Of a stretch of DNA of 64,000 nt, positions 1 to 64,000 are shown piece by piece. The translations under genes and the position numbers were made by a program. The stretch lies in contig JAFUTJ010000015.1 of assembly GCA_017471445.1 (NCBI GenBank), positions 25,352-89,351 of the forward strand, written 5' to 3'. This stretch comes from Alphaproteobacteria bacterium. Its GTDB lineage: Bacteria; Pseudomonadota; Alphaproteobacteria; Rs-D84. The notes under the pieces were generated by a model. That model saw only the letters and a program-made list of their open reading frames with translations, had not been told where the DNA came from and made no database searches. Position 1 is the first letter of the stretch, and each line of letters starts with the position of its first letter.

Positions 1-568
1 GTATTGTTGGCACCGCCCCCGCATCCATACGCGCAATAATTTCATCAACACTGATATCACGGTCACGCGCAAATTCACCGTATATACCCGTTGCAAAACC
101 CGCCGCCGATTGACGCGTACGAATTTCATCCATATCTGATGCAGTTAAAAAGCACGGATACGCATCCCCCCGGCGTAATAATTCCGCAGCCACCGAATGA
201 TAAATATCACGACGTTGCGACTGATAATACGGGCCATATTTCGGGTCATTGTTATATTCCAACCCAAAACGATGAATAGAATCAATTATAATTTTAACGG
301 CATCGGCAACCTCGCGCTTGGTGTCTGTATCTTCGATACGCAGCATAAACACCCCGCCCGATTGTGTGGCCAATTTGCAGTCAATCAATGCCTGATACAG
401 GCCACCGATATGCATGTAACCCGTGGGACTGGGGGCAAAACGTGTTACAAATGCGCCATCTGGTAATTGACGTGGCGGGAATATTTCTTCTAATTCTGCA
501 ATTGTATACTTTGGTGCGCCACCCAATACACGCGCAATCAAATCTTCGGGCAAACCTGTTCTCATCAT
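1..568 (-). CDS. gltX: Glutamate--tRNA ligase (GltX/GluQ family), N-terminal part; 3' end lies beyond the window start
   Basis: My reverse-strand translation from ATGATG at 568 gives MMRTGLPEDL...VTRFAPSPTGYMHIGG...RIEDTDTKRE...CFLTASDMDEIRTRQ. This shows a class I HIGH motif in the typical GltX context. An AAGGA RBS lies upstream. The ORF track missed it because it runs off the window edge. Confidence 0.75.
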   Translation of the reverse strand, partial: MMRTGLPEDLIARVLGGAPKYTIAELEEIFPPRQLPDGAFVTRFAPSPTGYMHIGGLYQALIDCKLATQSGGVFMLRIEDTDTKREVADAVKIIIDSIHRFGLEYNNDPKYGPYYQSQRRDIYHSVAAELLRRGDAYPCFLTASDMDEIRTRQSAAGFATGIYGEFARDRDISVDEIIARMDAGAVPTI

Positions 569-610
569 CAAATCCTTGTATTTTTTATAACGGCATTTTA
601 TACTAAATTC

Positions 611-1273
611 ATGGAAAAACAAGAAATAAGAACTTTTGGACGGCGGCACGGCAAAAAATTATCAGCGCGTCAAACGCGATTGATTGACGTGGTTTTGCCA
701 ACAATTTCATACAAGAACATACAAAATAACGATAAAATTATCTTGGAAATCGGATTTGGCGCAGGCGAACATCTGCGTGAATTGGCAATAAAAAATACCG
801 ATAAAATTATCATTGGGGCCGAACCATTTATCAATGGCGTGGCCAGTCTGTTATCATCAATAACCAATAATTCAGACGATATTTTGCCGGAATATTCCAA
901 TATTCGCGTCTGGGCCGATGATGTGCGCCAGATGTTACGCGATTCAGAATTAAAATTTGATGAAATTTGGATTCTGCACCCCGACCCATGGCCCAAGGCA
1001 AAACATGAAAAACGCCGGTTATTATCGGCCGAATTCTTAAATACACTGGGGCAACATTTAACACAAAACGGTGAAATTATAATCGGGACAGACCATTGGG
1101 AATATTATGAATGGATTGTTGACCAGTCACAAAAAACAAACTTAACCCGGCAAACACCGGAAATTAACACTATAAAAACCCGGTACCAAAATAAAAATAT
1201 GGCCGGAACAGACGCACCAAAATACCTGATACTTACAAAACCATTGCCAGCGTCACCGCAACCGGCAAAATAA
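611..1273 (+). CDS. trmB: tRNA (guanine46-N7)-methyltransferase
   Basis: 220 aa. It carries the SAM-binding LEIGFGAGEHL motif and the conserved HPDPWPKAKHEKRRL motif of TrmB. Confidence 0.9.
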   Translation: MEKQEIRTFGRRHGKKLSARQTRLIDVVLPTISYKNIQNNDKIILEIGFGAGEHLRELAIKNTDKIIIGAEPFINGVASLLSSITNNSDDILPEYSNIRVWADDVRQMLRDSELKFDEIWILHPDPWPKAKHEKRRLLSAEFLNTLGQHLTQNGEIIIGTDHWEYYEWIVDQSQKTNLTRQTPEINTIKTRYQNKNMAGTDAPKYLILTKPLPASPQPAK

Positions 1274-1481
1274 CATCACGCGCAATGTTATGCCGATGGT
1301 GCGAAATGCGCACAGGATGCTTGGCCGAATGGTGTGGCGCGCCACGCACAACACGAATCGGACGTGGACCATGTGTGTATTGTGTGTAATGTGGACGCGT
1401 TCCGTTGTGTAATGGCACATGCGCGACCGCGGTACCGGCACACAATGACACACACAATACAGTAATAAATATACGCTTCAT
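1233..1481 (-). CDS. Small secreted histidine-rich hypothetical protein (83 aa from MKRIF)
   Basis: It has a good signal peptide, MKRIFITVLCVSLCAGTAVA, followed by a His-rich tail (HVPLHNGTRPHYTQYTHGP...HHSAKHPVRISHHRHN). It overlaps the trmB 3' end by about 40 nt, so the call is tentative. Confidence 0.3.
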   Translation of the reverse strand: MKRIFITVLCVSLCAGTAVAHVPLHNGTRPHYTQYTHGPRPIRVVRGAPHHSAKHPVRISHHRHNIARDVILPVAVTLAMVL

Positions 1482-1492
1482 GTTTCCCCCAT

Positions 1493-2236
1493 CTATTTTG
1501 TAACAAAGAACCGCGCATCCCGTGCAATGCCTGGGCGCAACGCCAGAATTAACCGCCACACCTGTTCAATTCTGAATAAATTATTGCCCAATGTAAAATG
1601 AAACGCCCCATTCCACGTTGTCGCAGTATTTAACATACCATAAATTCGTCCCACAAAATCAGACTTACCACCCGTATCGCGAGCCAATGCCAACACAATC
1701 GCATCGGCACGAATCATTGATAAACTATCAAAAACCCGGCCCCAATCCCCAGAACCAATTTCCGATATATCAATACCGACGCATAATTTTTTATTAAAGA
1801 ACAAATCATCACGCACAATATGAATTTGCCGACAAAAAACTGCCAAGTCTGCCATACTTAAAAACACCTGGACACCACATGCACCGGCCTTGAATGCGGC
1901 GTTTGCGTTTATGGCCAATTCTGATATTGCGGCATCCATTGTTGTCGCATCTGTTTTCAGATAAAAACGCGCAAGTATCTGGGGACACTTGTGTTCCAAC
2001 CATGGCCACACAACCGAAATATTTGACGGTGCAACCGATATTAAATCGCACCCCATTTCAACCGCCGATGCCGTGGCGGCCGCCAAATCGCCCCCAGACA
2101 CATCTGATGGCACCCATGCCGCGATACCACCACCAATTTCAGAAAAAATCGTATCAGATTTAATATCTATCATTATGCTTTTTAGTTTATCATAAATATG
2201 ATACAATTGAAACATATGAAAAATAATTTTGAGCAT
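1493..2236 (-). CDS. Hypothetical protein (start uncertain; possibly the internal MIDIKSD start at 2173)
   Basis: 247-aa ORF with coding-like composition that fills the gap between flanking genes. I recognise no motif in it. Confidence 0.45.
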   Translation of the reverse strand: MLKIIFHMFQLYHIYDKLKSIMIDIKSDTIFSEIGGGIAAWVPSDVSGGDLAAATASAVEMGCDLISVAPSNISVVWPWLEHKCPQILARFYLKTDATTMDAAISELAINANAAFKAGACGVQVFLSMADLAVFCRQIHIVRDDLFFNKKLCVGIDISEIGSGDWGRVFDSLSMIRADAIVLALARDTGGKSDFVGRIYGMLNTATTWNGAFHFTLGNNLFRIEQVWRLILALRPGIARDARFFVTK

Positions 2237-3151
2237 ATTTTGTTAGGATTATTATGGTTAATGGCCGCAACATTGGGGGGCTGTTTTTGGTTTAATACAT
2301 ACTTTGGATTTAATATTTTTTCGGTTCAGCATTGGCAATACCTGGGGTATGTTCAGGCAAATCACATTGCAATTAAACCGATGTTTTATATTTCTTTGGT
2401 TGTGGTTGGATTGATATTGATGGGTGGCATTTACTTTATATTGCGCCCACGGATGCGCCGAATTGTTCTGCCTGTGCGTGCGAAACATGATTTTAGCACA
2501 AACGATTCCACGCCACCATTAATGCACAACCCATATGATGGAACCGTAACAAACAATACTGGCCCCATCGCGCCAACATCAGAATTATCACCAACAAAAC
2601 CAAATGTGCCGATAAATACGCATACACCCACAACATTGCGGCCCCCACGCCTGAATATGCCAATCATATCACCAACAAACACGACCACAATACATAATAC
2701 GGCCCCTGCCCCGGCGCAACAGTCGGCGGCCTCGGATACGCCAGACATGTCACCAGACATCGAATCGATTTTTAGCGATAATGGTTATATAATAAAGCCA
2801 AGACCAAGAATCGGTGCCATAAAGACAAGTTTGTTTGCAATTGGTACAGACGATGTTTTATGGGTTGGCGGTTACGCCATTGACGCCGCAAAAATGCAGG
2901 CAGCCGTTGACCAGTTACAGGGTGTGTTTGATGATTTCTTGGAAGATGCAGAAATTGATGTACGCGCATTTGTGGTTGCACCAACCGCCCGCGAAAACGC
3001 AGACCAAGTTATGATATTTAACGACATGAATGATTTACGTGAATATATAACACAAAATCCAAATCCACCACTGGACGCGGATGAACGCGATAACTTTGAT
3101 TCATATTCTGACTTTATAACAACCGTCGCAGAATACATAGGCAAGATATAA
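2198..3151 (+). CDS. Membrane-anchored hypothetical protein with Pro/Thr-rich linker and C-terminal globular domain
   Basis: It has two N-terminal TM segments (LLGLLWLMAATLGGCFWF; FYISLVVVGLILMGGIYFIL), a low-complexity P/T/N-rich stretch, and a C-terminal domain of about 130 aa. Its stop overlaps the next start (TAATG). Confidence 0.5.
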   Translation: MIQLKHMKNNFEHILLGLLWLMAATLGGCFWFNTYFGFNIFSVQHWQYLGYVQANHIAIKPMFYISLVVVGLILMGGIYFILRPRMRRIVLPVRAKHDFSTNDSTPPLMHNPYDGTVTNNTGPIAPTSELSPTKPNVPINTHTPTTLRPPRLNMPIISPTNTTTIHNTAPAPAQQSAASDTPDMSPDIESIFSDNGYIIKPRPRIGAIKTSLFAIGTDDVLWVGGYAIDAAKMQAAVDQLQGVFDDFLEDAEIDVRAFVVAPTARENADQVMIFNDMNDLREYITQNPNPPLDADERDNFDSYSDFITTVAEYIGKI

Positions 3152-3657
3152 TGCAATTAAATAAAAATGCGGCCGAACGTTTAATCGCAGATTTAGGTAT
3201 GGACGACATGCCAATTATGGCCGTGCGCGCCGTACGTGTACCGGTTGCGGGCGATTGGTTTGCACGCTATAAAAATACGGTACGTCAATTCTTGGGGACA
3301 TTGACCGAATGTGTCCAAGAATTGGCATTTATGAATTTAACACAAGATGAATTTATGGAACTGATGATGGGACGGGCGGTGCCACCAAACTTGTCGGTAC
3401 GGTTTCGGATACCATTGGTATGGGGTGGCGATTTAAGTGTTGCAAACATGTTCATGTGTTACACGTTCCCACATTCGCATAATATGGACAGATTTATAAT
3501 TGCACAAACCGGTAATGATATTGTATGGGTACCAAACCCGGCAAAGAAAATCTATCTGCCGACACATACTGCCGGGGGGGGTGATGGCGGAAACGCAACC
3601 GAAGACCGATTGGCACAAATGGCGGCACAAATCGCACAAAACCGCGGAATGGAATAA
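3151..3657 (+). CDS. Hypothetical protein (168 aa)
   Basis: ORF translationally coupled to its upstream and downstream neighbours. No motif recognised. Confidence 0.5.
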   Translation: MQLNKNAAERLIADLGMDDMPIMAVRAVRVPVAGDWFARYKNTVRQFLGTLTECVQELAFMNLTQDEFMELMMGRAVPPNLSVRFRIPLVWGGDLSVANMFMCYTFPHSHNMDRFIIAQTGNDIVWVPNPAKKIYLPTHTAGGGDGGNATEDRLAQMAAQIAQNRGME

Positions 3658-3666
3658 AGGGTAAAC

Positions 3667-4101
3667 ATGACGCTGAATGAATTCTTGATTGATATAAAAT
3701 CACGCGGCGCATTGTTTTGGCCACGCGCGGCAATGCGCGATGTTACGATTGCCGACGCACAATTACAATCACATCGGTGTGCCCGGTTACCCGAATTTAT
3801 GATAAAACTGTATTCTGCAACCGCAGGTATTAATCTGGGCACAGGTTATATTTTTGGTCCAACAGAATTGGTCAAAGGGAACCTTTTTCCTGTGCCATCT
3901 ATTAACCAAATTAACGATGAAATGGTTGGCAACAATGTACTGCGCGGAATGACGATATTTGGGCGCAATGATTTATTTTGGTTCGCATTTGATGCATTTG
4001 GTACATGCTATATGTTGGATAACCTGGGGCTACGACAAATGCGAAAATATGACGACCCGTATCGTGCAATGATGGACTGTCTGGTCGCAGGGAAATATTA
4101 A
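3667..4101 (+). CDS. Hypothetical protein, possible SUKH (SMI1/KNR4)-like immunity-protein fold
   Basis: 144 aa. The LPEFMIKLYSATAGINLG ... FGRNDLFWFAFDAFGTCYMLDN pattern resembles SMI1/KNR4 signatures (LPxDYxxFL...NG ... ia.dg.GnxyclD). This is recognition by eye only. Confidence 0.4.
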   Translation: MTLNEFLIDIKSRGALFWPRAAMRDVTIADAQLQSHRCARLPEFMIKLYSATAGINLGTGYIFGPTELVKGNLFPVPSINQINDEMVGNNVLRGMTIFGRNDLFWFAFDAFGTCYMLDNLGLRQMRKYDDPYRAMMDCLVAGKY

Positions 4102-4104
4102 TAA

Positions 4105-4305
4105 ATGAAAAAACTGTCTGTATCTTTGACCGGTCACCAAACCAGCATTTCGCTGGAACCAGAATTTATTACCGAATTACGAAAAATTGCCGACAAAGAT
4201 AACAAATCAGTCGCAGCAATAATTAACGAAATTGACAGGACACGAAACCGAACAAACCTGTCATCGGCAATACGCGTGTGGATTCTGAAACGGGTTACGG
4301 ATTGA
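4105..4305 (+). CDS. Ribbon-helix-helix domain protein (COG4321-type, often mis-annotated aryl-sulfate sulfotransferase)
   Basis: 66 aa. The motif MKKLSVSLTGHQTSISLEPEFITELRKIA...SVAAIINEID matches the conserved KRSISLsGHkTSISLEdeFW signature of this alphaproteobacterial RHH family. Confidence 0.7.
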   Translation: MKKLSVSLTGHQTSISLEPEFITELRKIADKDNKSVAAIINEIDRTRNRTNLSSAIRVWILKRVTD

Positions 4306-4449
4306 TGGTTATTGGTTGTTGGTAAATCGTGGCTAATTCCTGATTTGTTTATCAGAACGCTGTCATTTTCCGGCCTGATGACCGGGAAAGCCCAGTTAAT
4401 AAAAAATGCCGCGCACGAAATGCGCAGGCAGATACTATTAACTATTCTC

Positions 4450-5343
4450 TTAATTTGTTGGTACCAATTTTCCGCCCTGCATCTTTACTGCACTAATCCA
4501 ACATGTTGCGCCATTGCGTGGAACCGCCATGGCGTATTTTGTATGCTTTTCCGCATAAATATTTATGCCATTCATTGCCGTTTCGCCAATCCGACACAGC
4601 GGCAGGCACCGTCCATCACTTGTATGCCCATACCCCGCATCGCATTCCCAACAATCACGCGGTGTTAATGCGGTACCAGATACCCCCGGCATATTGGCAT
4701 AATGTGAATTTGGTGGCATATTTGTACAATCACGTATACCGGTGCAAATATAATTTTTTGTACTTCGACTATCACATCCATATATTTCGACCGCACCCGT
4801 AATTGGGTCATTATAGTATTCTTGTATGATATATGCGTTTTGTGAATCTGAATAAAACGCCTCGGCAAAAATACTGTTATGGTCGTCTGCGACCTTAAAA
4901 TTGTAATAACATTCTGTTATGTTTTTGGCGGTTAAAGACTTCGTTCGTGGCACCTTATAAACTGCAAACAAATAAATATCATTATAATCTTTGTAATATA
5001 CTTCCCATCCCCATGTTTTTTTGGGACATTCATATCGCGTATCATCCCCCGGGCAATAGCCGTATGCGACTTCTTTGTGCAGAACCACATCATTACATGT
5101 AATACATCTACCGTTTGACAAATAATACCCGGCATCGCATGTTGCAGCATTGGCAACGCCAATGCTGCAACAAAGTGCAATGAGCAGAGAACAAAAAGTA
5201 ATTTTTAATTTACACGCATGCCTTGTATGCGGATTTTTATTCACCCAGATTCCACGGTCAGGCCATAGAATTACATCAAATATTTTTTGCATCGTTGCTT
5301 TTTTGGATACAACTGAACTCTGAACACTGACAACTGTTGTCAT
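4450..5343 (-). CDS. Secreted cysteine-rich protein, family A paralog 1 (conserved C-terminal module)
   Basis: Signal-peptide h-region FCSLLIALCCSIGVANA. The mature N-terminus is ATCDAGYYLSNGRCITC. The C-terminus CWECDAGYGHTSDGRCLPLCRIGETAMNGINIYAEKHTKYAMAVPRNGATCWISA..QGGKL is shared with two other genes. RBS GGGGGA lies before the ATG at 5343. Confidence 0.75.
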   Translation of the reverse strand: MTTVVSVQSSVVSKKATMQKIFDVILWPDRGIWVNKNPHTRHACKLKITFCSLLIALCCSIGVANAATCDAGYYLSNGRCITCNDVVLHKEVAYGYCPGDDTRYECPKKTWGWEVYYKDYNDIYLFAVYKVPRTKSLTAKNITECYYNFKVADDHNSIFAEAFYSDSQNAYIIQEYYNDPITGAVEIYGCDSRSTKNYICTGIRDCTNMPPNSHYANMPGVSGTALTPRDCWECDAGYGHTSDGRCLPLCRIGETAMNGINIYAEKHTKYAMAVPRNGATCWISAVKMQGGKLVPTN

Positions 5344-5377
5344 AATTTCCCCCTTTCTGTTTCACGAATAAAAAATT

Positions 5378-5484
5378 CCGCGATGAAAAGCGCGGTCAGG
5401 GTGTTCAGAAAATCAAATCACACAATGACTCCTGTGGTCTTTTGCATTGCATTATAACCACAGGCACCCCAACCAAAATTAGGG
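5378..5484 (-). promoter_or_regulatory. Conserved structured 5' leader element of family A genes (copy 1)
   Basis: About 105 nt align position by position with 13245-13344, the same distance from the start codon. There are three helices with compensatory changes: CCTGTGG/CCACAGG versus CCATCGG/CCGTTGG; CCGCG/CGCGG versus CCGCA/TGCGG; CCCUAA/UUGGGG with a G-U wobble versus CCCCGA/TCGGGG. Confidence 0.5.
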
Positions 5485-5597
5485 ACATTAATATCGATGC
5501 AAAACATGGAATATTCTTTGAATTACGATGTTCGGCATCGGTGTGATAAAGGCTTTCTGACAGCCCCAAGGTTGATTTCCATCAAACCTTAATAAGT

Positions 5598-5626
5598 ATT
5601 ATATTTTATATGGTGTATAAAAACAA
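5598..5626 (-). promoter_or_regulatory. Candidate sigma70-like promoter for family A paralog 1 (TTGTTT-17-TATAAT on minus strand)
   Basis: Read on the minus strand: TTGTTT, a 17-nt spacer, then TATAAT. It lies about 110 nt upstream of the conserved leader element. This is pattern only. Confidence 0.25.
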
Positions 5627-5634
5627 TATCTAAA

Positions 5635-7254
5635 TTATTCTGATATTTCAACCGCGTCAATATATGTGCGATTAACTGATTCTATTTTTACCGGCTGAAA
5701 ATCTGATGAAATAATTGCCGTGTCATCACCGGCCGATGCAACTGTTATTATATTTTGAGAAACCGCAGGCACATTTGTCGATACCGACGTATTCCCACGT
5801 GCGCCGTATGTTTTTGCCTTATATTTACTGCGCATGCGTTCCGGTATGCGTATATAATTCATTGGGTTTATACCGCCTGATTCAATACCGCGGGCCGAAA
5901 CCGGCGACGCATAGCGTTGCTTTACATTATAAATCGGCGTAATAAAGTTTGTCGGTGCCGGACGTATAATGCGTGGCGTATCGGTTCCATTTAATTCCAT
6001 TATACGCAAACCACGTTCATTCACCCCATCTGGGGTCAAGCGCACCAATCCATCAATTCCAACATAGCCACTGGGGTCCATCAAATATGATGCCGCAACC
6101 CGTCCAGAATACAACATTCCAATGGCCAGATTTGTTGCATCATATCCAAACGTTGCCATGCGTGATGGTGTCACACCCGTTGCATCAGAATACAATGCGG
6201 TAAAGTTTGCATCTGGTTCTGGCAATGCCGGGTATTTCGCGCCATACATCGTAACATCGCGCACCAATGCCGCACCATCCCACAATGCCGTACCATAAAA
6301 GCGAACCCGTCGTGCATCAACACCATAGTACCGCAGGAAAGATGCAATTGTTTGTGAATCGTCGCCGTTGCCCAAGAATAAAACTGCATCATACGGAACA
6401 TCACCCAATGTATCACCACGCGAAATCGTACTCAATTGCCGGTTTATATCAGAACGTTCAATCGCGGTCAGATTTTCTGTGGTTAAAATATCAGACAATA
6501 TTTCACGTGCACGTTTATTCGCAGATACACGCGCGGCATTCATTGATGCATCAACCGCAATTGATTTAATTGATTCAGAATCTTTTTCCGTATAATACAA
6601 TAACCCAACAGTTGACACATCATACATATTTGCCGCAGAATACGCCACCGCCGCCATTGTGCGGCCCGAATTTGTTGATGGCGCAATCATAATAATACGT
6701 CGCGCACCATCACGCGAAATTTCACGAACGATTTCTTCTACGCTGTTTGTCGGCATTAACGCCATTGTCATGACACCATCACCCACCGCGGACGCATCCG
6801 ACGTAAACGACAATATTGGCATATTTGTCGGTTTTATTTCGCGCAAAGTACGTGCATCTGATGCAAACAACGGCCCAATTATAATTTCTGGATTATTTGA
6901 CATGGCGGACGAAAATGCAGACGACACCCCAGGTGTTGTATCATAAAAAGACACCGTCAAATTACCCGGCGCATTGCGCAACACAGCCATTTCGACACCG
7001 GCCTTGATTTGTTGCCCAATATCACCGGCCATACCACTGGTCGGTAACAAAACAGCCATTGCGTGCGCACCGGTTTCTGTACCATATTGTGTACCGTATG
7101 TTGAATATGCACCATATTGCATTTGCGCCGGTGTTGTTGTCGGCGTATTTGTGTATTCGGCCCCCCATTGGCCACCGCCGCCGCCACACCCGGCCAATGC
7201 CGTAATTATTGTGAACAAGAATAAAAATCTGAATATACGCATTGAAAAATCCAT
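5635..7254 (-). CDS. LpoA-like (LppC/COG3107 family) lipoprotein with periplasmic-binding-protein type I fold
   Basis: Lipobox LAGC. PBP-I-like stretches AMAVLLPTSGMAGDIG and IIGPLFASDARTL. It is divergently adjacent to rsmI, as yraM(lpoA)/yraL(rsmI) are in E. coli. No N-terminal TPR domain is evident. Confidence 0.55.
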   Translation of the reverse strand: MDFSMRIFRFLFLFTIITALAGCGGGGGQWGAEYTNTPTTTPAQMQYGAYSTYGTQYGTETGAHAMAVLLPTSGMAGDIGQQIKAGVEMAVLRNAPGNLTVSFYDTTPGVSSAFSSAMSNNPEIIIGPLFASDARTLREIKPTNMPILSFTSDASAVGDGVMTMALMPTNSVEEIVREISRDGARRIIMIAPSTNSGRTMAAVAYSAANMYDVSTVGLLYYTEKDSESIKSIAVDASMNAARVSANKRAREILSDILTTENLTAIERSDINRQLSTISRGDTLGDVPYDAVLFLGNGDDSQTIASFLRYYGVDARRVRFYGTALWDGAALVRDVTMYGAKYPALPEPDANFTALYSDATGVTPSRMATFGYDATNLAIGMLYSGRVAASYLMDPSGYVGIDGLVRLTPDGVNERGLRIMELNGTDTPRIIRPAPTNFITPIYNVKQRYASPVSARGIESGGINPMNYIRIPERMRSKYKAKTYGARGNTSVSTNVPAVSQNIITVASAGDDTAIISSDFQPVKIESVNRTYIDAVEISE

Positions 7255-7290
7255 TTATTTCTGTATCATTTTACTATAAAAGGATTTGTA

Positions 7291-8094
7291 ATGCAATCGG
7301 GGCTTTATATTGTTGGTACACCAATCGGGAATTTATCAGATATGTCACCACGTGCAATTGATGTGTTGACACATGCCGACATTATTGCCGCCGAAGATAC
7401 ACGCGTATTTGGCAAAATTGCCACACATTTTAATATAAAAACACCACGTGTATCATGTCACGAACACAATGAACGCGATGTTATTCCGGGATTAATTGAA
7501 AAAATATCAAACGGAATGGCGGTTGCATTTGTTTCTGATGCGGGCATGCCAGGCATATCAGACCCCGGTTTTCGCATTGTTCGTGCGGCGCGTGTTGCCC
7601 AATTATCGGTTTTTATTGTGCCGGGGCCAACGGCGGTAATATCTGCATTGGTGTTATCGGGTTTTGCAACCGACCGATTTACGTTTTGTGGTTTCTTTGA
7701 TGAAAAAAAATTGCGCGATGATAACAAAATTCGCCATACAATTGTTTATTACGAAAGTCCGAATCGCATAATATCAACGATTGCCGCAATGGCACGCGTT
7801 ATGCCAGAACGCCAGATTGCAATCGTTCGCGAAATAACAAAAATTCACGAAGAAACTATTATCGGTTATCCATCTGATTTATTAAATATAACGCCACCAC
7901 GTGGTGAAATTGTTATTGTTGTTGCGCCGGCCCCAGAACACAAAATGACAGATAATGAAATATCTGATATCGTAAATGACATCGCGGCAACGTCGACAAA
8001 ACAGGGTGCAGCCGATTTAGCGGCACGCACCGGCATATCCAAGAAAGAGGCATATAAACGTATGCTAAAACACGGAACAGGTAATGATGATTAA
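7291..8094 (+). CDS. rsmI: 16S rRNA (cytidine1402-2'-O)-methyltransferase
   Basis: N-terminus LYIVGTPIGNLSDMSPRAIDVL..ADIIAAEDTR is the tetrapyrrole-methylase-like RsmI signature. Confidence 0.9.
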   Translation: MQSGLYIVGTPIGNLSDMSPRAIDVLTHADIIAAEDTRVFGKIATHFNIKTPRVSCHEHNERDVIPGLIEKISNGMAVAFVSDAGMPGISDPGFRIVRAARVAQLSVFIVPGPTAVISALVLSGFATDRFTFCGFFDEKKLRDDNKIRHTIVYYESPNRIISTIAAMARVMPERQIAIVREITKIHEETIIGYPSDLLNITPPRGEIVIVVAPAPEHKMTDNEISDIVNDIAATSTKQGAADLAARTGISKKEAYKRMLKHGTGNDD

Positions 8095-8641
8095 ATTTGT
8101 TGGTGGATTTGATGACACGTCAAAATTGCCGAACACGGCATTTGCCGAATATGCGTTTGTTGGGCGCAGTAATGTTGGAAAATCGTCACTGATTAATGCA
8201 ATTGTGCGTGAAAACATTGCGCGCACATCAAATACCCCGGGACGCACACAGACAATGAATTTCTTTAACATTGGCGACCGAATAATGATTGTTGATTTAC
8301 CGGGGTATGGGTATGCACGGGTGGCACGGGAACGCGCAATTTCATGGGTGGAACGATTAGACAAATATCTGCGTACGCGGCGACAGTTAAAACGATTGTT
8401 TATACTGATTGATTCGCGTATTGGGCCACGTGATGCAGATTTGGATTTAATGGATTTTTGTGACACAAACGCAATACCATATCAAATTGTTTATACCAAG
8501 ATTGATAAACGCATACGTGAAAAAGACCAAATTAAATTATCACACGAAACCCATGGTGCGATGATTCCACAAATACTGGAAACATCCGCGGAAAAAAGGA
8601 TTGGCATTGACGGGCTAAGGGCAATAATTGGCATCAAATAA
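8084..8641 (+). CDS. engB: Ribosome biogenesis GTP-binding protein YsxC/EngB
   Basis: G1 motif GRSNVGKSSLINA, then TPGRTQ and DLPGYGYA motifs. It overlaps the rsmI end. Confidence 0.85.
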   Translation: MMIKFVGGFDDTSKLPNTAFAEYAFVGRSNVGKSSLINAIVRENIARTSNTPGRTQTMNFFNIGDRIMIVDLPGYGYARVARERAISWVERLDKYLRTRRQLKRLFILIDSRIGPRDADLDLMDFCDTNAIPYQIVYTKIDKRIREKDQIKLSHETHGAMIPQILETSAEKRIGIDGLRAIIGIK

Positions 8642-11138
8642 AAATATCTTTTGCGTAACAAATCCGGCCAAAATAACCGATGCGTTAATTCACGTTATTG
8701 GCGCGACTGATGATTTATCCGACGTTTTATTATTTTTGCCCAGCCGCCGTGCCGTCCGCACTGTGGAACGTGCATTGGTTGCAAAAATTGGTCATGCGGT
8801 TATTTTACCACAAATGATTCCATTGGGAACCGGGCCCGATTTTTCAGATGAAACACCAACAACCACAGACAAAAACATTGTATCCGATACATCACGCGTT
8901 ATCGCGCTATGTCGGCTGTTGGCATCTGATGGGTATGTTGGCACAATCGCAAATGCATTACCATTGGCACGCGATTTAATTCGCATGACAGATTACCTGG
9001 AAAATGAAGGGATTAATATTTCTGATATTAATTGGAACGACGTTATTGATGAACGATTTGCCGCGCATTTTCAGCACAAGGCGAAAATATTATCATTGAT
9101 TGGGCGTGTTATGCCGGAAATATTTCCTGGGTGTATAACGCATGCCGCGAAACGTAATTCAGATATTCGCAAATGGATTGATATACTGGGTAATCAACCA
9201 TGCCCATATCGAATGGTTATTGTATGTGCATCAACGGCCAGTGTCCCTGCCACGTCTGATTTAATGGCACATATTGCCCAAATGCCGAACGGGCGAATAA
9301 TTTTACCGGGCAAAATTTCTGGGCGCACATGCGACATGGAATTATCAACAAATCCGTATAATTCAGAATTTAAGTTTCTGAATCGAATTGGTGTTACACC
9401 ACATGACGTTGAACCAATTGATGTCGGGCATTCAGCAATTGATTTCATGAATACGGCATTTGGTAATGATGTTTCTGATTATGCCAACGCGTCAGATATT
9501 TCACATGTTAACATGATTGAATGCCAAACCGAAGCAGCCGAGGCCGCGACCGTCGCCGAAATCACCATACGTGCACGCAACGAAAATAAATCTGTTTTGG
9601 TCATAACACCCGACGCCGCCGGGAACCAGCGCATTGCCGCGGCATTTGCTGCGCGTGGAATTGTTGCAGATTTTTCCGGTGGTATACCGGGTACAATGCA
9701 CAATGCCGGACGCGCAATACTAAACGTGTTTGACAACTGGATTGAACATGGAACCAACGAATTTACGCGCCGATTTAGTAATGCAAATGGGAATTTATTC
9801 CAAATGTTACAAGACATGGTGGATTCGCATGAATTAAACTTTACACCAGAAATTGACTTGGACGACGAAAGTGTTGTTGAAATATTCGTTGCGATTCGCA
9901 ATTTATCAAATGCGATTTCAGATTTAGGAATTAAAATTGATATACATGATGCACGTGCATTAATCATGGATACGTTGTCTGGTATATCAATACGTGGTTC
10001 AATAAATGACAACGCCGATGTTGTCGTACTGGGGACGATTGAATCCCGAATGCAAACCGCAGATGTCGTGATACTGACCGGATTAAACGATGGAATGTTC
10101 CCGGCACGCGGATATGAAAATACATGGTTGCCCCGTTTTACCGCAGAAAAAATCGGCCTGCCGCCATCGGATCGCAAAGTATCATTGATGGCATTGGATT
10201 TTATGAACCTGACATGTGGAAAATCTGTATATTGGACGCGCAGTCGCATTTCCGGCGGGGTTCAGACAATTGAATCGCGTTTTATTTCACGCGTTATTGC
10301 GCGTGCCGGAATGGTACAGACAAATAATGAAATTATAAACGCCGTAAAGAATATGGATTGCCCATCGCCACGACCACTGAATCATTCCCAGTTTACGCCA
10401 CCGGCCGACTGGTCTGATGTGTATGTAACAGAATTGGAAAAATTAATACATAACCCATATGCATTCTATGTATCGCATATTTTACGACTGCGTCCGATTG
10501 ATGATTATTGGGTTGGGCCCGATGCACGAACATTTGGCAACCTGGTACACGACGCAGTAAAAGATGCCCCACATGGCGCAACCGCCGATATGATTGTCAA
10601 TATAATGGATTCTCGTGCACATAAGATATTGGGAAATGGTGGCATACTGTTCCACTTTTGGCACCGACGTTTCTTAGAAATCGCCCCGATAATTGCCGAT
10701 GAATTACGCATATTTACAAATGCACGTTCTGAAATTAGCGGCCATGTAAAAATCGCAGGACGAAACGTCCGTGCACGCGCGGACCGCGTTTGGCCAGATG
10801 GGGTTATGGACATAAAGACCGGTTCCGCACCAAACAAAACACAACTGATGTCCGGGAATATGCCCCAATTACCAATAGAGGCGTTTATACTGAAATCTGG
10901 CGGGTTTCCATTTCCGCGTACCCAAACACCGGTTATGCGATTTTTACAATTAAAGAATAATGATGTGCGTGTTATTGAATATGACACCGAAACAACCAAA
11001 ATGATGATGAATGCCGCCTTCAATAAAGTAACAGAATTGTTTAATATGTATTCTGCGGGTGGCGCAGCATATGAATACCACGATACCAATGATGCAAAAT
11101 ATCATGAATATGACGATTTTGCACGTGTACGCGATTAA
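8628..11138 (+). CDS. PD-(D/E)XK nuclease family protein, AddB-like (no addA partner in window)
   Basis: 836 aa. The C-terminal RecB-family nuclease motif is ...RADRVWPDGVMDIKTG (the GxIDRID...DYKTG type). It overlaps the ysxC end and is co-directional with it. Confidence 0.5.
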   Translation: MASNKNIFCVTNPAKITDALIHVIGATDDLSDVLLFLPSRRAVRTVERALVAKIGHAVILPQMIPLGTGPDFSDETPTTTDKNIVSDTSRVIALCRLLASDGYVGTIANALPLARDLIRMTDYLENEGINISDINWNDVIDERFAAHFQHKAKILSLIGRVMPEIFPGCITHAAKRNSDIRKWIDILGNQPCPYRMVIVCASTASVPATSDLMAHIAQMPNGRIILPGKISGRTCDMELSTNPYNSEFKFLNRIGVTPHDVEPIDVGHSAIDFMNTAFGNDVSDYANASDISHVNMIECQTEAAEAATVAEITIRARNENKSVLVITPDAAGNQRIAAAFAARGIVADFSGGIPGTMHNAGRAILNVFDNWIEHGTNEFTRRFSNANGNLFQMLQDMVDSHELNFTPEIDLDDESVVEIFVAIRNLSNAISDLGIKIDIHDARALIMDTLSGISIRGSINDNADVVVLGTIESRMQTADVVILTGLNDGMFPARGYENTWLPRFTAEKIGLPPSDRKVSLMALDFMNLTCGKSVYWTRSRISGGVQTIESRFISRVIARAGMVQTNNEIINAVKNMDCPSPRPLNHSQFTPPADWSDVYVTELEKLIHNPYAFYVSHILRLRPIDDYWVGPDARTFGNLVHDAVKDAPHGATADMIVNIMDSRAHKILGNGGILFHFWHRRFLEIAPIIADELRIFTNARSEISGHVKIAGRNVRARADRVWPDGVMDIKTGSAPNKTQLMSGNMPQLPIEAFILKSGGFPFPRTQTPVMRFLQLKNNDVRVIEYDTETTKMMMNAAFNKVTELFNMYSAGGAAYEYHDTNDAKYHEYDDFARVRD

Positions 11139-11336
11139 TTCGCTGTAAACCAATGTTATATATCGGTTACGATAACAATCCAACATAATACACGACGCAA
11201 ATATAACAAAATATATATCGGAACAATTTGGTATTGGAAAATACATATCTGTCCCCCCACCCAACAGAATTATATTCTGTCATGCATTTTATCCTGAAAC
11301 ACACCAAGAATGAATTTTCCCAGGGTGGCATGTGAA

Positions 11337-12338
11337 CTAATTCACCATCTGTAATTTCCCGCCCTGCCCCCGTTTTGCATTAATCCAACACGTTGCATCG
11401 CCGCGTGGTACCGCCATGGCGTATTTGGTATGCTTTTCGGCGTATATATTTATTCCGTTCATTGCGGTTTCACCAATCCGGCACAGTGGTAAACACCGGT
11501 CATCGGATGTGTGACCGAATCCATCATCGCATTCCCATGGGCAATTTGGTGTGCCATCGGTTGTATTTGCGGCGGTATAGTGTGCATTTGCCGGTGCGTT
11601 TGTGCATGGCATGCAATCTGATGCCGCGGCGGCGGTATCCGTTGCCGTATACGTGCCAACCGGACAATTATTAGTTAACGTCACAACATCAGATGAATAA
11701 TAACCCCAACCAACAGGAATACATTTTATATTTGCCGCATCATCAAAACTCTTAAATGTCATATAATAATAACTTAAATTACTATAATTCGTTAGTGTCC
11801 TAAAATTAAACCAATACCCTGTATCACAAATCGGGAAACGCTGAATAGACGATGTTAAATTAAAATTACATTTATATGTTGCATTAACAGATGTAAAAGA
11901 AGAATTGGTGTCATTGTATGCGCATGAAAAATAACTGTATCCATGGTCAATTTTTACAACAAAATTAACTTCACAACGGGTAATGGATTCAACGACATTA
12001 TCACCATTAACCCACGAACTATACTTGTGTAAATAATCTATATGGTCTGAATCAATTTCTGGGCATCGCATTCGTAAATCATTACCTGGACAATAATACG
12101 ATGGTGTTTCACCATTACTGCGATTACATGGTTGGCACGTGCCCGTATCATCCAACCAATACCCCGCATCACACGTTGCGGCATGGGCATTGGTTAACAT
12201 GCACATGCCAAACACCACACCCCATGCACCAAAAAACCACCGTTTTTTGTGCACGGGTAAAGGAAAATAAAATGGCGGATTTCTGGGGCTTTGTAAAAAA
12301 CAATTTGTGCACCAAAAAACGGTGGTTTTTTGGTGCAC
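11337..12338 (-). CDS. Secreted cysteine-rich protein, family A paralog 2
   Basis: It starts on GTG at 12338 with AGGGAAAT as RBS. An alternative GTG start at 12254 would give a clean signal peptide, (V/M)HKKRWFFGAWGVVFGMCMLTNAHA. The mature N-terminus is ATCDAGYWL..C..C. The C-terminal 70 aa are nearly identical to paralog 3. Confidence 0.7.
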   Translation of the reverse strand: MHQKTTVFWCTNCFLQSPRNPPFYFPLPVHKKRWFFGAWGVVFGMCMLTNAHAATCDAGYWLDDTGTCQPCNRSNGETPSYYCPGNDLRMRCPEIDSDHIDYLHKYSSWVNGDNVVESITRCEVNFVVKIDHGYSYFSCAYNDTNSSFTSVNATYKCNFNLTSSIQRFPICDTGYWFNFRTLTNYSNLSYYYMTFKSFDDAANIKCIPVGWGYYSSDVVTLTNNCPVGTYTATDTAAAASDCMPCTNAPANAHYTAANTTDGTPNCPWECDDGFGHTSDDRCLPLCRIGETAMNGINIYAEKHTKYAMAVPRGDATCWINAKRGQGGKLQMVN

Positions 12339-12403
12339 GGCTTATTTCCCTGTACGCCACGTATTGTAACGCATTGGGCGATTTTTTTCAATATGTTTTT
12401 TAA

Positions 12404-13207
12404 CTAATTTACCGGAACCAATTTACCACCCTGCCCCCGTTTTGCACTAATCCAACATGTTGCGCCACCGCGTGGTACGGCCATGGCGTATTTGGTATGC
12501 TTTTCGGCATATATGTTAATACCGTTCATTGCGGTTTCACCAATCCGACACAGTGGTAAACACCGGTCATCGGATGTGTGACCGAATCCATCATCGCATT
12601 CCCACGGGCAATCGTTTGCGTCCTTAATTGTGCCATCCACACTATCTGGTGTACCGGGGCCGGTATAGTGCGCATTTGCCGGCGCGTTGGTGCATGGTTT
12701 TACGCCATTGTACCAAACTTTATACGTGGTACTTCTATATGGCGATAGATAATAACCGGTTCCCGCCTCATAATAATATACGCATCTAACGGGGTATTCT
12801 TGCTTGGTTGTGTCGTATGCAACCTCTGACAGGCAACTATAATTCTTAAAAACAAAAAATGTATGGCGCCAACAGTTTGTAATTTTGGAACGCGCCGCCT
12901 GTGACGAACCGTCATACGTAAATCCTGTGCCCCAAGAAGACACTCCGGGCCTCAACTCCTCTATGAAAGTATCATCAAGAAACTGGTCATATTTTCCAAT
13001 ATATTTATCTTCGGGGCATTCGTATCTGATATCATCACCCGGACAATAATATGCATTTTCGCAATATGTACATTCGTTTTCAGTATTCAGATAAAAATTT
13101 GCCGGACAATTTGCGGCGCGGGCCGTGCCGACACCGCCAAACGCCACCAGCGCAAAAATCGCCATACCGCAAATTTTACGTTTATTATAACATATAAATC
13201 TTGTCAT
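12404..13207 (-). CDS. Secreted cysteine-rich protein, family A paralog 3
   Basis: Signal peptide MTRFICYNKRKICGMAIFALVAFGGVGTARA. Mature N-terminus ANCPANFYLNTENECTYC. The conserved C-terminal module is CPWECDDGFGHTSDDRCLPLCRIGETAMNGINIYAEKHTKYAMAVPRGGATCWISAKRGQGGKL. RBS GGGGGA. Confidence 0.75.
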   Translation of the reverse strand: MTRFICYNKRKICGMAIFALVAFGGVGTARAANCPANFYLNTENECTYCENAYYCPGDDIRYECPEDKYIGKYDQFLDDTFIEELRPGVSSWGTGFTYDGSSQAARSKITNCWRHTFFVFKNYSCLSEVAYDTTKQEYPVRCVYYYEAGTGYYLSPYRSTTYKVWYNGVKPCTNAPANAHYTGPGTPDSVDGTIKDANDCPWECDDGFGHTSDDRCLPLCRIGETAMNGINIYAEKHTKYAMAVPRGGATCWISAKRGQGGKLVPVN

Positions 13208-13244
13208 GATTTTATTCCCCCATTTGGTTTATTAAAATTAAACA

Positions 13245-13344
13245 CCGCAATGAAAATGCGGTCGGGGTGTAAGAAAATCACAATCAAGAATGATCCCAAC
13301 GGTCTTCGATATATAACCGATGGCACCCCGACCAAAATCGGGGG
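13245..13344 (-). promoter_or_regulatory. Conserved structured 5' leader element of family A genes (copy 2)
   Basis: It aligns with 5378-5484 and shows covariation in three helices (details under the copy 1 feature). Confidence 0.5.
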
Positions 13345-13510
13345 TATATACAATAACCGGCGCACACCGCGCCATTATTGCAACGGATTCAATACGTATT
13401 TGCACGTATCAACTTGATTGTGGACTTTCTTAGGGTCCCGAACCCAATTCCCATTGGATTCAGAATTATTTTAACGTAAACCAAGTATTAAACACAAGGT
13501 AATTTAGATA

Positions 13511-15133
13511 TCATACGTTTATCAAACGTTCTAATTTTTCCGTCATACGTACAATTTCTGTATCAATGCGATTAATTTCATCACGCACAGATGTATCACC
13601 CATCAACAATCTTGATGTAAATTCTTTCTTGTCTATATTTAGTTTTTGTAAATACCGTTGAATTTTTAATGATACAATATAACGTTCTGCCGAATCCCGG
13701 GTTAAATTCATCGTTGGCACAGGTACATCAAAATCAATATTCAGTGTCGCCAAAAATTCGCCGTAACCATCTATAATTTCTGGATATGTATTTACGATAT
13801 AAATCAATGTGTTTTTTGTTATATCATCAACCGGCGGCAATTCAATATTTACATGGACAGATTTTGTTTTTTTCCATTTACGCCATTCATCAAATTTACG
13901 TTTATCATAATCTGACTTTATCGCAGACCGAAATTTTACATCCGTAATTTTTTCAACCTCTTTGTCCAAGAATTTTTCGGCCTGGGATTGTCCGCCGGGT
14001 GTTGATGTAACAAATTTACGATTTGCAATTTGCCACAGAAAATCAATCAGGCCAATTGATGTATTAATTATTTTGTGCATCGCATCTGCACCACCGGTCT
14101 TTAACACTTCATCTGGGTCTTTGCCCCCCGTTACAAACGCAAACCGCACATCAGACGTATCACGTACAAATGGCATTATTATTGACGCAGCACGCGATGC
14201 AGCCTTTTGTCCGGCATTATCGCCATCAAAACAAAATGTAATATTGCGATTTGATTTGCACAGAATCGCAATATGGTCGTCGGTTAATGCGGTACCCAAT
14301 GGCGCAACCGTTTCCGGGAAACCGTTGCATTGCATTTGGATTGCATCAATCTGCCCTTCGACAACAATACTGCGATTATTGCGATGGATTGCATCACGCG
14401 CAAAATTAAAACCAAATATAGTTTGGCGTTTATGAAACATTTCTGTATCAGTTGTATTTATATATTTTGGTTCAGACCCATCCAGCGAACGCCCAGAAAA
14501 CGCAACAACCGCACCATGCGCATTAAATATCGGGAACATTAATTTATGACGAAAAAAATCGTACATTCCATAATCACCACGCCGACATAACCCTGTTGCA
14601 ATTAATGCAGATTCTTTTATATTCGAAAAACTGTTTGCAATCAGATTATTTTTTGGCGCATATCCAATACCATATTTTTTTATCATTTCATCGGTAAATC
14701 CACGCCCACGAATATACGACAACGCGGTTTCACCACCGGGCTCGTACAATTTTTTCTGATACATCTGGGCGGCATGCGCAGTAATATTTATATACGATTC
14801 TTCTGCGGCGATTTGCGCCGCAGACTTTGGTTTATAATCCGGCATTTTTATTCCCGCCATATCGGCCAATGCACGTATTGCATCACGAAATTCCAGGTTT
14901 TCAGATTTCATTGTAAATGAAATAATGTCGCCATGTTCACCACAACCAAAACAATGGTAAAAACCTTTTTCTTCTGAAACAGAAAAACTGGGGGTCTTTT
15001 CATTATGAAACGGACAACACCCCCAGTAATTTTGTCCGCGCCGAACCAGTGGAACACGACGCGACACAACATCCACGATTGACAATCGCGTACGCAATTC
15101 ATCGGTAAAATTATTATACGGACGTTCTGCCAT
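13511..15133 (-). CDS. dnaG: DNA primase
   Basis: Zinc-finger motif CPFHNEKTPSF...CFGCGEHGD, followed by TOPRIM-domain motifs. Confidence 0.9.
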   Translation of the reverse strand: MAERPYNNFTDELRTRLSIVDVVSRRVPLVRRGQNYWGCCPFHNEKTPSFSVSEEKGFYHCFGCGEHGDIISFTMKSENLEFRDAIRALADMAGIKMPDYKPKSAAQIAAEESYINITAHAAQMYQKKLYEPGGETALSYIRGRGFTDEMIKKYGIGYAPKNNLIANSFSNIKESALIATGLCRRGDYGMYDFFRHKLMFPIFNAHGAVVAFSGRSLDGSEPKYINTTDTEMFHKRQTIFGFNFARDAIHRNNRSIVVEGQIDAIQMQCNGFPETVAPLGTALTDDHIAILCKSNRNITFCFDGDNAGQKAASRAASIIMPFVRDTSDVRFAFVTGGKDPDEVLKTGGADAMHKIINTSIGLIDFLWQIANRKFVTSTPGGQSQAEKFLDKEVEKITDVKFRSAIKSDYDKRKFDEWRKWKKTKSVHVNIELPPVDDITKNTLIYIVNTYPEIIDGYGEFLATLNIDFDVPVPTMNLTRDSAERYIVSLKIQRYLQKLNIDKKEFTSRLLMGDTSVRDEINRIDTEIVRMTEKLERLINV

Positions 15134-17388
15134 TATTTTTTACGTCTGGTAAACTTTCGTTGACTGGGCTTCTTGTTATTTATTAATTCTGTGGCGGTCG
15201 GTAAATCCGGTTGTTCTGTGACACTGACATTTACACGATTTGACGATATATATGCGCCATATCGACCGGTTGGGTAATAATAAATCATTGCACCCGTTAC
15301 AGGGTTTATCCCAATTTCAACCGGTTCTGCACGTTTGGGGCCGCCCGACAACAAATCACGCGCAATTTCCAATGTGATAGTTTCGGCATTATATTGTTTC
15401 GCCGCAGCATTTTTCTTACCATTTGTAACGTACGGTCCAAAACGTCCAATGCGGAAAGAAATTCCGTCCCCAAGTTCAACCGGCTCATTTGTGTTACGCT
15501 GACCCGATTCTGGCGCGGCATCCGGCGTTGCATCGGTGCCGACCATGCGCTTTGTATAATCACACGTTGGATAATTTTCACAACCAATAAATGCACCATA
15601 TCGCGACAGTTTTATTCCTAACTTACCACCACATTTTGGGCATTTATCGCCATCATCACCGAACATATGAGTATGCATAAATTCATTTATATTATTAATT
15701 ATTTCGGTGGTTTTTATATCGCGCGCACTGTTTATTTGTGCATTTGTTGGTGTCCAAAACGCGCGCAAGGCCGCAATTTTGTCTTGACGGCCACCGGCAA
15801 CATCGTCCAAAGTATCTTCGGTTTTTGCAGTAAAGTTCACATCAATCAAATCATGAAAATACTTATCTAAATATGATGCAATCACCCATCCACCCGATGT
15901 CGGATGAAAACGACGTTGTTTATCTTGTTCAACATATTCACGATCAACAATTGTCGACATAATCGTCGCATATGTTGATGGACGACCAATACCCAATTCT
16001 TCCAATTTTTTTACCAACGATGCTTCTGTGAATCGGGCGGGCGGTTGGGTAAAATGCTGGTCTGGAATCAGTTTTGTAATATTTACCGCATCACCAATAT
16101 TCAGTGGCGGCAACTTTGATTCCGTACCATCGTCTGTATCATCGCGGTCTTCGATATAAACAGCCATAAAACCATCAAATGTACGTGTTGTACCAACAGC
16201 ATGAAATGTTGCAACATGATTTTCGGTTTCAATATCGGCGGCAACCGAATCAAATTCTGCATTAGAGCATTGACATGCAATTGTACGTTTCCATATTAAA
16301 TCATACAGTTTTTGTTCATCGCCCGTCAGTCCCGTCGCCGGCGTATCACAATGTGTTGGACGAATTGCTTCGTGCGCTTCTTGGGCGTTTTTTGATTTTG
16401 TGACATATACATTCGGTGATTTTGGAACAAATTTATCACCATAGGTTTTACCAATATATGCACGAATTTCGGCCACCGCATCCACCGACAAATTTGTCGC
16501 ATCAGTACGCATATATGTAATCAACCCAGATTCATATAATTTCTGTGCGGTGGACATTGTGCGACGTGATGAAAAGTATAATTTGCGCGATGCCTCTTGT
16601 TGCAGTGTACTGGTGGTAAATGGGGCCGCGGGCCGACGCGACAGTTTCTTTTTTTCAATACCTGTAACTGTTGCACGAATTTCCGGTGTGCCGATTTTCT
16701 GTAATATATTATCAACCGCCACCTTGTTTTCAATGGTCATCTTGTCAATTTTTTTACCATCAAAACGCGATAAACTTGACGTAAAGCCGGCATCGTGTTC
16801 TGCGGTTATGGACCAATATTCAACAGGTTTGAATGCCTCTATTTCGCGTTCACGGTCAACAACCAATTTTACCGCAACCGACTGAACCCGGCCGGCCGAC
16901 TTTCCCAAATTGCGCCGCCACAATAATGGCGAAATGCCGAACCCAATTAAATAATCCAATGCACGCCGCACCAAATACGCATCAACCAAACTTGCATCAA
17001 TTTCACGTGGTTTTTCAATTTCGGCCAAAACAACTTTTTTTGTGATTTCATGAAACGCAACACGATACACATGTTTACCGGCCAATAATTTTTTTGACTT
17101 TAATATGTCTAATATATGCCATGCAATGGCTTCCCCTTCGCGGTCAGGATCCGATGCCAGATATATATTGTCTGCCGATTTGACCGCATCGGTTATTAAT
17201 TTTATTTGTTTTTCCTTGCCCGGCATAATTTGCCAACGCATTGCAAAATCATGTTCGGTATCAACACTGCCATTTTCGGGTACCAAGTCACGCACATGCC
17301 CAACCGATGCAATAACGCGCCACCCTGCCCCCAAGTATTTTTCAATTGTTTTTGCCTTTGATGGTGATTCAACAATCATTAAATTCAT
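15133..17388 (-). CDS. topA: DNA topoisomerase I
   Basis: N-terminal TOPRIM MNLMIVESPSKAKTIEKYLG. C-terminal zinc ribbons CPKCGG...CENYPTCDYT. 751 aa. Confidence 0.95.
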   Translation of the reverse strand: MNLMIVESPSKAKTIEKYLGAGWRVIASVGHVRDLVPENGSVDTEHDFAMRWQIMPGKEKQIKLITDAVKSADNIYLASDPDREGEAIAWHILDILKSKKLLAGKHVYRVAFHEITKKVVLAEIEKPREIDASLVDAYLVRRALDYLIGFGISPLLWRRNLGKSAGRVQSVAVKLVVDREREIEAFKPVEYWSITAEHDAGFTSSLSRFDGKKIDKMTIENKVAVDNILQKIGTPEIRATVTGIEKKKLSRRPAAPFTTSTLQQEASRKLYFSSRRTMSTAQKLYESGLITYMRTDATNLSVDAVAEIRAYIGKTYGDKFVPKSPNVYVTKSKNAQEAHEAIRPTHCDTPATGLTGDEQKLYDLIWKRTIACQCSNAEFDSVAADIETENHVATFHAVGTTRTFDGFMAVYIEDRDDTDDGTESKLPPLNIGDAVNITKLIPDQHFTQPPARFTEASLVKKLEELGIGRPSTYATIMSTIVDREYVEQDKQRRFHPTSGGWVIASYLDKYFHDLIDVNFTAKTEDTLDDVAGGRQDKIAALRAFWTPTNAQINSARDIKTTEIINNINEFMHTHMFGDDGDKCPKCGGKLGIKLSRYGAFIGCENYPTCDYTKRMVGTDATPDAAPESGQRNTNEPVELGDGISFRIGRFGPYVTNGKKNAAAKQYNAETITLEIARDLLSGGPKRAEPVEIGINPVTGAMIYYYPTGRYGAYISSNRVNVSVTEQPDLPTATELINNKKPSQRKFTRRKK

Positions 17389-17391
17389 GAC

Positions 17392-18537
17392 TTAACTTCC
17401 TTTGGCAGATAATTGTTGGTCTTTGTGAATATGCGCACTTTGGCACAAACCAAACCCGAACATCAGCGATAACAAACTGCTGCCGCCGAATGACATTAAC
17501 GGTAATGGTACACCAACCGTCGGCATTAACCCCAAGACCATGGAAATATTTATAAAGTAATAAATGAAAAAGTTCAACATAAAACCAAAACAAACCAATT
17601 GCCCCAATCGGTTACGACATGACCGCGCACACCAAAACAACGTAATTACAATGTAACTGTACACCGCCAGTAATAAAAACGCACCCATAAAACCAAATTC
17701 TTCGCCCAGCATTGTGAATATAAAATCGGTTTGCTTTTCCGGCAAGAACGATTGTTGTGATTGACTGCCCCGCATATAGCCTTTGCCAACAATTCCGCCC
17801 GAACCAAACGCAATTTTTGCCTGGTTAATTTGGTAACCCGCGCCACGCGCATCAAATTCTGGGTTTATAAATGTAATTATTCGATTACGTTGATAATCAT
17901 GCAGACCACCAAACCAAACCACCGGTGCCGCCAACGCGCATAAAATCGCACCAATCAAAAACCATTTCTTGTTTGCACCAACAATATAAAACATGCCAAT
18001 TGTAATAAGTGCACATGATATTGCCGTGCCTAAATCCGGCTGGGCCACAATCAGGCCAAACGGCACCAACAACATAAATATTGGTGCAATATAATTCTTG
18101 AATTGGGTCAATTCCACAGAATTCATCCATGCAAAGTATCGCGCCAACGCCAGTACCAGCGCAATTTTAATAAATTCAGATGGTTGAACATGAACAAACC
18201 CAATATTTAACCAACGTTGGGCCCCCATCCCGGTATGTCCGACAAACGTTACTAATATTATTAATATCAACGCAATTGCATAAATCGTATATGCAGATTT
18301 TATCCATGTCTTTATGTTAGAAAAAGAAACCAAGAAAAAAACAACCGTTCCAATCAGTATTTTTGTTAATTGCGACAGTGCAAATGGTCGCCATGCACCA
18401 CCGCCCGCAGAATACAACACAACAATAGACAACGTCAAAACAATGCCCATTGGAATAAACATTCCCCATGAAAACAGATTCATTTTTTCAGAAAATGTCA
18501 TCATATTTGCATTTGAAACACGTGTTTGACGTACCAT
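17392..18537 (-). CDS. rodA: Rod shape-determining protein RodA (SEDS family)
   Basis: Polytopic FtsW/RodA-like protein lying immediately downstream of the PBP2 gene. Confidence 0.85.
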   Translation of the reverse strand: MVRQTRVSNANMMTFSEKMNLFSWGMFIPMGIVLTLSIVVLYSAGGGAWRPFALSQLTKILIGTVVFFLVSFSNIKTWIKSAYTIYAIALILIILVTFVGHTGMGAQRWLNIGFVHVQPSEFIKIALVLALARYFAWMNSVELTQFKNYIAPIFMLLVPFGLIVAQPDLGTAISCALITIGMFYIVGANKKWFLIGAILCALAAPVVWFGGLHDYQRNRIITFINPEFDARGAGYQINQAKIAFGSGGIVGKGYMRGSQSQQSFLPEKQTDFIFTMLGEEFGFMGAFLLLAVYSYIVITLFWCARSCRNRLGQLVCFGFMLNFFIYYFINISMVLGLMPTVGVPLPLMSFGGSSLLSLMFGFGLCQSAHIHKDQQLSAKGS

Positions 18538-18541
18538 GTAT

Positions 18542-20317
18542 TTAACCCAAATCCTTTAACAATTCTTGCATTACGGCGGCGACGGTACGCGCGGCACTGC
18601 CCGATGAACCGGAATGTTCTGTAATTGCACAAACTGCAAATCGCGGGTTTACCGTTGGTGCATAACCAACAAACAGACCGTGATTGCGCATATTCCACTT
18701 TAATTGTTCATTTGTTAAAACACCACGGGCGCGTTCGGCCTTGGAAATACTGCGCACCTGGGATGTGCCAGTTTTTCCACCCATTTTCATACCACGCACA
18801 TTTATTGCAGACCCAGATGCCGTGCCACCTGATTGGGTTACCATTTCCAGCCCCTTTAACACCGATGCAATATTTTTTTCTTGTAACCCCAATTCATCAA
18901 ACGTCAACGCATCGCCAGATAAAATCAGGCGTGGCATCACAACACGGTTTGATGCGACACGTGCCATCATTACGGCCAATTGCAAACAGTTTGCCAGAAT
19001 AAATCCCTGGCCAATACCGGAAATAACCGTGTCTCCCTGGACCCAGCGCGTGCCAGTTGTTTTTTCTTTCCATTTTCTGTCTGGAATAATACCCGGCATT
19101 TCACGCGCCAAAATATCATCCATATATTTTTCCATCAGCCCCAATTTTAATGCCATTGCCTTAATCGCATCAATACCGATTTTTAACGCCAATTGGTAAA
19201 AATATATGTCACAAGAATGCGCCAACGCACCGGCCAAGTTTACCCGTCCGTGCCCTTTGTGTTCCCAGCAATGATATCGCCGGTCGCCAAAATCCCAATG
19301 TCCTGGACAATAAACGGTATCATTTGGTGTGATTGCCCCAGATTCCAATGCCGCCAATGCAACAATTATCTTGAACGTTGAACCAGGTGGGTACAACCCT
19401 TCGATTGTTTTATTCATAAATGGTTTTGCATAATCCCCGCGCAGCATTTCAATATATTCTTCGCCGTCGTCGTTATTAAATGCGTTTGGGTCAAAACTGG
19501 GGGTGGATGCCATGGCCAGTATATCACCGGTCGTAATATCAATCGCAACACCGCAACCGGCATGATATGTTGTTAATTTATCGTATAATACGCGCTGGGC
19601 ATTTTCGTTTATTGTTGTACTAACGTCAATCCCCATAATTGGTGCGATATATTGCGATTTATCTTCGCCGGTGGTACGACCAACCGCATTAGTAATCGCA
19701 ACCGTCTGCCCAGGGATACCAGCCATATCATCATTAAACCGTTTTTCCAGCCCCGTAATACCCGTGGTATAAAACGGTGCATTTGCAACCGCACGTTCTG
19801 GCGCACCAACATAACCAAAAATCTGGGCACCGGCTGGTCCCATTTCATATATACGCCCAAATCCACTGCGCACGTGCAGACCGGGCAAATTTTTTGCACT
19901 TAATTTTGCCAATTCACCCCAATTTGTATTTTCACTGATTAAAACCGGCTGAAACTTTGCCTGTTTTTTTATTTTGGCATAGATACGTTTTATACGCTTT
20001 TGCGATAAACCTAAATCATTCGCCGCCGTCGCAATCAGTCCATCCAAATCTTCTGTTTCTTCGGGTATTATATATATACGATATATCGGACCATCGCGCG
20101 AAATCGGCGCACCGTTACGCGACAATATACGTCCACGTTCGGGTTGATTTAATTGAATGCGAAATGAATTATTTTCACTTTTTCGTTTATATTCACGATA
20201 ACTGAATACCTGCATCTGTAACATTCGCAGCACCAGCGCAGACGTCAATATTGCCCCACCGGTCAAGAATAACGCACTGCGTCGATCAAATTGGCGTGAA
20301 ACTTCGGTATCAATCAT
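18542..20317 (-). CDS. mrdA: Penicillin-binding protein 2 (elongasome transpeptidase)
   Basis: Motifs SxxK (GSTFK), SxN (SCD) and KTG(T) in order. It has an N-terminal membrane anchor. Its position between mreD and rodA supports the call. Confidence 0.9.
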   Translation of the reverse strand: MIDTEVSRQFDRRSALFLTGGAILTSALVLRMLQMQVFSYREYKRKSENNSFRIQLNQPERGRILSRNGAPISRDGPIYRIYIIPEETEDLDGLIATAANDLGLSQKRIKRIYAKIKKQAKFQPVLISENTNWGELAKLSAKNLPGLHVRSGFGRIYEMGPAGAQIFGYVGAPERAVANAPFYTTGITGLEKRFNDDMAGIPGQTVAITNAVGRTTGEDKSQYIAPIMGIDVSTTINENAQRVLYDKLTTYHAGCGVAIDITTGDILAMASTPSFDPNAFNNDDGEEYIEMLRGDYAKPFMNKTIEGLYPPGSTFKIIVALAALESGAITPNDTVYCPGHWDFGDRRYHCWEHKGHGRVNLAGALAHSCDIYFYQLALKIGIDAIKAMALKLGLMEKYMDDILAREMPGIIPDRKWKEKTTGTRWVQGDTVISGIGQGFILANCLQLAVMMARVASNRVVMPRLILSGDALTFDELGLQEKNIASVLKGLEMVTQSGGTASGSAINVRGMKMGGKTGTSQVRSISKAERARGVLTNEQLKWNMRNHGLFVGYAPTVNPRFAVCAITEHSGSSGSAARTVAAVMQELLKDLG

Positions 20318-20765
20318 GTTTCACCCCACGTATTATTTCAGACAATGGAAAATACACCAGTGTTGCAAACACATAACACCATATGGTCCGCAATACCACA
20401 TTCCATGAAATATTAATTATGGCCGGTATAAATAATGCCGCAAACAAAAATACCATAAATGCCCCAATCGCATTACGTTCCAACCGCGTAATATCAATCA
20501 AATCTTGGAACCCATTCGCCGCATAGACCAAGCAATACAACCCGGTCCAAAAAAAGTGCGACGAAAAATTATAATCCAATAAAAAGCACATAATGACAGA
20601 AAAAGCCGGGAACCATGCAATACGCAAAATAAAAGAACAGTAAAATATTGGAATTATTGCCAAAAAACCACCCGGATTCCAGAACGGATGTTCCATCCGC
20701 CACAAAAACAACGTTAATGCGAACGGGAACAAAACACGCAAAACTTCAACTATTTTGCCATTCAT
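20310..20765 (-). CDS. mreD: Rod shape-determining protein MreD
   Basis: 151-aa polytopic membrane protein lying between mreC and mrdA. Confidence 0.7.
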   Translation of the reverse strand: MNGKIVEVLRVLFPFALTLFLWRMEHPFWNPGGFLAIIPIFYCSFILRIAWFPAFSVIMCFLLDYNFSSHFFWTGLYCLVYAANGFQDLIDITRLERNAIGAFMVFLFAALFIPAIINISWNVVLRTIWCYVFATLVYFPLSEIIRGVKHD

Positions 20766-21619
20766 CTGTATTCATTGCCATCATCAAATTGTAGAATCAT
20801 AACCCGCGAAATCCCACGCGGTGAAATTACATCAACATCTGTATCATTTTTCATTGTACCAACAAATATTCCACTGGGTAATATTCCACTGATTGCACTG
20901 GTAATTAATTTTATATCACGCGCGGGTTGAAATTCTGGGTCACTGAAAAAACCAAGCGTTGGAACACCCGACCCATTGCCACGCAAGAAACCATAAACCT
21001 CGGACCCTGCAATACGAACCGCAATATTTGTATCAGAATCAATCAATGTACGCACACGCGCATTACGTCTGGTTACATCAACGATAATCCCAACCAACCG
21101 TTCATCCATTGAAACAACAACCTGGCCCATGGCAATACCATCGGCCGTACCACGATTAACAAAAAATGTATTGTGCGCAATCGCACCATTTTCATGAATA
21201 ACATCTGCAATAATAACATTATGCGAATTTGTCGACACAACATCTAATTCACGCGCTAATTTCTGACTCTCGTGTATTGCGACATCACATTCATTTTGGC
21301 GTGCCAATGCCGCCGCCAACCGCGCACGCAATTCTTCGTTTTCAACCCGCAAGCCCGAAATATCACGCAAACCCGAAATACCATATCCAACGACACGCAC
21401 CGGCCATGACACAACATCACCCAACCCGCGCGCGACCGGCAACACAACATGCGACATACTGTTCATAATCACATAATCTGGTTTTGCAACCATAACGTAT
21501 ATAACGATAACCGGCAATGCCGCGGCCGCAACAGCCGCCTTAATCAAATTACACACCCGGGAAGATAGTTTATTCTGTTGCATCGGCCAGATTTTAGACG
21601 CTAAAAAACCAATATTCAA
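20762..21619 (-). CDS. mreC: Rod shape-determining protein MreC
   Basis: N-terminal anchor, a coiled-coil (ENEELRARLAAALARQNE), and MreC beta-domains. Confidence 0.8.
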   Translation of the reverse strand: MNIGFLASKIWPMQQNKLSSRVCNLIKAAVAAAALPVIVIYVMVAKPDYVIMNSMSHVVLPVARGLGDVVSWPVRVVGYGISGLRDISGLRVENEELRARLAAALARQNECDVAIHESQKLARELDVVSTNSHNVIIADVIHENGAIAHNTFFVNRGTADGIAMGQVVVSMDERLVGIIVDVTRRNARVRTLIDSDTNIAVRIAGSEVYGFLRGNGSGVPTLGFFSDPEFQPARDIKLITSAISGILPSGIFVGTMKNDTDVDVISPRGISRVMILQFDDGNEYR

Positions 21620-21720
21620 TAAAAACTTGATTTTTCATTTTATTGTGCCACAATATGCGTACATTAAACGCCAAAGTGGCAATGGCATTGCCATCCGGCG
21701 GTAGAAAAAAGAGGTAAAAA

Positions 21721-21924
21721 ATGCCAAAATTAAAAACCAAGTCGTACTTGAAAAAGCGCGCATCAATGACTGCAACTGGTAAAATCCGCGTTGCTAGAAA
21801 TGCCCACAAAAAATTATTGCGCAAAAAATCCGCGCGTGCGAATAACGCCGGGTCAAAGCCGCAGTATCTGAATGAAAACATGGTGCCCCAGGCGAAAATC
21901 TTGGCACCGTATGGATTGAAATAA
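21721..21924 (+). CDS. rpmI: 50S ribosomal protein L35
   Basis: MPKLKTKSYLKKRASMTATGKI... matches L35. Confidence 0.9.
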   Translation: MPKLKTKSYLKKRASMTATGKIRVARNAHKKLLRKKSARANNAGSKPQYLNENMVPQAKILAPYGLK

Positions 21925-21936
21925 TAGGGGGCAATC

Positions 21937-22305
21937 ATGGCAAGAGTTAAACGCGGGACAACCGTCAGACAAAAACACAATAAAATCTTAGAACGTGCCA
22001 AAGGCTATCTGGGCCGTCACAGCACAACATATCGTGCGGCACGCGAAAAAACAGAAAAGGCCGGTCAGTATGCATATCGCGACCGTCGCGTTAAGAAACG
22101 TGATTTTCGCAGTTTGTGGATTGTTCGTATAAACGCCGCAACACGCATGGCAGGCCTGACATACAGCCAGTTTATGAACGGATTAAAGAAAGCCGGAATT
22201 GAACTGGACCGCAAAGTTTTGGCCGAAATGGCATATGCAGGTGATGCAAACTTTGCACAATTGGTTGAAACGGCAAAACGATTTATCGGCGGCAAAGGAA
22301 AATAA
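21937..22305 (+). CDS. rplT: 50S ribosomal protein L20
   Basis: [24 protein letters not shown]...[21 protein letters not shown] matches L20. Confidence 0.95.
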
Positions 22306-22386
22306 CCCCTTGGCGGCAATAGTTTGTTTTGTCATAATAAAGCCGTCATGCCGACGGCTTTTGATTTTTTGTTAAGGGAAATAAAG

Positions 22387-23334
22387 ATGCAGGAACAAAT
22401 AAAAAATACAAACACATTACAAGAATTACAGAATCTGTATACGTCTGTGTTTGGAAAAAACGGAACAATGACCGCGCGATTAAAAACCATGCGTGATTTA
22501 GATAATAACGCACGTGCCGAATTAAACCGCGAAAACACTACATTGCGCGAATTGTTCAAGACGCGCCAGGCCGAATTAGAAAATGCCGCAATGATGGCAG
22601 AAATGGCCCATGAAAAATTAGATGCAACATTAAATCCAGAACCAGAAAATCGCGGGACACTGCACCCATTAACACAAAGTTTACGCGAAATTTCCGAAAT
22701 CTTGGAATCATTTGGCTATGAACGCCGTACCGGCCCAGAAATCGAAGATGACTGGCATAACTTTACCGCACTGAATACACCGGCATATCACCCGGCACGC
22801 GACATGCAAGATACTTTCTTTTTGGCAAACGGTAATGTAATGCGCACCCAAACATCTGCAATTCAGATTCGCACCATGGAAGAAACAGGTGTACCGGTAA
22901 AAATATTCGGTATCGGCGCAACATATCGCAAAGAAATGGATGCTACGCATTCACCTATGTTTCATCAAATCGAAGGGCTATATATCGACAAAAATATAAC
23001 CATGACAGATTTGATTGGTGATGTACGCGCATTCTTGAAACGTTTCTTTAATATGAATGATATTGAATTGCGTATTCGCCCATCATATTTTCCTTTTACC
23101 GACCCATCAATTGAAATTGACATGAAATGGCGTGGTCAAAAATGGTTGGAAATTATGGGTGCCGGCATGGTACACCCGAATGTTTTACGCAACTGTAACA
23201 TTGATCCCGATGTTTATCAAGGTTTTGCCTTTGGTTTTGGATGGGACAGATTGGCAATGTTAAAGTACAACTTGGATGATATTCGCGAATTTTATAACAG
23301 TGATGTGCGCTGGCTGCGCGATGCAGGTTTTTAA
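22387..23334 (+). CDS. pheS: Phenylalanine--tRNA ligase alpha subunit
   Basis: Class II aaRS motifs, including FPFTDPSIEID and GAGMVHPNVL. The start was chosen at MQEQ, which has an AAGGGA RBS. The ORF track begins earlier, at 22324. Confidence 0.9.
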   Translation: MQEQIKNTNTLQELQNLYTSVFGKNGTMTARLKTMRDLDNNARAELNRENTTLRELFKTRQAELENAAMMAEMAHEKLDATLNPEPENRGTLHPLTQSLREISEILESFGYERRTGPEIEDDWHNFTALNTPAYHPARDMQDTFFLANGNVMRTQTSAIQIRTMEETGVPVKIFGIGATYRKEMDATHSPMFHQIEGLYIDKNITMTDLIGDVRAFLKRFFNMNDIELRIRPSYFPFTDPSIEIDMKWRGQKWLEIMGAGMVHPNVLRNCNIDPDVYQGFAFGFGWDRLAMLKYNLDDIREFYNSDVRWLRDAGF

Positions 23335-23351
23335 TCAAAGGAAATACAAAA

Positions 23352-25655
23352 ATGAAATGGACACTTGATTGGTTGCATGAATATCTGAAAACAAACGCAA
23401 CAGTGGACGATATTGCAAATACACTGACGCGGATTGGATTAGAAGTCGAAGATTTAATTAAACCGATATCGCCAATCGCGGCAAAGATTGTTGAATGTCG
23501 CCCCCATGAAAACAGCGACCATTTACATGTTTTAATGGTTGATGATGGCGGCCCTGCCCTGCGCCAAGTTGTTTGTGGTGCACCAAATGCGCGTGTTGGA
23601 TTGGTGTCTGCATTGGCGGTACCGGGGTGCATTATCCAAGGGCACGAAATCACATCTGGTAAATTACGCGGTGTATTGTCCGATGGCATGATGTGCAGCG
23701 GACGCGAACTGGGACTGAATGACGATCATAGCGGTATTATTGAACTGGCCCCAGATGTTATACCCGGCACACCGGTTATTGACATGCCAATTGTGTTTGA
23801 CGCAGGTATCACCCCAAATCGCCCGGATTATTTGGCGGTTCGCGGTGTTGCGCGCGACTTAGCAGCGGCGGGCATTGGTGAATACATTGAACCAACCGAT
23901 GGCGAATTTAACGTTTCTGGTAACGCACGCCAGGTAAATATAAAAACAGATAAATGTCGCACATATAAACTGGCCGAAATTCATGACATAAAAATATGTC
24001 AAAGCAACAGAACAATCGCCACACGTTTGACCGCAATTGGAATTAATCCCAAGAGTGCCCCAATCGACACAACAAACTATATTTGCTTTGACATGGGCCA
24101 ACCGATGCATTGCTTTGATGCAGATGAAATTAACGGCAATATTACCGTACGCAATGCGGCACCAGACGAAGAATTTATTGATTTGTTTGGAAATGCACAT
24201 AAACTGATACCAACCGATATTGTTATTGCCGATGATACAGGTGTATTGGCATTGGCGGGGGTTATTGGTGGCGCACGTGGCATGACGGGCGAAAACACAA
24301 AAAATATTATACTGGAAAGCGCGTATTTTGACCCCGTGTGCGTTCGCAAAACATCTAAACGATTGGGCATATCAACCGATGCATCGTATAGATATGAACG
24401 CGGCATTGACCCAACGATTACCGGTGCGGCACTAATGCGTGCAGTTCAGATTATAACAGACACATGCGGCGGCAACGTTGTCGGATTTTCTGCGGCGGGT
24501 TCTGACACACTGACCCCGGTAAAAATTGAATTTATGCCGGAAATATTCGCCACCAAAACAGGTGTCGAAATGCAAATTGAAACGATGCGAGAAATCCTGA
24601 CAAATCTGGGGTACACAGGCACATTTTCCGGACGGCGGTGGACATTATCCCCACGGGCGGCACGTGTTGATGTTACAATTCCAGAAACAATTGTTGCCGA
24701 TTTAATCCGCATATATGGCTATGAAAAAATCGCCAACACAAATACCCATACAATGGGCGATTCACATCATACCCCTGATACGGATTTGACGATAAAACAA
24801 TTATTGGCGGCACGCGGTCTGAATGAATGCAAATCATTTGGTTTTGGATGTGCACGCGATGAAGAATTATTATCAGAACGCCCAATAATAAAAATCGCCA
24901 ATCCAATAACCGCGGATTTAGACACGGCACGAAATGGATTACTGGGCGGGTTATTGCGCGCAGTTTCTGAAAATGAAAAGCGCGGATTCCCAAACCTAGA
25001 TTTGTTTGAGGTGGGGACCGTCTTTACCGGCGACACACCATGCGCACAACACAGTGAAGTATGTATTGTTCGAACTGGAACGACATCACCACGCCATTGG
25101 ATGCGCCGTAATCGCAATGTTGATATTTATGATGTAAAAGCCGACATAATTGCATTAATGCGTGGCCAGAAATTTACTGTTGAAACCGACAATGCGCCAC
25201 GTTGGGCACATCCATTTCGATATGGTCGCATTGTCCAGGGTAAAAATGCAATCGCGGAATTTGGTGAATTACACCCGGCTGTTGCACGCGCGATGCATAT
25301 AAAAACAAACGTTGTTGTTGCAATTGTATTTGATACAGAAAAATGTCCAAAGACCCATCGACGTGGTAACATGCGGCATTCAGAATTTCAACCAATTACA
25401 CGTGATTTCGCATTTGTTGTTGACCAACAATTCCCCGCAGAAAAAATTATTGCCGCGGCAATGACGGCCGACAATCGAATCTGTGATGCGATTGTATTTG
25501 ATGCGTTTACAATGGATGAAAACCATAAATCAATTGCATTTACATTGACAATTATCCCAACCGATAATATGTCTGATTCTGATTTAATTAATTTACAAAA
25601 CGCGGTTATTCAGAATGTTGAAACGAAATGCAACGCACAAATTCGTGACAAATAA
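23352..25655 (+). CDS. pheT: Phenylalanine--tRNA ligase beta subunit
   Basis: 767 aa. It has an N-terminal tRNA-binding domain, B3/4 and B5 domains, and a C-terminal FDX-ACB region, directly after pheS. Confidence 0.9.
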   Translation: MKWTLDWLHEYLKTNATVDDIANTLTRIGLEVEDLIKPISPIAAKIVECRPHENSDHLHVLMVDDGGPALRQVVCGAPNARVGLVSALAVPGCIIQGHEITSGKLRGVLSDGMMCSGRELGLNDDHSGIIELAPDVIPGTPVIDMPIVFDAGITPNRPDYLAVRGVARDLAAAGIGEYIEPTDGEFNVSGNARQVNIKTDKCRTYKLAEIHDIKICQSNRTIATRLTAIGINPKSAPIDTTNYICFDMGQPMHCFDADEINGNITVRNAAPDEEFIDLFGNAHKLIPTDIVIADDTGVLALAGVIGGARGMTGENTKNIILESAYFDPVCVRKTSKRLGISTDASYRYERGIDPTITGAALMRAVQIITDTCGGNVVGFSAAGSDTLTPVKIEFMPEIFATKTGVEMQIETMREILTNLGYTGTFSGRRWTLSPRAARVDVTIPETIVADLIRIYGYEKIANTNTHTMGDSHHTPDTDLTIKQLLAARGLNECKSFGFGCARDEELLSERPIIKIANPITADLDTARNGLLGGLLRAVSENEKRGFPNLDLFEVGTVFTGDTPCAQHSEVCIVRTGTTSPRHWMRRNRNVDIYDVKADIIALMRGQKFTVETDNAPRWAHPFRYGRIVQGKNAIAEFGELHPAVARAMHIKTNVVVAIVFDTEKCPKTHRRGNMRHSEFQPITRDFAFVVDQQFPAEKIIAAAMTADNRICDAIVFDAFTMDENHKSIAFTLTIIPTDNMSDSDLINLQNAVIQNVETKCNAQIRDK

Positions 25656-25679
25656 ATCACATATTAAAAACAACAACAA

Positions 25680-25705
25680 ATCCCGACAAACGCCGGGATT
25701 TTTTA
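25680..25705 (+). terminator. Rho-independent terminator after pheT
   Basis: ATCCCG, an 8-nt loop, CGGGAT, then TTTTTT. Confidence 0.45.
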
Positions 25706-25736
25706 ATCATGTTTTATTAAAGCATGCAAAAACTAT

Positions 25737-26816
25737 CTAATTATTGAACAAGAAATGACAAATATCGCCTGGTTGCATTACATAATCACGACCAACGGTT
25801 CGCATTTTACCCGCCTCCTTAACCGCTAATTCCCCACCCAGCCCCAGCCAATCATCTGGCGAAATAATTTCGGCACGAATAAAACCACGCTCAAAATCCG
25901 TATGTATTTTACCGGCGGCCATCGGTGCGGTCATGCCACGCGTAATTGTCCATGCGTGCGCCTCTTTTGGGCCAACGGTATAAAACGTCTGTAATCCTAA
26001 TGTTTCATAGCCAGTTTTTATAACTTGGTCTAATCCAGATTGGGTCAGCCCCAATTCATCCAAGAACATCTTGCGTTCATCTGCATCAACAATTTGTGCA
26101 ATTTCCATTTCTATTTTTGATGAAATTATCAATACTGGATTTTCGTTCCCGAATTTTTCACGCACGACATCTGAATATTTATTTCCGGTTGCGGCCGCAG
26201 ATTCTTCAACATTACAAACATAAATAACCGGTTTGGCCGTCAACAGGTTAAATGGCACAGAATCAACACCTGTTTTTCGCGCAGGCGTACCATTTTCCAA
26301 TGCGTGCTTTATCGTATTTGCGGCATCTAATAATTTCGCCGCATCTTTGTCCAAACCACGTGCTTTCTTTTCCAGGTTTTTAATCTGCTTTTCCAAACTG
26401 TCCAAATCCGCCAGTGCCAATTCTGTTTCAATCGTATCAATATCGCCGATTGGATCAATTCGCCCATTTACATGAACAATATCATCATTATCAAAACATC
26501 GAACAACATGAATTATCGCATCGGTTGATAATATATTTCCCAAGAATTTATTTCCCAAACCTTCACCGGTTGATGCGCCACGAACCAGACCCGCAATATC
26601 AACAATTTCCAACTGGGTCGGTATAACCTTGGCTGCATTAACCGATGCCGCCAATTTCAGCAATGTTTCATCTGGCACAACAACACGGCCGGTATTCGGT
26701 TCAATCGTGCAAAACGGATAATTTTGCGCATCAGCCGCCGCACTTTGTGTTAATGCATTAAACAGTGTTGATTTACCGACATTCGGCAACCCAACAATTC
26801 CACAGTTGAATCCCAT
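25737..26816 (-). CDS. ychF: Redox-regulated ribosome-binding ATPase YchF
   Basis: Starts at MGFNCGIVGLPNVGKSTLFNALT (G1 motif). It has a C-terminal TGS domain and is 360 aa. Confidence 0.9.
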   Translation of the reverse strand: MGFNCGIVGLPNVGKSTLFNALTQSAAADAQNYPFCTIEPNTGRVVVPDETLLKLAASVNAAKVIPTQLEIVDIAGLVRGASTGEGLGNKFLGNILSTDAIIHVVRCFDNDDIVHVNGRIDPIGDIDTIETELALADLDSLEKQIKNLEKKARGLDKDAAKLLDAANTIKHALENGTPARKTGVDSVPFNLLTAKPVIYVCNVEESAAATGNKYSDVVREKFGNENPVLIISSKIEMEIAQIVDADERKMFLDELGLTQSGLDQVIKTGYETLGLQTFYTVGPKEAHAWTITRGMTAPMAAGKIHTDFERGFIRAEIISPDDWLGLGGELAVKEAGKMRTVGRDYVMQPGDICHFLFNN

Positions 26817-26844
26817 GTAAAAGTCCTTTATAATCAACGATAAT

Positions 26845-27525
26845 ATGGCATACATGTGGAACGAATTCAATATAAAACCAATACGTGCGGAAACAATTGT
26901 TTACCGCGATGGTGTATTTTTACCAGACGTGTCAACAATTGAAAACGGGCCAATTAACCGTAAATATGGATTGCCGGTACATGTTATTTATGTTGGTGAA
27001 ATTACCGGCGAAAATGCATTAAATATTGAAATAAACATTGAAAACCAACCGGTGTTTTTATCGGTAAACATAACAAATAAAACACCAACAATTTTTAATA
27101 TTTTTGTAAAAAATACCGGTAAAAAATCTGACTTTCGCGCGCACGTAATGTTAAATAATTCGGGTGAATTAAATTACCAATGCACGGCGCACCACACGGC
27201 CCCAGAAACAACAATTTTATTTCAGACAAAATTAATTGCCAACCGCGATTCAAAATCTAAAATTGCCGGCACGGCAATAATTGATAAAAATTGCGATGAT
27301 TGTATGTCCGACATCGGGTTTACCGCAATGGCAGACCGTTCGGCAAAAATATCATTTTTACCGGCCCAACGAATATTATCTGTACCACAACGGGCCGACC
27401 ATGGTGCGGCAATATACCGCCCAACCGATGCCCAGGTTTTATATTTGCGTGAATCCGGCCTATCCGGGGCAGAGGTTGATGATACCATGAAAGTGGCGTT
27501 CATGAACGATTTCGATTTATTCTGA
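26845..27525 (+). CDS. SufB/SufD-family protein (short, stand-alone)
   Basis: The C-terminus PTDAQVLYLRESGLSGAEVDDTMKVAFMNDF resembles the conserved SufB/SufD C-terminal helix (eQLFYLrSRGisEeeA...). No sufBC genes are adjacent. Confidence 0.45.
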   Translation: MAYMWNEFNIKPIRAETIVYRDGVFLPDVSTIENGPINRKYGLPVHVIYVGEITGENALNIEINIENQPVFLSVNITNKTPTIFNIFVKNTGKKSDFRAHVMLNNSGELNYQCTAHHTAPETTILFQTKLIANRDSKSKIAGTAIIDKNCDDCMSDIGFTAMADRSAKISFLPAQRILSVPQRADHGAAIYRPTDAQVLYLRESGLSGAEVDDTMKVAFMNDFDLF

Positions 27526-28449
27526 TTCCCGCCCATAAATAAATTCACTGGTACCGGAATTTTGGTGGAATTTTTGTTCCATCATGTCCCACATACCGTT
27601 ACTGGGCACCGTGTAATCGCCGATTCGTAATCCCGCCGGCACCGGAACCATGGTACGAATAATATCGTTAGAACGGCTGATGGTTATATCATATAGTTTT
27701 GCGATTGTTTTTGTATCACTGCTCGGATGAAGTAAAGTTATATTCTTGTCATTACCGTCAAAGTCAAAATAATTTATGTTTCTTACAACATCATCAAATA
27801 TAATATATCCAGAATTATTATAATTAAACATCAATGTGTATTTGTGATTCATAACAAGTTCATTAACCGATAATACCGGATTAGAATAACCAGAACCAGG
27901 CCCATAACCACAGGTAAATAACGTAACCCCATTATTGGTTCCACAATAAAAATGCGGGGAATATGTCGCAAATATTGGCGATGCCAGTTCGGTCAATTGA
28001 ATATATGCAAAATGCGTTTTAACGCCAACATTGTTTGCAGGGACAACATTTGTGCGAATTAATTGTTCACCGCTTGATTGAATATACACATCTGGGTCGG
28101 CATTAATCAGTTTACCGCCCGCAATTGTGTACCATGGACTGTAATCTGCGTGTAATACAATGTCGTGCGTATATGCGTACGGAATTGTTGTATTTGATGT
28201 AATAATTGTGTCACTGTCACCCACACGCCATGCGGGCGCATTGTTACAACCAACACCGGTTGTAAAGTTATTACCATACGCGGTGCTTTGTTGTGTTGGG
28301 GCATTCCCACCCGCCGGACAATCGTATGTTACGGTATATTGTTTCGGTATACAGAACTTTACATTTTCTGGTAATTCGGCATTTGCATTTGCCCAGAACA
28401 ACATCAAACCAAACAACACAGAAAACAACGATGATAATTTGTGTGTCAT
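27517..28449 (-). CDS. Secreted protein, family B paralog 1
   Basis: It starts at MTHKLSSLFSVLFGLMLFWANANA (signal peptide). Residues 1 to about 115 are nearly identical to 45659-46630. The rest is homologous but diverged (PHFYCG, FNYNNSG.IIFD, VPxGLRIGxYxVPxNGM, IYGR). Confidence 0.75.
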   Translation of the reverse strand: MTHKLSSLFSVLFGLMLFWANANAELPENVKFCIPKQYTVTYDCPAGGNAPTQQSTAYGNNFTTGVGCNNAPAWRVGDSDTIITSNTTIPYAYTHDIVLHADYSPWYTIAGGKLINADPDVYIQSSGEQLIRTNVVPANNVGVKTHFAYIQLTELASPIFATYSPHFYCGTNNGVTLFTCGYGPGSGYSNPVLSVNELVMNHKYTLMFNYNNSGYIIFDDVVRNINYFDFDGNDKNITLLHPSSDTKTIAKLYDITISRSNDIIRTMVPVPAGLRIGDYTVPSNGMWDMMEQKFHQNSGTSEFIYGRESE

Positions 28450-28690
28450 ATCTTTTTTTCCTCCCTGTTCCTTTATTTTTTCTAATAAAAAATATCCCAC
28501 GCGAAAACCGCAGTGGTTGGAGGTTCATAACTACAATAAGGTATAGCGGGCCTATTCAATATATTCAGCACCCCTCCAACCAAATTTAGATTGGAGATTT
28601 ACTATCGCCGCCCATACGGCAATACCTTATTTCAGGGTTATGACGCCCCAACACGTGCGAACACGCGTCGCGATAATATTAAATCATATT
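28450..28690 (-). promoter_or_regulatory. Conserved 5' leader of family B genes (copy 1) with long hairpin GGTTGGAGG...CCTCCAACC (28515-28581)
   Basis: Immediately upstream of the ATG, 74 nt are identical to 45585-45658. A 9-bp inverted repeat encloses about 50 nt. Further upstream similarity extends to the GCGACG...TGGGGCGTCA block. Confidence 0.45.
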
Positions 28691-28734
28691 TTAGAATAAA
28701 ACCACCATAATTTAGAATCTGTGGCAAAACATTT

Positions 28735-29034
28735 TTACATTGGCATCGGCATGCCTGCGGTGGCTGCGCCCATTACCATGTCTATTTTTGCGTCGGCCTT
28801 GGCCTTGGCATCATTATATGCATCCATAACCAATTTTGTAATTGCCGCCGCATCGCCGTTTACTGCATCTGGCCGCAACATCAGATTTAACAAATCGTAC
28901 TTGCCCGACATTTCAATAATGCACGCCCCGCCACCGGCAATACCCTTGACCGACGTGTGTGCCAATTCTTCTTGGGCAGATGCAACCTTGGCCTGTAACT
29001 GGGCTGCCACAGTCATCAAATTTTCCATATCCAT
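28735..29034 (-). CDS. ybaB: Nucleoid-associated protein YbaB/EbfC
   Basis: 99 aa with a typical YbaB core: MMQKAQQMQ-like region and GGLVKVTMTG-like region. Confidence 0.85.
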   Translation of the reverse strand: MDMENLMTVAAQLQAKVASAQEELAHTSVKGIAGGGACIIEMSGKYDLLNLMLRPDAVNGDAAAITKLVMDAYNDAKAKADAKIDMVMGAATAGMPMPM

Positions 29035-29104
29035 TTATTCCCCCACTTGTTTATACAAATCCACCCTAAACGCCCCGCATAAATGCGGGGCAATTTATAT
29101 TTTA

Positions 29105-31330
29105 TTAATCGTCGTCTTCGGCGGCATTTTGTTCAACATCACCCGGCATATCTGTTTCTTCACCGGTTGTTTGGTCAATACCAATCATTGACATGCGTGT
29201 TTTGCCGCGTTTATCAATCCCCATATAGCGAACAAACACTTCATCCCCTTCTTTCAGGTTCGCGTCCGCAATTTTTTTATAACGCTTGCCTGTGATTTCA
29301 GAAATGTGCACCATGGATTCGAAACCATTCAAGATACGAACAAATATTCCGAAATCCTTTACACCGGTAATTACGCCCGGGTATATTGCACCAACCTCGG
29401 GTTCGGCAACAATTTCTTTAATGCGGCGGATTGCTTCATCTGCATCATCTTTTGATGTTGCCATGATTTTTACCGTACCATCATCTTCCAGGTCAATTAT
29501 CGTGTTTGTTTCACGCGTCAGTGCCTGAATAACAACGCCACCCTTGCCGATAACATCACGAACTTTATCCGGATTAATCTTGATATTGTATGCCTGGGGC
29601 GCGAACTCAGAAACCTTGTCACGCGGGGCCTTAATCGCATCGTGGATTTTACCCAAGATGTGCATACGTCCATCCTTGGCCTGGGCCAATGCACGTTCCA
29701 TAATTTCGAACGTTATTGATGTGATTTTAATATCCATCTGTAACGCGGTAATACCTTGGTCGGTACCGGTTACCTTGAAATCCATATCACCCAAATGGTC
29801 TTCATCACCCAAAATATCCGTCAATATTGCAAAATCATCGCCTTCTTTGATTAAACCCATGGCGATACCGGCAACCGGACGTGTCAATGGTACACCACCA
29901 TCCATCATTGCCAATGTTGCACCGCATGTTGTTGCCATTGATGAAGAACCATTTGATTCCAAAATATCGGAAACAACACGGATTACATAATCAAATTTTT
30001 CACGCGACGGAACCATTGGATGCAGCGCACGCCATGCCAAGTTGCCATGTCCAATTTCACGACGGCCCGGCGAACGCAGGCCCTTGGCCTCTCCAACGGA
30101 ATAACCAGGGAAATTATAGTTCAAAAAGAAATCACGTTCTTCGCCACCATCTAATCCTTCTAAGGGTAACGCATCTTTGCCCCCCCCCAGTGTCAATGAT
30201 ACCAGTGCCTGGGTTTCACCACGTGTAAACAGTGCCGACCCATGTGCACGTGGCAACACACCCAATTCAATTTCAATTGGGCGAACCGTCTTGGTATCGC
30301 GCCCATCAATACGCGGTTTACCGGCCAAGATATTCCCACGCATAATACGCGCCGTTAAGTTTTCAATAATTTCATCCGCCCACGATTCCAACGTTGATGT
30401 GGCGGTCGTTGTTTCCGGGAACATTTCCACAATGCGCGCCTTGGCCGCCGTATGAATCGTCCCCAGTGTTTCCAAACGAACCAACTTTTCCTTGATTTGC
30501 AGTGCCGTTTCAATATCGCCTGCGAAATCATTGAACGCAGATTCCATTTCAACATATTCCGGTGATTTTTCTGGCACGCCCCAGCGTTCTTTGCCCGCGC
30601 GTTCGGTCAATTCATTAATTGCCTTGATAACAACCTGTTGTGAATCAAAACCATATTTTACCGCGCCCAAAACCGTTTTTTCATCTAATTCGCCGATTTC
30701 AGATTCAACCATCAACACACCATCGCATGTTGCAGCAACAACCAAATCCATTTCAGAATCTTCACAGAATTTTTTAGACGGGTTTAATATATACCGCCCA
30801 TCGGCATAGCCAACACGTGCCGCGCCAATTGGCCCCTGGAACGGAACACCCGACAAAGATAATGCCGCCGATGACGCAATCATTGCCAAAATGTCCGGCT
30901 GATTTTTACGGTCATATGAAAACACCTGGGCAACAATCTGAACCTTGTTCTTGAATGTATCTGGGAATAACGGACGAATTGGCCGGTCAATCAGACGCGC
31001 AATCAATGTTTCGCCCATTGATGGTTTACCTTCGCGGCGGTCACGCGAACCCGGAATACGCCCAGACGATGCAAATTTTTCTTGGTAATCAACGGTCAAC
31101 GGAAAGAAATCCTGGCCTTCGACCGCAGATTTTTCCGCACACACCGTTGCAAGTACCATTGTTCCACCCATTGTCGCCAATACAGAACCATTTGCCTGTT
31201 TCGCCATGCGCCCCGTTTCCAGACGTAATGTTTCATCGCCATATTTTACCTCTACCGCGATGGGATTATTCAGTATATTTTTTGACTTTTGGCCTTTTTC
31301 TTCTTTTTTATTTATAAAACCAAATAACAT
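29105..31330 (-). CDS. pnp: Polyribonucleotide nucleotidyltransferase (PNPase)
   Basis: 741 aa with two RNase PH domains, a KH domain and an S1 domain. Start MLFGFINKKEEK... Confidence 0.95.
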   Translation of the reverse strand: MLFGFINKKEEKGQKSKNILNNPIAVEVKYGDETLRLETGRMAKQANGSVLATMGGTMVLATVCAEKSAVEGQDFFPLTVDYQEKFASSGRIPGSRDRREGKPSMGETLIARLIDRPIRPLFPDTFKNKVQIVAQVFSYDRKNQPDILAMIASSAALSLSGVPFQGPIGAARVGYADGRYILNPSKKFCEDSEMDLVVAATCDGVLMVESEIGELDEKTVLGAVKYGFDSQQVVIKAINELTERAGKERWGVPEKSPEYVEMESAFNDFAGDIETALQIKEKLVRLETLGTIHTAAKARIVEMFPETTTATSTLESWADEIIENLTARIMRGNILAGKPRIDGRDTKTVRPIEIELGVLPRAHGSALFTRGETQALVSLTLGGGKDALPLEGLDGGEERDFFLNYNFPGYSVGEAKGLRSPGRREIGHGNLAWRALHPMVPSREKFDYVIRVVSDILESNGSSSMATTCGATLAMMDGGVPLTRPVAGIAMGLIKEGDDFAILTDILGDEDHLGDMDFKVTGTDQGITALQMDIKITSITFEIMERALAQAKDGRMHILGKIHDAIKAPRDKVSEFAPQAYNIKINPDKVRDVIGKGGVVIQALTRETNTIIDLEDDGTVKIMATSKDDADEAIRRIKEIVAEPEVGAIYPGVITGVKDFGIFVRILNGFESMVHISEITGKRYKKIADANLKEGDEVFVRYMGIDKRGKTRMSMIGIDQTTGEETDMPGDVEQNAAEDDD

Positions 31331-31531
31331 TAGTTTTTCTCCATTTTTTCTTTGTTTATTTAATTATTTTTCACATTTTTGCGGAGAAAAATCATTCGTC
31401 TTTACGCTCTCTTGCCGGGGGAATACCCCCACAAAAAAAATGGCAAGCGTAAGAAAGAATAATTTCAATCCCCGCCACGCGCGATTATAAAACATATTTG
31501 CGCTTTTGCAAGTGTGTTATTTTGTAAATAT

Positions 31532-31559
31532 AAAAACACCGGCGTTTGTCGGTGTTTTT
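31532..31559 (-). terminator. Bidirectional rho-independent terminator (AAAAACACCGGC..CGGTGTTTTT)
   Basis: Stem CACCG/CGGTG flanked by an A-run and a T-run, downstream of the membrane-protein gene and upstream of the pnp leader. Confidence 0.45.
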
Positions 31560-31574
31560 GTTAATAAAACTCTA

Positions 31575-32171
31575 TTAAATCATACACGCCAATGCCGCCG
31601 ATGTATTCTTTAACATAAACCAACCAATGCGGTAATCGGTTATATAAATTGTCGCCATGAACAATGCCAATATTGCAATAATTACAACCACATTTGCACG
31701 CCGACCACGCATGCAATATACCGATATGTTATAGAACAAGAACAACACATACGCATCGGCAATCATGCTGATAATCCACATGCTGGTGCAATTAAAGGCA
31801 AATGCGTTCAACACCAAAATCATCGGGTACATAAAGAACACAGATGCCAATCCCTTGACCGCGATTTCCCAATCACGTTCACCGCCGGTTATTTCCGATA
31901 CAAACATTAACAGTCCCGCCATCACAAACAACAACGCAACCGCCACAACCGGTGTTATAATAATCGCGGTAAAAAGTCCAGAAAGTGTTATACTGGCCCC
32001 GCCAATAACGCGTAATATCAATACCAACACGCCGCCAATCAACCCATATAAAAATGCACGAAACATCGAATCATCCAGGTTTCCATCGGCAACAATTTTT
32101 GTGAAATAGCGACGTGGATTAACCAAAACATCGCGAACGTGTTTCCATGCGTTTGTTAGTTTCTTTTTCAT
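31575..32171 (-). CDS. Yip1-family membrane protein (putative)
   Basis: 198 aa with five predicted TM helices. The N-terminus NPRRYFTKIVADGNLDDSMFRAFLYGLIGG is typical of the Yip1/DUF1282 family. Confidence 0.45.
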   Translation of the reverse strand: MKKKLTNAWKHVRDVLVNPRRYFTKIVADGNLDDSMFRAFLYGLIGGVLVLILRVIGGASITLSGLFTAIIITPVVAVALLFVMAGLLMFVSEITGGERDWEIAVKGLASVFFMYPMILVLNAFAFNCTSMWIISMIADAYVLFLFYNISVYCMRGRRANVVVIIAILALFMATIYITDYRIGWFMLKNTSAALACMI

Positions 32172-32240
32172 CCCATTTCACCCTTTATTTGATTATTTGT
32201 ATTTTTGCCTTATAATTATAAAAAATCAATGGAAAAAACG

Positions 32241-33590
32241 ATGATAAAAGTTACTATTGCTGGCCGTCCGAATACGGGTAAATCAACACTGTTTAACGCA
32301 TTAACCGGAACGCGTGATGCGATTGTACACGACCGTCCGGGCGTGACACGCGACACAAACAACGGTACATTTCGTGACCGCCCATGGTCATTGCGCGATA
32401 CTGCGGGGCTGGAAAATGCGAAAAACGGCATTGCCGCCGATTCAACAAATATGGCAATATCTGCGATAACAGATGCAGATGCGATTTTATTTGTTGTTGA
32501 TGGACGCACAGGCGTAACCGCGTCAGATATTGAATGGGGGCGTATGGTTCGCCGTAAAACACGCGCGCCGGTATTATTATTGGTAAACAAAGCAGAATCA
32601 GAAAAACGATTGGTGGACATTAATGAATTTTATAAATTGGGATTTGGTGCACCGGTCTTAATTTCCGCAGAACACAAGAATGGATTTGATGCGATATACG
32701 AATTCTTGGACAAAATCGCGCCCGCAAATGATGCAACAAACACACAAATAAATACATCAAACGAATCTGATACGCGCATAAAAATTGCGGTTCTGGGGCA
32801 ACCGAATGTTGGTAAATCAACATTTGTAAATCGTGTATTGGGCGTAAACCGCCAAATCGTTATGGATGCGCCCGGCATTACCCGTGATACGGTAAAATTT
32901 ACAACAAAATTTTACGGGCGCGATATTATGATAATGGATACCGCCGGCCTGCGGCGCAAGGCGGGCGTGACAGACGACGTAGAAACATTGGCCGCACTAA
33001 AATCACTGGATGCGATTGACAAAGCAGATGTTGTTATCTTAATCGTTGATGCAACCCGCGACATAGAAAATCAGGCATTATCAATCGCAGCACGTGTATA
33101 CGACGCAGGGCGTATTTTATGCGTTGCACTGAATAAATGGGATTTGGTACCACCCGAATTACGCGATGACAAATTACTAAAATTAAAGCATCAGTTTACA
33201 AATTCTTTTCATCAGATAATAAAGCCGATGATATTGGCAATTTCTGCGGAAACAGGAACCGGCGTGCAAAATATGTTTCGCCGTATTTATGAACAGTGGG
33301 ACATTTCATCGAGCACCGTCCCAACCAGTTTATTAAACAGAATCGTTGAAAAATTGGTTATTGAACGCCAACCACCAATGTCACGGTTAAAACGTCCGAT
33401 GAAAATAAAATTTGCACGCCAAACCGGCCGCCACCCAATGCGTATATCAATTAATGTTGGCGGCGCATCCGACATACCAGAATCGTATACGCGTTATCTG
33501 CGACGCGGTATTGCAACGGCATTACATTGGGAACATTTGCCGATTACGATTGATTACAAAAAATCGGAAAATCCGTTTGATGACAAATAA
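32241..33590 (+). CDS. der: Ribosome biogenesis GTPase Der (EngA)
   Basis: Two tandem GTPase domains (GRPNTGKSTLFNAL; GQPNVGKSTFVNRV) and a KH-like C-terminus. Alternative upstream ATGs lie at 32229 and 32205. Confidence 0.9.
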   Translation: MIKVTIAGRPNTGKSTLFNALTGTRDAIVHDRPGVTRDTNNGTFRDRPWSLRDTAGLENAKNGIAADSTNMAISAITDADAILFVVDGRTGVTASDIEWGRMVRRKTRAPVLLLVNKAESEKRLVDINEFYKLGFGAPVLISAEHKNGFDAIYEFLDKIAPANDATNTQINTSNESDTRIKIAVLGQPNVGKSTFVNRVLGVNRQIVMDAPGITRDTVKFTTKFYGRDIMIMDTAGLRRKAGVTDDVETLAALKSLDAIDKADVVILIVDATRDIENQALSIAARVYDAGRILCVALNKWDLVPPELRDDKLLKLKHQFTNSFHQIIKPMILAISAETGTGVQNMFRRIYEQWDISSSTVPTSLLNRIVEKLVIERQPPMSRLKRPMKIKFARQTGRHPMRISINVGGASDIPESYTRYLRRGIATALHWEHLPITIDYKKSENPFDDK

Positions 33591-33621
33591 AAAAATCCCT
33601 GTGCATAACACAGGGATTTTT
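33591..33621 (+). terminator. Bidirectional rho-independent terminator between der and the TPR gene
   Basis: Stem TCCCTGTG, loop CATAA, stem CACAGGGA, flanked by an A-run and a T-run. Confidence 0.5.
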
Positions 33622-33644
33622 ATTCCCAAGGAAAGGAAACACTT

Positions 33645-34637
33645 TTATTCGGCCAACGATGACATCAAACCATCAATTCGCAACACACTGTCATTATCCC
33701 CCAGTGCAACCGCAATTGTACGCGCCGAATCCAAATCAGACATTGCCGCCGTGCCATTGCCAATCTGAACATTCAATGCGGCAGAACGTTCAAAATAACT
33801 CATGGCACGCGAAGATAACGATTCACGTTCTTCTGCGGTATATTTGCCCTGAATTTGTTCTGATATTACGCGTATAGCCGACGCATAATCTTCAATAGCA
33901 GAACTATACTGGCCGACTGCGGTATATGCCTCGGCACGTTCTGCATATACATTATAATTGACCATGCCGTCCGGTCGCGCCAAAGAATTTGTATAATCGG
34001 CAATTGCACCATCCCAGTTTTTTATCCACAAATTCAACTGGCCACGTTTTGCATATAAATCACGCATCGCCAAAACGCTGTTTGATTCTTGGGCGGCCGC
34101 CGCCATGGCATTATTAATATCGTCCAACGCCATATCATAATTTTCCATTCTGGCATGTAACAACGCACGGTCATAAAACGCCATAGAACTGGTCGGGGAT
34201 ATTTCCAGCGCACGATTAAAATCGCTCTCCGATGCGGCATAATTACCAGATAACATGTACGCTTCCCCGCGCAGGACATACATTTCTGGCGTTGGATTTT
34301 CGGCCGCAATCGCCGCATTTAAATCTGCCAACGCTTCATCAACATTTCCCGCCAACAGTTTTTCCCGCCCAGATTCATAGTATTGCGCACCGCCGATTAA
34401 CGCTTCTTCGGTAATTTCAACATTATCTGTTTGACGTTGATTTAATATACCGTGACTGCGACCCAAGATATAAAATGTTGCCGCAATAAAGAATAAAATT
34501 ATAAACCAATATACATATATTGACAGCGACCACGGATTAAACTTTGTCCGCGCAGATGTACGTGGAATTTCATTGCGTGCCGCGGCGCGTGTGGTTTTCT
34601 TAACCGTTGTCTTTTTGGTGGATGCTTGTTTTTTCAT
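33645..34637 (-). CDS. Membrane-anchored tetratricopeptide-repeat protein
   Basis: A basic N-terminus, one TM helix, then repeated TPR-like units (AxxYxxxGxxYxxxGxYxxA). Confidence 0.7.
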   Translation of the reverse strand: MKKQASTKKTTVKKTTRAAARNEIPRTSARTKFNPWSLSIYVYWFIILFFIAATFYILGRSHGILNQRQTDNVEITEEALIGGAQYYESGREKLLAGNVDEALADLNAAIAAENPTPEMYVLRGEAYMLSGNYAASESDFNRALEISPTSSMAFYDRALLHARMENYDMALDDINNAMAAAAQESNSVLAMRDLYAKRGQLNLWIKNWDGAIADYTNSLARPDGMVNYNVYAERAEAYTAVGQYSSAIEDYASAIRVISEQIQGKYTAEERESLSSRAMSYFERSAALNVQIGNGTAAMSDLDSARTIAVALGDNDSVLRIDGLMSSLAE

Positions 34638-34664
34638 GTGTATCTCCCTTCCGTTGATTGAATA

Positions 34665-35372
34665 TTAGAGAGTTTTTACAATCGCGTCAACGGTTTTCTG
34701 TGGAATCATACTTATTTCCCCAACCGGTAAATTTCCCAATTCAATCGGCCCAAACGAAATACGGTGTAATTTACGCACCGGACACCCCACACTGCGCAGG
34801 ACAATCCTGACCTCGTTCTTTTTGCCTTCGGTAATTTTGACGCGTAAATTATTTTCACCAATAACATCTATCTGCATTGGGCGGTATTTTATACCGTCAA
34901 CCGTAATACCATGGCGCGCCCGGTTCAGACCGTCGGCATTAATCGCGTTTACAGTTGCAATATATACACGCGGAATATTTGCCGTCGGCAATGTTAATTT
35001 GCGTGCCAATTCACCATTGTTGGTCATTAATAATAATCCCGTTGTCCGATAATCCAATCGCCCAACATAACGCAGGTTTCTATATTCATCACCCAAACAA
35101 TCATATATCGTTTTGCGTCCCATTGGATCACGGGCGGTTGTCATAACATTTAACGGCTTATGAAACATATATAAACGTGTTTCGTCTGGTGACGTAATTA
35201 CAGTACCATCAATTGTCACCGTATCAGATTGTGTGACAAAATGCACCGGCGAATTAATTATTACACCATTTATTGCGACACGCCCCGCGGAAATCATTTC
35301 TTCGGCAACACGCCGCGATGCCGCACCACATTCTGATATAAATTTTGCGATACGTACATTCATTCGTTGCAA
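34665..35372 (-). CDS. rRNA pseudouridine synthase (RluB/RsuA family, S4 domain + PseudoU_synth_2)
   Basis: N-terminal S4 domain MRIAKFISECGAASRRVAEEMISAGRV. Catalytic region LVGRLDYRTTGLLLMTNNGELA carries the conserved Asp. Confidence 0.8.
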   Translation of the reverse strand: MQRMNVRIAKFISECGAASRRVAEEMISAGRVAINGVIINSPVHFVTQSDTVTIDGTVITSPDETRLYMFHKPLNVMTTARDPMGRKTIYDCLGDEYRNLRYVGRLDYRTTGLLLMTNNGELARKLTLPTANIPRVYIATVNAINADGLNRARHGITVDGIKYRPMQIDVIGENNLRVKITEGKKNEVRIVLRSVGCPVRKLHRISFGPIELGNLPVGEISMIPQKTVDAIVKTL

Positions 35373-36016
35373 ATCCTGTCAATTGCAATTACGGCGGCCA
35401 ATTCTGCGCGTAATATGTTATGCCCCAACGATATTCCATGCGCGCCGCATTTGTCCAATGTCATAAATTCCGCATCGGAAAGCCCCCCCTCGGGTCCGAC
35501 CAATATATTATTTGATTGCATGCGTTGTGGTAAATCGCGCCCACGCGACGCACGTTCATCGGCAAAGACAATGTTTGCATGGTCTAAATCACCAAATTGT
35601 ATGGTGTCGGAAATTTCTGGAACCGTGTTGCGATTTGATTGTTCTGATGCCTCTATCACGATGCGGTGCATACGTTCCCAATTTATATTCTTGGCAACAG
35701 TGTGTTCGGTTATAACCGGAATAAACCGGGAAACACCCATTTGCGTTGCCATGTTTAATAATTCATCGGTCTTTTTTATTGGTGCAAAGTATAATGTTAT
35801 ATCGCGCATAACGTCGCCATGGTTTGTTTTGTCACCAATAAAGAACATTTTCCCATCATCAGAAATTGTTGCATAAAATTCATTACCGCCACCAAACGCC
35901 AAAAATTCCCGCCCACGCATTACACGCGTTAAATAATGCGCAGCATCGCGCGGTGCTGGTATTTTTATACCCGCCGCCACATCATTTCCAACAAAGATTC
36001 GCGGAATATTTTTCAT
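35360..36016 (-). CDS. rsmE: 16S rRNA (uracil1498-N3)-methyltransferase
   Basis: It starts MKNIPRIFV... The C-terminus has the RsmE signature ILVGPEGGLSDAEF. The ORF track begins earlier, at 36055, but that would leave only 6 nt before the divergent virD4 start. Confidence 0.85.
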   Translation of the reverse strand: MKNIPRIFVGNDVAAGIKIPAPRDAAHYLTRVMRGREFLAFGGGNEFYATISDDGKMFFIGDKTNHGDVMRDITLYFAPIKKTDELLNMATQMGVSRFIPVITEHTVAKNINWERMHRIVIEASEQSNRNTVPEISDTIQFGDLDHANIVFADERASRGRDLPQRMQSNNILVGPEGGLSDAEFMTLDKCGAHGISLGHNILRAELAAVIAIDRICNE

Positions 36017-36061
36017 ATGGGCCTTGGTAATATTTCGTTTTTCTGATATAATCATAAAGCA

Positions 36062-38296
36062 ATGGCAGAGAAATTCAAGATTTTATCAGCGGGCGGTTCA
36101 TCCAAGGGCCTGAATATATTCAAGTCCGATGCCTATAAAGAGCACGAGCGCAAGCCCATGGCCCAGATTTTCTGGTCGCTGCGCTGGGCAATTGGTATAT
36201 GGCTGGCGGCCGCGGCGGCATTTTGTCTGGCCTTTATTGCGGAACATTTCTGGCGATACGGTTTTTCACCTGCATCATGGCGATGGGCGGGGTTATATAT
36301 GCGTGGTGTCATTATGACGTGCGGATTATCGGTCGTTGCCGAAATACCCGCGTGGATAACGCGCAGTATTGTTCGTGCCGATTTTGCCTGTATCGCACCA
36401 TTGTTGCCAATAATTGCGTATTATTTCCTGTCTGATAAAACATTGACCGGTGAATTTAACCCGTATGGCAAAGATAAATTTGACGAAAAATCATCAAACA
36501 AGGCAACCGCCGACGATATTAAGAAAATGGGTAAAGGCAAAGAAGGACTATTTGCCGGGTTTATGATGGTACTGGGATATTTCAAAAAAAAGCCGTTGAT
36601 GATGGATGAATGCCTGTCTGCATTGTGTGTTGCCCCCCCGGGAACCGGTAAAACCCAGGCTGTGTGCATCCCCACAATCTTGGAATGCAATAATGTTTCA
36701 ATGATTATCAACGACCCAAAACCGGAATTAAAACAAAAAACAAGTGCATATCGCGCAACCGTTGGACCGGTATTTATAATGAACTGGGCGGGCCAAGATG
36801 ACCCAGAACGCGGCGTTTATTATCCGTCGTGGAACCCGCTGTCGCCCGAACATGTTCCGTTTAACCAAGAACAACGCGACCTGTATATCGATTCAATTTG
36901 TAATGTATTGGTGCCGGACGCAACGGGGTCATCCGCCGACCCACACTGGACAATTTCTGGACGGGCGGCGTTATCAGGTATGATTCAATTCATCGTATCA
37001 AAAATTGAACGCGCCAAGGCAGATGATTATTTCTTTGCGCGTATGCAATCAGGCGAATTTAATTCCGAAGACGCAACCGTTTTACAGGATTATTATCTGT
37101 CTATGCGTGACGACCCGAACGCATATGCGGCGTTGGCAATGCTGCAACGCGGGGAATTGAATGCAACAAATTATGTACATGTTGGAACATGGGCAAATAT
37201 TCCAGACGCATGGTTAGGCAAAGAATCATCGTTATCTATGATACTGGACTGGTTAAATGCGGCGCAATTGGCCAACGCCCAAGAATTGGAAGAACGCCGC
37301 CGCGCCGGTGACCAAATGGTTATGATGGCCGACCCAATGAAAGATGTTTTGGAAAACGCCGTGAACGAGGCACGTCGTTATTCATACGCGCACCGCGCAG
37401 TTTTGGAATTAACACAACTGGCAAACACACCAGATAAAGAACGCGGTTCTATTTTATCAACCGTTATGGCGGGGTTATCAATATTCCGTAATGCCGCGGT
37501 TCGTAACCGGACCAGTCATTCTGACTTTCACTTTGCAGACTTACGCGGTCTGCGCGACCCACGCGACGGAAAAATTAAGCCAGTTACGGTGTACCTGTCC
37601 ATTAACATGGTCGATGCCGAGGCGTTAAACCCAATTACCGGTATATTTATTGAATTAATGTCATCTTTCTTGTTGGCCAATGCACCAGAACAAATGCGCG
37701 ATGGCGTACGCATGGGGCCATACCCGGTGTTATTTGTATTGGACGAAATGCCCAAAATGCAAAAGTTACAAGCGGTGATTCAGGGACCCGACCTGGGGCG
37801 TGGGCAACAGATTTCATACCTGATTATCGGCCAGGATTTACACCAGATTCAAGAAAAATATGGTGCAGATGCGGCGGCAACAATTATCTCTACCACTGCG
37901 GCAAAAATTGTTCTGCGACAAAACGACCCAGATTCTGCCAAACGATTTTCAGATATGATGGGTTATAAAATGAAAGTCAAAAAGGTCAAGGGTGCCGACG
38001 GCAAAGAAACCGAACAAACCGGTGAAGAATTATTATATTCACCAATGGATATTATGAAGTTGGATGATAACAAACAACTGGTTATATTCCAGGGATGGTA
38101 CCACCGCCCGATAGAGGCAGAAAAACGCTATGCATACAAAGATGCGAAATTGGCGCAATTTATGTCCATGGGTGAATCAACACCATTACCAGAATTTTTG
38201 ATACCATCGCATCATGCGGCAATGGGATATGACGGTACGCCACGCGTATATAACCCAATGACACACGAAATACGCATGGTTAATGTCGGTGGCTAA
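36062..38296 (+). CDS. virD4: Type IV secretion system coupling protein (VirD4/TraG family)
   Basis: It has two N-terminal TM helices, Walker A (VAPPGTGKTQAV) and Walker B (VLFVLDEMPKM), and is 744 aa. The first ~150 nt use noticeably GC-richer codons (aag, ctg, gag) than surrounding genes. Confidence 0.85.
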   Translation: MAEKFKILSAGGSSKGLNIFKSDAYKEHERKPMAQIFWSLRWAIGIWLAAAAAFCLAFIAEHFWRYGFSPASWRWAGLYMRGVIMTCGLSVVAEIPAWITRSIVRADFACIAPLLPIIAYYFLSDKTLTGEFNPYGKDKFDEKSSNKATADDIKKMGKGKEGLFAGFMMVLGYFKKKPLMMDECLSALCVAPPGTGKTQAVCIPTILECNNVSMIINDPKPELKQKTSAYRATVGPVFIMNWAGQDDPERGVYYPSWNPLSPEHVPFNQEQRDLYIDSICNVLVPDATGSSADPHWTISGRAALSGMIQFIVSKIERAKADDYFFARMQSGEFNSEDATVLQDYYLSMRDDPNAYAALAMLQRGELNATNYVHVGTWANIPDAWLGKESSLSMILDWLNAAQLANAQELEERRRAGDQMVMMADPMKDVLENAVNEARRYSYAHRAVLELTQLANTPDKERGSILSTVMAGLSIFRNAAVRNRTSHSDFHFADLRGLRDPRDGKIKPVTVYLSINMVDAEALNPITGIFIELMSSFLLANAPEQMRDGVRMGPYPVLFVLDEMPKMQKLQAVIQGPDLGRGQQISYLIIGQDLHQIQEKYGADAAATIISTTAAKIVLRQNDPDSAKRFSDMMGYKMKVKKVKGADGKETEQTGEELLYSPMDIMKLDDNKQLVIFQGWYHRPIEAEKRYAYKDAKLAQFMSMGESTPLPEFLIPSHHAAMGYDGTPRVYNPMTHEIRMVNVGG

Positions 38297-38310
38297 GGAT
38301 GCGTTGGTAA

Positions 38311-39567
38311 TTGAGACAGCATATAACCATCTTGTTCGCGTTAATATTGTCTGCATGCGGCGCATCTTTTGAAATGCGCATGGATGTGGCGCGCCATGCA
38401 ACATTGACCGGTGATTTCGCCACGGCAAATGAATTTGCGGCCAATTCCGATGTTTCCAATATGAATGATTTGGAATTATTGGTAACGGGCGGTGCATTAT
38501 TTAATATGGGAAATTATTCCGCATCGGATGCCGCGTTCGAAGAATTTAACCACCGCAATATTAACATGACCGGATTTTCTGTGTCACGTGAAATGGCAAC
38601 TGTTTCCGGTGGTGCAATGGCCGCCCAATACCGGCCGTATATGATGGATTCACTGTTCGTGTCGTATTACCAGATTTTAAGTGCACTGGCCGAAAACCGG
38701 TGGTCGGATGCACGTGTAATAATAAATCAATCGTATGCGCGGCAACAAAAAATGTCGCGTGAATATAAACAATTACTGGCCAATCGGAAAAACGACACCG
38801 CCACAGCCGCACAATTGGCCGAAAATATTCGTAATGAAAATTCACAATGGGCGGCATATGCCGATATAATGAACCCTGCATTAACATATTTGGCGGGTAT
38901 TTATTTCTTGGCCGACCACGATTGGGCAAATGCAGAAACATACCTGGGACGGGCAGATGGTATGACGCAAAACACCCAATGCATTGCAACAGATTTATCA
39001 ATGGCCCGCGCCAAGACCGCACCACATGACAACACATGGGTATTTATTGAAACCGGTATTGCCCCACGGTTAACAGAACGCCGCATAACCATACCATGGA
39101 TTGTTGGCAACGGCATGTCAATGATATCAATTGCAACCGCAACACCAAAATTTACAAACGATACAACGCGCATATCGGGCGGCGAATTAATCGCAGACAT
39201 TGATAAAATGTTTATGACAGAATTTAATGAATACAGCGTAAATAACGCCATACGCGCGGCAATTGGTGCCGCCGCACGCGCTGTATTACAATCGGTTGCA
39301 TATAATGGCAATTCACGTTATTCGCCGTTGTTTGGATTGGGGGCAACAATATTTTCGGTTGCAACCACATCGGCCGATGTGCGTTCGTGGGCAACATTAC
39401 CCGAATATATATATGTAATGCGCACGGATACACCAAAAAGCGGCTTGCTTGAAATAAAAGCAAATGGTAATGTGATTGCAAACGTACCAATGCCGAATGC
39501 CGGTAATCACATCGTATATATACGCGTTGGCGTAAACACGACCGCACACGTTATGGATTTAAGATAA
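38311..39567 (+). CDS. Lipoprotein, uncharacterised (possibly the COG3014-type protein often encoded next to LpoB)
   Basis: Lipobox LSAC in MRQHITILFALILSACGASF. 418 aa. It starts 14 nt after the virD4 stop. Confidence 0.55.
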   Translation: MRQHITILFALILSACGASFEMRMDVARHATLTGDFATANEFAANSDVSNMNDLELLVTGGALFNMGNYSASDAAFEEFNHRNINMTGFSVSREMATVSGGAMAAQYRPYMMDSLFVSYYQILSALAENRWSDARVIINQSYARQQKMSREYKQLLANRKNDTATAAQLAENIRNENSQWAAYADIMNPALTYLAGIYFLADHDWANAETYLGRADGMTQNTQCIATDLSMARAKTAPHDNTWVFIETGIAPRLTERRITIPWIVGNGMSMISIATATPKFTNDTTRISGGELIADIDKMFMTEFNEYSVNNAIRAAIGAAARAVLQSVAYNGNSRYSPLFGLGATIFSVATTSADVRSWATLPEYIYVMRTDTPKSGLLEIKANGNVIANVPMPNAGNHIVYIRVGVNTTAHVMDLR

Positions 39568-39591
39568 CAAGATAAAAAAAGGAGAAAAAAT

Positions 39592-40206
39592 ATGAACAAA
39601 CTAAAACACATTATGCCCTGTGCCCTGTGCCTTGCATTATGTGCATGTGGTGAAACACGGGTTGTTGACTTGAATAACCAGGCCGATGTTGAATCAATGC
39701 AACACGTTATGGAATTGGAATATCGTGACTGGGAAAACGCCGCGACAAAAATGACCGATTCTATGTTAAAAAGTGGCGCATTCGCCCGTGTTGCCAATCC
39801 GGTAATTGCGATTGATGATATAAAAAATGATACTATGCAACGTATTGATACCGATTTGTTGGTTAAAAAGATTCGTAAAACCATCGTAAATTCGGGTCGC
39901 GCACAAATTGCGACAACATTCACCGGCGAAGAAACCATGTCTAATAAAATGCGCGCCATGCGTGGCAACAGTGAATACAACGCATCAACAATTGCAGAAC
40001 AAGGAACCCTGGTTGCACCGAATATAAGTTTATCTGGCAAAATGATTCAGCGTAACCTGAATCTGAAATCCGGCTGGTTCAGTAATGTTGACACCCGTGT
40101 TGAATATTATATGCAATTAACATTAACCGACCTGAAAACGGGACTCTCAATCTGGGAAGAAGAAGAGCCGATTGTCAAAGAAGGGGACCATGCGCCAACC
40201 TGGTAA
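39592..40206 (+). CDS. LpoB-like lipoprotein (COG3417, penicillin-binding protein activator family)
   Basis: Cys-containing signal peptide. DWENAATKMTDSML matches the E. coli LpoB block DWNGAMQPMVSKML. The C-terminus YYMQLTLTDLKTGLSIWEEEE matches LQMQLMLVQTGEIIWSGKG. Confidence 0.5.
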   Translation: MNKLKHIMPCALCLALCACGETRVVDLNNQADVESMQHVMELEYRDWENAATKMTDSMLKSGAFARVANPVIAIDDIKNDTMQRIDTDLLVKKIRKTIVNSGRAQIATTFTGEETMSNKMRAMRGNSEYNASTIAEQGTLVAPNISLSGKMIQRNLNLKSGWFSNVDTRVEYYMQLTLTDLKTGLSIWEEEEPIVKEGDHAPTW

Positions 40207-40214
40207 AGTAATAT

Positions 40215-40243
40215 AAAAAACACCGGCAAATGCCGGTGTTTTT
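40215..40243 (+). terminator. Bidirectional rho-independent terminator (AAAAACACCGGCAAATGCCGGTGTTTTT)
   Basis: 7-8 bp GC-rich stem flanked by an A-run and a T-run. It lies between the convergent LpoB-like and PAP2 genes and shares its stem sequence with the terminator at 31532. Confidence 0.5.
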
Positions 40244-40931
40244 ATGCGTTTATTTTTGCAAATGTTGCCCGGGTAATATCGGCGGCAACCATACCGATAA
40301 ATGCGCCCAATATTACATCTGTTGGCCAATGAAAGCCGGCGGCAACACGTGAAAAGCCGATTATAACCGCCAATCCCCACGTTAACCATTTATACCGCGG
40401 TGCCAACAAACCAATCATAACCAACCCGGCAAACGATACCGTTGTATGCCCCGACGGCATTGAATTAAACGCCCATTCGGTTGACAATGGATGAAACCCG
40501 GTCAGGTCCAGTGCCTCAAAAAAAACGGGACGAAAACGACCAACAACTGTTTTAATTACCTTGGCCACAATCCCGGCCCCCAAGCATGAACAAAATATAT
40601 AGAACACATAACTGCCCCGGATTTTTTGCAATACGTCGTTTATAAATACAATTGGGCTGATACGGTTTTGGTTATTACGAATGCGTGGCGGTGTTGTAAT
40701 ACACTTTTTTACATAAAACGCACCCAAAAATATCGCACCAGTGGCAATCCATACATAACCACTGAATATCCGGCCAATTATTTGCCAACCATTCCAATCC
40801 GCATGCCGAATGGCCATATATAATGGTGCATCAAACCATAATATTCCCGCAATAATAATTGCACACACAATTACCGTTGCGATAAATAAACGTTTCCATT
40901 TTATTTTATTACTATCTGTATCCAAGAACAT
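40242..40931 (-). CDS. PAP2-family phosphatase (PgpB / undecaprenyl-diphosphatase-like)
   Basis: PAP2 motifs KxxxxxxRP (RFRPVFF), PSGH (PSGHTT) and SRxxxxxHxxxD (SRVAAGFHWPTD), with about six TM helices. Confidence 0.75.
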   Translation of the reverse strand: MFLDTDSNKIKWKRLFIATVIVCAIIIAGILWFDAPLYMAIRHADWNGWQIIGRIFSGYVWIATGAIFLGAFYVKKCITTPPRIRNNQNRISPIVFINDVLQKIRGSYVFYIFCSCLGAGIVAKVIKTVVGRFRPVFFEALDLTGFHPLSTEWAFNSMPSGHTTVSFAGLVMIGLLAPRYKWLTWGLAVIIGFSRVAAGFHWPTDVILGAFIGMVAADITRATFAKINA

Positions 40932-40948
40932 CTGGGCATCCCCATGTT

Positions 40949-42550
40949 TTAATTATCAACCGCCCCGCGCAGGCGAATATAAATTTTGTCATCGGTTAAT
41001 ATTTGCGACGCAACCGCCGCCGATAATGCGTCTTCGTCGGTGCCACTGGTAATATTTGGGCAACCACGACGAATTGTATCGGCATCTATATCATCGCGCG
41101 TGTTATAATCCACCGCATTAAAGTCACGATTTATCACATTCAGAAAGAATGCATTTTGTTGTGAATTTGATCGAATGTTGGCCAGACACACAATCGGGAA
41201 AACACCGCGACCATCTAAAGCGCGACCGGAACCTGTCTTTAATGATTTATTCATAACCGACAACGCGCCCCCATTTTTCAGGTTTATTTGCGTTGCGATT
41301 CGCGCCGCGCCCGCTGTTGGTGTGCCAACCAAGACACCGCGGTCATTTTCATAAAATGCGTATGCAATCGCCTCGGCTGTGCCGCGGGTTGTATTTGATA
41401 CCAATACAACAACATGCGCGTCCGTTACGGCATCGCCACCGGGCACAACCTCTAATTCCGATTGGGCGGTTTCTTGGATGCGCATAATCGGTTTTGCCCC
41501 GATAAACAATCCAGCCATTTTCGCCGCCGCGCGTTCATCATCACCCGATGCGTTACGCATATCCAGTATTATGCCACCAATGTTTTCATATTTTGCCAAC
41601 GCTTCATTAACAATTGCAACCGAACCATCCGATACGCGATGTATTATTATTTCTAATATGCCCACCCCAGAATCAGATTCCGCGCGATGAATTATATCGG
41701 CATCGGCCGCAACAACCGTTGTACGACGCAACACCACATTACGATTACCGGCGGGTGTTAATATATGCATCTTTACCGTACCGGAATTAAATCCTGCAAT
41801 TGCTGCATCCATTTCATCATCAGACATATCTGATACATTTCGCCCATTTATTATATCAATAATATCACCGGTACGAATGTCGGCATTATCGGCCGACGCA
41901 CCACGAAACACACCCGTAACACGCATATTGCCACGCGCGTCACGAACACCTGTTAATCCAACACTGGTTAACAGACGGTTATCATTTTCAACCGCCGCGG
42001 CACGTGACATAATATATTGGCCATTTTCGTCAACGCCGTGCATTAATGCCGCAACCGCATTTTGGTAAATATCGTTTTCACCCATGGAATGTAAACTCAA
42101 ATCCATTTCACGCATTTTTAATATCAGCGCGGTCGTTATTTCACCAAATGCATTCCAATCATGCGCCGCGGGACGTGGATAGTTTGCAATAATGCTGTCC
42201 CCCCATACCAATACGACACGTTCATCGGTTGCAGCGATATGCGCCGACGGATTTAATTTTTCCAATGATTCAATCGCAACATTTATATTTTTGCCTGCAA
42301 ATTTCACAGAATCCAGTTTTTCATAAATATCTGCAAATGTTTCTGACATCTGAACAACCGGTAAATTGTCTTGAATCGGTTCATCTGGGTCAAATATTGT
42401 CCCTGCGAAACATGGAATTGTTGCGAATAAAATACACACAACGCATACCACACGCGCAACCAGATTACACGTGTGGGAAAATACGATATTGATGTTTTTA
42501 TACTCTCTGCACATGTTTTTCACAATTCCCCCGATGTACCGTACCGGCAT
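40949..42550 (-). CDS. S41-family C-terminal processing peptidase (PDZ domain)
   Basis: PDZ region GVFRGASADNADIRTGDIIDIINGR. S41 core GGIILDMRNASGD...TRGTAEAIAYAF. Confidence 0.75.
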   Translation of the reverse strand: MPVRYIGGIVKNMCREYKNINIVFSHTCNLVARVVCVVCILFATIPCFAGTIFDPDEPIQDNLPVVQMSETFADIYEKLDSVKFAGKNINVAIESLEKLNPSAHIAATDERVVLVWGDSIIANYPRPAAHDWNAFGEITTALILKMREMDLSLHSMGENDIYQNAVAALMHGVDENGQYIMSRAAAVENDNRLLTSVGLTGVRDARGNMRVTGVFRGASADNADIRTGDIIDIINGRNVSDMSDDEMDAAIAGFNSGTVKMHILTPAGNRNVVLRRTTVVAADADIIHRAESDSGVGILEIIIHRVSDGSVAIVNEALAKYENIGGIILDMRNASGDDERAAAKMAGLFIGAKPIMRIQETAQSELEVVPGGDAVTDAHVVVLVSNTTRGTAEAIAYAFYENDRGVLVGTPTAGAARIATQINLKNGGALSVMNKSLKTGSGRALDGRGVFPIVCLANIRSNSQQNAFFLNVINRDFNAVDYNTRDDIDADTIRRGCPNITSGTDEDALSAAVASQILTDDKIYIRLRGAVDN

Positions 42551-43413
42551 TAATATTTCGTATCACGCAAATTAAAGTGATACAAAATAACATTGCTGAT
42601 ATAAATACTGGTTGCGGTACCCATCACAATCGCAAATGTCATTGCAATCGCAAAGTCTTGCAACATCAATCCACCGAATACATACAGCCCGACCATGGCA
42701 AGTATTGTTGAAATACTAGTCATGATGGTACGGCGCATCATTTCATTAATTGATAAATCAATTAAATCATTCATTGGCATTTTGTGATACTTTTTAATAT
42801 TTTCATCAATTCGGTCATAGTTTACAACCTTGTCATTAATAGAATAACCAATACCCATCAAAATAACCGCAATGGATGTCTGGTTGAATTCCAAACCTGC
42901 AACAGAAAAGAATCCAAACATTAATATAAAGTCCAATACCAATGATACAAATGACCCAACCGCATAACCGCCACGATACCGAATCCAGATATAAACACTC
43001 ATTAAAACAAATGAAACCAATATCGCCAAGATTCCACCGCGCACCAATTCACCACCAATTTTCGGACCAACAATCTGAACCTGGGAATAAGAAACACGTT
43101 CGCCCATTATGTCCTTAATCTGGCGTACACGTTCATTTTGTGCGGCATCTGTTGCACCCTTGGGCAGGCCAACGCGCACCAAAATTGAATCATTATCAAC
43201 CATTTGCAATTCCGGTTTAAATTCTGCCAGGTCTATACGCATCTTGTCTATTGTGTATTCGGCGGTTGTGGGTGTAACCTCCATCGATATGCCCCCGGAA
43301 AAGTCAATACCGTAATTCAACCCACGCACAAACAGCGATACGATTGACAACGCAACCAACACACCAGAAACCCAGTATGATATTTTACGATATTTCATAA
43401 AATGCAGTTTCAT
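42550..43413 (-). CDS. secF: Protein translocase subunit SecF
   Basis: 287 aa with six TM helices, immediately downstream of secD. Confidence 0.9.
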   Translation of the reverse strand: MKLHFMKYRKISYWVSGVLVALSIVSLFVRGLNYGIDFSGGISMEVTPTTAEYTIDKMRIDLAEFKPELQMVDNDSILVRVGLPKGATDAAQNERVRQIKDIMGERVSYSQVQIVGPKIGGELVRGGILAILVSFVLMSVYIWIRYRGGYAVGSFVSLVLDFILMFGFFSVAGLEFNQTSIAVILMGIGYSINDKVVNYDRIDENIKKYHKMPMNDLIDLSINEMMRRTIMTSISTILAMVGLYVFGGLMLQDFAIAMTFAIVMGTATSIYISNVILYHFNLRDTKY

Positions 43414-43440
43414 GATAATTACCTTCTCTTATTTAACAAT

Positions 43441-44994
43441 TTATTTAATAAAACCAATTTTCTTGTTCTTGCCATTCATGTACATATCAATTATTACACG
43501 CGACAACATCAAGCATGTAAACAATGTCGTAATTACACCAATTGATAATGTTACGGCAAAACCACGAATTGGCCCGGCACCAAATTGGAACAAAATCAAC
43601 GAACAAATCAAATTCGTCAGATTTCCATCCATAACTGTTTTTACCGAACGGTTAAATCCCATATCAACCGCGCGCAAGGTCGGAACACCGGCACGCACTT
43701 CATCACGAATACGTTCGTACGGCAAAATATTCGCATCAACCGCCATCCCCAGGGTCAATACGACACCCGCAATCCCTGGCAATGTCATTGTTGCGCCGAA
43801 CAGTGCGGTAACACCAACAATCATGGCCAAATTTACCAACAACACAATATCTGCCACCAAACCAAAACCACGATAGAATAAAATCATAAACAACAATACC
43901 AACAATACGCCAACGGCGGAACCAATCTTGCCAGACGCAATTGTATCGGCCCCCAATCCCGCACCAACGGTACGTTCTTCGATAACCTGTAATGGCGCAG
44001 GTAACGCCCCGGAACGCAACAGAACCGCCAAATCCTTTGCGCCCTGTAATGTAAATCCACCCGATATCTGTCCACGACCGCCCGGAATTGGTTCACGAAT
44101 TGTTGGTGCCGATAAAACCTTGCCATCCAAGACAATGGCAAACCGTTCGTTAACATGTTCGGTTGTTAATTTTGCGAATTTTCGTGCACCTGTGGCATCA
44201 AAGTTTGTTGTTACAACCGGCATATTATTTTGATCAAAGTCTGCCTGTGAATCTTTCAGACTTTCACCCGACACTTCTACGCGGGAATAAACCGGGATTA
44301 ATTGCCCGCCCGCATCCATGTACGGTAAAAATTCCGTTCCGGCCGGTGCACGCCCAGATTGCATCTGTTCCGGCGTAACACTTTCATTTACCAGATGGAA
44401 CGTCATCTTGGCGGTTTGCCCGATTAATTCTTTGATGTGTTCCGGATTATCAACACCCGGCAATTGAACCAAGATATATTTTCCGCCCTGGCTTTGGATT
44501 GACGGTTCCTTGGTTCCCAATGCATCAATACGACGACGAACAATTTCAATACTGCGCGCCAATGCGTCATTTGACATTTCTTGCTTTTGCTTGTCCGTAT
44601 ACGACAATTCAATTACGTCACCATGTGACGATATATTAACCGTGTTACCCAAAACACTTTTCAACCGCCCCTTGGCCGCCGATACATCATCTGAATCACG
44701 CACAGTTAATGATACAACACCGTCAATATTACGCAGATTGGAAAAGCGTATTACACCCTTGGTCCGGTCAATTAACGCACTGCGCACTTCGTCATGCAAT
44801 TGCGCCGCCTTTTCGCGAAACATGGTGTCGGTATCCACCTCTAATAACAATTGTGCCCCACCTTTTAGATCCAACCCCAACGGAATGGGCTGAATCCATG
44901 TCGGGAAATATTTTGACGCGCCCGACCACATTGTCGGCACAGCCAACATTACGCCAAAAATCGCGATAAAAATCACAACAAATTTTTTTAACAT
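43441..44994 (-). CDS. secD: Protein translocase subunit SecD
   Basis: 517 aa with a large periplasmic domain followed by six TM helices. Confidence 0.9.
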   Translation of the reverse strand: MLKKFVVIFIAIFGVMLAVPTMWSGASKYFPTWIQPIPLGLDLKGGAQLLLEVDTDTMFREKAAQLHDEVRSALIDRTKGVIRFSNLRNIDGVVSLTVRDSDDVSAAKGRLKSVLGNTVNISSHGDVIELSYTDKQKQEMSNDALARSIEIVRRRIDALGTKEPSIQSQGGKYILVQLPGVDNPEHIKELIGQTAKMTFHLVNESVTPEQMQSGRAPAGTEFLPYMDAGGQLIPVYSRVEVSGESLKDSQADFDQNNMPVVTTNFDATGARKFAKLTTEHVNERFAIVLDGKVLSAPTIREPIPGGRGQISGGFTLQGAKDLAVLLRSGALPAPLQVIEERTVGAGLGADTIASGKIGSAVGVLLVLLFMILFYRGFGLVADIVLLVNLAMIVGVTALFGATMTLPGIAGVVLTLGMAVDANILPYERIRDEVRAGVPTLRAVDMGFNRSVKTVMDGNLTNLICSLILFQFGAGPIRGFAVTLSIGVITTLFTCLMLSRVIIDMYMNGKNKKIGFIK

Positions 44995-45007
44995 TTTTAA
45001 TACCTTT

Positions 45008-45316
45008 TTACTTTTCCCATGGGCCAGAAACTGCGTTTTTATTAACCTCTATCACAACGCCTTTGGCCACCTCTATTTCAATGGTTTTGTCGTTTATTTT
45101 TTTTATTGTGCCCACAATACCGGCCGCCATAACCCGATTACCAACCGCCAGTGAATCCAGCATTTTTTGATATTCGGCCATACGACGTTTATTCGGACGC
45201 ACCATAAACAGATATATAATTGCAAACATAATCACACAGTACAACAGCATTCCCCACCATCCACCACCATTGGCATTTTGTGTCGCAACATTTATAACAT
45301 CAGCGGTTTGTTCCAT
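45008..45316 (-). CDS. yajC: Preprotein translocase subunit YajC
   Basis: 102 aa. One TM helix, then MVRPNKRRMAEYQKMLDSLAVGNRVMAAGIVGTI. Confidence 0.85.
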   Translation of the reverse strand: MEQTADVINVATQNANGGGWWGMLLYCVIMFAIIYLFMVRPNKRRMAEYQKMLDSLAVGNRVMAAGIVGTIKKINDKTIEIEVAKGVVIEVNKNAVSGPWEK

Positions 45317-45439
45317 GATTTCTCCTTTGTATTATAGGCTCAGAATAGACAAAAATCCCCCATATGTAAAGGGTTTTCTGAATACATAGAATTTGTGTAA
45401 TTTACTTGTATTGTTACGATATTTGGTGATATTATTTTC

Positions 45440-45658
45440 TTGATGCGACGTATTGTCGCATTGGGCGTCAGAACCCATAGAGGTGTCGGGATTACACCGA
45501 CAATTAAAATTCCAGCCGGCTATTTATCGGTTGGAGTGTGTGGAATATTTAGAATAACACACGCAATTCCTCTAATTGTTCTGAAGCTCCAACCACTGCG
45601 GTTTTCGCGTGGGATATTTTTTATTAGAAAAAATAAAGGAACAGGGAGAAAAAAAGAT
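45440..45658 (+). promoter_or_regulatory. Conserved 5' leader of family B genes (copy 2) with hairpin GGTTGGAG...CTCCAACC (45529-45594)
   Basis: The 74 nt before the ATG are identical to copy 1, and the upstream GCGACG...TGGGCGTCA block is shared. It contains the RBS GGAACAGGGAG. Confidence 0.45.
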
Positions 45659-46630
45659 ATGACAGGCAAATTATCATCATCGGTGTTTTATGTGTTGTTT
45701 GGTTTGATGTTGTTCTGGGCAAATGCAAATGCCGAATTACCAGAAAATGTAAAGTTCTGTATACCGAAACAATATAGGGTAACATACGATTGTCCGGCGG
45801 GTGGGAATGCGCCAACACAACAAACCACCGCGTATGGTAATAACTTTACAACCGGTGTTGGTTGTAACAATGCGCCCGCATGGCGTGTTGATGACAGTGA
45901 CACAATAATTACATCAAATACAACAATTCCATACGCATATACGCACGACATTGTATTACACGCAGATTACAGTCCGTGGTACACAATTGCGGGCGGACGG
46001 CTGATTAATGCCGATGCGGATGTGTATTTAAACAACAATCTTTCTGCATACGCATCATATGGCATTGATACGGGTGTAATGTCCACAAATAATATCGGAT
46101 GGGCAATTAATTTTACATATGAACAATTCAGAAATAGCGAAACACCAGAACATATTATTGGAACAATGTTCCCACATTTTTATTGTGGAATTGATACGGC
46201 CCATACTGGTTTTCTTTGCGCCTGTGGCCCAGAGGCCGGTTATGGAAACGGCATTGAAAACTACACAAATATGATTGTCGGCAAAAAATACAATCTGTTA
46301 TTTAACTATAATAATTCTGGCAAAATTATTTTTGATTACACGACCAATCTTGATTTATCGTGCACAGAATTGAATAACACGATTGGTAACACAATACGTT
46401 TGTTTCGTTCAACATCACAAAACGTAAATGCAACCAGCACGAATAATTATAGCATGGCAAAAATATATGATGTAAAAATCAGCGATGGCCAAACAATGAT
46501 TCGTAATTTTGTGGCGGTACCGTCGGGTCTGCGCATTGGTAATTATATCGTTCCAAAAAACGGCATGTTTGATATTGTTGAACAGAAATTTTATCAACCT
46601 GTTGCGAATATGATATATGGGCGCGATTAA
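45659..46630 (+). CDS. Secreted protein, family B paralog 2
   Basis: The start is at MTGKLSSSVFYVLFGLMLFWANANA (ATG at 45659, RBS GGGAG). The ORF-track start at 45440 is an in-frame upstream extension through the leader. The N-terminal 115 aa are nearly identical to paralog 1. Confidence 0.75.
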   Translation: MTGKLSSSVFYVLFGLMLFWANANAELPENVKFCIPKQYRVTYDCPAGGNAPTQQTTAYGNNFTTGVGCNNAPAWRVDDSDTIITSNTTIPYAYTHDIVLHADYSPWYTIAGGRLINADADVYLNNNLSAYASYGIDTGVMSTNNIGWAINFTYEQFRNSETPEHIIGTMFPHFYCGIDTAHTGFLCACGPEAGYGNGIENYTNMIVGKKYNLLFNYNNSGKIIFDYTTNLDLSCTELNNTIGNTIRLFRSTSQNVNATSTNNYSMAKIYDVKISDGQTMIRNFVAVPSGLRIGNYIVPKNGMFDIVEQKFYQPVANMIYGRD

Positions 46631-46631
46631 A

Positions 46632-47402
46632 TTATTTTAATTCAATCATTAATCCACAGTGGTCGGTCGGTTTTTCCGCCATACGTGGGTTTATGTCAAT
46701 TTCGCAATTTGTAACCATCTGGGTGGCCGCCCGATTACACAAGAAATAATCCAGCCGCAGCCCCTGTTTATTTGCAACCGTATCACGCCCACGGTACCCA
46801 TACCACGTATAATCAATATCATCTGGATGACGTGCGCGCCATTCATCAACCCATCCCGCATCCAACCAAGACCGCATAATTTCCCGTGCAGCCGGCGCGG
46901 CAATTGCAATGCCGATATAGTTTGCCGGTTTCCATATATCACGGTCGGTTAATGCGACATTAAAGTCGCCCCCAATTACAACAGGTTCCGGCGAATTTAT
47001 ATAACCCGAAATATATTCCCCAAACGCGCGCATCCATTCCAATTTATACGGGAACTTTGGCGAATCAACCGTATCGCCATTTGGCATATATACATTTATA
47101 ATACGCACGCGCCCATCAATAACACATTCAATAAAGCGTGCATTTACATCCGCGTAATTTGGCATGCCGCGTGTGATATCTTCGATTGAATATTTAGAAA
47201 ACACCGCAACACCATTCCAACTTTTTTGACCAAACACCCGAATATTATAACCATATTCATCAAACAGGTTATGCGGAAACGCCGCCGTTTCAACCTTTAA
47301 TTCTTGAACCAATATAACATCGTATTCACCGCCACGTAAAATATCCATAAAACTGGGGGCGTGTGCGCGTATTGAATTAATATTCAGGGTTAATATTTTC
47401 AT
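46632..47402 (-). CDS. xth: Exodeoxyribonuclease III
   Basis: Starts MKILTLNINSIRAH. EEP-fold motifs QELK, GGDFN and the C-terminal DH. 256 aa. Confidence 0.9.
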   Translation of the reverse strand: MKILTLNINSIRAHAPSFMDILRGGEYDVILVQELKVETAAFPHNLFDEYGYNIRVFGQKSWNGVAVFSKYSIEDITRGMPNYADVNARFIECVIDGRVRIINVYMPNGDTVDSPKFPYKLEWMRAFGEYISGYINSPEPVVIGGDFNVALTDRDIWKPANYIGIAIAAPAAREIMRSWLDAGWVDEWRARHPDDIDYTWYGYRGRDTVANKQGLRLDYFLCNRAATQMVTNCEIDINPRMAEKPTDHCGLMIELK

Positions 47403-47473
47403 GTTTGCATTCCTTGCCTTTGTGGGTATAATAGCGACTGATTTACATAAATACAAGCAAGGATTTTTTTACG

Positions 47474-49060
47474 ATGAATATGTATCAGTTTTTGGAACGC
47501 GCCGCCGCGGCATGGCCAGACGGAATATACCTGGTGCGGGAAAATATAACCTTTAACGGGTTTGTTGAATGTGTAAAAAAACGTGCGGCATCGTTGCATG
47601 CGGCGGGTGTTTCACGTGGCGATGTTGTCGGCGTTTTATCGCATAATATACCAGAATTTCCAATCACGCTGTTTGCGATTTGGTATCTGGGGGGGACGGT
47701 ATTAATGTTGGATACAAATCTGACACCGTATGAATATGACAATATGACCGCCATAACCAAGTGCAAATTTGTATGCGCGGAAAAGTCTTTCTTTTATAAA
47801 ACAAATAAATTTACGTTTTACGATATAACGGCACGCGACGGCGATATAAATAAAAAGTTAAGCCCGGCAAAAATGGAATCTGTGGACACGGCAATATTGT
47901 CATTTACATCTGGGTCCACCGGCACACCCAAGGTTGTGCCACTGACGCACTTTAATTTGATTGAATGCGCACATTCATTAGAAGATATGCGCGCCAGTAC
48001 CGGTTTCACCGCGGGTGACATTATGTACGGATTTTTACCAATGTATCACATATTTGGTTTTGCGGTAGAAGTATTGGCAACCCTTGAATACGGCGCGGGT
48101 GTTTTGTTACAACCGACTGTTAATCCAAAAGAAATCCTGGCCGATTTTCATGAATTCCGCCCCCAGGTTATACCCGCCGTTCCCCGCTTGTTCGAGGTTT
48201 TTCGTAACAAAATCATTGATAACGTAAAATCGCGCCATAAATGGTGGATTGTGTACCCGGTATTGCGCTATGCACGTATATTACGGGCAATGGGAATGGG
48301 TTGGATTGTACGCCGCGTGCAAAAGCCATTGCTGGAAATATTTGGCGGACGCGTAAAATTATTAATTGCTGGCGGTGCCGCCACCAAGCCAGAGGTAGAA
48401 AGATTCTTTCAATCACTGGGGTTCGGTTTTATTCAGGGTTATGGTTTAACCGAAACCGTTGGACCAATCTGTATTTCCAAGCCGATAAAAAACCGTTTAC
48501 CGTTTGCATTTGGCGCACCAACAACAAATAACGAAATTGAAATTCGTGATAAGAATGCCGACGGCGTGGGTGTTTTATGGCTGCGTGGGCATCAGGTGTT
48601 TGGTGGTTATCTGAATAATCCAGACGTTAATGCCGCAGTGTTTGATGACCGTGGTTTCTTTAACACCGGTGACATGGTAACAATGGACAAAAATGGCGAA
48701 TTGCATTTTGCCGGCCGGCAAAAGCAAATTATCGTATTGGACAGTGGCAAAAACGTTTACCCCGATGAATTAGAAGGTTTGTTTATAAAAATTCCGGGGG
48801 TAAAGAATGTCGCAGTTTTTGAGCACAAGGTAAAAAACAAAACCGTTGCATATGGTGTGTTTAGTGTTGATGAAAAAATGACATTGGACAAATTGGCCAT
48901 TGCGATTGCAAATGCGAACAAGCGTGTTGCATCATATAAATGGGTAACGCACTTTGCAATGACAACAGATGATTTACCAATGACCAGCACGCAAAAGGTA
49001 AAACATCACATTGTTCGCGAAAAATTAATTGCCGGCGAATACCCAACCCGCCGCGAATAA
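47474..49060 (+). CDS. AMP-dependent synthetase/ligase (long-chain acyl-CoA synthetase-like)
   Basis: AMP-binding motif SFTSGSTGTPKVV, followed by GYGLTET and the distal FxTGD...K motifs. Confidence 0.8.
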   Translation: MNMYQFLERAAAAWPDGIYLVRENITFNGFVECVKKRAASLHAAGVSRGDVVGVLSHNIPEFPITLFAIWYLGGTVLMLDTNLTPYEYDNMTAITKCKFVCAEKSFFYKTNKFTFYDITARDGDINKKLSPAKMESVDTAILSFTSGSTGTPKVVPLTHFNLIECAHSLEDMRASTGFTAGDIMYGFLPMYHIFGFAVEVLATLEYGAGVLLQPTVNPKEILADFHEFRPQVIPAVPRLFEVFRNKIIDNVKSRHKWWIVYPVLRYARILRAMGMGWIVRRVQKPLLEIFGGRVKLLIAGGAATKPEVERFFQSLGFGFIQGYGLTETVGPICISKPIKNRLPFAFGAPTTNNEIEIRDKNADGVGVLWLRGHQVFGGYLNNPDVNAAVFDDRGFFNTGDMVTMDKNGELHFAGRQKQIIVLDSGKNVYPDELEGLFIKIPGVKNVAVFEHKVKNKTVAYGVFSVDEKMTLDKLAIAIANANKRVASYKWVTHFAMTTDDLPMTSTQKVKHHIVREKLIAGEYPTRRE

Positions 49061-49065
49061 AACGG

Positions 49066-49095
49066 TTACGCGCCAAACGATGGCGCGTAATTTTT
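49066..49095 (+). terminator. Rho-independent terminator after the acyl-CoA synthetase gene
   Basis: 10-bp stem TTACGCGCCA/TGGCGCGTAA with loop AACGA, then TTTTT. Confidence 0.55.
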
Positions 49096-49453
49096 GCCCA
49101 GATATAAAATGGAATTTTACAATTATAAGAAAACACTTATATACCGCTAAGAACTAAACGACTTGCTTTTTTTGGTATCTTTCACAATAATAGTAAATGA
49201 ATCCAATGGGAATTGGGTTTGGGGCATTAGCGTGCCCGTTTGCATCCGGTGCGATTGCGTCGTTAAAAAAATATATTTTACAACACTTTTGCACCGAATT
49301 TTGTCATTGTTCCCCGAACGTTGGTCTGGGGTGCCGGTGGTTATACAACAGGTTTCTAAACCAAAGGCCATCCGGGTCATTGATGCAAATGATACGCTAA
49401 CACCCCGACCATCAATTTCCGTTGATGGTTTTTATTTTTTTATGGGGGAAATT

Positions 49454-50332
49454 ATGAAAAAATTTATTCTTATTTTGATATGCATGAACATAACACTGCC
49501 ATGCTTTGGCAAATTTAAAATACAAGACAGCAATTCATGCGTTATTGATACATATGGGCGCAATAAGTATTGGTTCTGTGGGTCAACAAATAAAACAAAA
49601 TGTGGCTCTACAACATTCTCTCGCGATAATCGCGAAGCACGTGATATGACACATGGCGAAGTTGTAACAGATTATCGCGCACGTGGTACGCATGACCATT
49701 ATAATTTGTTATGTTGTGTGGTTGATGGCAAGGGATTCTTTAAGTACACAACCAAGAGCAAGGCGAAACCAGCCGAATTAAAAAATGAATACATATCGGA
49801 AAATATTACAATTAAAACAGACGAAGGCGGATCATGTACATATGTTAAAACCGTTGATACATGCGGCAATATTATTTCTGATATACCATGCACCGCACGT
49901 GACGACTGTCAAAGCGATGAAATTGTTCGTAATAAAAAATGTGTTAAACCATGCACAGAACCATTGGTGTTTTTTTCGCCAGATGTTGATACATGTGTTA
50001 ATTGTGAAGAAACAAATTACCAAGGTATCGCAATGGACAGCCAAGGCCACAAATATTGCAAAAAATGTGCAGACAACGAAATATGGTTAAAAACCAAAAA
50101 AGACTGTGTAAAAAAAGAAACTTTGACCATTGTGAACAAGGTTGATATGCAAAGATGTTGGCAATGCAAAAGCGTTGATTCATTCAGAAAATGCGCACTG
50201 GGCGAAGATGTTACATGCGGGTCATCTGCATCAACCGGCACAGAGAAAAACAAGCAAACAATACCAACACCAACACTGAAACGTGTTGAAACGGGCCCAA
50301 TACAAAATCTGGGCAAAGTAATTCCGTTTTAA
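49454..50332 (+). CDS. Secreted cysteine-rich hypothetical protein (292 aa)
   Basis: Starts MKKFILILICMNITLPCFG with RBS GGGGGA. It has about 30 Cys, many in CxxC pairs (CVNCEE, CKKCAD, CWQCKS). The ORF-track start at 49163 is an upstream in-frame extension. Confidence 0.6.
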   Translation: MKKFILILICMNITLPCFGKFKIQDSNSCVIDTYGRNKYWFCGSTNKTKCGSTTFSRDNREARDMTHGEVVTDYRARGTHDHYNLLCCVVDGKGFFKYTTKSKAKPAELKNEYISENITIKTDEGGSCTYVKTVDTCGNIISDIPCTARDDCQSDEIVRNKKCVKPCTEPLVFFSPDVDTCVNCEETNYQGIAMDSQGHKYCKKCADNEIWLKTKKDCVKKETLTIVNKVDMQRCWQCKSVDSFRKCALGEDVTCGSSASTGTEKNKQTIPTPTLKRVETGPIQNLGKVIPF

Positions 50333-50415
50333 TCCATACAATTCATGATACAAATGATAACAAAACAACAGAAATTATGAATTTTTGATATTTTTATCTG
50401 AAGCCCATGGTCAAA

Positions 50416-51099
50416 TTACCATTCCACCGGTGTTTTACCATGGGCAATTAAATATTCATTGGCGCGACTGAAATGATGATTACCGAAAAACCCCCGTGAC
50501 GCCGATAATGGGGACGGATGCACACTTTTCAACACCAGATTACGCGCCGGGTCAACAATTTCTGCCTTGCGCTGGGCATATGCACCCCACAACATATAAA
50601 CAATATTATCACGTGTACTGCATGCGCGAATAACCGCATCTGTAAACGTTTCCCAACCATGACCCGCATGCGATGCCGCCGCATGCGCACGCACCGTTAA
50701 TGTTGAGTTTAGCAACAGTACCCCCTGCTCTGCCCAGTGGGTTAAGTCGCCATTTGTAACAGATTTTCGACCTAAATCATTTTCAATTTCACGATAAATA
50801 TTAACCAATGATGGCGGAATTGGTGTTGGCGGCAATACCGAAAAACACAATCCATGCGCCTGGCCTGGTTCATGGTATGGGTCTTGCCCAATTATTACAA
50901 CCTTTACATTATCCAATGGACATAAATTAAAGGCATTGAAAATATTTTTTGGTGCGGGATAAACCGCCCGCCCCGACAGGTATTCCGCGCGCACAAAATC
51001 AGTCAGGGCGCGAAAATATTCCCGGTCAAATTCCGCCGATAATGCCGCTTTCCAAGATTGCTCTATTTTTACATCCATATCAATTTTGATTATATTCAT
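50416..51099 (-). CDS. ung: Uracil-DNA glycosylase
   Basis: VVIIGQDPYH motif and the HPSPLS motif. 227 aa. Confidence 0.9.
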   Translation of the reverse strand: MNIIKIDMDVKIEQSWKAALSAEFDREYFRALTDFVRAEYLSGRAVYPAPKNIFNAFNLCPLDNVKVVIIGQDPYHEPGQAHGLCFSVLPPTPIPPSLVNIYREIENDLGRKSVTNGDLTHWAEQGVLLLNSTLTVRAHAAASHAGHGWETFTDAVIRACSTRDNIVYMLWGAYAQRKAEIVDPARNLVLKSVHPSPLSASRGFFGNHHFSRANEYLIAHGKTPVEW

Positions 51100-51180
51100 T
51101 TGGCTGATATAAAATCAAGTTGTTATGATAGTAACATTTTATTAGAATTTACGATGGTCGATTAAGTAAAAGGATTCTGT

Positions 51181-51957
51181 ATGCCAAAAGTATCAGTTAT
51201 TGTTCCTGCATACAAGACAGCAAAATATACATCCGCGTGTCTGGATAGTATATTGGCACAAACGTTAACGGATATAGAAATAATTTGTATAAACGACGGT
51301 TCACCGGATAATGTATTAGAAATATTTAACAAATATGCAAAACGTGATTCGCGTATCCGCGTGATAAATCAGGACAATATGGGCATTTGCATTGCGCGTA
51401 ATAATGCCATTGCATCGGCACGTGCGGAATATATCTTTCCCCTGGACAGCGATGATATGATTGCCCCTAATTGTTTAGAGGTTTTATATGATATCATCAC
51501 AACAACAAAATATTCTGTTGTTTGTCCTGGGGCAATTTTATTTGGACACGCCCCCAGTTGTGTTTGGCATATGCCACCGGTTAATAAATTTAACATGTAT
51601 GGTGGGCGTATGGGTATTCACAATTCTTCAATGTTCCCCAAAAAATTATGGCAAAAGTATGGTGGGTATTGCGTCGACTTAAATCGCTTGGGCGGTGAAG
51701 ACGCTGATTTCTGGTTATGCTTTTTGGATGATGGTAAAAAATTATATCGCACAGAAATCCCGTTGTTCTTTTACAGAATAAAACCACGCGATGAATCACG
51801 CAATCGTTCCGGCCCAAAGGGGCGCAGCGAACAAATTAAAAAGATTTTTTTACGCCGCCATCCGCGAATTAGATTTTATAAAATGTTGCAATATATACGT
51901 AACCCATTTCGGGGCATACGTAAATTGGTGCGCACAATACGCAAGAAAATAAAATAG
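51181..51957 (+). CDS. Family 2 glycosyltransferase
   Basis: N-terminal GT-A signature VSVIVPAYKTAKY...NDGSPD, then the DSDD DxD motif. Confidence 0.8.
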   Translation: MPKVSVIVPAYKTAKYTSACLDSILAQTLTDIEIICINDGSPDNVLEIFNKYAKRDSRIRVINQDNMGICIARNNAIASARAEYIFPLDSDDMIAPNCLEVLYDIITTTKYSVVCPGAILFGHAPSCVWHMPPVNKFNMYGGRMGIHNSSMFPKKLWQKYGGYCVDLNRLGGEDADFWLCFLDDGKKLYRTEIPLFFYRIKPRDESRNRSGPKGRSEQIKKIFLRRHPRIRFYKMLQYIRNPFRGIRKLVRTIRKKIK

Positions 51958-51958
51958 A

Positions 51959-52612
51959 TTATAAATTCGGTTTTATTAATCCAATCTGGCACGCTTTCCA
52001 CAACACAACGTCAATGTATCCGCGTGGGAAACCTGTGACATGTACCAGATGTTGAAACATATCATCACATGCATTTTTTATTTCATCACACAAATCACCG
52101 TTATCTATTTTATCATATAATTCTGATTTCCCACTGTACAGCACCCCCAGACGTTGAATCCAAATATCATATTTAACGACATCAACCCCCAGATTACGCG
52201 CCAGATGATTTGCCGTTATTTTTCCAACATGTGGCAATTTCTGTAAATATGCAATTCGCGCCGTATCACAATCACATGCATAATACCCATTACAATACGC
52301 ATCACGATTTTCCCAATGTTTACAAATTGCATTTATCTTGTTTTTATTATGAAAGATTGCAAACAATTCATCAAAATTCGCACCATGCGCATGAATGCAT
52401 TCGGTAATACGCGCATGTATTTTCTTGGCCGCACGTTGTGAAAACCCGCCCGCCAAGATTACATACGCACACATATCTGCAAACTGATTTGGTGTAAAAC
52501 GTCGCGGACGCGCCAACATTTCACGTATTTCATCAAACGATTGCGCATCACTGTCCGCGCCGCGTGCGCGAATTTCGTTTTCTAAATCATAAAACCATTC
52601 TTTGGTGAACAC
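51959..52612 (-). CDS. HhH-GPD superfamily DNA glycosylase-like protein (putative)
   Basis: Helix-hairpin-helix LPHVGKITANHLARNLGV, then D-x-W-x-x-R (VKYDIWIQRLG). This resembles the Nth/MagIII arrangement LPGVGRKTA...VDTHVxRV. 217 aa. Confidence 0.4.
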   Translation of the reverse strand: MFTKEWFYDLENEIRARGADSDAQSFDEIREMLARPRRFTPNQFADMCAYVILAGGFSQRAAKKIHARITECIHAHGANFDELFAIFHNKNKINAICKHWENRDAYCNGYYACDCDTARIAYLQKLPHVGKITANHLARNLGVDVVKYDIWIQRLGVLYSGKSELYDKIDNGDLCDEIKNACDDMFQHLVHVTGFPRGYIDVVLWKACQIGLIKPNL

Positions 52613-52615
52613 CGG

Positions 52616-55015
<2,400 letters not shown>

Positions 55016-55181
55016 TTATTTTCCCTTTCTTTTTATCGTGAAAAACATAGCAATTTCTGCTATAATTATCAAGAAAATTTATGATTTTGGATTGCCGTTT
55101 TCTGATTCATAATTTATGCAAGCAATGAAGCCGGAAATCCAAAACCAAGCCCCAGGAATAACATACAAAGGATTTATAAAC

Positions 55182-55751
55182 ATGAAGTTTAAGTTACTGT
55201 ATTTTGGCGATATTTATATCAACCCCAAAAAACGTGCCCAACATATTTCTGATATTCGGATGCAATTTCATCCGCAATTAAAAAAATTGGTGGAACACAG
55301 TCCGTGGAATAACCTGACACAATTTATGATGCCCAACCCAACCAAAAGCCCCATTACAACCAAACACGTCGGTGGCATCGACTGGAACCCGATTATAACG
55401 CCGAACCTGAAATTAATTGCGGAATTAGATATTCAGATGTTACATCCGGAAATTGTTGGCGTGTCACGGTCTGATATTGACAACCGCATAAAAACATTGT
55501 TTGACGGCCTGCGCGCACCACAAAACGAACACGAAATCGGCGAAAATACACCACGTGATATTGGGCCAATTTATACGTTACTGGACGATGACCATTTGAT
55601 AACGAAACTGTCGGTAAATACATCGCACCTGTTATCATCTGATATGTTTTCATGCGACATTCCACGCAGCCCAGATTCAATATTTATGATGATTGACGTT
55701 AATGTCCGCGTTGCAGAGGGAACATTAGAAAACCTGCCGTTTATGGTATAA
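55182..55751 (+). CDS. Hypothetical protein
   Basis: 190-aa ORF from MKFKLLYFGDIY, with an upstream in-frame extension to 55116. No recognisable motif. Confidence 0.4.
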   Translation: MKFKLLYFGDIYINPKKRAQHISDIRMQFHPQLKKLVEHSPWNNLTQFMMPNPTKSPITTKHVGGIDWNPIITPNLKLIAELDIQMLHPEIVGVSRSDIDNRIKTLFDGLRAPQNEHEIGENTPRDIGPIYTLLDDDHLITKLSVNTSHLLSSDMFSCDIPRSPDSIFMMIDVNVRVAEGTLENLPFMV

Positions 55752-55829
55752 TGGTTGTTGGTGATTGGTTGTTGGTACTATGTGCTTAATTTCATAATTG
55801 TGAAATTAGTCCCAATATACCAACAACCC

Positions 55830-56900
55830 CTAATTAAACATTGCCGTTATTTGGTCTTGCATTTGGAATGTACCGAATATTACCCATGCGATTATCAATG
55901 ACACTAATATAATTCCAATATTATTTAATGCAGATGACACCGCGTCCATTTTGCGCACAGATTCATCCAAGTAATCATTTGCAATGCGGGTTAAATTCTG
56001 GTCAAAATCTGTCATATCTGCGTATATTTCCAAATCACCAATAATTTCGGAATTTGGAAACCCGCGCCCGGTGCCATTTAACGCCGACCCCAAGTTTTCA
56101 CCATTTGCAATTCGTCGCAGTGTGGCATCCAATATTGACCGTAAATACCGGTTGGAATTATCGGCCAACATGCGCATTGCATCGGGCAATGTAATACCCG
56201 CCGCAACCAATGCCGCCAACCCGGTCAACCAACCGACCGATTCCTGAATCTTGTATATATTCCATGGTGGCAAATCGTCAAAGCGCGCACGCATTTTACC
56301 CGACCAATTTGGTAAACTGAATGCGATAATCAAAACCAGCGTCACAAACCCGATTGCAATTATATACCAATATGCCCCGGCAAAGTTTGACACCCATACC
56401 AAAGATGCGGCCACGCCACGCCACGCGATATTATTGCCTGCAACCGCGGCCAATGGCGGCACCAAATAAATTCCAACCATTATTATTATCGCGATTGTTA
56501 ATGCAAACAAAAACAACGGGTACGCAACCGCCCCCATAAATGCCCGCCGTATGCGACCAATGCCACCCACCATGCGTTCCAGGTTTTCCAACGCAACAAC
56601 CAAACTGGAAATATTCCCCGATGTCAGCAGCAGTGTTTCATTCGGTGCCATCCACCCGCGGGTGGCATCAGAAAAACTCATCCCGCGTTCCAGATTCTTT
56701 TGCCATTGACGCATAACAATTGCAAATGGTTCATGTGGATTTTTTCCACCGTTTGATTCAATCCGTTCAATCCGCCCCAGCGCATCCATCAATGTAAAAT
56801 CGTTCCGCAACAGCGATGCCAGTTTTCGCGCAACAGACATACGCTTGTTCGTGTTCATACGAAACACCAACCGCGCATAAGATAATTCCAGGCGGTTCAT
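55830..56900 (-). CDS. Type IV pilus/T2SS inner-membrane platform protein (GspF/PilC/TcpE/BfpE family)
   Basis: 356 aa with three TM helices and T2SSF-type repeat architecture. It lies directly downstream of the PilB/GspE-family ATPase. Confidence 0.7.
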   Translation of the reverse strand: MNRLELSYARLVFRMNTNKRMSVARKLASLLRNDFTLMDALGRIERIESNGGKNPHEPFAIVMRQWQKNLERGMSFSDATRGWMAPNETLLLTSGNISSLVVALENLERMVGGIGRIRRAFMGAVAYPLFLFALTIAIIIMVGIYLVPPLAAVAGNNIAWRGVAASLVWVSNFAGAYWYIIAIGFVTLVLIIAFSLPNWSGKMRARFDDLPPWNIYKIQESVGWLTGLAALVAAGITLPDAMRMLADNSNRYLRSILDATLRRIANGENLGSALNGTGRGFPNSEIIGDLEIYADMTDFDQNLTRIANDYLDESVRKMDAVSSALNNIGIILVSLIIAWVIFGTFQMQDQITAMFN

Positions 56901-56901
56901 A

Positions 56902-58539
56902 TTAATACACCCCCGGCTGGTTCAATAACCCGACCCAACGTTCCAATTCATCAACGCCGATTATACCCTTTAACATTAATTCCGTGGCGGATTCTTTCAA
57001 TGTGCGGCCATCCATTTCTTCCAACCAATATTTTATTGCCGCATCTGTATCGCCGGATAATGCCAATGATAAAAATTCACCATTTGTTATTATTATTTCG
57101 CCGGCCTTGATACGACCAATTGTGCCGGTACCGTTACATTCGCGGCACCCTGCCCCACGAATATAAACCTGACGCAAGCCCAGTTCACCAAACATATCAC
57201 GCACGCGATTGTACGCCGGGTGTTCCGGGTGGTCAATTAACCGTTCGCGACAATGTGGGCACAGTTTCTTGAACAAACGCATTGATATCAGCCCACGCAT
57301 CAGCGTTTCTTCCTTTAACTTGAAACTTTCAACCCCCATGTCCAGCAATCGCGTCAACGCCGCAATGGCGGAATTGGCATGCAATGTTGTCCAAACATTA
57401 TGCCCCGACAGTGCCGCCCGAACCGTCAACTGGGCCGCAGATAACGTACGAATTTCACCAACCATCATTGTATCTGGGTCACTGCGCAGGGCCGCGGCCA
57501 ACGCTTCGGTATATTTTTCATCACGCTGTTCTTCGTTTACGGCATTAACAACCGGCATTTGGTGTGCACCAAAAATCTTTTGTTCAACCGGGTCTTCGAC
57601 CGTAATCATATTTATTTCATAATGCCGTTCTTTTAGCATTAATGACATATTATGAACCAATGTCGTGGATTTACCAGAACTTGTTGGCCCCGCAACAATT
57701 ACCAACCCCGTCGGGAACGACCGCATACGCGCCAACAGTTTTTGTTCATATTCGCCAAATTCCTGTTCGGTTTTAATGCCTGCACTGGGGTTATCATACA
57801 ACAGGCGCATTACAACATATCGCGTGCCGAATGCAACCGGATTAAATTGCATACGTATACTTAAAATACCATTCGGCAGATACAGGTCTTTTGTTCCACG
57901 CAATGGCGTGCGCCCATCTTTCTGGGCCGATTGATATTCATTTTGCGCATAGTTTGCATTTGACATATCTGCCGACGCAAACGCCGCACGAACAAAAGAT
58001 TCACCCCAACCGGAATTATATTCCAAAACAGGTTGCATACTGCCATCAATGCGAAAATATATTGTGGTCTGGTCGGCAACTTCTATATGAACATCAGATA
58101 CCTTTTGCGCGGCAGCACGCGCGATAATGTCAACAAAATCCTTTTGCATTTGGTTATCAAAATCTGTGCGGGCACGCGCACCCCCACCCAGTTTCGATTC
58201 ATGAACCTTGTAAATACTGGAAACCAAACCCAAATCAGAATAAAACGGCACACGAACATTACTGGTCCGACGATGAATCAGGTCAACAAATGCCAATACC
58301 CGTCCATCATAACGATGTGTACGCGATATTATCAATTCACCCCCAGAAAAATATGCAACCAAACTTTGCATATCTTTGGACAATTCCATTTCGGCACCGG
58401 TTGCAGTCAACAGCCGATTTCCGTTGGAAAATAAATAATCAACAATATCTTTGTTTTCTGCACTGTCCAATCCCGCCGGAATTGACGGTTGCGACGCATC
58501 GGGAATATTGTTCAAGATATCTTTTTCTTTATAACGCAT
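56902..58539 (-). CDS. Type IV pilus/T2SS assembly ATPase (GspE/PilB/TcpT/BfpD family)
   Basis: Walker A VAGPTSSGKSTTL, Asp/His boxes, Walker B MMVGEIR. Tetracysteine zinc motif CPHC...CREC. 545 aa. Confidence 0.85.
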   Translation of the reverse strand: MRYKEKDILNNIPDASQPSIPAGLDSAENKDIVDYLFSNGNRLLTATGAEMELSKDMQSLVAYFSGGELIISRTHRYDGRVLAFVDLIHRRTSNVRVPFYSDLGLVSSIYKVHESKLGGGARARTDFDNQMQKDFVDIIARAAAQKVSDVHIEVADQTTIYFRIDGSMQPVLEYNSGWGESFVRAAFASADMSNANYAQNEYQSAQKDGRTPLRGTKDLYLPNGILSIRMQFNPVAFGTRYVVMRLLYDNPSAGIKTEQEFGEYEQKLLARMRSFPTGLVIVAGPTSSGKSTTLVHNMSLMLKERHYEINMITVEDPVEQKIFGAHQMPVVNAVNEEQRDEKYTEALAAALRSDPDTMMVGEIRTLSAAQLTVRAALSGHNVWTTLHANSAIAALTRLLDMGVESFKLKEETLMRGLISMRLFKKLCPHCRERLIDHPEHPAYNRVRDMFGELGLRQVYIRGAGCRECNGTGTIGRIKAGEIIITNGEFLSLALSGDTDAAIKYWLEEMDGRTLKESATELMLKGIIGVDELERWVGLLNQPGVY

Positions 58540-58542
58540 TTT

Positions 58543-59253
58543 TTATTTTGTACTGGCAATATTCAAGGTTTGCTTTTTACCGTCTTTCTCAAAAACGACA
58601 CCTTCGTCCAAAGATATCGATTTTACGGTAAACCCATCCAAGGTGCGACCAACACTTACACGTTTGTTTTGGCCAGAATCCATATCTGCCAATGTTGCCT
58701 GTAATTGATTACCGGCACCAATTACGTTTACTAATTTATATTTATCAACAATCTTGAATTCGTCTGTATCTTCTTCGGCCGCGGTGGATTTTGCGCGCGA
58801 TGCAGATGTACGCACCGGTGCAGTGGCCGGCTTTACATCACCCGACATCAGGTTTTGTTTTTCCAATTCCAATTTCGCCGTTTCGTTTTCTAATTTTGCC
58901 TTTTCCATTTCGAATTCTTGCTGCTGCTGTTCGGCCCGGCCAGACAGCGTATCAATTTCCATATGCAATTTTATTTTTTCTGCGGCCAAGCGGTCCAATT
59001 CCAAATCCAACTGGGCACGTTCTTTTTCCAATTGCATTAATATTTTTTCTTGTTCCAAATCTGTAATTTGTTGAAACAGTGAACCCGATACATCATAATC
59101 TGCAACCGCCGCCGCAGATGGGTCAACCACATCTGATTCAACCAGGTCATCGGTCAATAAATCTGCATCATCTGCCGCGTACACGCATGGCGCGACAATT
59201 GTGAATATGCCGAAAACCATTGCCATAAAAAATAATTTCTTGTTATTTTGCAT
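58543..59253 (-). CDS. Secreted coiled-coil protein with PilP/GspC-HR-like C-terminal domain (putative pilus assembly component)
   Basis: Signal peptide MQNNKKLFFMAMVFGIFTIVAPCVYA. The central region is a coiled-coil rich in E, K and L. The C-terminus YKLVNVIGAGNQLQATLADMDSGQNKRVSVGRTLDGFTVKSISLDEGVVF follows the PilP/GspC pattern. Confidence 0.45.
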   Translation of the reverse strand: MQNNKKLFFMAMVFGIFTIVAPCVYAADDADLLTDDLVESDVVDPSAAAVADYDVSGSLFQQITDLEQEKILMQLEKERAQLDLELDRLAAEKIKLHMEIDTLSGRAEQQQQEFEMEKAKLENETAKLELEKQNLMSGDVKPATAPVRTSASRAKSTAAEEDTDEFKIVDKYKLVNVIGAGNQLQATLADMDSGQNKRVSVGRTLDGFTVKSISLDEGVVFEKDGKKQTLNIASTK

Positions 59254-60502
59254 AAATTATCACCTCATAGTTCCATGTGCGATTTGTCGCGTTCCATTCT
59301 GTACGTGTCATATATACACCACCAAAATCATCAAAGATTTTCATAAATTGTGACGGTATTAATTTTGATGCCGCCGCAATTTCTAATACGTTTACATTAA
59401 CGGTTTCAACGCCATTTGTAATGGTATCAACCACAACATCAATATCGGGTGTTATGTCTATACCCTGAAATATCGTAGATATATTGCGAACAATTGTGTC
59501 GGCATCGCGTTCGTCTTGGGATGCATGTGTTGCAATTTTTGGCAATACCGCACGAACGGTTAATGCACTGTCGCCACGTTCTTGGACAATTGCACCCGGC
59601 ATTAAATCGCCCGCAACAACATAAAAATCGCCCAACGTTCCATAATCGCGCCGAAATTCAACCGTTGCATCGGATTCATCACACCGAACAGACACCTGAA
59701 TCCACCCAGGAATTGGCTGCATCAAAAATCCCATTGCCTGGTAACACAAATCTGCGCGTTCATACACATCTGGTAAATTATCGTATGGCAATACCAAGGG
59801 TTCCGGCACATTCTTTTTTATTTCATATTCCGCATCTAACTGACGATTACTTTCTTCAACCTGGCGTTTATATTCCGCGGCCAATTCTGGGTCAATATGT
59901 GCAATTTGTGGACGCGGGGCAAATACCTGAACCAATGAATCACGGTATAACCAAAATACACCCACCGCAAACGCACATAATAACAACAGCGAAAATAATA
60001 TTGTTCGTGCACGACTGATATACCGTAACACGCCCGCATGTCGTCCGTCTAAGACATCGGCCAATGTACGTTCAACCGCCCGCGGTGCGCCCCATGCCGC
60101 CGGTGCAACAAACGCACCCCAATCCGGCATTTCGGCCAATGCAAAATATTCACGACGTGCGTCGGATTCATGCATAAAAATTTTGTCTGCCAAAATTATC
60201 CCGTTACGCGCCGCGACCAATATATACGCGCCGTCGTTATAAAACATTGCCAAAAAAGATGAATATTCTGGGAATACCGCCATAATATCCGCAGCAATTG
60301 ACGGCATGCCACTGCGGTGTCCCATACGACGCGCCCCCAATCCAATCATATTATGCCATGAAACGAACAAATTAAATCGCGCATCAACCACACGCGCCAA
60401 CGCCCGCGCAGAATTGCGCGCCGGAACATTTGCGTCACTTGGTTGCCAAAACAAACCAACTGCGTATTTTTTGCGGTTAACTGATATAACTTGGGCGGCC
60501 AA
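59243..60502 (-). CDS. Bitopic inner-membrane assembly protein (GspL/BfpC/TcpR/R64-PilO-like, putative)
   Basis: 419 aa. It has a cytoplasmic N-domain of about 170 aa, a single TM helix (ILFSLLLLCAFAVGVFWLY) and a periplasmic C-domain. Its 3' end overlaps the start of the PilP-like gene. Confidence 0.4.
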   Translation of the reverse strand: MAAQVISVNRKKYAVGLFWQPSDANVPARNSARALARVVDARFNLFVSWHNMIGLGARRMGHRSGMPSIAADIMAVFPEYSSFLAMFYNDGAYILVAARNGIILADKIFMHESDARREYFALAEMPDWGAFVAPAAWGAPRAVERTLADVLDGRHAGVLRYISRARTILFSLLLLCAFAVGVFWLYRDSLVQVFAPRPQIAHIDPELAAEYKRQVEESNRQLDAEYEIKKNVPEPLVLPYDNLPDVYERADLCYQAMGFLMQPIPGWIQVSVRCDESDATVEFRRDYGTLGDFYVVAGDLMPGAIVQERGDSALTVRAVLPKIATHASQDERDADTIVRNISTIFQGIDITPDIDVVVDTITNGVETVNVNVLEIAAASKLIPSQFMKIFDDFGGVYMTRTEWNATNRTWNYEVIIYAK

Positions 60503-60587
60503 GATTCTCTCTCTATCTTAAAAATCTATGGCAATTATAACACAAAAATATAAACCTTGGCAAACCATTTAAGTGGTATGCCAAAGA

Positions 60588-61037
60588 TTAATAACTGGAT
60601 TCATAAATTGTTGTTGTACATGCCGGTGTGCCACATGGTGTATCAACAACCGGCGCAACCACAACATCACGCGGTGACGCATCATAATAAATCGTCCCCG
60701 GTTGTACACGCCCAACACGCGGACAATCATAAACATTTGCCGTTAAAACGAACGAACGTTCTGGGCCAAACATAACCCATTCATTTGGTTTTGTACGCTG
60801 GCTGGTTATCAAATATGCATTACCGGGCCGCGCCTGGTCTGCGATACGATTTTCCAGATATACACGCGCATCATCGGCATCATACACAGATGCCTCGGAT
60901 TCCAATTTATACAAAAACGTACAACCCGACGGTTCGGCATCCAATTGGGTTAAATATTCACTGCCATTTTGATTCTTGATGTAACCACCACATGCACACA
61001 ATCCCAACACAGATACAAATGCCAATAATTTTTTCAT
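60588..61037 (-). CDS. DUF4156-like lipoprotein
   Basis: Starts MKKLLAFVSVLGLCACGGY (lipobox, AGGAGG RBS). The pattern PSGCTFLYKLES...GNAYLITSQ...ANVYDCP resembles the DUF4156 signature (GCxFLG.V.GS...GAN.V...AY.CP). Confidence 0.45.
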   Translation of the reverse strand: MKKLLAFVSVLGLCACGGYIKNQNGSEYLTQLDAEPSGCTFLYKLESEASVYDADDARVYLENRIADQARPGNAYLITSQRTKPNEWVMFGPERSFVLTANVYDCPRVGRVQPGTIYYDASPRDVVVAPVVDTPCGTPACTTTIYESSY

Positions 61038-61073
61038 CTTGTTTTCCTCCTGTATCAACACAAACCAATTACA

Positions 61074-62006
61074 CTATACTATATCATAATTGACCGGGTC
61101 GCTAAACAACTTTTTCAAGACCAGATTGTTTAACGCGTGACTGCCCTTGTACGATATTAAATCGCCACAAATCCATCCACCCGATGTTGCCATATCGCCA
61201 ATTGCATCAATTATTTTGTGCCGAACAAATTCATCAGGCCAAATTGTCTTGTTTAACGTTCCATCGCCCGTATTATTTAATGCAATAACATTGTGTTCAT
61301 TTGCCCCACGCCCCATTCCATGTTTTTTTAGATATTCCCATTCAGAATATTTTCCAAACGTGCGCGCACGCGCAATATCACGAACAAATGTTCGAACAGA
61401 TTTTTTTGTACCATCAAACACATATTCATAAGATTGCCGCCCAATTATTTTTTCTGGATAAACCAATGTTGCACGCACGCGCAGCACACCATCATTATTT
61501 GGGCGCAATTCCACAAACCCATCGCTTTTACGACCCGCAATACGATTTATAAACCACCACTTTATACGTGTAAGAATGGGCAATGTACGATTTATTTCTG
61601 CCGCACGCGCAATAACAGATCGCCGCACAATAATACGCTTATGCGAAAATACGCCATCGGTAACCGCCGAAATATCACGATAGAAACAATCTGCACTGCC
61701 ATCTAAAATTGGGGTTTCTGGGCCATCAATTTTTATTTTCACAGAATCTACACCGGCGATAAACAACGCCGCCATTAAATGTTCAATTGTCTGAACATGT
61801 GCGCCATGCGGTGTGCCAATTGTTGTGTTACGCATACGACTTTCACCCACATTGTCATATCGCGCATTAATCGCACCAGAATTCGGTATATCGGTGCGAT
61901 AAAAAGAAATACCATCACGCTTTGCCGGGCAAATTGTCATGTGAACCGGCAACCCAGAATGAATACCATGGCCAACAATTTTAATTTTTTTTGTTACTGT
62001 ACCCAT
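61074..62006 (-). CDS. lpxC: UDP-3-O-acyl-N-acetylglucosamine deacetylase
   Basis: MGTVTKKIKIVGHGIHSG...TTIGTPHGAHVQTIEHLMAA and the C-terminal HALNN motif. 310 aa. Confidence 0.9.
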   Translation of the reverse strand: MGTVTKKIKIVGHGIHSGLPVHMTICPAKRDGISFYRTDIPNSGAINARYDNVGESRMRNTTIGTPHGAHVQTIEHLMAALFIAGVDSVKIKIDGPETPILDGSADCFYRDISAVTDGVFSHKRIIVRRSVIARAAEINRTLPILTRIKWWFINRIAGRKSDGFVELRPNNDGVLRVRATLVYPEKIIGRQSYEYVFDGTKKSVRTFVRDIARARTFGKYSEWEYLKKHGMGRGANEHNVIALNNTGDGTLNKTIWPDEFVRHKIIDAIGDMATSGGWICGDLISYKGSHALNNLVLKKLFSDPVNYDIV

Positions 62007-62907
62007 TAACTTTCCCCTTTAACCATTCAAAAAATGCGCTGTCTATTGTTGTGTTTAATTCTGCAAATTTAATTTGCCGTTGATATTTTTTTGGCAACCG
62101 AACCCAGTCTTTTTCGGTTGTGATTAATTTTGCACTGTGCCGCGCCGCATCATTTATTAATTTTTCAATATCAGATTCCGTATATTGATAATGATCGGCA
62201 AAGACACGCGTACCAACAACATTTGATAACACGGAAAAAAACTTTCTAGGATACCCGATACCTGCAAATGCAAATAATTTTTCACACGCATCATACGGTG
62301 AAACCGTTTGGTTTTCGGCATAGAAAATGGGAATATTTTCCGGTATCTTTACACGCAACATTTTATTACGCGCCCCACGAATTATTATTATCGCATCGGC
62401 ACGGCGAATGGCACGCGGCGTTTCACGCAATGGCCCCGCCGGAATCAAAAAACCATTTCCAATGCCGATATTTTCATCAAAAACCAATATTGAAATTGTT
62501 TTTTTTACACCCGGGTTCTGAAAACCATCATCCATCACAATGGGTGTATCATCTGATTGCCGGTCCAATAACATAACATTGCTTTTGCGGTGACCGGTAT
62601 GCACGGCCAAACCATCACGTGCCAACATTAACGCTTCATCCCCAATGTTTGATGTATTTTTACCAGATTTATACCCACGCATTACAACCGGTGCTTTCAT
62701 GTATTTCGCAATCATGCGCACAATTGGGGTTTTACCAACACCACCCGCCAAAATATTACCAATACATATAACCGCACGACGCGGAACATATGCACGACGT
62801 GCACGAATACGATAAACCATACGTGATATAAAATAATAAACACCGGCAATCGGCGTTAATAAAAACGCCAATATTGTTTTATGCATAAACCAGTATGGTG
62901 TCTTCAT
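61981..62907 (-). CDS. lpxK: Tetraacyldisaccharide 4'-kinase
   Basis: P-loop VICIGNILAGGVGKTP after an N-terminal TM helix. 308 aa. Confidence 0.85.
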   Translation of the reverse strand: MKTPYWFMHKTILAFLLTPIAGVYYFISRMVYRIRARRAYVPRRAVICIGNILAGGVGKTPIVRMIAKYMKAPVVMRGYKSGKNTSNIGDEALMLARDGLAVHTGHRKSNVMLLDRQSDDTPIVMDDGFQNPGVKKTISILVFDENIGIGNGFLIPAGPLRETPRAIRRADAIIIIRGARNKMLRVKIPENIPIFYAENQTVSPYDACEKLFAFAGIGYPRKFFSVLSNVVGTRVFADHYQYTESDIEKLINDAARHSAKLITTEKDWVRLPKKYQRQIKFAELNTTIDSAFFEWLKGKVNGYSNKKN

Positions 62908-63785
62908 TATTTTTTTGCCCGTTTCGCGGCACGTAATGCACGCATTTGCTTCTTAAATTCACTGGCGGTTTGATCTTGTTCAACGGGTGCATGACCAAAT
63001 TCGGCATCCATATCCCGAACCTGACGTACCATGTAATCTTCAATTGTTTTACGAATATTCTCAAATTCTGTGCGGGATGCACGCGCATTAACAAAAACCG
63101 GCGCCCCCACACGACAGGTTATCTTGGAAAATGGCAATGTTATTAAATACCGGTCCCACCGCTGTTGGAACCATGCGCCCGACGATGAAAAACAAACTGG
63201 AATTATCGGCGCACCGGTCATTTTTGCAAAATACAATGCACCGTCCTGAACGCGCAAAGATGGGCCACCCGGGCCATCGGGTGAAATGCACATTGAATAT
63301 TTACCATTGCGTAATACACGCACACCACTGCGTAATACCGATATACCGCCATCCGATGTTGACCCATATATCGGCCGCAGCCCAAACAACCGCTGTAACT
63401 TGGCCATCATGCGACCATCGTGATGACGTGACGCAACGGCGTACGCACGCATTCCACCAATTGCAACAATCGGCGATAACATCATACTGCGCCCGTGCCA
63501 AAATACAAAAATTGCGAGCTTGCGCCGATACTTTAAGAATATATCATAATTTGTGATTTTTTTCCGACATGTAAAATACACAAACCAAATCAGCACGGCC
63601 ATAATTAATGCCACAAACCATTGAATTATACCTGCGCTTAAAATTGGTGTCCAAAATCCTTTCCATATCCGCCGGAACGTCTTGTTATGTATCATTTTAT
63701 TTTCATAATCCTTTATAGTGTGTTTAAGTTTAGCAATAAAATCTGCATTTTTCAAGACCCGCATAAAGAGCGAAACGATAAACAA
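62907..63785 (-). CDS. DUF374-family lysophospholipid-acyltransferase-like protein
   Basis: 292 aa with an N-terminal TM helix. The stop overlaps the lpxK start (ATGA). In alphaproteobacteria DUF374 genes typically precede waaA-lpxK. Confidence 0.65.
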   Translation of the reverse strand: MFIVSLFMRVLKNADFIAKLKHTIKDYENKMIHNKTFRRIWKGFWTPILSAGIIQWFVALIMAVLIWFVYFTCRKKITNYDIFLKYRRKLAIFVFWHGRSMMLSPIVAIGGMRAYAVASRHHDGRMMAKLQRLFGLRPIYGSTSDGGISVLRSGVRVLRNGKYSMCISPDGPGGPSLRVQDGALYFAKMTGAPIIPVCFSSSGAWFQQRWDRYLITLPFSKITCRVGAPVFVNARASRTEFENIRKTIEDYMVRQVRDMDAEFGHAPVEQDQTASEFKKQMRALRAAKRAKK

Positions 63786-63823
63786 TTTACAATTATTAAA
63801 AGTAAATCATACCATAAAATAAG

Positions 63824-63851
63824 TTGACATTACCCAAATATAATATATAAT
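63824..63851 (+). promoter_or_regulatory. Sigma70-type promoter for tRNA-fMet (TTGACA-16-TATAAT)
   Basis: TTGACA at 63824-63829 and TATAAT at 63846-63851. The tRNA 5' end lies 13 nt downstream. Confidence 0.5.
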
Positions 63852-63864
63852 GTGCCCTGTTTAT

Positions 63865-63941
<77 letters not shown>

Positions 63942-63950
63942 AGATTTACA

Positions 63951-63976
63951 AAACCGTCCAAAGGTACGGTTTTTTG
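63951..63976 (+). terminator. Rho-independent terminator after tRNA-fMet
   Basis: AAACCGT, an 8-nt loop, ACGGTTT, then TTTTT. Confidence 0.55.
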
Positions 63977-64000
63977 TTAGATTCCCAATACATACAAAAA

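Follow-up and report, generated by a model that had tools for sequence, protein, structure and literature searches.

A pseudoknotted 5' leader with mutually exclusive helices, probably a transcription attenuator, precedes unrelated genes in uncultured gut Alphaproteobacteria

Two segments of a 64,000-nt stretch of alphaproteobacterial DNA (the window) precede genes of one protein family, family A, and had been described in a first-pass annotation as copies of a shared leader of about 105 nt folded into four covarying helices. This raises the question of what kind of element they represent, how far it extends and which genes it serves. Both segments are real copies, which align at 5340-5487(-) and 13207-13346(-) with an identity of ~75% (nhmmer E-values of 8e-46 and 1e-42) and share as their 3' terminus a Shine-Dalgarno (SD) sequence and ATG, ahead of the family A genes at 4450-5343(-) and 12404-13207(-). 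The length given for the leader did not stand, as the annotation had captured the 3' half of a conserved structured region of ~250 nt in copy 1 (5344 to about 5590) and of about 230-290 nt across the family. The extra ~130 nt upstream add three hairpins (H1, H2 and H3) and a long-range pseudoknot, and reach a putative promoter. The number of copies also had to be revised from two to five, with further core matches of the covariance model R2 at 49310-49457(+), 28459-28594(-) and 45523-45650(+) (copies 3, 4 and 5). The features of the five copies are listed below; the promoter and the upstream hairpins of copy 1 were read from the sequence.

5344..5590, minus strand: full leader of copy 1, beginning with H1 and ending at the base that precedes the ATG of family A gene 4450-5343 (its core, 5340-5487, scores 135 bits with R2)
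5598..5626, minus strand: putative sigma-70 promoter of copy 1, with TTGTTT at 5621-5626, a 17-nt spacer and TATAAT at 5598-5603
5568..5590, minus strand: H1 hairpin of copy 1, AAGGUUUGAU-GGAA-AUCAACCUU, the 5' end of the leader, starting 7 nt past the putative -10 box
5551..5565, minus strand: H2 hairpin of copy 1, GGCU/AGCC, whose loop UCAGAAA (5554-5560) contributes the pseudoknot 5' strand
5405..5411, minus strand: 3' strand of the copy 1 pseudoknot, UUUCUGA, in J3/1, which separates P3 from the P1 3' strand (partner 5554-5560)
5526..5540, minus strand: H3 hairpin of copy 1, CGAUG-CCGAA-CAUCG
5467..5484, minus strand: P0 hairpin of copy 1, CCCUAA-UUUUGG-UUGGGG, a proposed anti-antiterminator that occupies the P1 5' strand
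5394..5474, minus strand: three-way junction of copy 1, closed by the proposed antiterminator P1, GGUUGGGGUG (5465-5474) with CACCCUGACC (5394-5403)
5458-5464 with 5431-5437, and 5426-5429 with 5412-5415, minus strand: P2 and P3 of copy 1, respectively
5367..5395, minus strand: predicted intrinsic terminator of copy 1 (terminator scan), CCGCG-CUUUUCAU-CGCGG (5378-5395) followed by the U-run AAUUUUUUAUU; its 5' strand has bases in common with the P1 3' strand
5341..5353, minus strand: SD of copy 1, GGGGG (5349-5353), and start codon ATG (5341-5343)
13208..13461, minus strand: full leader of copy 2, with the family A gene 12404-13207 downstream (R2, 122 bits)
13426-13432 with 13270-13276, minus strand: pseudoknot of copy 2, UAAGAAA with UUUCUUA; its terminator lies at 13244-13262
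49199..49454, plus strand: full leader of copy 3, followed by ATG 49455 of a Cys-rich secreted protein that does not belong to family A (R2, 106 bits)
49227-49233 with 49394-49400, plus strand: pseudoknot of copy 3, UUAGCGU with ACGCUAA; its terminator lies at 49407-49430
28450..28672, minus strand: copy 4, of a divergent subtype with P1 GGUUGGAGG/CCUCCAACC and pseudoknot UCAUAA with UUAUGA (R2, 71 bits); the ATG downstream (28447-28449) belongs to a secreted protein of a third family
45442..45659, plus strand: copy 5, of the same subtype as copy 4, with pseudoknot UCAGAA with UUCUGA and P0 CCAGCCG/CGGUUGG (R2, 60 bits); the gene that follows (ATG 45660) is paralogous to that of copy 4

The identity between copies 4 and 5 breaks off sharply at CTCCAACC. 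A further candidate at 55012-55137(-), with an E-value of 0.05-0.2, was rejected as a member; it precedes a long housekeeping-type ORF and is devoid of the G-rich strand G1 and the second C-rich strand C2 defined below.

Overall, 58 members were collected from genomes of related gut Alphaproteobacteria and from metagenomes. The metagenome members were retrieved by a DNA scan for the H1 sequence, and a set of 37 independent sequences was found via H1 alone, while a scan of metagenome contigs that was anchored on protein, using the family A alignment, detected no relatives. Each of the 58 members is co-oriented with an ORF whose start coincides with the 3' end of the match or falls within 66 nt of it, and the SD-ATG is the terminus of nearly all of them. 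The density of copies is high, with 5 per 64 kb in the window and 2 or 3 per 12-20 kb in related contigs.

The four helices previously reported are all present, and both sides change in 21 of their 24 pairs. CCUGUGG/CCACAGG of copy 1, matched by CCAUCGG/CCGUUGG in copy 2 with one U-U mismatch, corresponds to P2; GGGGUG/CACCCC is part of a 10-bp P1 (GGUYGGGGUG/CACCCYGACC); CCCUAA/UUGGGG and its counterpart CCCCGA/UCGGGG form P0; and CCGCG/CGCGG (CCGCA/UGCGG in copy 2) is a hairpin followed by a U-run that a consensus scan calls an intrinsic terminator. These core helices pair in 94.3% of the cells of an alignment of 18 sequences and in 95.0% of those of the 37 independent sequences, against 27-50% in slid controls, percentages inflated by the fitting of covariance-model alignments to the structure. 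The pseudoknot tests described below and alignment A9, which was made with MAFFT and fitted to no structure, are free of this bias; on A9, H1 pairs in 99.6% of the cells, with changes on both sides in 5 of its 8 pairs. Chance is excluded; covariation was measured on 18 sequences and again on 37 independent ones. G-U pairs outnumber A-C pairs by 126 to 29, as expected of a structure on the sense strand, and the earlier proposal of a functional RNA, which invoked covariation and a strand-specific wobble, is supported. In contrast, the idea of four helices coexisting in one static fold has to be abandoned: P0 and P1 are unable to coexist because both use the same GGGG strand, and P1 in turn excludes the terminator. 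Two further observations concern H3 of copy 1, whose 5' strand CGAUGC has an alternative partner in GCAUCG (5495-5500); by eye, other members show matching changes in both strands of this distal pairing (CGGUGC with GCACCG).

The pseudoknot joins the loop of H2 to J3/1, beside P1, by strands that are ~100-150 nt apart and covary in dozens of sequence variants. Each member forms its own helix of 7-9 bp, compared with 4.1-4.2 bp for non-cognate combinations, a difference that was reached in 0 of 100,000 permutations and, in the independent set, in 0 of 20,000. On alignment A9, 81% of the cells pair, 5 of the 6 pairs vary in both partners, and a single position shows as many as 5 pair types. An unrestricted duplex search against 200 nt of upstream sequence was too noisy to reveal this interaction, and it was the restriction to the H2 hairpin that gave a clean result.

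These data bear directly on a very improbable alternative, in which the element is a repeat acting at the DNA level (a MITE, an attC-like site or a transposon end) and its RNA structure is a by-product. The element is multi-copy, its relatives in the Rfam family RF02221 (see below) are located in integron cassettes, plasmids and phages, copies 4 and 5 share the identity breakpoint mentioned above, and the pair CUCCAAC/GUUGGAG resembles the R''/R' boxes of attC. Against this, every member has a fixed orientation and a fixed spacing to the start codon, the G-U excess is strand-specific, the pseudoknot covaries, and a terminator, an SD and a promoter-like site are present; moreover, neither target-site duplications nor terminal inverted repeats spanning the unit nor a cassette array were found in the window. 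attC sites hold R''-L''...L'-R' boxes, measure 55-140 bp, lie at the 3' ends of cassettes in co-oriented arrays near an integrase, and are folded as single-stranded DNA. The main subtype of the element carries GUCGGGG/CCCCGAC and not RYYYAAC/GTTRRRY, and its copies occur on either strand, dispersed among housekeeping genes, and each has its own gene downstream. The attC or MITE reading was rejected on the grounds of orientation, strand bias and pseudoknot. The data support a structured, functional RNA leader that lies, in uncultured gut Alphaproteobacteria, between a putative promoter and genes of many unrelated kinds.

At the 5' end of this leader, a -10-like box occurs 7-10 nt before H1 in most members; the consensus scan reported no promoter for copies 1-3, where the hexamers are weak (the -35 of copy 1 matches at 3 of 6 bases). 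At the 3' end, the same scan finds a terminator in copies 1-3 (5378-5395, 13244-13262 and 49407-49430), and across the 58 members the terminators have a mean predicted stability of -11.2 kcal/mol and 6.7 U on average in the 10-nt tail, although the U-runs are frequently interrupted. The P1 3' strand and the terminator 5' strand overlap by 3-6 nt in 51 of the 58 members, and once P1 takes the overlapping bases the mean stability of the terminator falls from -11.2 to -2.9 kcal/mol. P0, which uses the P1 5' strand, is found in 58/58 members, at -14.6 kcal/mol compared with -7.8 kcal/mol when the upstream sequence is shuffled. The two states are nearly equal in predicted stability, differing by 2.4 kcal/mol on average in a calculation that leaves out the pseudoknot. 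With weak terminators (-4.8 to -8.1 kcal/mol) and a P1 state that predictions give as the more stable one, copies 1-3 could be mostly "on", a point against control by attenuation. The C-rich strands of P0 and P1 are both complementary to the SD, with which minimum-energy folds pair the P0 5' strand.

According to these data, we consider it rather probable that the leader is a cis-acting, effector-dependent transcription attenuator, promoter-proximal and probably also gating translation, which would constitute a divergent alphaproteobacterial branch of sRNA-Xcc1. The term "attenuator-like", one of several offered in the first-pass annotation for a cis-regulatory 5' leader, turns out to be the best description; the proposed layout is anti-antiterminator, antiterminator and terminator, with the ribosome-binding site next. 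In the proposed mechanism, the elements would be synthesised in the order H1, H2, H3, C1, G1, the P2 and P3 arms, the junction strand, C2, T, and finally the SD and start codon. The C-rich strand C1 pairs with the G-rich strand G1 to form P0, the anti-antiterminator, whereas the second C-rich strand C2 could pair with G1 to form P1, the antiterminator; T is the predicted GC-rich hairpin with its U-run, its 5' strand overlapping C2. Formation of P0 and T would lead to termination. Alternatively, P1 would close the three-way junction, stack on the pseudoknot and take 3-6 bases from T, allowing read-through. An effector (a protein, another RNA, a metabolite or the kinetics of transcription being candidates) would tip the balance in vivo by stabilising or preventing the pseudoknotted P1 fold. 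The free C-rich strand might also mask the G-rich SD, a point that counts against the attenuator reading insofar as either state leaves one such strand free to do so. Control by a trp-like leader peptide finds no echo in the family: the ORFs that begin at an AUG inside H1 (MGIGFG...) end at widely different places, show no conservation beyond the residues encoded by H1 and H2, and do not occur in the second subtype.

Contrary to the earlier description, the leader does not belong to family A alone. Only 2 of the 5 copies in the window precede family A genes, whose products gave nothing significant in Pfam or NCBIfam; the remaining 3 precede genes of two other families, and elsewhere many kinds of genes follow it. 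These include secreted Cys-rich proteins, lipoproteins, outer-membrane proteins and small membrane proteins, as well as XRE regulators, methyltransferase-like proteins and hypothetical proteins.

Such a range of targets could be explained by a global signal acting through a classical riboswitch, in which a small molecule would bind the pseudoknotted junction and stabilise P1 to permit read-through. The complex fold with its long-range pseudoknot, a P1 that overlaps the terminator as in ON-type riboswitches, the near-equal energies of the two states, and an AUACAA...GAA internal loop in P2 conserved from the phage relatives to the gut family are all in line with this idea, and a pocket may lie where the pseudoknot, P1 and P3 meet. 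Nevertheless, P2 is reduced to a plain GNRA hairpin or missing in several members, and few conserved unpaired bases are left to build a pocket, J1/2 having 0 nt, J2/3 1-2 nt, and J3/1 being taken up by the pseudoknot. The conserved sequence resides instead in helices with several alternative partners, while the gene contexts are unrelated and define no single pathway, and the copy number of the element is very high (5 per 64 kb). We therefore regard a small-molecule riboswitch as quite unlikely, and neither it nor a thermometer, both suggested previously, is favoured over attenuation, given a dispensable P2, junctions occupied by helices and unrelated gene contexts.

Regarding its place among known RNAs, a search of the window against Rfam at the gathering threshold returned tRNA alone, and copy 1 gave no match to RF02221 (sRNA-Xcc1) at E <= 10. 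The earlier statement that the element reaches no Rfam family is correct in terms of thresholds, but the element is not an orphan, since it is a distant relative of RF02221. One of 16 metagenome members (L048) scores 35.3 bits with RF02221, below the cut-off of 53 (true members score 53.0-74.5 bits), in an alignment that covers the whole model, positions 1-87. Conversely, R2, built on the gut family alone, detects four true RF02221 members (L067-L069) with 43.5 (E = 4e-8), 22.2, 18.6 and 13.3 bits, the matches spanning P0 to the ATG. The helices of the three-way junction, found independently in the gut family, coincide with the architecture of RF02221: both have P1 GGnCGGGG/CCCCGnCC, a P2 with the AUACAA...GAA internal loop, P3 and a U-rich J3/1. 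The true members inspected, from a plasmid and phages, lie 30-45 nt ahead of a co-oriented gene. They share an upstream promoter-like site, an upstream hairpin with a loop that is complementary to J3/1, a hairpin resembling P0 and another that overlaps the P1 3' strand. In some genomes RF02221 is also multi-copy, with 7 copies in Xylella (PMC12189769). The gut family differs in having a sequence-conserved H1, and H3 instead of a hairpin plus U6 run, and in preceding chromosomal genes of many kinds, whereas RF02221 precedes antirepressor, KilA-N or symE genes. RF02221 is found in integron cassettes of Xanthomonas campestris, and homologues are known from Xylella, from Vibrio, Shigella and APSE phages and from plasmids. 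Of 5426 complete E. coli genomes, 160, among them O104:H4, carry the same architecture ahead of antirepressor genes.

The title of Chen et al. 2011 reportedly calls sRNA-Xcc1 trans-acting. In Xanthomonas, a stable RNA of ~100 nt was detected by Northern blot and its ends were mapped (88 nt) (PMC2996969), and sRNA-Xcc1 has been treated as a virulence-linked small RNA under the control of HrpG/HrpX and not as a leader with a pseudoknot and an attenuator (PMC2996969, PMC12189769, bioRxiv 10.1101/2025.06.18.660453). The element could accordingly be a stable trans-acting small RNA that consists of the three-way junction and is set free when transcription terminates at T, when the RNA is processed at the P1 5' end, or both; the downstream gene would then be expressed solely by read-through or would not be the main target. 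The Rfam model, which comprises the junction only and starts exactly at the P1 5' strand, agrees with this, and a terminator directly past the junction would free such an RNA. An R[CU]CA sequence, which we take to recall RNase P substrates, follows P1 in 38 of the 58 members; the strict RCCA is found in only 18 of the 58 and is absent from the window copies, and a tRNA-like 3' RCCA or RNase P signal was rejected as an explanation. In addition, conservation extends past the SD as far as the ATG, with constant spacing, a co-oriented ORF is present in every member, no copy-specific complementarity to the translation start region was found, and G1 is buried in P1 in the mature fold. We judge a small RNA as the main function to be unlikely, although it is compatible with attenuation in cis and both could hold.

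A broader, tentative reading, which we consider possible but doubtful, unites the gut family and RF02221 in one widespread, so far unrecognised class of pseudoknotted antiterminator leaders under effector control. These leaders would gate accessory and mobile genes in response to a single global signal (a protein, an RNA or a metabolite), and "sRNA-Xcc1" would be their terminated or processed core and not a free-standing sRNA gene. The targets would comprise phage antirepressors, symE toxins and integron cassettes; each gut alphaproteobacterial genome would contribute tens to hundreds more, both surface and hypothetical genes. If this were true, RF02221, now annotated as a small RNA, would be the core of a ~250-nt leader with a pseudoknot and a three-helix attenuator, and one RNA device would control a very large set of unrelated genes in a little-studied group of uncultured gut bacteria, among the densest cis-regulatory RNA regulons known. 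The occurrences before antirepressor genes in E. coli make the mechanism directly testable in a tractable host.

Several known systems resemble the leader in part. The c4 RNA of phages P1 and P7 and the CI RNA of P4 are compact, multi-hairpin processed leader RNAs located in the leader of the operon that they control, and in P4 a central sequence is complementary to one upstream and one downstream copy. C1, G1 and C2 resemble seqA, seqB and seqC of P4, a likeness that favours the small RNA reading, and RF02221, like c4 and CI, is found before antirepressor genes, in E. coli prophages. Unlike c4, the variable complementary pair of the leader is internal (the H2 loop with J3/1), and neither the window nor any of 16 member loci matches Rfam C4 (RF01695), even with E-value limits of 1 to 10, which also speaks against the small RNA reading. 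Antisense control of the c4 type was rejected, as neither the P2 and P3 loops nor the upstream domain show copy-specific complementarity to the translation start region (permutation 542/5000 and 1751/5000).

ON-type riboswitches such as the pbuE adenine riboswitch share with the leader a closing P1 that has bases in common with the terminator, so that the stabilised fold leads to read-through. The leader differs from them in having few conserved unpaired bases for a pocket, a dispensable P2, unrelated gene contexts, and an extra helix, P0, that competes with P1.

The attenuator reading has parallels in the E. coli trp (1:2, 2:3, 3:4) and B. subtilis pyr leaders, with three successive, mutually exclusive helices, the last of them an intrinsic terminator just before the gene; in the latter, the choice among anti-antiterminator, antiterminator and terminator is set by PyrR. 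As in those leaders, a GC-rich hairpin and U-run stand directly before the ORF, and the antiterminator and anti-antiterminator share bases. The leader has no conserved leader peptide and no known binding protein or motif, and, unlike in trp and pyr, it has a three-way junction inside its antiterminator, to which a long-range pseudoknot is coupled.

The minus-strand segments 5340-5487 and 13207-13346 are about 75% identical, carry an identical SD-ATG at their 3' ends and are recognized by nhmmer with E-values of 8e-46 and 1e-42, respectively, together with a third copy at 49310-49450(+). The genes 5' of the first two are unrelated, one encoding an LppC/periplasmic-binding-type lipoprotein and the other, judging from inspection of its sequence, presumably a DNA primase, and therefore the similarity lies outside any larger duplication. 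This agrees with the first-pass annotation, which had described two similar segments with unrelated flanks, each preceding a gene of family A (cysteine-rich secreted proteins). A covariance model built on the three copies (R1) was rebuilt on 18 sequences (R2), and exactly five copies were identified in the window by covariance model, a weak sixth match at 55012 being false:

5340-5487, minus strand: core of copy 1
13207-13346, minus strand: core of copy 2
49310-49457, plus strand: core of copy 3
28459-28594, minus strand: core of copy 4
45523-45650, plus strand: core of copy 5

Contrary to what had been proposed, the element is not restricted to family A: copies 3-5 stand before secreted proteins of other kinds, and in the wider set the downstream genes encode lipoproteins, outer-membrane-type and small membrane proteins, XRE regulators, methyltransferase-like proteins and many hypothetical proteins. 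Related MAGs, from mouse and elsewhere, provided fourteen further members. In addition, a metagenome scan with the conserved first hairpin alone (CCAATGGRRATTGGGTTYGGG) yielded 49 loci (one record name indicates a human gut metagenome, and the other names give no source). The R2 core is found in 40 of them, in 38 cases on the same strand and 58-113 nt 3' of the hairpin. As the core was not used for their selection, these loci constitute an independent test of its structure.

The core is organized around helix P1 (GGUYGGGGUG/CACCCYGACC in copies 1-3, GGUUGGAGG/CCUCCAACC in copies 4-5), which closes a three-way junction with P2 and P3 as its arms. P2 is variable: it typically contains an internal loop (UAUACAACA...GAAAG) and ends in a tip that differs between members, whereas in several members it consists of a simple GNRA hairpin, and two lack it altogether. 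Both core alignments were fitted to the model, which biases them toward pairing; despite this, the effect size and the diversity of pair types are far above the controls:

Pairing in the two model-fitted core alignments
First set (n=18): 94.3% of cells paired; both sides change in 21 of 24 pairs; slid controls 33-46%; 0 of 500 shuffles reach the observed value
Independent set (n=37): 95.0% of cells paired; both sides change in 21 of 24 pairs; slid controls 27-50%; 0 of 500 shuffles reach the observed value

The four helices originally named are all present and maintained with covariation. Since G-U pairs exceed A-C pairs (126:29), the folded strand is the sense strand, as had also been claimed.

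The extent of ~105 nt initially assigned covers only half of the element, the full length of which is about twice that, with the hairpins H1, H2 and H3 and a pseudoknot lying upstream. In nearly all members, a -10-like box (TATAAT or TATACT) is found 5' of the core, and 7-10 nt after it begins H1, whose sequence is strongly conserved in the main subtype (GAAUCCAAUGGGAAUUGGGUUC). This hairpin is followed, again in nearly all members, by H2 (GGG-loop-CCC), H3, a short linker and helix P0. The leader holds a fixed position, with the promoter-like site on its 5' side and the SD-ATG on its 3' side. The H2 loop is complementary to J3/1, the strand adjoining the P1 3' strand on its 5' side, and both co-vary between copies:

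Copy 1: H2 loop UCAGAAA, J3/1 UUUCUGA
Copy 2: H2 loop UAAGAAA, J3/1 UUUCUUA
Copy 3: H2 loop UUAGCGU, J3/1 ACGCUAA
Copy 4: H2 loop UCAUAA, J3/1 UUAUGA
Copy 5: H2 loop UCAGAA, J3/1 UUCUGA

Combinations found elsewhere include UCACUA/UAGUGA, UUUACAA/UUGUAAA, UGCUAA/UUAGCA and UUAGAACA/UGUUCUAA. The cognate helix comprises 7-9 contiguous bp (mean 7.5, versus 4.1 for mismatched partners; 15 distinct members, permutation 0/100,000), and the independent set gives means of 7.0 and 4.2 (26 distinct combinations, permutation 0/20,000). The sole exception in that set is L024 620-758(-), a locus in which the loop GUAGAAAG and the junction UUUGUGA do not match and which may represent a decayed or chimeric copy. 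In a plain MAFFT alignment, fitted to no structure and containing some register shifts, 81% of the pseudoknot cells are paired, both partners change in five of the six pairs, individual positions show as many as five pair types, and H1 is 99.6% paired. The element therefore contains a long-range pseudoknot, with a span of roughly 100-150 nt. A DNA-level repeat or an attC-like site was rejected, as it is contradicted by the fixed orientation and start-codon distance, the strand bias and the pseudoknot.

At 13440-13461(-), 49199-49220(+) and in most metagenome members, H1 includes an AUG (CCAAUGGGA). It opens ORFs that start with MGIGFG..., end at widely scattered points and, in about half the members of the main subtype, extend through P0; no conserved leader peptide was found in them. 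They are probably a by-product of stop-poor helices, and translation initiating this close to the 5' end is possible.

P0 (CCCUAA/UUGGGG in copy 1, typically CCCUGAC/GUCGGGG) has one G-rich strand in common with P1, and the P0 hairpin is formed on that strand in all 58 members collected. A GC-rich hairpin followed by a U-run lies 3' of P1 and was called as a terminator in copies 1-3 by a consensus scan. With helices maximally extended, the P1 3' strand overlaps the terminator 5' strand by 3-6 nt in 51 of the 58 members, and the predicted terminator stability changes from -11.2 to -2.9 kcal/mol once P1 occupies the overlapping bases. The helices first presented as a single fold thus include alternatives: the sense strand adopts a conserved, pseudoknotted fold with three mutually exclusive helices, the last of which is a terminator-like hairpin, in an anti-antiterminator/antiterminator/terminator layout like that of classical attenuators. 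The initial proposal of a structured, attenuator-like cis leader was right in kind, and the observation behind it is confirmed, the structure being stronger and larger than stated there. In constrained folding with the pseudoknot left out, the P0-plus-terminator state and the P1 state are of near-equal predicted stability (mean gap within 2.4 kcal/mol), with P1 slightly preferred in copies 1-3; the pseudoknot as a duplex contributes about -6 to -7 kcal/mol.

Two strands are C-rich, nearly identical and complementary to the G-rich SD, namely the 5' strand of P0 and the 3' strand of P1; the former pairs with the SD in the minimum-energy folds of copies 1 and 2. By eye, within a single genome, a CCCC-strand subtype accompanies GGGG-type SDs and a CUCC-strand subtype GGAG-type SDs. 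Coupling of the C-rich strands to a fixed SD would explain the sequence conservation of these helices, in contrast to the drifting pseudoknot. In the mechanism that we propose, a co-transcriptional choice would be made between P0 plus terminator, resulting in termination, and pseudoknot plus P1, resulting in read-through, whichever C-rich strand is free also masking the SD. An effector would tilt this choice, and a factor capturing the P0 5' strand, or stabilizing the pseudoknot-P1 stack, could turn on both read-through and translation. A protein partner is an attractive speculation, because the H1 sequence is highly conserved.

A classical metabolite riboswitch is an improbable reading, since the junctions are nearly all paired, the members can do without P2 and their downstream genes have nothing in common, although a pocket might exist where the pseudoknot, P1 and P3 meet. 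The main rival, compatible with attenuation, is a stable terminated or processed RNA acting in trans, as reportedly does sRNA-Xcc1, whose mapped 5' end is the first base of P1. R[CU]CA (GCCA, ACCA or GUCA) stands directly 3' of P1 in 38 of the 58 members (for example, the loci L023, L024 and L025) and is absent from the window copies; it recalls the acceptor stem plus NCCA found in RNase P substrates such as c4 and CI RNAs. A c4-like antisense control was rejected, as the loops have no copy-specific complementarity to the translation start.

In copies 4 and 5 (28380-28690(-) and 45425-45730(+)), the stretch that begins with the P1 3' strand (CTCCAACC) and continues over the terminator and SD into the early coding region is ~98% identical; 5' of that strand the identity is only ~50%, although each copy retains a pseudoknot matched to itself. 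The leaders accordingly have a mosaic appearance, the identity breaking off sharply at the conserved strand. Likewise, copies 2 and 3 have an identical H1 and unrelated downstream genes.

Regarding family A, the genes 4450-5343(-) and 12404-13207(-) encode paralogous Cys-rich secreted proteins (43% identical). A third gene, 11337-12338(-), lacks a separate leader, lies 65 nt after 12404-13207 and is probably co-transcribed with it; its true start may be inside the listed ORF. The three proteins hold a signal peptide, 5-6% cysteine and a nearly invariant C-terminal stretch of ~60 residues (CLPLCRIGETAMNGINIYAEKHTKYAMAVPR...), and have no significant match in Pfam or NCBIfam; some homologues bear PF26010. 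The source MAG (locus tags IJ560_) encodes at least 18 paralogues. R2 detected no leader (E > 0.1) at the homologues of loci L001, L002, L004, L008 and L009 (MAG CASCZI01) and of loci L012, L013 and L016, several of which have upstream gaps of 360-480 nt; this lineage has either a more divergent leader or truly none. Small XRE/HTH-type proteins (75-111 aa), one of them in duplicate, are encoded directly after the leader in some genomes and are candidate regulators themselves under leader control:

L003, 1564-1699: XRE/HTH-linked leader
L006, 3537-3677 and 7349-7491(-): XRE/HTH-linked leaders
L021, 722-867(-): XRE/HTH-linked leader

That the leader was not recognized as a known Rfam motif is borne out at threshold, as no family reaches its cut-off for it in the window, nor around copy 1 at E <= 10; the element is nevertheless no orphan, but a distant relative of sRNA-Xcc1 (RF02221). 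The only at-threshold Rfam match in the window is a tRNA gene, 63865-63938(+), with 63.9 bits. When 16 member loci were scanned permissively, one of them, L048, aligned to the whole RF02221 model with 35.3 bits (cut-off 53; E = 3e-4 in a 1-kb search), the two having in common P1, the AUACAA...GAA loop of P2, and P3. True RF02221 members are as follows:

Kingella potus plasmid: 56.4 bits, KilA-N gene 38 nt downstream
Vibrio phage VPBES (annotated 'sRNA-Xcc1'): 61.4 bits, CDS 30 nt downstream
Shigella phage POCJ13, two copies: 53.0 and 74.5 bits, antirepressor gene after each

The POCJ13 leader is also present, flanked by Ant genes, in 160 of the 5426 complete E. coli genomes. All four true members have a sigma-70-like promoter ~130 nt upstream and an upstream hairpin loop complementary to J3/1 (UCGAAA/UUUCGA; CUCGAAA/UUUCGAG), and in most of them a P0-like hairpin can be read, as can an SD and a further hairpin that overlaps the 3' strand of P1. 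R2, built on gut sequences only, detects all four (43.5, 22.2, 18.6 and 13.3 bits), spanning P0 to ATG. Because of these common features and this reciprocal detection, the window elements are placed in the sRNA-Xcc1 class, as a divergent branch from Alphaproteobacteria; the Rfam model of the class covers the junction only. The beta- and gammaproteobacterial members differ in that their pseudoknot hairpin and junction are separated by another hairpin with a U6 tail (...CCCGAUAGC...GGCUUUUUUGUGCC), which looks like an upstream terminator:

L067, ~1385-1405: hairpin and U6
L068, ~1100-1135: hairpin and U6
L069, ~250-290 and 770-800: hairpin and U6

In the gut family, this place is taken by H3, whose distal 3' strand is directly preceded by a U-rich run (UUUU-UUUUU); the distal pairing reads CGGUGC, then ...UUUUU-GCACCG.

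sRNA-Xcc1 has been described as an 88-nt RNA on Northern blots (PMC2996969). Among Xanthomonas integron cassettes, the most widespread one carries it 5' of symE and in the orientation opposite to that of most cassette genes (bioRxiv 10.1101/2025.06.18.660453). APSE phages have it ahead of an ORF6N gene (bioRxiv 10.1101/2020.03.17.996009), and Xylella contains seven copies, five of which are arrayed with a period of ~385 nt (PMC12189769). Neither a pseudoknot nor an attenuator appears in these accounts of sRNA-Xcc1. The window leaders are variants of a kind of element that is already known and poorly understood, and the architecture described here, if it holds, also re-interprets the known sRNA-Xcc1 family.

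Follow-up and report, generated by a model that had tools for sequence, protein, structure and literature searches.

Genes A, B and C, which lie in the 64,000-nucleotide stretch of DNA analyzed here (the window), are members of a multigene family specific to their lineage. It consists of Sec-exported, disulfide-rich, all-beta proteins of approximately 230 aa that are functionally unannotated. We think it probable that these exported or surface proteins form a family that is phase-variable and recombines. The family is large, its folds are confidently predicted, selection differs between the core and the tail of the proteins, and its members are mosaics of one another; all of this evidence comes from assemblies of uncultured bacteria. 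The three genes are as follows.

Gene A, 11337..12338, minus strand: intact ORF, ENA call of 333 aa
Gene B, 12404..13207, minus strand: intact ORF, 267 aa, identical to IJ560_02875
Gene C, 4450..5343, minus strand: intact ORF, 297 aa, a more diverged singleton

In NCBI, gene A is IJ560_02870, with a start at 12215 and a length of 292 aa; its mature protein runs from 12179 and begins ATCDAGYWL. No further copies in the 64-kb window were found by tblastn beyond these three.

Beyond the window, a large family emerged. There were 91 word-index matches, and within the MAG that carries genes A and B a member was found under 32 or more IJ560_ locus tags. Many of these are partial, being cut off where a contig of the NCBI MAG ends. 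The highest tag is IJ560_04530, which implies a gene count of about 900 for the MAG. A family profile search among 1.84 billion proteins retrieved 700 cluster representatives (E <= 1e-3). The MAG comes from ruminant gut, and relatives of the family occur in gut alphaproteobacterial MAGs, including Ca. Enterousia; the source organism belongs to a host-associated lineage. Genomes of the Ca. Enterousia lineage are smaller than 1 Mb, and a partner-dependent lifestyle has been predicted for it (PMC12306168). Our literature search on the family, DUF8003, or Rs-D84 surface proteins returned nothing specific, and no paper mentioning DUF8003. The suggestion that the family could be undescribed is borne out to the extent that it has no functional annotation and no PDB counterpart by sequence profile (0 matches) or by fold.

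Each protein has three parts: a Cys hairpin module at the N-terminus, which is conserved, a central domain of beta-sheet that evolves fast, and a strictly conserved C-terminal domain. By inspection, the signal peptides ahead of these parts are of the n-h-c type and end in AHA, ARA, or ANA right before A-[TN]-C, and all three show the basic n-region, hydrophobic h-region, and A-x-A expected of a Sec/SPase I signal. With a slash for the cleavage point, gene B reads MTRFICYNKRK-ICGMAIFALVAFGGVG-TARA/A (MTRF...GTARA, then ANCPANFYL), while the ends of the presequences read HKKR-WFFGAWGVVFGMCML-TNAHA/A in gene A and HACKLK-ITFCSLLIALCCSIG-VANA/A in gene C, where the presequence ahead of ANA/ATCDAGYYL is unusually long (66 aa). 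The signal-peptide segment appears as a low-confidence helix in the AF2 model of gene B. The mature N-termini of A and C share ATCDAGY[WY]L, and ANCPANFYL in B is a variant of the same module; the mature part of B contains 14 Cys. Lipoprotein processing by SPase II was considered and rejected, as the two residues ahead of the first Cys are A-N or A-T (ARAANC, AHAATC, ANAATC) and no lipobox ([LVI][ASTVI][GAS]C at the cleavage site) is present in A, B, or C. The three proteins have one stretch of 33 aa, RCLPLCRIGETAMNGINIYAEKHTKYAMAVPR, in common without any change, and their C-terminal modules are located as follows.

C-terminal module of A, 11337..11543, minus strand: CPWEC to the end, 68 codons plus stop
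C-terminal module of B, 12404-12610, minus strand: equivalent to the module of A
C-terminal module of C, 4450-4656, minus strand: equivalent to the module of A

Structure prediction, which had been proposed as a check, gave confident AF2 models for gene B (pLDDT 90.8, pTM 0.78) and for the C-terminal domain (pLDDT 95.3), and the central region of the family folds as one confident beta domain. The best structural matches, to TNFR-family CRDs (4-1BB, HVEM, and CrmE), were non-significant. Pfam and NCBIfam returned nothing above threshold on A, B, C, and their relatives apart from DUF8003 (PF26010), for which a precomputed match is on record for gene A (E <= 1e-5) and none for B or C. Gene A stands apart through an additional insertion, about 75 aa long, that carries Cys-rich modules and is the putative place of the DUF8003 match and of a sub-threshold Ephrin_rec_like match. 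A resemblance to ephrin-receptor or furin-like modules had been predicted from the Cys spacing, but in the window proteins it stays below threshold. Against Ephrin_rec_like/GCC2_GCC3 (PF07699; gathering threshold 23.1 bits), gene A reached 14.2 bits over residues 205-242 (E 0.039), there was no match in B or C, and the relative P0044 scored 18.6 bits; the giant relative P0223 exceeded the threshold with 36.5 bits over 5 stretches. The thresholds for TNFR_c6 (PF00020; 29.4 bits) and Furin-like_2 (28 bits) were likewise not reached by the window proteins. The spacing C-x2-G-Y...C-x2-C is shared with Ephrin_rec_like/GCC2_GCC3 modules, TNFR CRDs, and Giardia VSP-like proteins. However, the central beta-sheet and C-terminal beta domains are without counterpart in those eukaryotic modules, and the present proteins are bacterial and Sec-exported.

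The original prediction described the ends of the proteins as almost identical over about 100 aa and proposed gene conversion in the tandem pair. The first part holds for the last 68 codons, in which A and B are 94% identical at the aa level and identity to C is 79-85%, but not for the preceding CTNAP...DCPWEC stretch, which is only 42-62% identical. The roughly 200 nt said to be near-identical in the tandem pair proved to be 211 nt in common at 90% identity, and the differences are mostly synonymous. Between the tails of A and B, pS is 0.32, dS 0.42, and dN/dS 0.10; comparisons with C give pS of 0.60-0.68, and dN/dS is approximately 0.1 in every pair tested. Since synonymous sites in the tail have diverged, its protein sequence is under purifying selection, and it is this rather than conversion that the conserved 3' end reflects. 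The centers, which had been called unrelated, are homologous. Although the cores of A, B, and C are only 16-25% identical, the core of a 63-member alignment retains an invariant Cys and a G.YL motif (G151 and L154 invariant, Y153 in >=90%), in keeping with the single beta fold described above.

The architecture of conserved termini around a diversifying core was upheld. In one close pair, the ratio of nonsynonymous to synonymous changes was 22:3 in the core and 13.5:20.5 in the tail (p = 3.5e-4), and across the pairs tested the contrast had p values from 0.007 down to 4e-5. Core dN/dS in close pairs reached 1.25 and 2.0, each value being based on about 20 substitutions per pair. Cores are also exchanged between loci by recombination, with breakpoints within the conserved modules. 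For example, loci L030 and L031 are nearly identical over 133 codons (core plus C1), where they show no synonymous difference, and have dS of 0.40 and 0.56 in the flanks; for L027 and L030, dS is about 0.05 in the 5' two-thirds versus 0.3-0.7 in the 3' third. In the mechanism we propose, the family would act as a variation system, in which cores gather amino-acid changes and are swapped between loci by recombination within the conserved modules.

It is improbable, in our judgment, that ongoing gene conversion keeps the 3' ends of the paralogs alike while the variable middle escapes it. Such conversion would fit the finding that all paralogs of the species carry one species-specific shortened tail (...CRIGETAMNGINIYAEKHTKYAMAVPR...GGKLVPVN), where the tail of other species instead reads ...PLF...TPAL.V...CY..L..G...IN...YH..N. 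It would also fit the lower dS between A and B in the tail than in the N-module (1.4) or in the core (saturated). Against it, the three tail pS values (0.32, 0.60, and 0.68) stand beside 79-94% aa identity and low dN/dS, and in L030/L031 and L027/L030 the tail is the most diverged part synonymously, with the core all but identical (dS 0.68 vs 0.047 for L027/L030). Several pairs with a diverged tail and a near-identical core indicate that conversion tracts cover the cores and that selection on the protein holds the tail.

Segmental gene conversion is the basis of antigen variation in Anaplasma Msp2/P44, Borrelia VlsE, and Neisseria pilE/pilS. Like these systems, the family has conserved ends around a hypervariable center, and central segments move with breakpoints in the conserved flanks; unlike them, it gives no indication that promoterless donors supply one expression site. 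A donor-cassette system of the Msp2/VlsE type, defined by one expression site and promoterless partial donor copies, was rejected, as each of the 10 copies examined as DNA is a complete ORF and has either a promoter and switch or a leader of its own.

Upstream of gene A lies an element that bears on phase variation, made up of the following features.

Fixed promoter of gene A, 12363..12391, minus strand: sigma-70-like TTGAAA-17-TACAAT, 10/12 matches
Switch site 1, 12307..12338, minus strand: GTGCACCAAAAAA-CCACCG-TTTTTTGGTGCAC, a 13-6-13 dyad with an asymmetric core
Invertible spacer, 12255..12306, minus strand: 52 nt, in the OFF orientation here
Switch site 2, 12224..12254, minus strand: GTGCACAAAAAA-CGGTGG-TTTTTTGGTGCAT, overlapping signal-peptide n-region codons (KKRWFF)

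The core of site 2 is the reverse complement of that of site 1, so the sites are in inverted orientation; the arms of the inverted repeat are 28 nt long and 96% complementary. The core CCACCG upstream and CGGTGG beside the gene recur at all 7 loci examined (8 sequences, with the window's own contig counted twice). The promoter lies outside the invertible segment, and paralogous cassettes keep it as TTGCCA-17-TATGAT. In the window orientation, site 1 is followed by AAATTGTTTTTT, which yields a terminator-like hairpin on the sense strand, and gene A has neither an SD nor an ATG before its signal peptide. The reverse complement of the spacer reads gggtaaAGGAaaataaaATGgcggatttc... and provides an SD together with an ATG whose frame is that of the signal peptide, and flipping the window element in silico yields an in-frame precursor with an SD ahead of it.

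Both orientations are found among near-identical cassettes. Over 1,132 nt, L026 aligns collinearly with L029 except for an internal 117 nt that match in reverse (97.4%), and the spacer of L028 and L029 is the exact reverse complement of that of L026 (52/52), with identical upstream DNA. The asymmetry of the inner half-site travels with the inverted segment. The segment is OFF in the window and in L027, L028, L029, and L031 and ON in L026 and L030, and within the same 90% protein cluster members either start MADFWGF... (ON) or read through the OFF sequence. A pattern scan found the sense-strand hairpin 1 with AAATTGTTTT at OFF loci only and not at ON loci. An assembly artefact was rejected as the source of the inversion, as the inverted repeats are at most 32 nt and expected to be shorter than the final k-mers of assemblers.

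According to the proposed mechanism, individual copies would be controlled in cis, by one of two kinds of element. In copies of the gene A type, the 52-bp segment between inverted 13-6-13 recombinase-type sites comes after a promoter that stays in place. In the OFF state, site 1 and the T run would form a terminator-like hairpin, and the signal peptide has no SD or ATG ahead of it. After a flip to ON, the terminator configuration would be gone and the segment would provide AAGGA-N7-ATG in frame with the signal peptide. Transcription is predicted to terminate in the OFF state. Three A separate the stem from the T run, which begins 3-5 nt past the stem, and the ORF is open through the OFF sequence from a GTG with a weak SD; these features mean that OFF may be leaky or merely different.

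This arrangement can be compared with cwpV/RecV of Clostridioides difficile, in which a fixed promoter lies upstream of an invertible segment in the leader of a surface-protein gene (PMC2784873). In the cwpV OFF state, transcription is predicted to stop at a hairpin with a U run, formed at the junction of inverted repeat and segment (PMC2784873). At gene A, too, an inverted-repeat segment in the 5' leader lies between a promoter fixed upstream and the ORF, and both orientations exist across near-identical cassettes at different loci; the hairpin and T run of the OFF orientation would be a candidate terminator. The differences from cwpV are considerable: the segment is 52 bp rather than 195 bp, the sites are 31-32-bp dyads (13-6-13) with opposed asymmetric cores, and the ON segment adds the SD and start codon as well as roughly the first 12 codons of the signal peptide. 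In addition, the predicted switch is repeated before many paralogs, with about 10 N-terminal types seen, and the organism is a Gram-negative alphaproteobacterium.

We consider it unlikely that the inversions are old and fixed, or the product of recombination between paralogous 5' regions, and not an active switch, with the palindromic sites acting as bidirectional terminator hairpins between tandem genes. Each site is indeed a strong hairpin, and site 1 is just downstream of the gene B stop codon. Protein clusters yielded no chromosomal locus with both orientations, the ON and OFF cassettes lying in different genomic contexts, and gene A is OFF on 4/4 contigs that carry it. No site-specific recombinase is encoded within the 64-kb window, and neither the switch spacer nor the site had any match (0) when JGI metagenomes were scanned. 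However, the flipped spacers are 52/52 identical within cassettes that are 93-100% identical, and the breakpoints fall exactly at the cores, which argues that the inversion is very recent. The two-site layout with opposed 6-bp cores also holds at 7/7 loci, including L027 and L031, which have no family gene upstream, and it is unlikely by chance that the ON orientation should bring together an SD, an ATG, and a signal peptide in frame. Finally, ON and OFF loci occur together in one sample. We infer that switching is active within the population. Outside the window, the one nearby candidate recombinase is a P4-like integrase encoded at L035, 3 kb away from a switch in the ON state; its match to the catalytic domain is weak (E 0.024). 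The switch had no Rfam match in either search mode.

Genes B and C are preceded by leaders of a different kind.

Leader RNA of gene B, class I, 13205..13348, minus strand: anti-SD, long-range helix, terminator-like hairpin with U run, and SD
Leader RNA of gene C, class I, 5338..5489, minus strand: structured 5' leader

Copies of the gene B/C type carry a structured leader RNA of about 140 nt in place of the invertible segment. Across 22 instances, 93% of cells are paired versus 74% in shuffles, double changes occur in 17 of 20 pairs, and the covariation score is 0.58 versus approximately 0.1 in slid controls. In Rfam covariance-model searches, only tRNA and tmRNA reached the gathering threshold, and permissive scans of the leaders gave nothing below E 0.1. 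CsrA-type regulation through the leader was rejected, as the GGA motif is missing from class I leaders.

In related bacteria, the C-terminal domain of the family also closes giant repeat proteins, 1,100-4,200 aa in length, and it stands at the extreme C-terminus of 1,171-2,921-aa proteins with Flg_new and Ephrin_rec_like repeats. Its presence there suggests that it probably mediates a common step, such as attachment, sorting, or secretion, and it may serve anchoring or sorting. For the original proposal that the conserved termini serve as anchors, this placement is the one piece of evidence. In T9SS, a C-terminal sorting domain (CTD) is common to many secreted proteins, and the present domain is similarly placed: it comprises about 65-110 aa at the extreme C-terminus of hundreds of proteins, from 230 to >4,000 aa, in one lineage. 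Known C-terminal sorting and anchor domains (T9SS CTD, autotransporter, YadA anchor, and others) gave no Pfam, NCBIfam, or fold match, and an autotransporter or T9SS tail was rejected for that reason. Profile searches and sequence inspection revealed no membrane anchor, lipobox, or known sorting motif in the family proteins, so they could be periplasmic or released and not surface-bound.

There is a somewhat better chance than for the two alternatives above, albeit still a low one, that these are not a surface coat but secreted effectors, toxins, or binding proteins directed against a partner cell (host epithelium, protist, or another bacterium), with the C-terminal domain as a cargo signal for its own dedicated export pathway and the variation as an arms race with targets. 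The lack of an anchor motif or lipobox fits this, as does the predicted partner-cell dependence of the lineage (PMC12306168). A C-terminal domain common to hundreds of size-diverse proteins resembles the logic of a cargo tag, and among the genes of the window are a T4P/T2SS-like cluster for an ATPase and platform and one for a VirD4-like coupling protein. However, the giant relatives have adhesin-type Flg_new repeats, which are typical of cell-attached proteins, and ON/OFF switching of each paralog is more typical of surface structures. There is also no detectable catalytic or toxin domain in what is a compact, disulfide-locked beta scaffold. This alternative overlaps with our preferred reading and differs from it only in the final location of the protein. 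For the prediction of a variable surface antigen or effector, the invertible ON/OFF leader before gene A and similar paralogs and the mosaic recombination are in its favor; the surface location is presumed. Under the reading we prefer, of a phase-variable and recombining family, the variation might help the cells to escape host immunity or phage, or let them vary how they adhere to a partner cell.

Multigene families of variable surface (lipo)proteins with site-specific inversion are found in other reduced genomes, such as mpl of Mycoplasma penetrans, vsa of M. pulmonis, and vsp of M. bovis. The likeness lies in a very small genome in which one exported family makes up a few percent of the genes and its members would be controlled individually by DNA inversion. 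Unlike those families, the proteins described here have no lipobox, are disulfide-rich and globular rather than repeat-rich, and have no sequence relationship to them; the inversion flips a leader with SD and ATG and not a promoter or coding body. Taking all of the elements together, we tentatively propose a variation system not recognized before: a new disulfide-rich fold in at least 30 copies, with core exchange through conserved modules, a 52-bp inversion switch of ribosome binding site, start codon, and terminator, a new covarying leader RNA that would control the remaining copies and other secreted-protein genes, and a new C-terminal domain as the tag for surface anchoring or export used throughout the lineage, all in a gut alphaproteobacterium of about 1 Mb that is probably partner-dependent. 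That every one of these elements is correct is possible, but less likely than the broader reading.

Alphaproteobacteria of the Rs-D84/Enterousia type are widespread in ruminant, mouse, bird, and human guts, and we know of no means by which they interact with a host or partner cell. Three testable objects come from this analysis: a very small inversion switch that would act on translation initiation and termination and not on a promoter, a confident new fold, and an unannotated structured RNA with strong covariation. With approximately 3% of the genes, its own switch, its own leader RNA, and a C-terminal domain in common with giant adhesin-like proteins, the family is an obvious candidate for the interface with a host or partner.

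Genes A, B and C, which belong to a family of Cys-rich exported proteins (family A), are intact open reading frames, with A and B in tandem and C standing alone:

11337-12338, minus strand, gene A, intact ORF
12404-13207, minus strand, gene B, intact ORF
4450-5343, minus strand, gene C, intact ORF

A tblastn search with each of the three found no further copy within the 64-kb window. As the original prediction of three paralogs with conserved termini had it, each of the aligned proteins opens with a signal peptide ending in A-x-A, followed by an N-terminal Cys module, and their C-termini are conserved, with a 33-residue stretch there that is invariant in all three. The almost identical end of about 100 aa that had been described is borne out for the last 68 codons (94% amino-acid identity between A and B, 79-85% against C), but not for the CTNAP...DCPWEC stretch N-terminal to them, where identity is only 42-62%. 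Two other statements proved too strong. The 3' ends of the tandem pair, called near-identical in DNA, have 211 nt in common at 90% identity, and the cores, called unrelated, are very divergent (16-25% identity) yet can be aligned over 63 family members, with one invariant Cys and a G.YL motif in common. An insertion of ~75 aa sets gene A apart. The presequence of gene C is 66 aa long (5146-5343, minus strand), with ~40 extra residues before an ordinary n-h-c signal peptide; the leader model discussed below places an SD and ATG at 5343, and either this N-terminal extension is real or an internal GTG at 5244 is the true start.

No Pfam or NCBIfam model matched A, B or C at threshold. The best sub-threshold match was Ephrin_rec_like on gene A (14.2 bits; cut-off 23.1), and the collection's precomputed annotation places DUF8003 (PF26010) on gene A only. 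The proposed likeness to ephrin-receptor or GCC2_GCC3 modules holds for a giant relative, P0223, in which alone Ephrin_rec_like reaches threshold (36.5 bits), but not for A, B and C themselves. A profile search of PDB sequences found no match. The expectation of a folded domain was supported by AlphaFold2, which modeled B from a 63-sequence alignment with a pLDDT of 90.8 and a pTM of 0.78, the mature part being all beta past the signal helix; the top Foldseek matches were cysteine-rich domains of 4-1BB (E 0.04). As modeled, the Cys-rich module is a confidently folded domain set without a solved relative, and any TNFR-like flavour is faint at most. In the profile search, positions ~145-262 recurred as the very last part of proteins 1,171-4,255 aa long. 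The large proteins scanned carry Listeria-Bacteroides repeats (Flg_new), one of them together with Ephrin_rec_like modules, and their tails align residue for residue with those of the small family proteins. The domain ends in a shortened ...GGKLVPVN in the window species and in ...IN....G..YH..N elsewhere. Because it always comes last, whatever the size of the protein, a common role in anchoring, sorting or export is suggested.

The likeness of the 3' ends had been put down to gene conversion. Using our own Nei-Gojobori script for dN/dS, pS and N:S counts, we found a tail dN/dS of ~0.1 in every pair and tail pS values of 0.32 (A-B), 0.68 (A-C) and 0.60 (B-C). Synonymous sites diverged to this degree, together with the low dN/dS, argue that tail conservation mainly reflects purifying selection on the protein rather than recent conversion. 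Core dN/dS in close pairs was 1.25 and 2.0. Among the loci on other contigs that were compared with the window (numbered with an L), the pair L027/L030 had N:S counts of 22:3 in the core and 13.5:20.5 in the tail (p 3.5e-4), and L026/L028 had 17.7:4.3 and 1:5 (p 0.007). Judged by such comparisons, the family genes are mosaics. For example, L030 and L031, different loci from the same sample, are all but identical over 133 codons (core plus C1), with no synonymous difference, while their flanks are old (dS 0.40 in the N-modules and 0.56 in the tails). Similarly, dS between L027 and L030 is ~0.05 over the 5' two-thirds and 0.3-0.7 over the 3' third. The cores are therefore what exchange moves, with breakpoints in the conserved modules.

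Gene A is preceded by an apparently invertible leader, a 52-nt spacer between two dyad sites:

12338-12307, minus strand, switch site 1, dyad of 31-32 nt between the stop codon of B and the signal peptide of A
12254-12224, minus strand, switch site 2, dyad of 31-32 nt in the same interval, next to gene A

The two form a 28-nt inverted repeat (96% complementary). Each is built 13-6-13 around an asymmetric core, CCACCG upstream and its reverse complement CGGTGG beside the gene, and this arrangement with opposed cores is kept at 7/7 loci examined; pairs of recombinase core sites set in inverted orientation have this layout. The spacer is reversed in L026 and L030 relative to the window, L027, L028, L029 and L031. 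L026 can be aligned collinearly with L029 for 1,132 nt, within which 117 nt match in reverse (97.4%). The L026 spacer is the exact reverse complement of that in L028/L029 (52/52), the upstream 62 nt are identical, and the inner half-site asymmetry (GG/CC) moves along with the segment. A single protein cluster at 90% identity contains both members that begin MADFWGFVKNNLCTKKRWFF... and members that read through the opposite orientation. A sigma-70-like promoter precedes site 1 and is not included in the segment (TTGAAA-17-TACAAT in the window, TTGCCA-17-TATGAT at other switch loci, each matched at 10/12 positions). In the window orientation, predicted to be OFF, site 1 is followed by AAATTGTTTTTT, flagged by pattern prediction as terminator-like on the sense strand; the flag is absent in flipped (ON) loci. 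Flipping the window element in silico gives aaaGGAaaataaaATG, with the precursor in frame (MADFWGFVKNNLCTKKRWFFGAWGVVFGMCMLTNAHA followed by ATCD). All four contigs that carry gene A have it in the OFF orientation.

The closest precedent is the cwpV switch of C. difficile, in which the promoter is fixed, the leader can invert and the OFF orientation has a terminator (PMC2784873). Here too the promoter lies outside the leader segment, and a terminator is predicted for the OFF orientation; the element is shorter than that of cwpV, and the SD and start codon lie within it in addition. No recombinase gene is encoded within the 64-kb window. The only recombinase-like gene seen close to any switch is a 335-aa P4-like tyrosine integrase in another sample (L035, 6034-7041, plus strand), 3 kb upstream of an ON-state switch (Phage_int_M 33 bits; catalytic-domain match weak, E 0.024). 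Scans of JGI metagenomes found no further switch copies. The A and T runs within the sites (window 12224-12338 and paralogous switches) differ between loci (A6 or A7; T6 or T7) and site 2 is coding in the ON state, so frameshift-type variation could add to inversion. ON and OFF versions of a near-identical cassette sit in different genomic contexts. L026 2678-3803 and L028/L029 2756-3884 hold the same gene with the upstream neighbour's 3' end, promoter and switch (93-97% identical) between unrelated flanks, one between fabF and rpsL and the other between an autotransporter gene and rsmD. Therefore, either whole cassettes have been relocated or copied between loci, or strains have been rearranged at family genes. 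At L027 (3942-4030), a 12-nt remnant of the family 3' end (ccggtaaattag, encoding ...PVN*) upstream of a switch-type copy without a preceding family gene suggests that the duplicated unit starts within the preceding gene's tail.

No switch is present in front of B and C. In its place both have a structured leader RNA of ~140 nt, which runs from a 5' anti-SD through a long-range helix and a terminator-like hairpin followed by a U run to the SD. A covariance model trained on seven examples matched before B and C, before three more signal-peptide genes of the window, and directly upstream of family genes in MAGs of other species:

13205-13348, minus strand, leader RNA before gene B
5338-5489, minus strand, leader RNA before gene C
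28449-28599, minus strand, leader RNA before signal-peptide gene 27517-28449
45507-45659, plus strand, leader RNA before signal-peptide gene 45659-46630
49309-49459, plus strand, leader RNA before signal-peptide gene 49454-50332
L005, L007, L013, L016-L019, L022-L026, L028 and L030, leader RNA elsewhere

The leader falls into two covarying sequence classes. Over 22 instances, 93% of cells are paired, as against 74% in shuffles, and 17/20 pairs have double (compensatory) changes; the covariation score is 0.58 versus 0.08-0.12 for slid controls, in an alignment fitted to the model, which favours structure. An Rfam search found no match. The leader might work by attenuation, by masking the SD in the manner of a thermometer, or as a switch that responds to a ligand or a protein.

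Other genes of the window bear on this picture. The signal-peptide genes at 27517-28449 (minus strand) and 45659-46630 (plus strand), both behind the leader RNA, are a second paralogous pair (MT[HG]KLSS...WANANA|ELPENVKFC...). Identity between them is 93% over the first 100 aa and ~35% after that, the reverse of family A, with a conserved N-terminus and a variable C-terminus; Pfam gave no match for either. The leader-bearing gene at 49454-50332 (plus strand) encodes a Cys-rich signal-peptide protein of 292 aa, with no Pfam match above threshold. A mechanical ORF from 49163 and a ~366-aa ENA call both pass through the leader and are probably over-extended. In a related MAG (L018), a leader-bearing family-A gene follows UDG/gyrB in a region syntenic to the window's gyrB-UDG block. 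A VirD4/TraG-type coupling protein (36062-38296, plus strand) and a cluster with PilO-like, T2SSE ATPase and T2SSF platform genes (55830-60502, minus strand) are possible candidates for export or contact machinery in an otherwise housekeeping-like genome.

Genes A and B are identical to IJ560_02870 and IJ560_02875 of a MAG labelled 'Alphaproteobacteria bacterium' (XIEF21-1_SAMN15829980 scaffold_61, 204 kb, ruminant gastrointestinal metagenome). Family members occur on at least 32 IJ560_ locus tags, many of them partial and at contig ends, as expected because a repeated family breaks assemblies; the highest tag seen, 04530, implies ~900 genes. A profile search of 1.84 billion representatives returned 700 matches at E <= 1e-3 and 94 at E <= 1e-30. 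Relatives come from uncultured gut Alphaproteobacteria of mice, sheep, humans and termites, including Ca. Enterousia, and in two of their MAGs neighbouring housekeeping genes have 74-79% identity to genes of the window. The literature describes Enterousia and the order Rs-D84 as bacteria whose genomes are smaller than 1 Mb and which are predicted to live as obligate symbionts or parasites (PMC12306168).

The family is real and richer than originally described. Neither variable multigene families nor leader inversion switches are new as kinds of system. No earlier description seems to exist of the fold, the C-terminal domain, the leader RNA or the miniature switch that brings its own SD and ATG. 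In the best-supported reading, these sequences belong to a lineage-specific family of disulfide-rich exported proteins in which the C-terminal domain is constrained, the core diversifies and recombines, and each gene is controlled by an ON/OFF switch or by a leader. Such a family would suit a gut symbiont with a reduced genome whose interface, at the surface or secreted, is phase-variable.

Follow-up and report, generated by a model that had tools for sequence, protein, structure and literature searches.

Indications of concerted evolution in a dispersed family of exported, probably ligand-binding proteins from an uncultured alphaproteobacterium

Two genes in a 64,000-nucleotide stretch of alphaproteobacterial DNA (the window) are nearly identical at their 5′ ends and strongly diverged over the rest of their length. 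The locus raises the question of what keeps one part of a gene pair alike at the nucleotide level while the remainder drifts apart, and what kind of protein is built in this way.

The two copies and the block they share

Copy A was found at 27517–28449 of the minus strand (310 aa plus stop) and copy B at 45659–46630 of the plus strand (323 aa plus stop), as read from the open reading frames and their translations. Both ORFs and their opposite orientation are as the first-pass annotation described, and the repeat arms lie about 17.1–17.2 kb apart. The overall protein identity is 58%, and tblastn of the window showed these two copies only. The copy B protein is identical to NCBI MBR1380536.1 (IJ560_03020), which comes from a MAG named 'Alphaproteobacteria bacterium'. 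Copy A had no exact match in the protein-cluster collection and copy B none among the called genes of public assemblies, probably because the gene callers had chosen other start codons. Copy A has ybaB and pnp on one side and a SufBD-like gene and ychF on the other; its orthologue, P0001, occupies the syntenic place between the same genes in another assembly. Copy B is bordered by yajC/secDF on one side and xth on the other. We considered whether the 17-kb interval had recently inverted and rejected this, since the GC skew showed no flip and the assemblies were collinear across copy A. A diversity-generating (DGR) or recombinase switch was also rejected, as neither kind of gene was present in the interval or its flanks and no template repeat was observed.

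The homogenised block extends over 28084–28531 (minus strand) in copy A, where it spans the leader, the signal peptide, the N-module and the first strand of the C-domain, and over 45578–46027 (plus strand) in copy B. It was located by repeat arms, global alignment and the maximal chi-square test. Together the two blocks form an inverted repeat of about 450 nt, which starts 78 nt before the ATG and ends near codon 122. The repeat search returned two inverted arm pairs, 28084–28438 with 45673–46027 (355 nt, 95% identity) and 28454–28531 with 45578–45655 (78 nt, 96% identity). Segment by segment, the leader (−78 to −1) was alike at 76 of 78 positions (97.4%), the signal-peptide codons showed 90.7% nucleotide identity with one 3-nt indel, and the N-module (87 codons, ELPENVKF to YTIAG) was alike at 252 of 261 positions (96.6%). 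The 11 codons after the N-module (GKLINADPDVY) gave 78.8%, and past the block the identity fell abruptly to 58% over the remainder of the gene. Upstream of −78 it was 63%, and in the 3′ flank 51%. In the maximal chi-square segment test, 13 of 405 positions differed inside the block versus 217 of 648 outside, which resulted in a chi-square of 134 against a maximum of 22.8 among 300 permutations. The two loci thus show an identity block with abrupt edges, and the divergence along the gene is non-uniform. The shared part had earlier been put at 115 codons and 74 nt of upstream sequence; both elements exist, and only these lengths needed a minor correction, to about 122 codons and 78 nt.

The shared non-coding leader lies at 28450–28527 (minus strand) in copy A, where it is 78 nt long, 97% identical to B and carries a GGGAGG ribosome-binding site, and at 45582–45658 (plus strand) in copy B, as placed by global alignment and segment identity. 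In copy A a weak hairpin (5 bp) followed by a T-run was observed at 28513–28497. We rejected the leader as a regulatory RNA or terminator: there was no Rfam match, the hairpin was weak, and the fold, calculated for the B copy, was non-significant (z = −1.56). No sigma-70-type promoter was detected on the gene strand upstream of the ATG in copy A or copy B.

Signal peptide, N-module and C-terminal head

The signal peptide occupies 28378–28449 of the minus strand in copy A (MTHKLSSLFSVLFGLMLFWANANA, with cleavage before ELPEN) and 45659–45733 of the plus strand in copy B (MTGKLSSSVFYVLFGLMLFWANANA), both as read from the sequence. In copy A it showed a basic n-region, a hydrophobic core and an A-x-A site. 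From these features we infer that A and B are exported by way of a Sec-type signal peptide.

The N-module follows at 28117–28377 (minus strand, 87 codons, 3 Cys) in copy A and at 45734–45994 (plus strand, 87 codons) in copy B, where it was delimited by profile comparison and segment identity. By profile comparison it appears to be a divergent domain like the Listeria-Bacteroides repeat (Flg_new). Alignment by hhalign against three Pfam-confirmed Flg_new repeats, taken from a protein with a Pfam E-value of 1e-40, gave a probability of 91% and an E-value of 1.1e-6 over 69 columns with 33% identity, and tblastn of the N-module against the Flg_new protein gave 32% identity. The Flg_new Pfam HMM showed no match to the N-module alone or to the full proteins even at E ≤ 10. 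The model of the N-module alone was of low confidence (pLDDT 65.6) and its best Foldseek match was non-significant (E = 0.42); the non-significant list for this model includes lmo0835 (2kvz), InlB392 (9qr5/9qr4), MucBP (3nz3) and ubiquitin-like domains. A scan of the GTDB representative genomes with the N-module recovered only one distant Clostridia Flg_new protein and not the lineage's own genome, and a scan of JGI metagenomes gave no matches. Among gut microbes, the Listeria-Bacteroides repeat domain is characteristic of surface proteins and proteins of adhesion type (PMC7883539). The N-module shares with Flg_new (PF09479; for example the InlB B-repeat) its length, a Y-T-V-T-Y-D..GG start, a central W and a terminal hydrophobic strand. 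Unlike Flg_new, it falls below the Pfam threshold, carries 3 Cys, is single rather than tandem and comes from a diderm alphaproteobacterium.

The C-domain was located at 27520–28116 (minus strand) in copy A and at 45995–46627 (plus strand) in copy B. The C-terminal parts are homologous yet strongly diverged, as had been proposed, with 43% aa identity, several indels and a dS of about 1.46. The AlphaFold2 model of copy A reached pLDDT 85–97 over residues ~110–309. Foldseek against the PDB showed laminin LG5 (1qu0), neurexin, agrin, Vibrio cholerae sialidase lectin domains, pentraxin and CBM66, with fold-match probabilities of 0.99–1.0; these matches were weak in the other measures, with E-values only from 5e-3 and a target TM of about 0.5. 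Against BFVD the best match was a gut siphovirus protein (E 1.5e-11), and proteins named 'LamG-like jellyroll' and 'ConA-like' matched at E ≤ 1e-3. By AlphaFold2 and Foldseek, the C-domain is therefore a predicted LamG/ConA-like jelly roll of two sheets and about 180–200 residues, with copy B in the same fold family as copy A.

Curated libraries (Pfam, PHROGs, NCBIfam and PDB sequences) gave nothing significant for A or B. When 20 relatives were included, Pfam, NCBIfam and PHROG again gave no matches save one PHROG of unknown function, which falls on an extra C-terminal extension of two of the relatives. The earlier statement that no known domain is recognisable thus stands for these libraries, whereas comparison of profiles or folds gives a placement for both domains.

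Relatives of the C-domain were observed among phage proteins. Proteins in the tail-fibre position of phages matched it with a profile E-value of about 1e-35. P0044, with 30% identity over the whole domain (BLASTP E 1e-23), closes a baseplate/tail module on a phage-like contig of 40.7 kb (L011), where a lysozyme gene follows directly. In an IMG/VR contig (L013) the domain forms the C-terminus of a 608-aa fibre-like protein within a fibre cluster (BLASTP 3e-15). tblastn of copy A and P0044 against the annotated phages of INPHARED gave no match. Clustered at 50% identity, the jelly-roll family exceeds 25,000 clusters, and the domain often occurs in tandem arrays. Neither window gene belongs to a prophage; A, B and the other paralogs are flanked by housekeeping genes.

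A dispersed family and the origin of the block

In one MAG lineage ('Alphaproteobacteria bacterium', IJ560_*), A and B are part of a family of at least nine paralogs that are dispersed as single genes. Each member is a lone gene amid unrelated housekeeping genes, with no conserved neighbour; other paralogs adjoin dnaN, mnmE, mnmG and fabZ. Six further paralog loci carry an N-module 93–96% identical in nucleotides to that of B, within unrelated flanks. The conserved blocks at seven loci share one 3′ end, just after GATGTGTAT (46027–46029 in copy B), and this common junction falls exactly on the domain boundary. Their 5′ ends vary, lying at −130 (A), −75 (P0004), −47 (P0002) or the signal-peptide cleavage site (P0005, P0006 and P0009). 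The last ~45 codons form a second conserved arm across the family, which has been exchanged in some pairs: A and P0004 are 93% identical in nucleotides over the last 45 codons and 35% in the middle. The proposed pattern of a homogenised 5′ end and a diversified 3′ end accordingly describes the A/B pair well, but family-wide the last codons are conserved too. No copy lacks a leader, ribosome-binding site, ATG or signal peptide of its own. Several leader types are present, and these also occur in an unrelated family.

Synonymous divergence (Nei–Gojobori) differed sharply between the two modules. For the N-module dS was 0.10 in the A/B pair and 0.02–0.23 across 21 pairs from seven genes. For the C-domain dS was 1.46 in the A/B pair and ranged from 0.86 to saturated among paralogous pairs, with 30–48% aa identity. 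The paralogs must be old, because the synonymous sites of the jelly roll are saturated. In the four-gamete test of the 261-nt N-module, 26 of 78 pairs of informative sites failed. The variable 5′ ends of the blocks and the mosaic internal sites together imply repeated exchange.

By analyzing these results, we consider it likely (probability about 0.72) that A and B belong to a multigene family shaped by concerted evolution, whose products are exported and probably ligand-binding. The mechanism is a known, textbook one, and the protein family is uncharacterised. The earlier proposal of segmental gene conversion at the 5′ end agrees with the dS of 0.10 versus about 1.5, the leader identity, the mosaic sites and the tract that differs between assemblies. 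On this reading, at least nine genes per genome of an uncultured gut or ruminant alphaproteobacterium are scattered singly among housekeeping genes, each encoding a Sec-type signal peptide, a Cys-containing Flg_new-like N-module of ~87 residues and a LamG/ConA-like jelly roll of ~200 residues. Repeated ectopic, non-reciprocal homologous recombination (gene conversion) would keep the N-module DNA near-identical, and in subsets of the family it would also cover the leader and signal peptide, or the last ~45 codons. The outcome would be an exported set in which the 'handle' stays constant while the 'head' varies. Uniformity of the N-module may serve a common partner or a common step of export or anchoring. 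The variable jelly rolls may bind different ligands, probably glycans, like phage receptor-binding tips and LamG lectin domains, and recombination in the shared arms may also re-assort leaders with heads. The description of the proteins as variable adhesin-like is plausible to this extent, since the variable part is a predicted LamG/ConA-like lectin fold.

A uniform N-module would also result if the protein were simply under strong purifying selection and the gene never recombined, and the dN of the N-module is indeed very low (0.005–0.033); the ELPENVKFCIPKQY motif is unchanged in 10 of 10 members that span the region. However, the synonymous sites are conserved as well, and a dS of 0.10 versus about 1.5 within the same genes means that selection at the protein level cannot explain the block. 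The untranslated 78-nt leader is 97% identical, the informative sites are phylogenetically incompatible and the identity halts abruptly at a common point. Selection on a nucleotide-level function of the ~450 nt, such as a structured RNA, found no support from Rfam or folding, and we regard purifying selection alone as extremely unlikely. A recent duplication of the whole gene, followed by rapid diversifying selection on the C-terminal two-thirds, is hardly more probable. It fits the fairly high C-domain dN/dS (about 0.37–0.8, computed on saturated dS) and a variable region that forms the loops of a binding fold, but positive selection on amino acids gives neither a saturated dS of 1.46 nor many indels. 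In addition, A and B show no relationship in their 3′ flanks or beyond −78 on the 5′ side, and six more paralogs carry the same block between flanks that are unrelated too.

A single episode of domain shuffling, in which a leader/N-module cassette spread to existing jelly-roll genes or phage heads were acquired, with no ongoing conversion, accounts for the common 3′ junction at the domain boundary, the homology of the heads to phage tail-fibre tips, the fusion of the N-module to unrelated Cys-rich C-parts in P0008–P0010 and the leader types held in common with an unrelated family. It remains an unlikely account of the block, because the varying 5′ ends and mosaic sites imply repeated exchange, the identity of the tail arm depends on the pair, and one tract differs between two near-identical assemblies. 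We also note that shuffling of this kind and concerted evolution overlap in mechanism, as both need homologous recombination.

Programmed variation would have the 450-nt inverted repeats invert the 17-kb segment and swap heads, as in Mycoplasma vsa/vpma or the Bacteroides shufflons, or would draw on cassettes of polymorphic-toxin or DGR type. The copies do form inverted repeats with 17 kb between them, several leader types exist in the family, and 5′ chimeras of Helicobacter pylori bab genes alter regulation (PMC4552749). We nevertheless give this explanation very little credence. Neither a recombinase nor a reverse transcriptase gene was present in the 17-kb interval or its flanks. Silent cassettes are lacking, since every copy is complete from leader and ribosome-binding site to ATG and signal peptide; the two assemblies run collinearly through copy A, and the GC skew keeps its sign between the copies. 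Orphan cassettes and template repeats were not found, the variable region is not repeated elsewhere in the window, and toxin and immunity genes are absent. Orphan C-terminal cassettes were observed neither in the window nor next to the eight fetched paralog loci, none of these loci held an additional partial copy, and no toxin domain or conserved downstream immunity-like ORF was detected in the window or beside these eight loci.

All sequences in this work are metagenome assemblies (short-read MAGs or metagenome contigs), and a collapsed or averaged repeat could inflate the likeness or mosaicism of the block. P0007, P0008 and P0034 end at contig ends inside the N-module, where assemblers struggle. 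Against an artefact, the copy-specific variants recur in separate assemblies: P0001 was read on three contigs, P0003 is identical in the NCBI record and the window, and P0010 in three samples from two sources. The copies keep about 3% private differences, both sides of the block are anchored by unique flanks within single contigs, and some mosaic sites are only 6 nt apart (P0002 signal peptide), well inside any k-mer. We therefore consider it very improbable that the identity block as a whole is an artefact.

The window was also compared with another assembly (L001). The window and L001 were 99.957% identical over 20.9 kb and collinear across copy A. All nine differences fall at 28461–28327, in the copy A leader and 5′ coding end, and seven of them reproduce copy B. 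At 28421–28461 (minus strand) L001 equals copy B exactly, giving a candidate recent conversion tract; at the sole other difference, position 28327, L001 has the base of paralogs P0002 and P0006. The change in the A tract is a candidate for gene conversion and could be an assembly artefact, because de Bruijn assemblers can join repeats into chimeric paths, and A and B are identical over 62 nt on one side of the tract and 87 nt on the other.

Relation to known systems

In the babA, babB and babC genes of H. pylori, intragenomic gene conversion homogenises or exchanges 5′ and 3′ segments while the centre differs, which results in chimeric genes between loci (PMC4552749, citing Pride & Blaser 2002 on concerted evolution). 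The H. pylori Bab/Hop adhesins and the A/B family, whose products are probable binding proteins, are alike in being dispersed paralogs with homogenised ends. Unlike the A/B family, the Hop proteins are unrelated β-barrel outer-membrane proteins, and their CT-repeat phase variation was not seen here. In the erp/ospE-F-elp genes of Borrelia and the vsp/vlp genes of Mycoplasma, the upstream region and signal peptide are near-identical and the mature parts diverged. These lipoproteins carry lipoboxes, and their genes are often clustered or plasmid-borne, some with site-specific recombinases. The leader types of the A/B family, common even to unrelated mature proteins, resemble this arrangement; unlike those families, the A/B family has A-x-A sites of signal-peptidase-I type, is dispersed over the chromosome and has no recombinase nearby.

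Polymorphic toxins (Rhs, CDI, MafB) share with A and B a constant N-terminal part, a variable C-terminal part and recombination at the junction. The analogy, drawn in the first-pass annotation, did not hold up: wherever a fold was predicted for the C-terminal part, it was a homologous jelly roll. Unlike the toxins, the A/B family has one homologous lectin-like fold, lacks immunity genes and orphan C-terminal/immunity cassettes, and carries no Rhs, filamentous-haemagglutinin or PT-trafficking domains. A constant part joined to a diverged head through gene conversion is a familiar bacterial route to varied sets of binding proteins. For concerted evolution in an uncultured alphaproteobacterium of the gut, A and B give a clean example, including a candidate conversion tract between assemblies of 99.96% identity. 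They also carry a warning for genome annotation, as such repeats break or scramble MAG assemblies.

The tips of phage tail fibres and receptor-binding proteins share with the C-domain its conserved first strand (..YL.S.GTQYIDTG) and last strands (VPVP.GL.IG.. VP.NGM.D.V.Q.FY.N.G.G.F). Unlike phage fibres, the window genes stand alone among housekeeping genes; their products start with Sec signal peptides, and the Flg_new-like N-module takes the place of the fibre shaft. A more tentative reading, to which we attach a modest chance, is that the family arose when the bacterium captured tail-fibre tip domains and domesticated these phage receptor-binding heads, each placed after a Sec signal and a constant docking module of the Flg_new-like type, with the recombining arms as a combinatorial shuffling system. 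If so, the constant arms (leader, N-module and C-terminal tail) would bring promoters and leaders into new combinations with heads, and new heads would spread between loci, even between unrelated secreted-protein families. The heads might then attach the cell to microbes, host or glycans, or might coat the cell's own surface glycans and so mask phage receptors. More generally, our results suggest that bacteria put phage receptor-binding heads to new use as exported proteins. Two 'hypothetical' modules are now linked to recognisable folds, and a curated model of the jelly-roll head would annotate thousands of proteins.

The near-identical block of copies A and B

Copies A and B were the only members of Family B present in the window. 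As described in the first-pass annotation, their ORFs were found at 27517-28449 on the reverse strand (copy A, 310 aa) and at 45659-46630 on the forward strand (copy B, 323 aa), about 17 kb apart. Global DNA alignment displayed a near-identity block with sharp bounds, and an independent repeat finder agreed, giving two inverted arm pairs (28084-28438 and 45673-46027, 355 nt, 95%; 28454-28531 and 45578-45655, 78 nt, 96%) with a separation of ~17.1-17.2 kb. Nucleotide identity was 97.4% in the 78-nt leader ahead of the ATG, 90.7% in the signal-peptide codons, where a single 3-nt indel occurs, and 96.6% in the 87 codons of the N-module (ELPENVKF...YTIAG). The 11 codons after the N-module showed 78.8%, the rest of the gene 58%, the region upstream of −78 63%, and the 3′ flank 51%. 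The maximal chi-square segment test counted 13 differences over the 405 nt of the block vs 217 over the 648 nt outside it, with a chi-square of 134 compared with a maximum of 22.8 over 300 permutations. Alignment, repeat finder, and segment test all agree with the homogenised 5′ end and diverged remainder first described for this pair; the edges are discrete, and divergence along the gene is not uniform. The 5′ block is near-identical as claimed, but slightly longer, covering ~122 codons and 78 nt upstream rather than 115 codons and 74 nt.

On the gene strand of both copies, ~45 nt before the ATG, a weak hairpin of 5 bp precedes a T-run (28497-28513, reverse; 45596-45612, forward). The whole leader, folded for copy B, gave no significant fold (z = −1.56), and the shared leader had no Rfam match. 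Outside the high-identity block, a semi-conserved box (GGTTGGAG...GAATAT.T.GAATA) lies ~90-120 nt before the ATG in A (about 28540-28600, reverse), B (about 45510-45575, forward), and the relatives P0004 and P0010 (upstream regions of the fetched loci L004 and L008). The box is a possible promoter or regulatory site, and a sigma-70 scan gave no match to it.

Family members, breakpoints, and mosaicism

Whole-protein relatives numbered only ten in the sequence search, all of them from ENA metagenome assemblies and one NCBI MAG, ‘Alphaproteobacteria bacterium’ (IJ560_*), in which MBR1380536.1 (IJ560_03020) is identical to copy B. The further copies sought genome-wide do exist, as this MAG holds at least nine N-module genes, copy A counted in. 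Three of these end at contig ends, two of the three inside the N-module, which indicates that the repeat disrupts assemblies. Paralog DNA was compared at eight fetched loci, where every paralog was a single gene amid unrelated housekeeping genes. The neighbours were ybaB/pnp, dnaN, mnmE, mnmG, fabZ, and an RND pump, and one paralog adjoins a YadA-anchor adhesin; no neighbour gene was conserved across the eight loci. Partial or orphan copies were absent from all fetched loci, and the orphan C-terminal cassettes envisaged in the first-pass annotation were found neither there nor in the window. A 1,032-aa YadA-anchor protein (trimeric autotransporter adhesin, L007 831-3929) is encoded 72 nt upstream of P0009, the sole family member found adjoining another adhesin-type gene. 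After P0006, ~6 kb (L006 6976-12950) are almost without called genes and could represent an rRNA operon or some other repeat, non-coding or unassembled.

In six paralog loci the N-module showed 93-96% nucleotide identity to B, and the block had a common 3′ end in all, directly after ...GATGTGTAT (DVY; 46027-46029 in B). The 5′ end, compared with B, was at about −130 with reduced identity in copy A, −75 in P0004, −47 in P0002, and exactly at the signal-peptide cleavage site in P0005, P0006, and P0009. A, B, P0001, P0002, and P0004 carry leader/signal-peptide type 1; P0006, P0008, and P0009 carry type 2; P0005 and P0010 are two singletons. Among seven full-length genes, synonymous divergence (dS) was 0.02-0.23 in the N-module, and in the C-domain of paralogous pairs it ranged from 0.86 to saturated, with 30-48% amino-acid identity. 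Inside the 261-nt N-module, 26 of 78 informative-site pairs failed the four-gamete test. This result indicates that the paralogs have swapped pieces repeatedly.

The last ~45 codons formed a second conserved arm, exchanged by some pairs only. The tails of A and P0004 had 93% nucleotide identity, using the same codon for 37 of 40 shared residues, and their middle only 35%; the A and B tails had just 63%. A sister group (‘ARILHVGDNTIKLSQTKTTTPAL...’), with a signal peptide and another N-module, repeated the pattern (N-module at least 80%, middle ~33%, tail 95%).

Between A and B, dS (Nei-Gojobori) was 0.10 in the N-module vs 1.46, effectively saturated, in the C-domain, and the corresponding non-synonymous values were 0.017 and 0.54. 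Purifying selection on the protein alone is unable to give the block, because of this dS contrast and because the untranslated leader is conserved to the same degree as the coding block. A recent duplication of the whole gene, with the C-domain amino acids then changing fast, is ruled out since the C-domain synonymous sites are saturated and the flanks of A and B unrelated; the leader identity also counts against it. One-off module shuffling overlaps with repeated conversion, but as sole cause it is disfavoured by the varying 5′ block ends and the incompatible sites in the N-module. A wholesale assembly artefact is unlikely, because copy-specific variants reappear in separate assemblies, each copy is anchored by unique flanks, and some mosaic sites are merely 6 nt apart. 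The segmental gene conversion proposed at first reading was right, as the dS contrast, leader identity, breakpoints, and mosaic sites indicate.

Locus L001 (sample ERZ28655174) shares synteny with the window and, over 20.9 kb, 99.957% identity, and all nine differing positions fall within 28461-28327, in the copy A leader and 5′ coding end. At 28461-28421, L001 has the copy B sequence exactly (one 1-nt indel, one 3-nt indel, four substitutions), and at 28327 it has the base of P0002 and P0006. The 28461-28421 segment resembles a short, very recent conversion tract and is a possible candidate for one, read from short-read metagenome assemblies. A chimeric assembly path could also give this tract, as both assemblies are short-read metagenomic and the tract is flanked by perfect 62-nt and 87-nt identities.

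Among other known systems, programmed switching was rejected (no recombinase near either copy, no silent cassette, GC skew without a flip, and assemblies collinear across copy A), as was a DGR (no reverse transcriptase near either copy, no template repeat in the window). The polymorphic-toxin analogy of the first-pass annotation was wrong, with neither a toxin nor an immunity gene found.

Handle and head domains

The N-terminus, MTHKLSSLFSVLFGLMLFWANANA followed by ELPEN after an A-x-A cleavage site, reads as a Sec signal peptide, which the family proteins are predicted to carry. By tblastn the N-module matched one Clostridia protein, composed of three Flg_new repeats (Listeria-Bacteroides repeat, PF09479; Pfam, E 1e-40), and in hhalign it aligned with these Clostridia repeats at 91% probability (E 1e-6, 69 of 75 columns). 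The Pfam Flg_new model itself did not pick up the N-module, and a separate N-module structure model was weak (pLDDT 65.6) and had no significant structural neighbour, with InlB, lmo0835, and MucBP in the non-significant list. The N-module is therefore labelled Flg_new-like and not called a family member. This handle resembles Flg_new repeats, which are counted as adhesion-type proteins of gut microbes (PMC7883539).

Curated libraries held nothing for the A and B C-domain. A profile built on the last ~200 residues matched 108 unnamed metagenomic proteins; run with HMMER over 1.84 billion cluster representatives (50%-identity clusters), it gave 25,567 hits at E ≤ 1e-3, of which 2,704 reached E ≤ 1e-30. 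Many superfamily members (P0011-P0260 set) carry 4-12 tandem copies within ~1,000 aa; none of those scanned had a Pfam or PHROG match to the C-domain. Structure prediction, recommended at first reading, gave an AlphaFold2 model with pLDDT 85-97 over the C-domain (alignment of 64 sequences). Foldseek against the PDB matched laminin-G, neurexin, and agrin LG domains, pentraxin, CBM66, and the lectin domains of Vibrio cholerae sialidase and trypanosome trans-sialidase (probability about 1.0, E from 5e-3). From these matches, the predicted fold is a LamG/ConA-like jelly roll.

Among predicted viral structures the matches to the C-domain were much better than in the PDB: an uncharacterised protein of a gut siphovirus ranked first (E 1.5e-11), ahead of phage proteins named ‘LamG-like jellyroll’ and ‘ConA-like’. 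Sequence homologues occupy tail-fibre positions. P0044, with 30% identity across the entire domain (E 1e-23), closes a baseplate/tail module on a phage-like contig of 40.7 kb and is directly followed by a lysozyme gene. In an IMG/VR contig, the domain is the C-terminus of a 608-aa fibre-like protein within a fibre cluster, and the gene after this cluster reads as an M15-type peptidase. The Family B head resembles the LamG-like tips of phage tail fibres.

We propose an old family of exported two-domain proteins with a variable LamG-like head, in which repeated ectopic gene conversion between dispersed loci would keep the constant parts uniform; these are the N-module throughout the family and, in subsets, the leader/signal peptide or C-terminal tail. 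The N-module would serve all members as a handle, for a partner or an export step that they share, the heads may bind different ligands, like phage receptor-binding tips and LamG lectin domains, and recombination in the arms would re-assort leaders with heads. In a LamG jelly roll the first and last strands are adjacent and away from the rim of loops where ligand binding usually occurs, and this geometry would fit conserved ends with a variable middle. A rather improbable further idea is that phage receptor-binding heads were domesticated and are now shuffled on an exported handle that stays constant, with a possible role in attachment or in masking phage receptors. As a phenomenon this is one more case of a well-known kind, in a protein family that is uncharacterised, like the very large superfamily of its head domain. 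Borrelia erp and Mycoplasma vsp/vlp are families with common upstream and signal-peptide cassettes, which the leader types of Family B resemble. The closest known system in behaviour is H. pylori bab/hop, where gene conversion swaps 5′ and 3′ segments between loci and chimeras form (PMC4552749).

A second paralog family and other features of the window

A second paralog family, presumably Family A of the first-pass annotation, comprises three Cys-rich exported proteins encoded on the reverse strand at 4450-5343, 11337-12338, and 12404-13207. Two of the three were scanned against Pfam and had no match. The homogenised part of this family is the C-terminal end, with a common 211-nt 3′ block (72-90% nucleotide identity) encoding ...CPWECDDGFGHTSDDRCLPLCRIGETAMNGINIYAEKHTKYAMAVPRG.ATCWISAKRGQGGKLVPVN. 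The leader and signal peptide of the 11337-12338 gene (12214-12401, reverse) showed 92-94% nucleotide identity to type 2 of P0006 and P0009 (L006, L007), and in P0008 a Family B N-module is joined to a Family A-like Cys-rich C-part. The type 2 leader in both families and the P0008 fusion indicate that leader, N-module, and C-part enter new combinations across secreted-protein families that are otherwise unrelated.

Rfam matched a single feature in the window, a tRNA gene at 63865-63938 on the forward strand. A 50-nt inverted repeat (82%; 26749-26798 and 32256-32305) lies inside the GTPase genes ychF and der. It reads as the P-loop-encoding segment in both; on that reading the similarity is a trivial one between protein motifs, not a repeat element.
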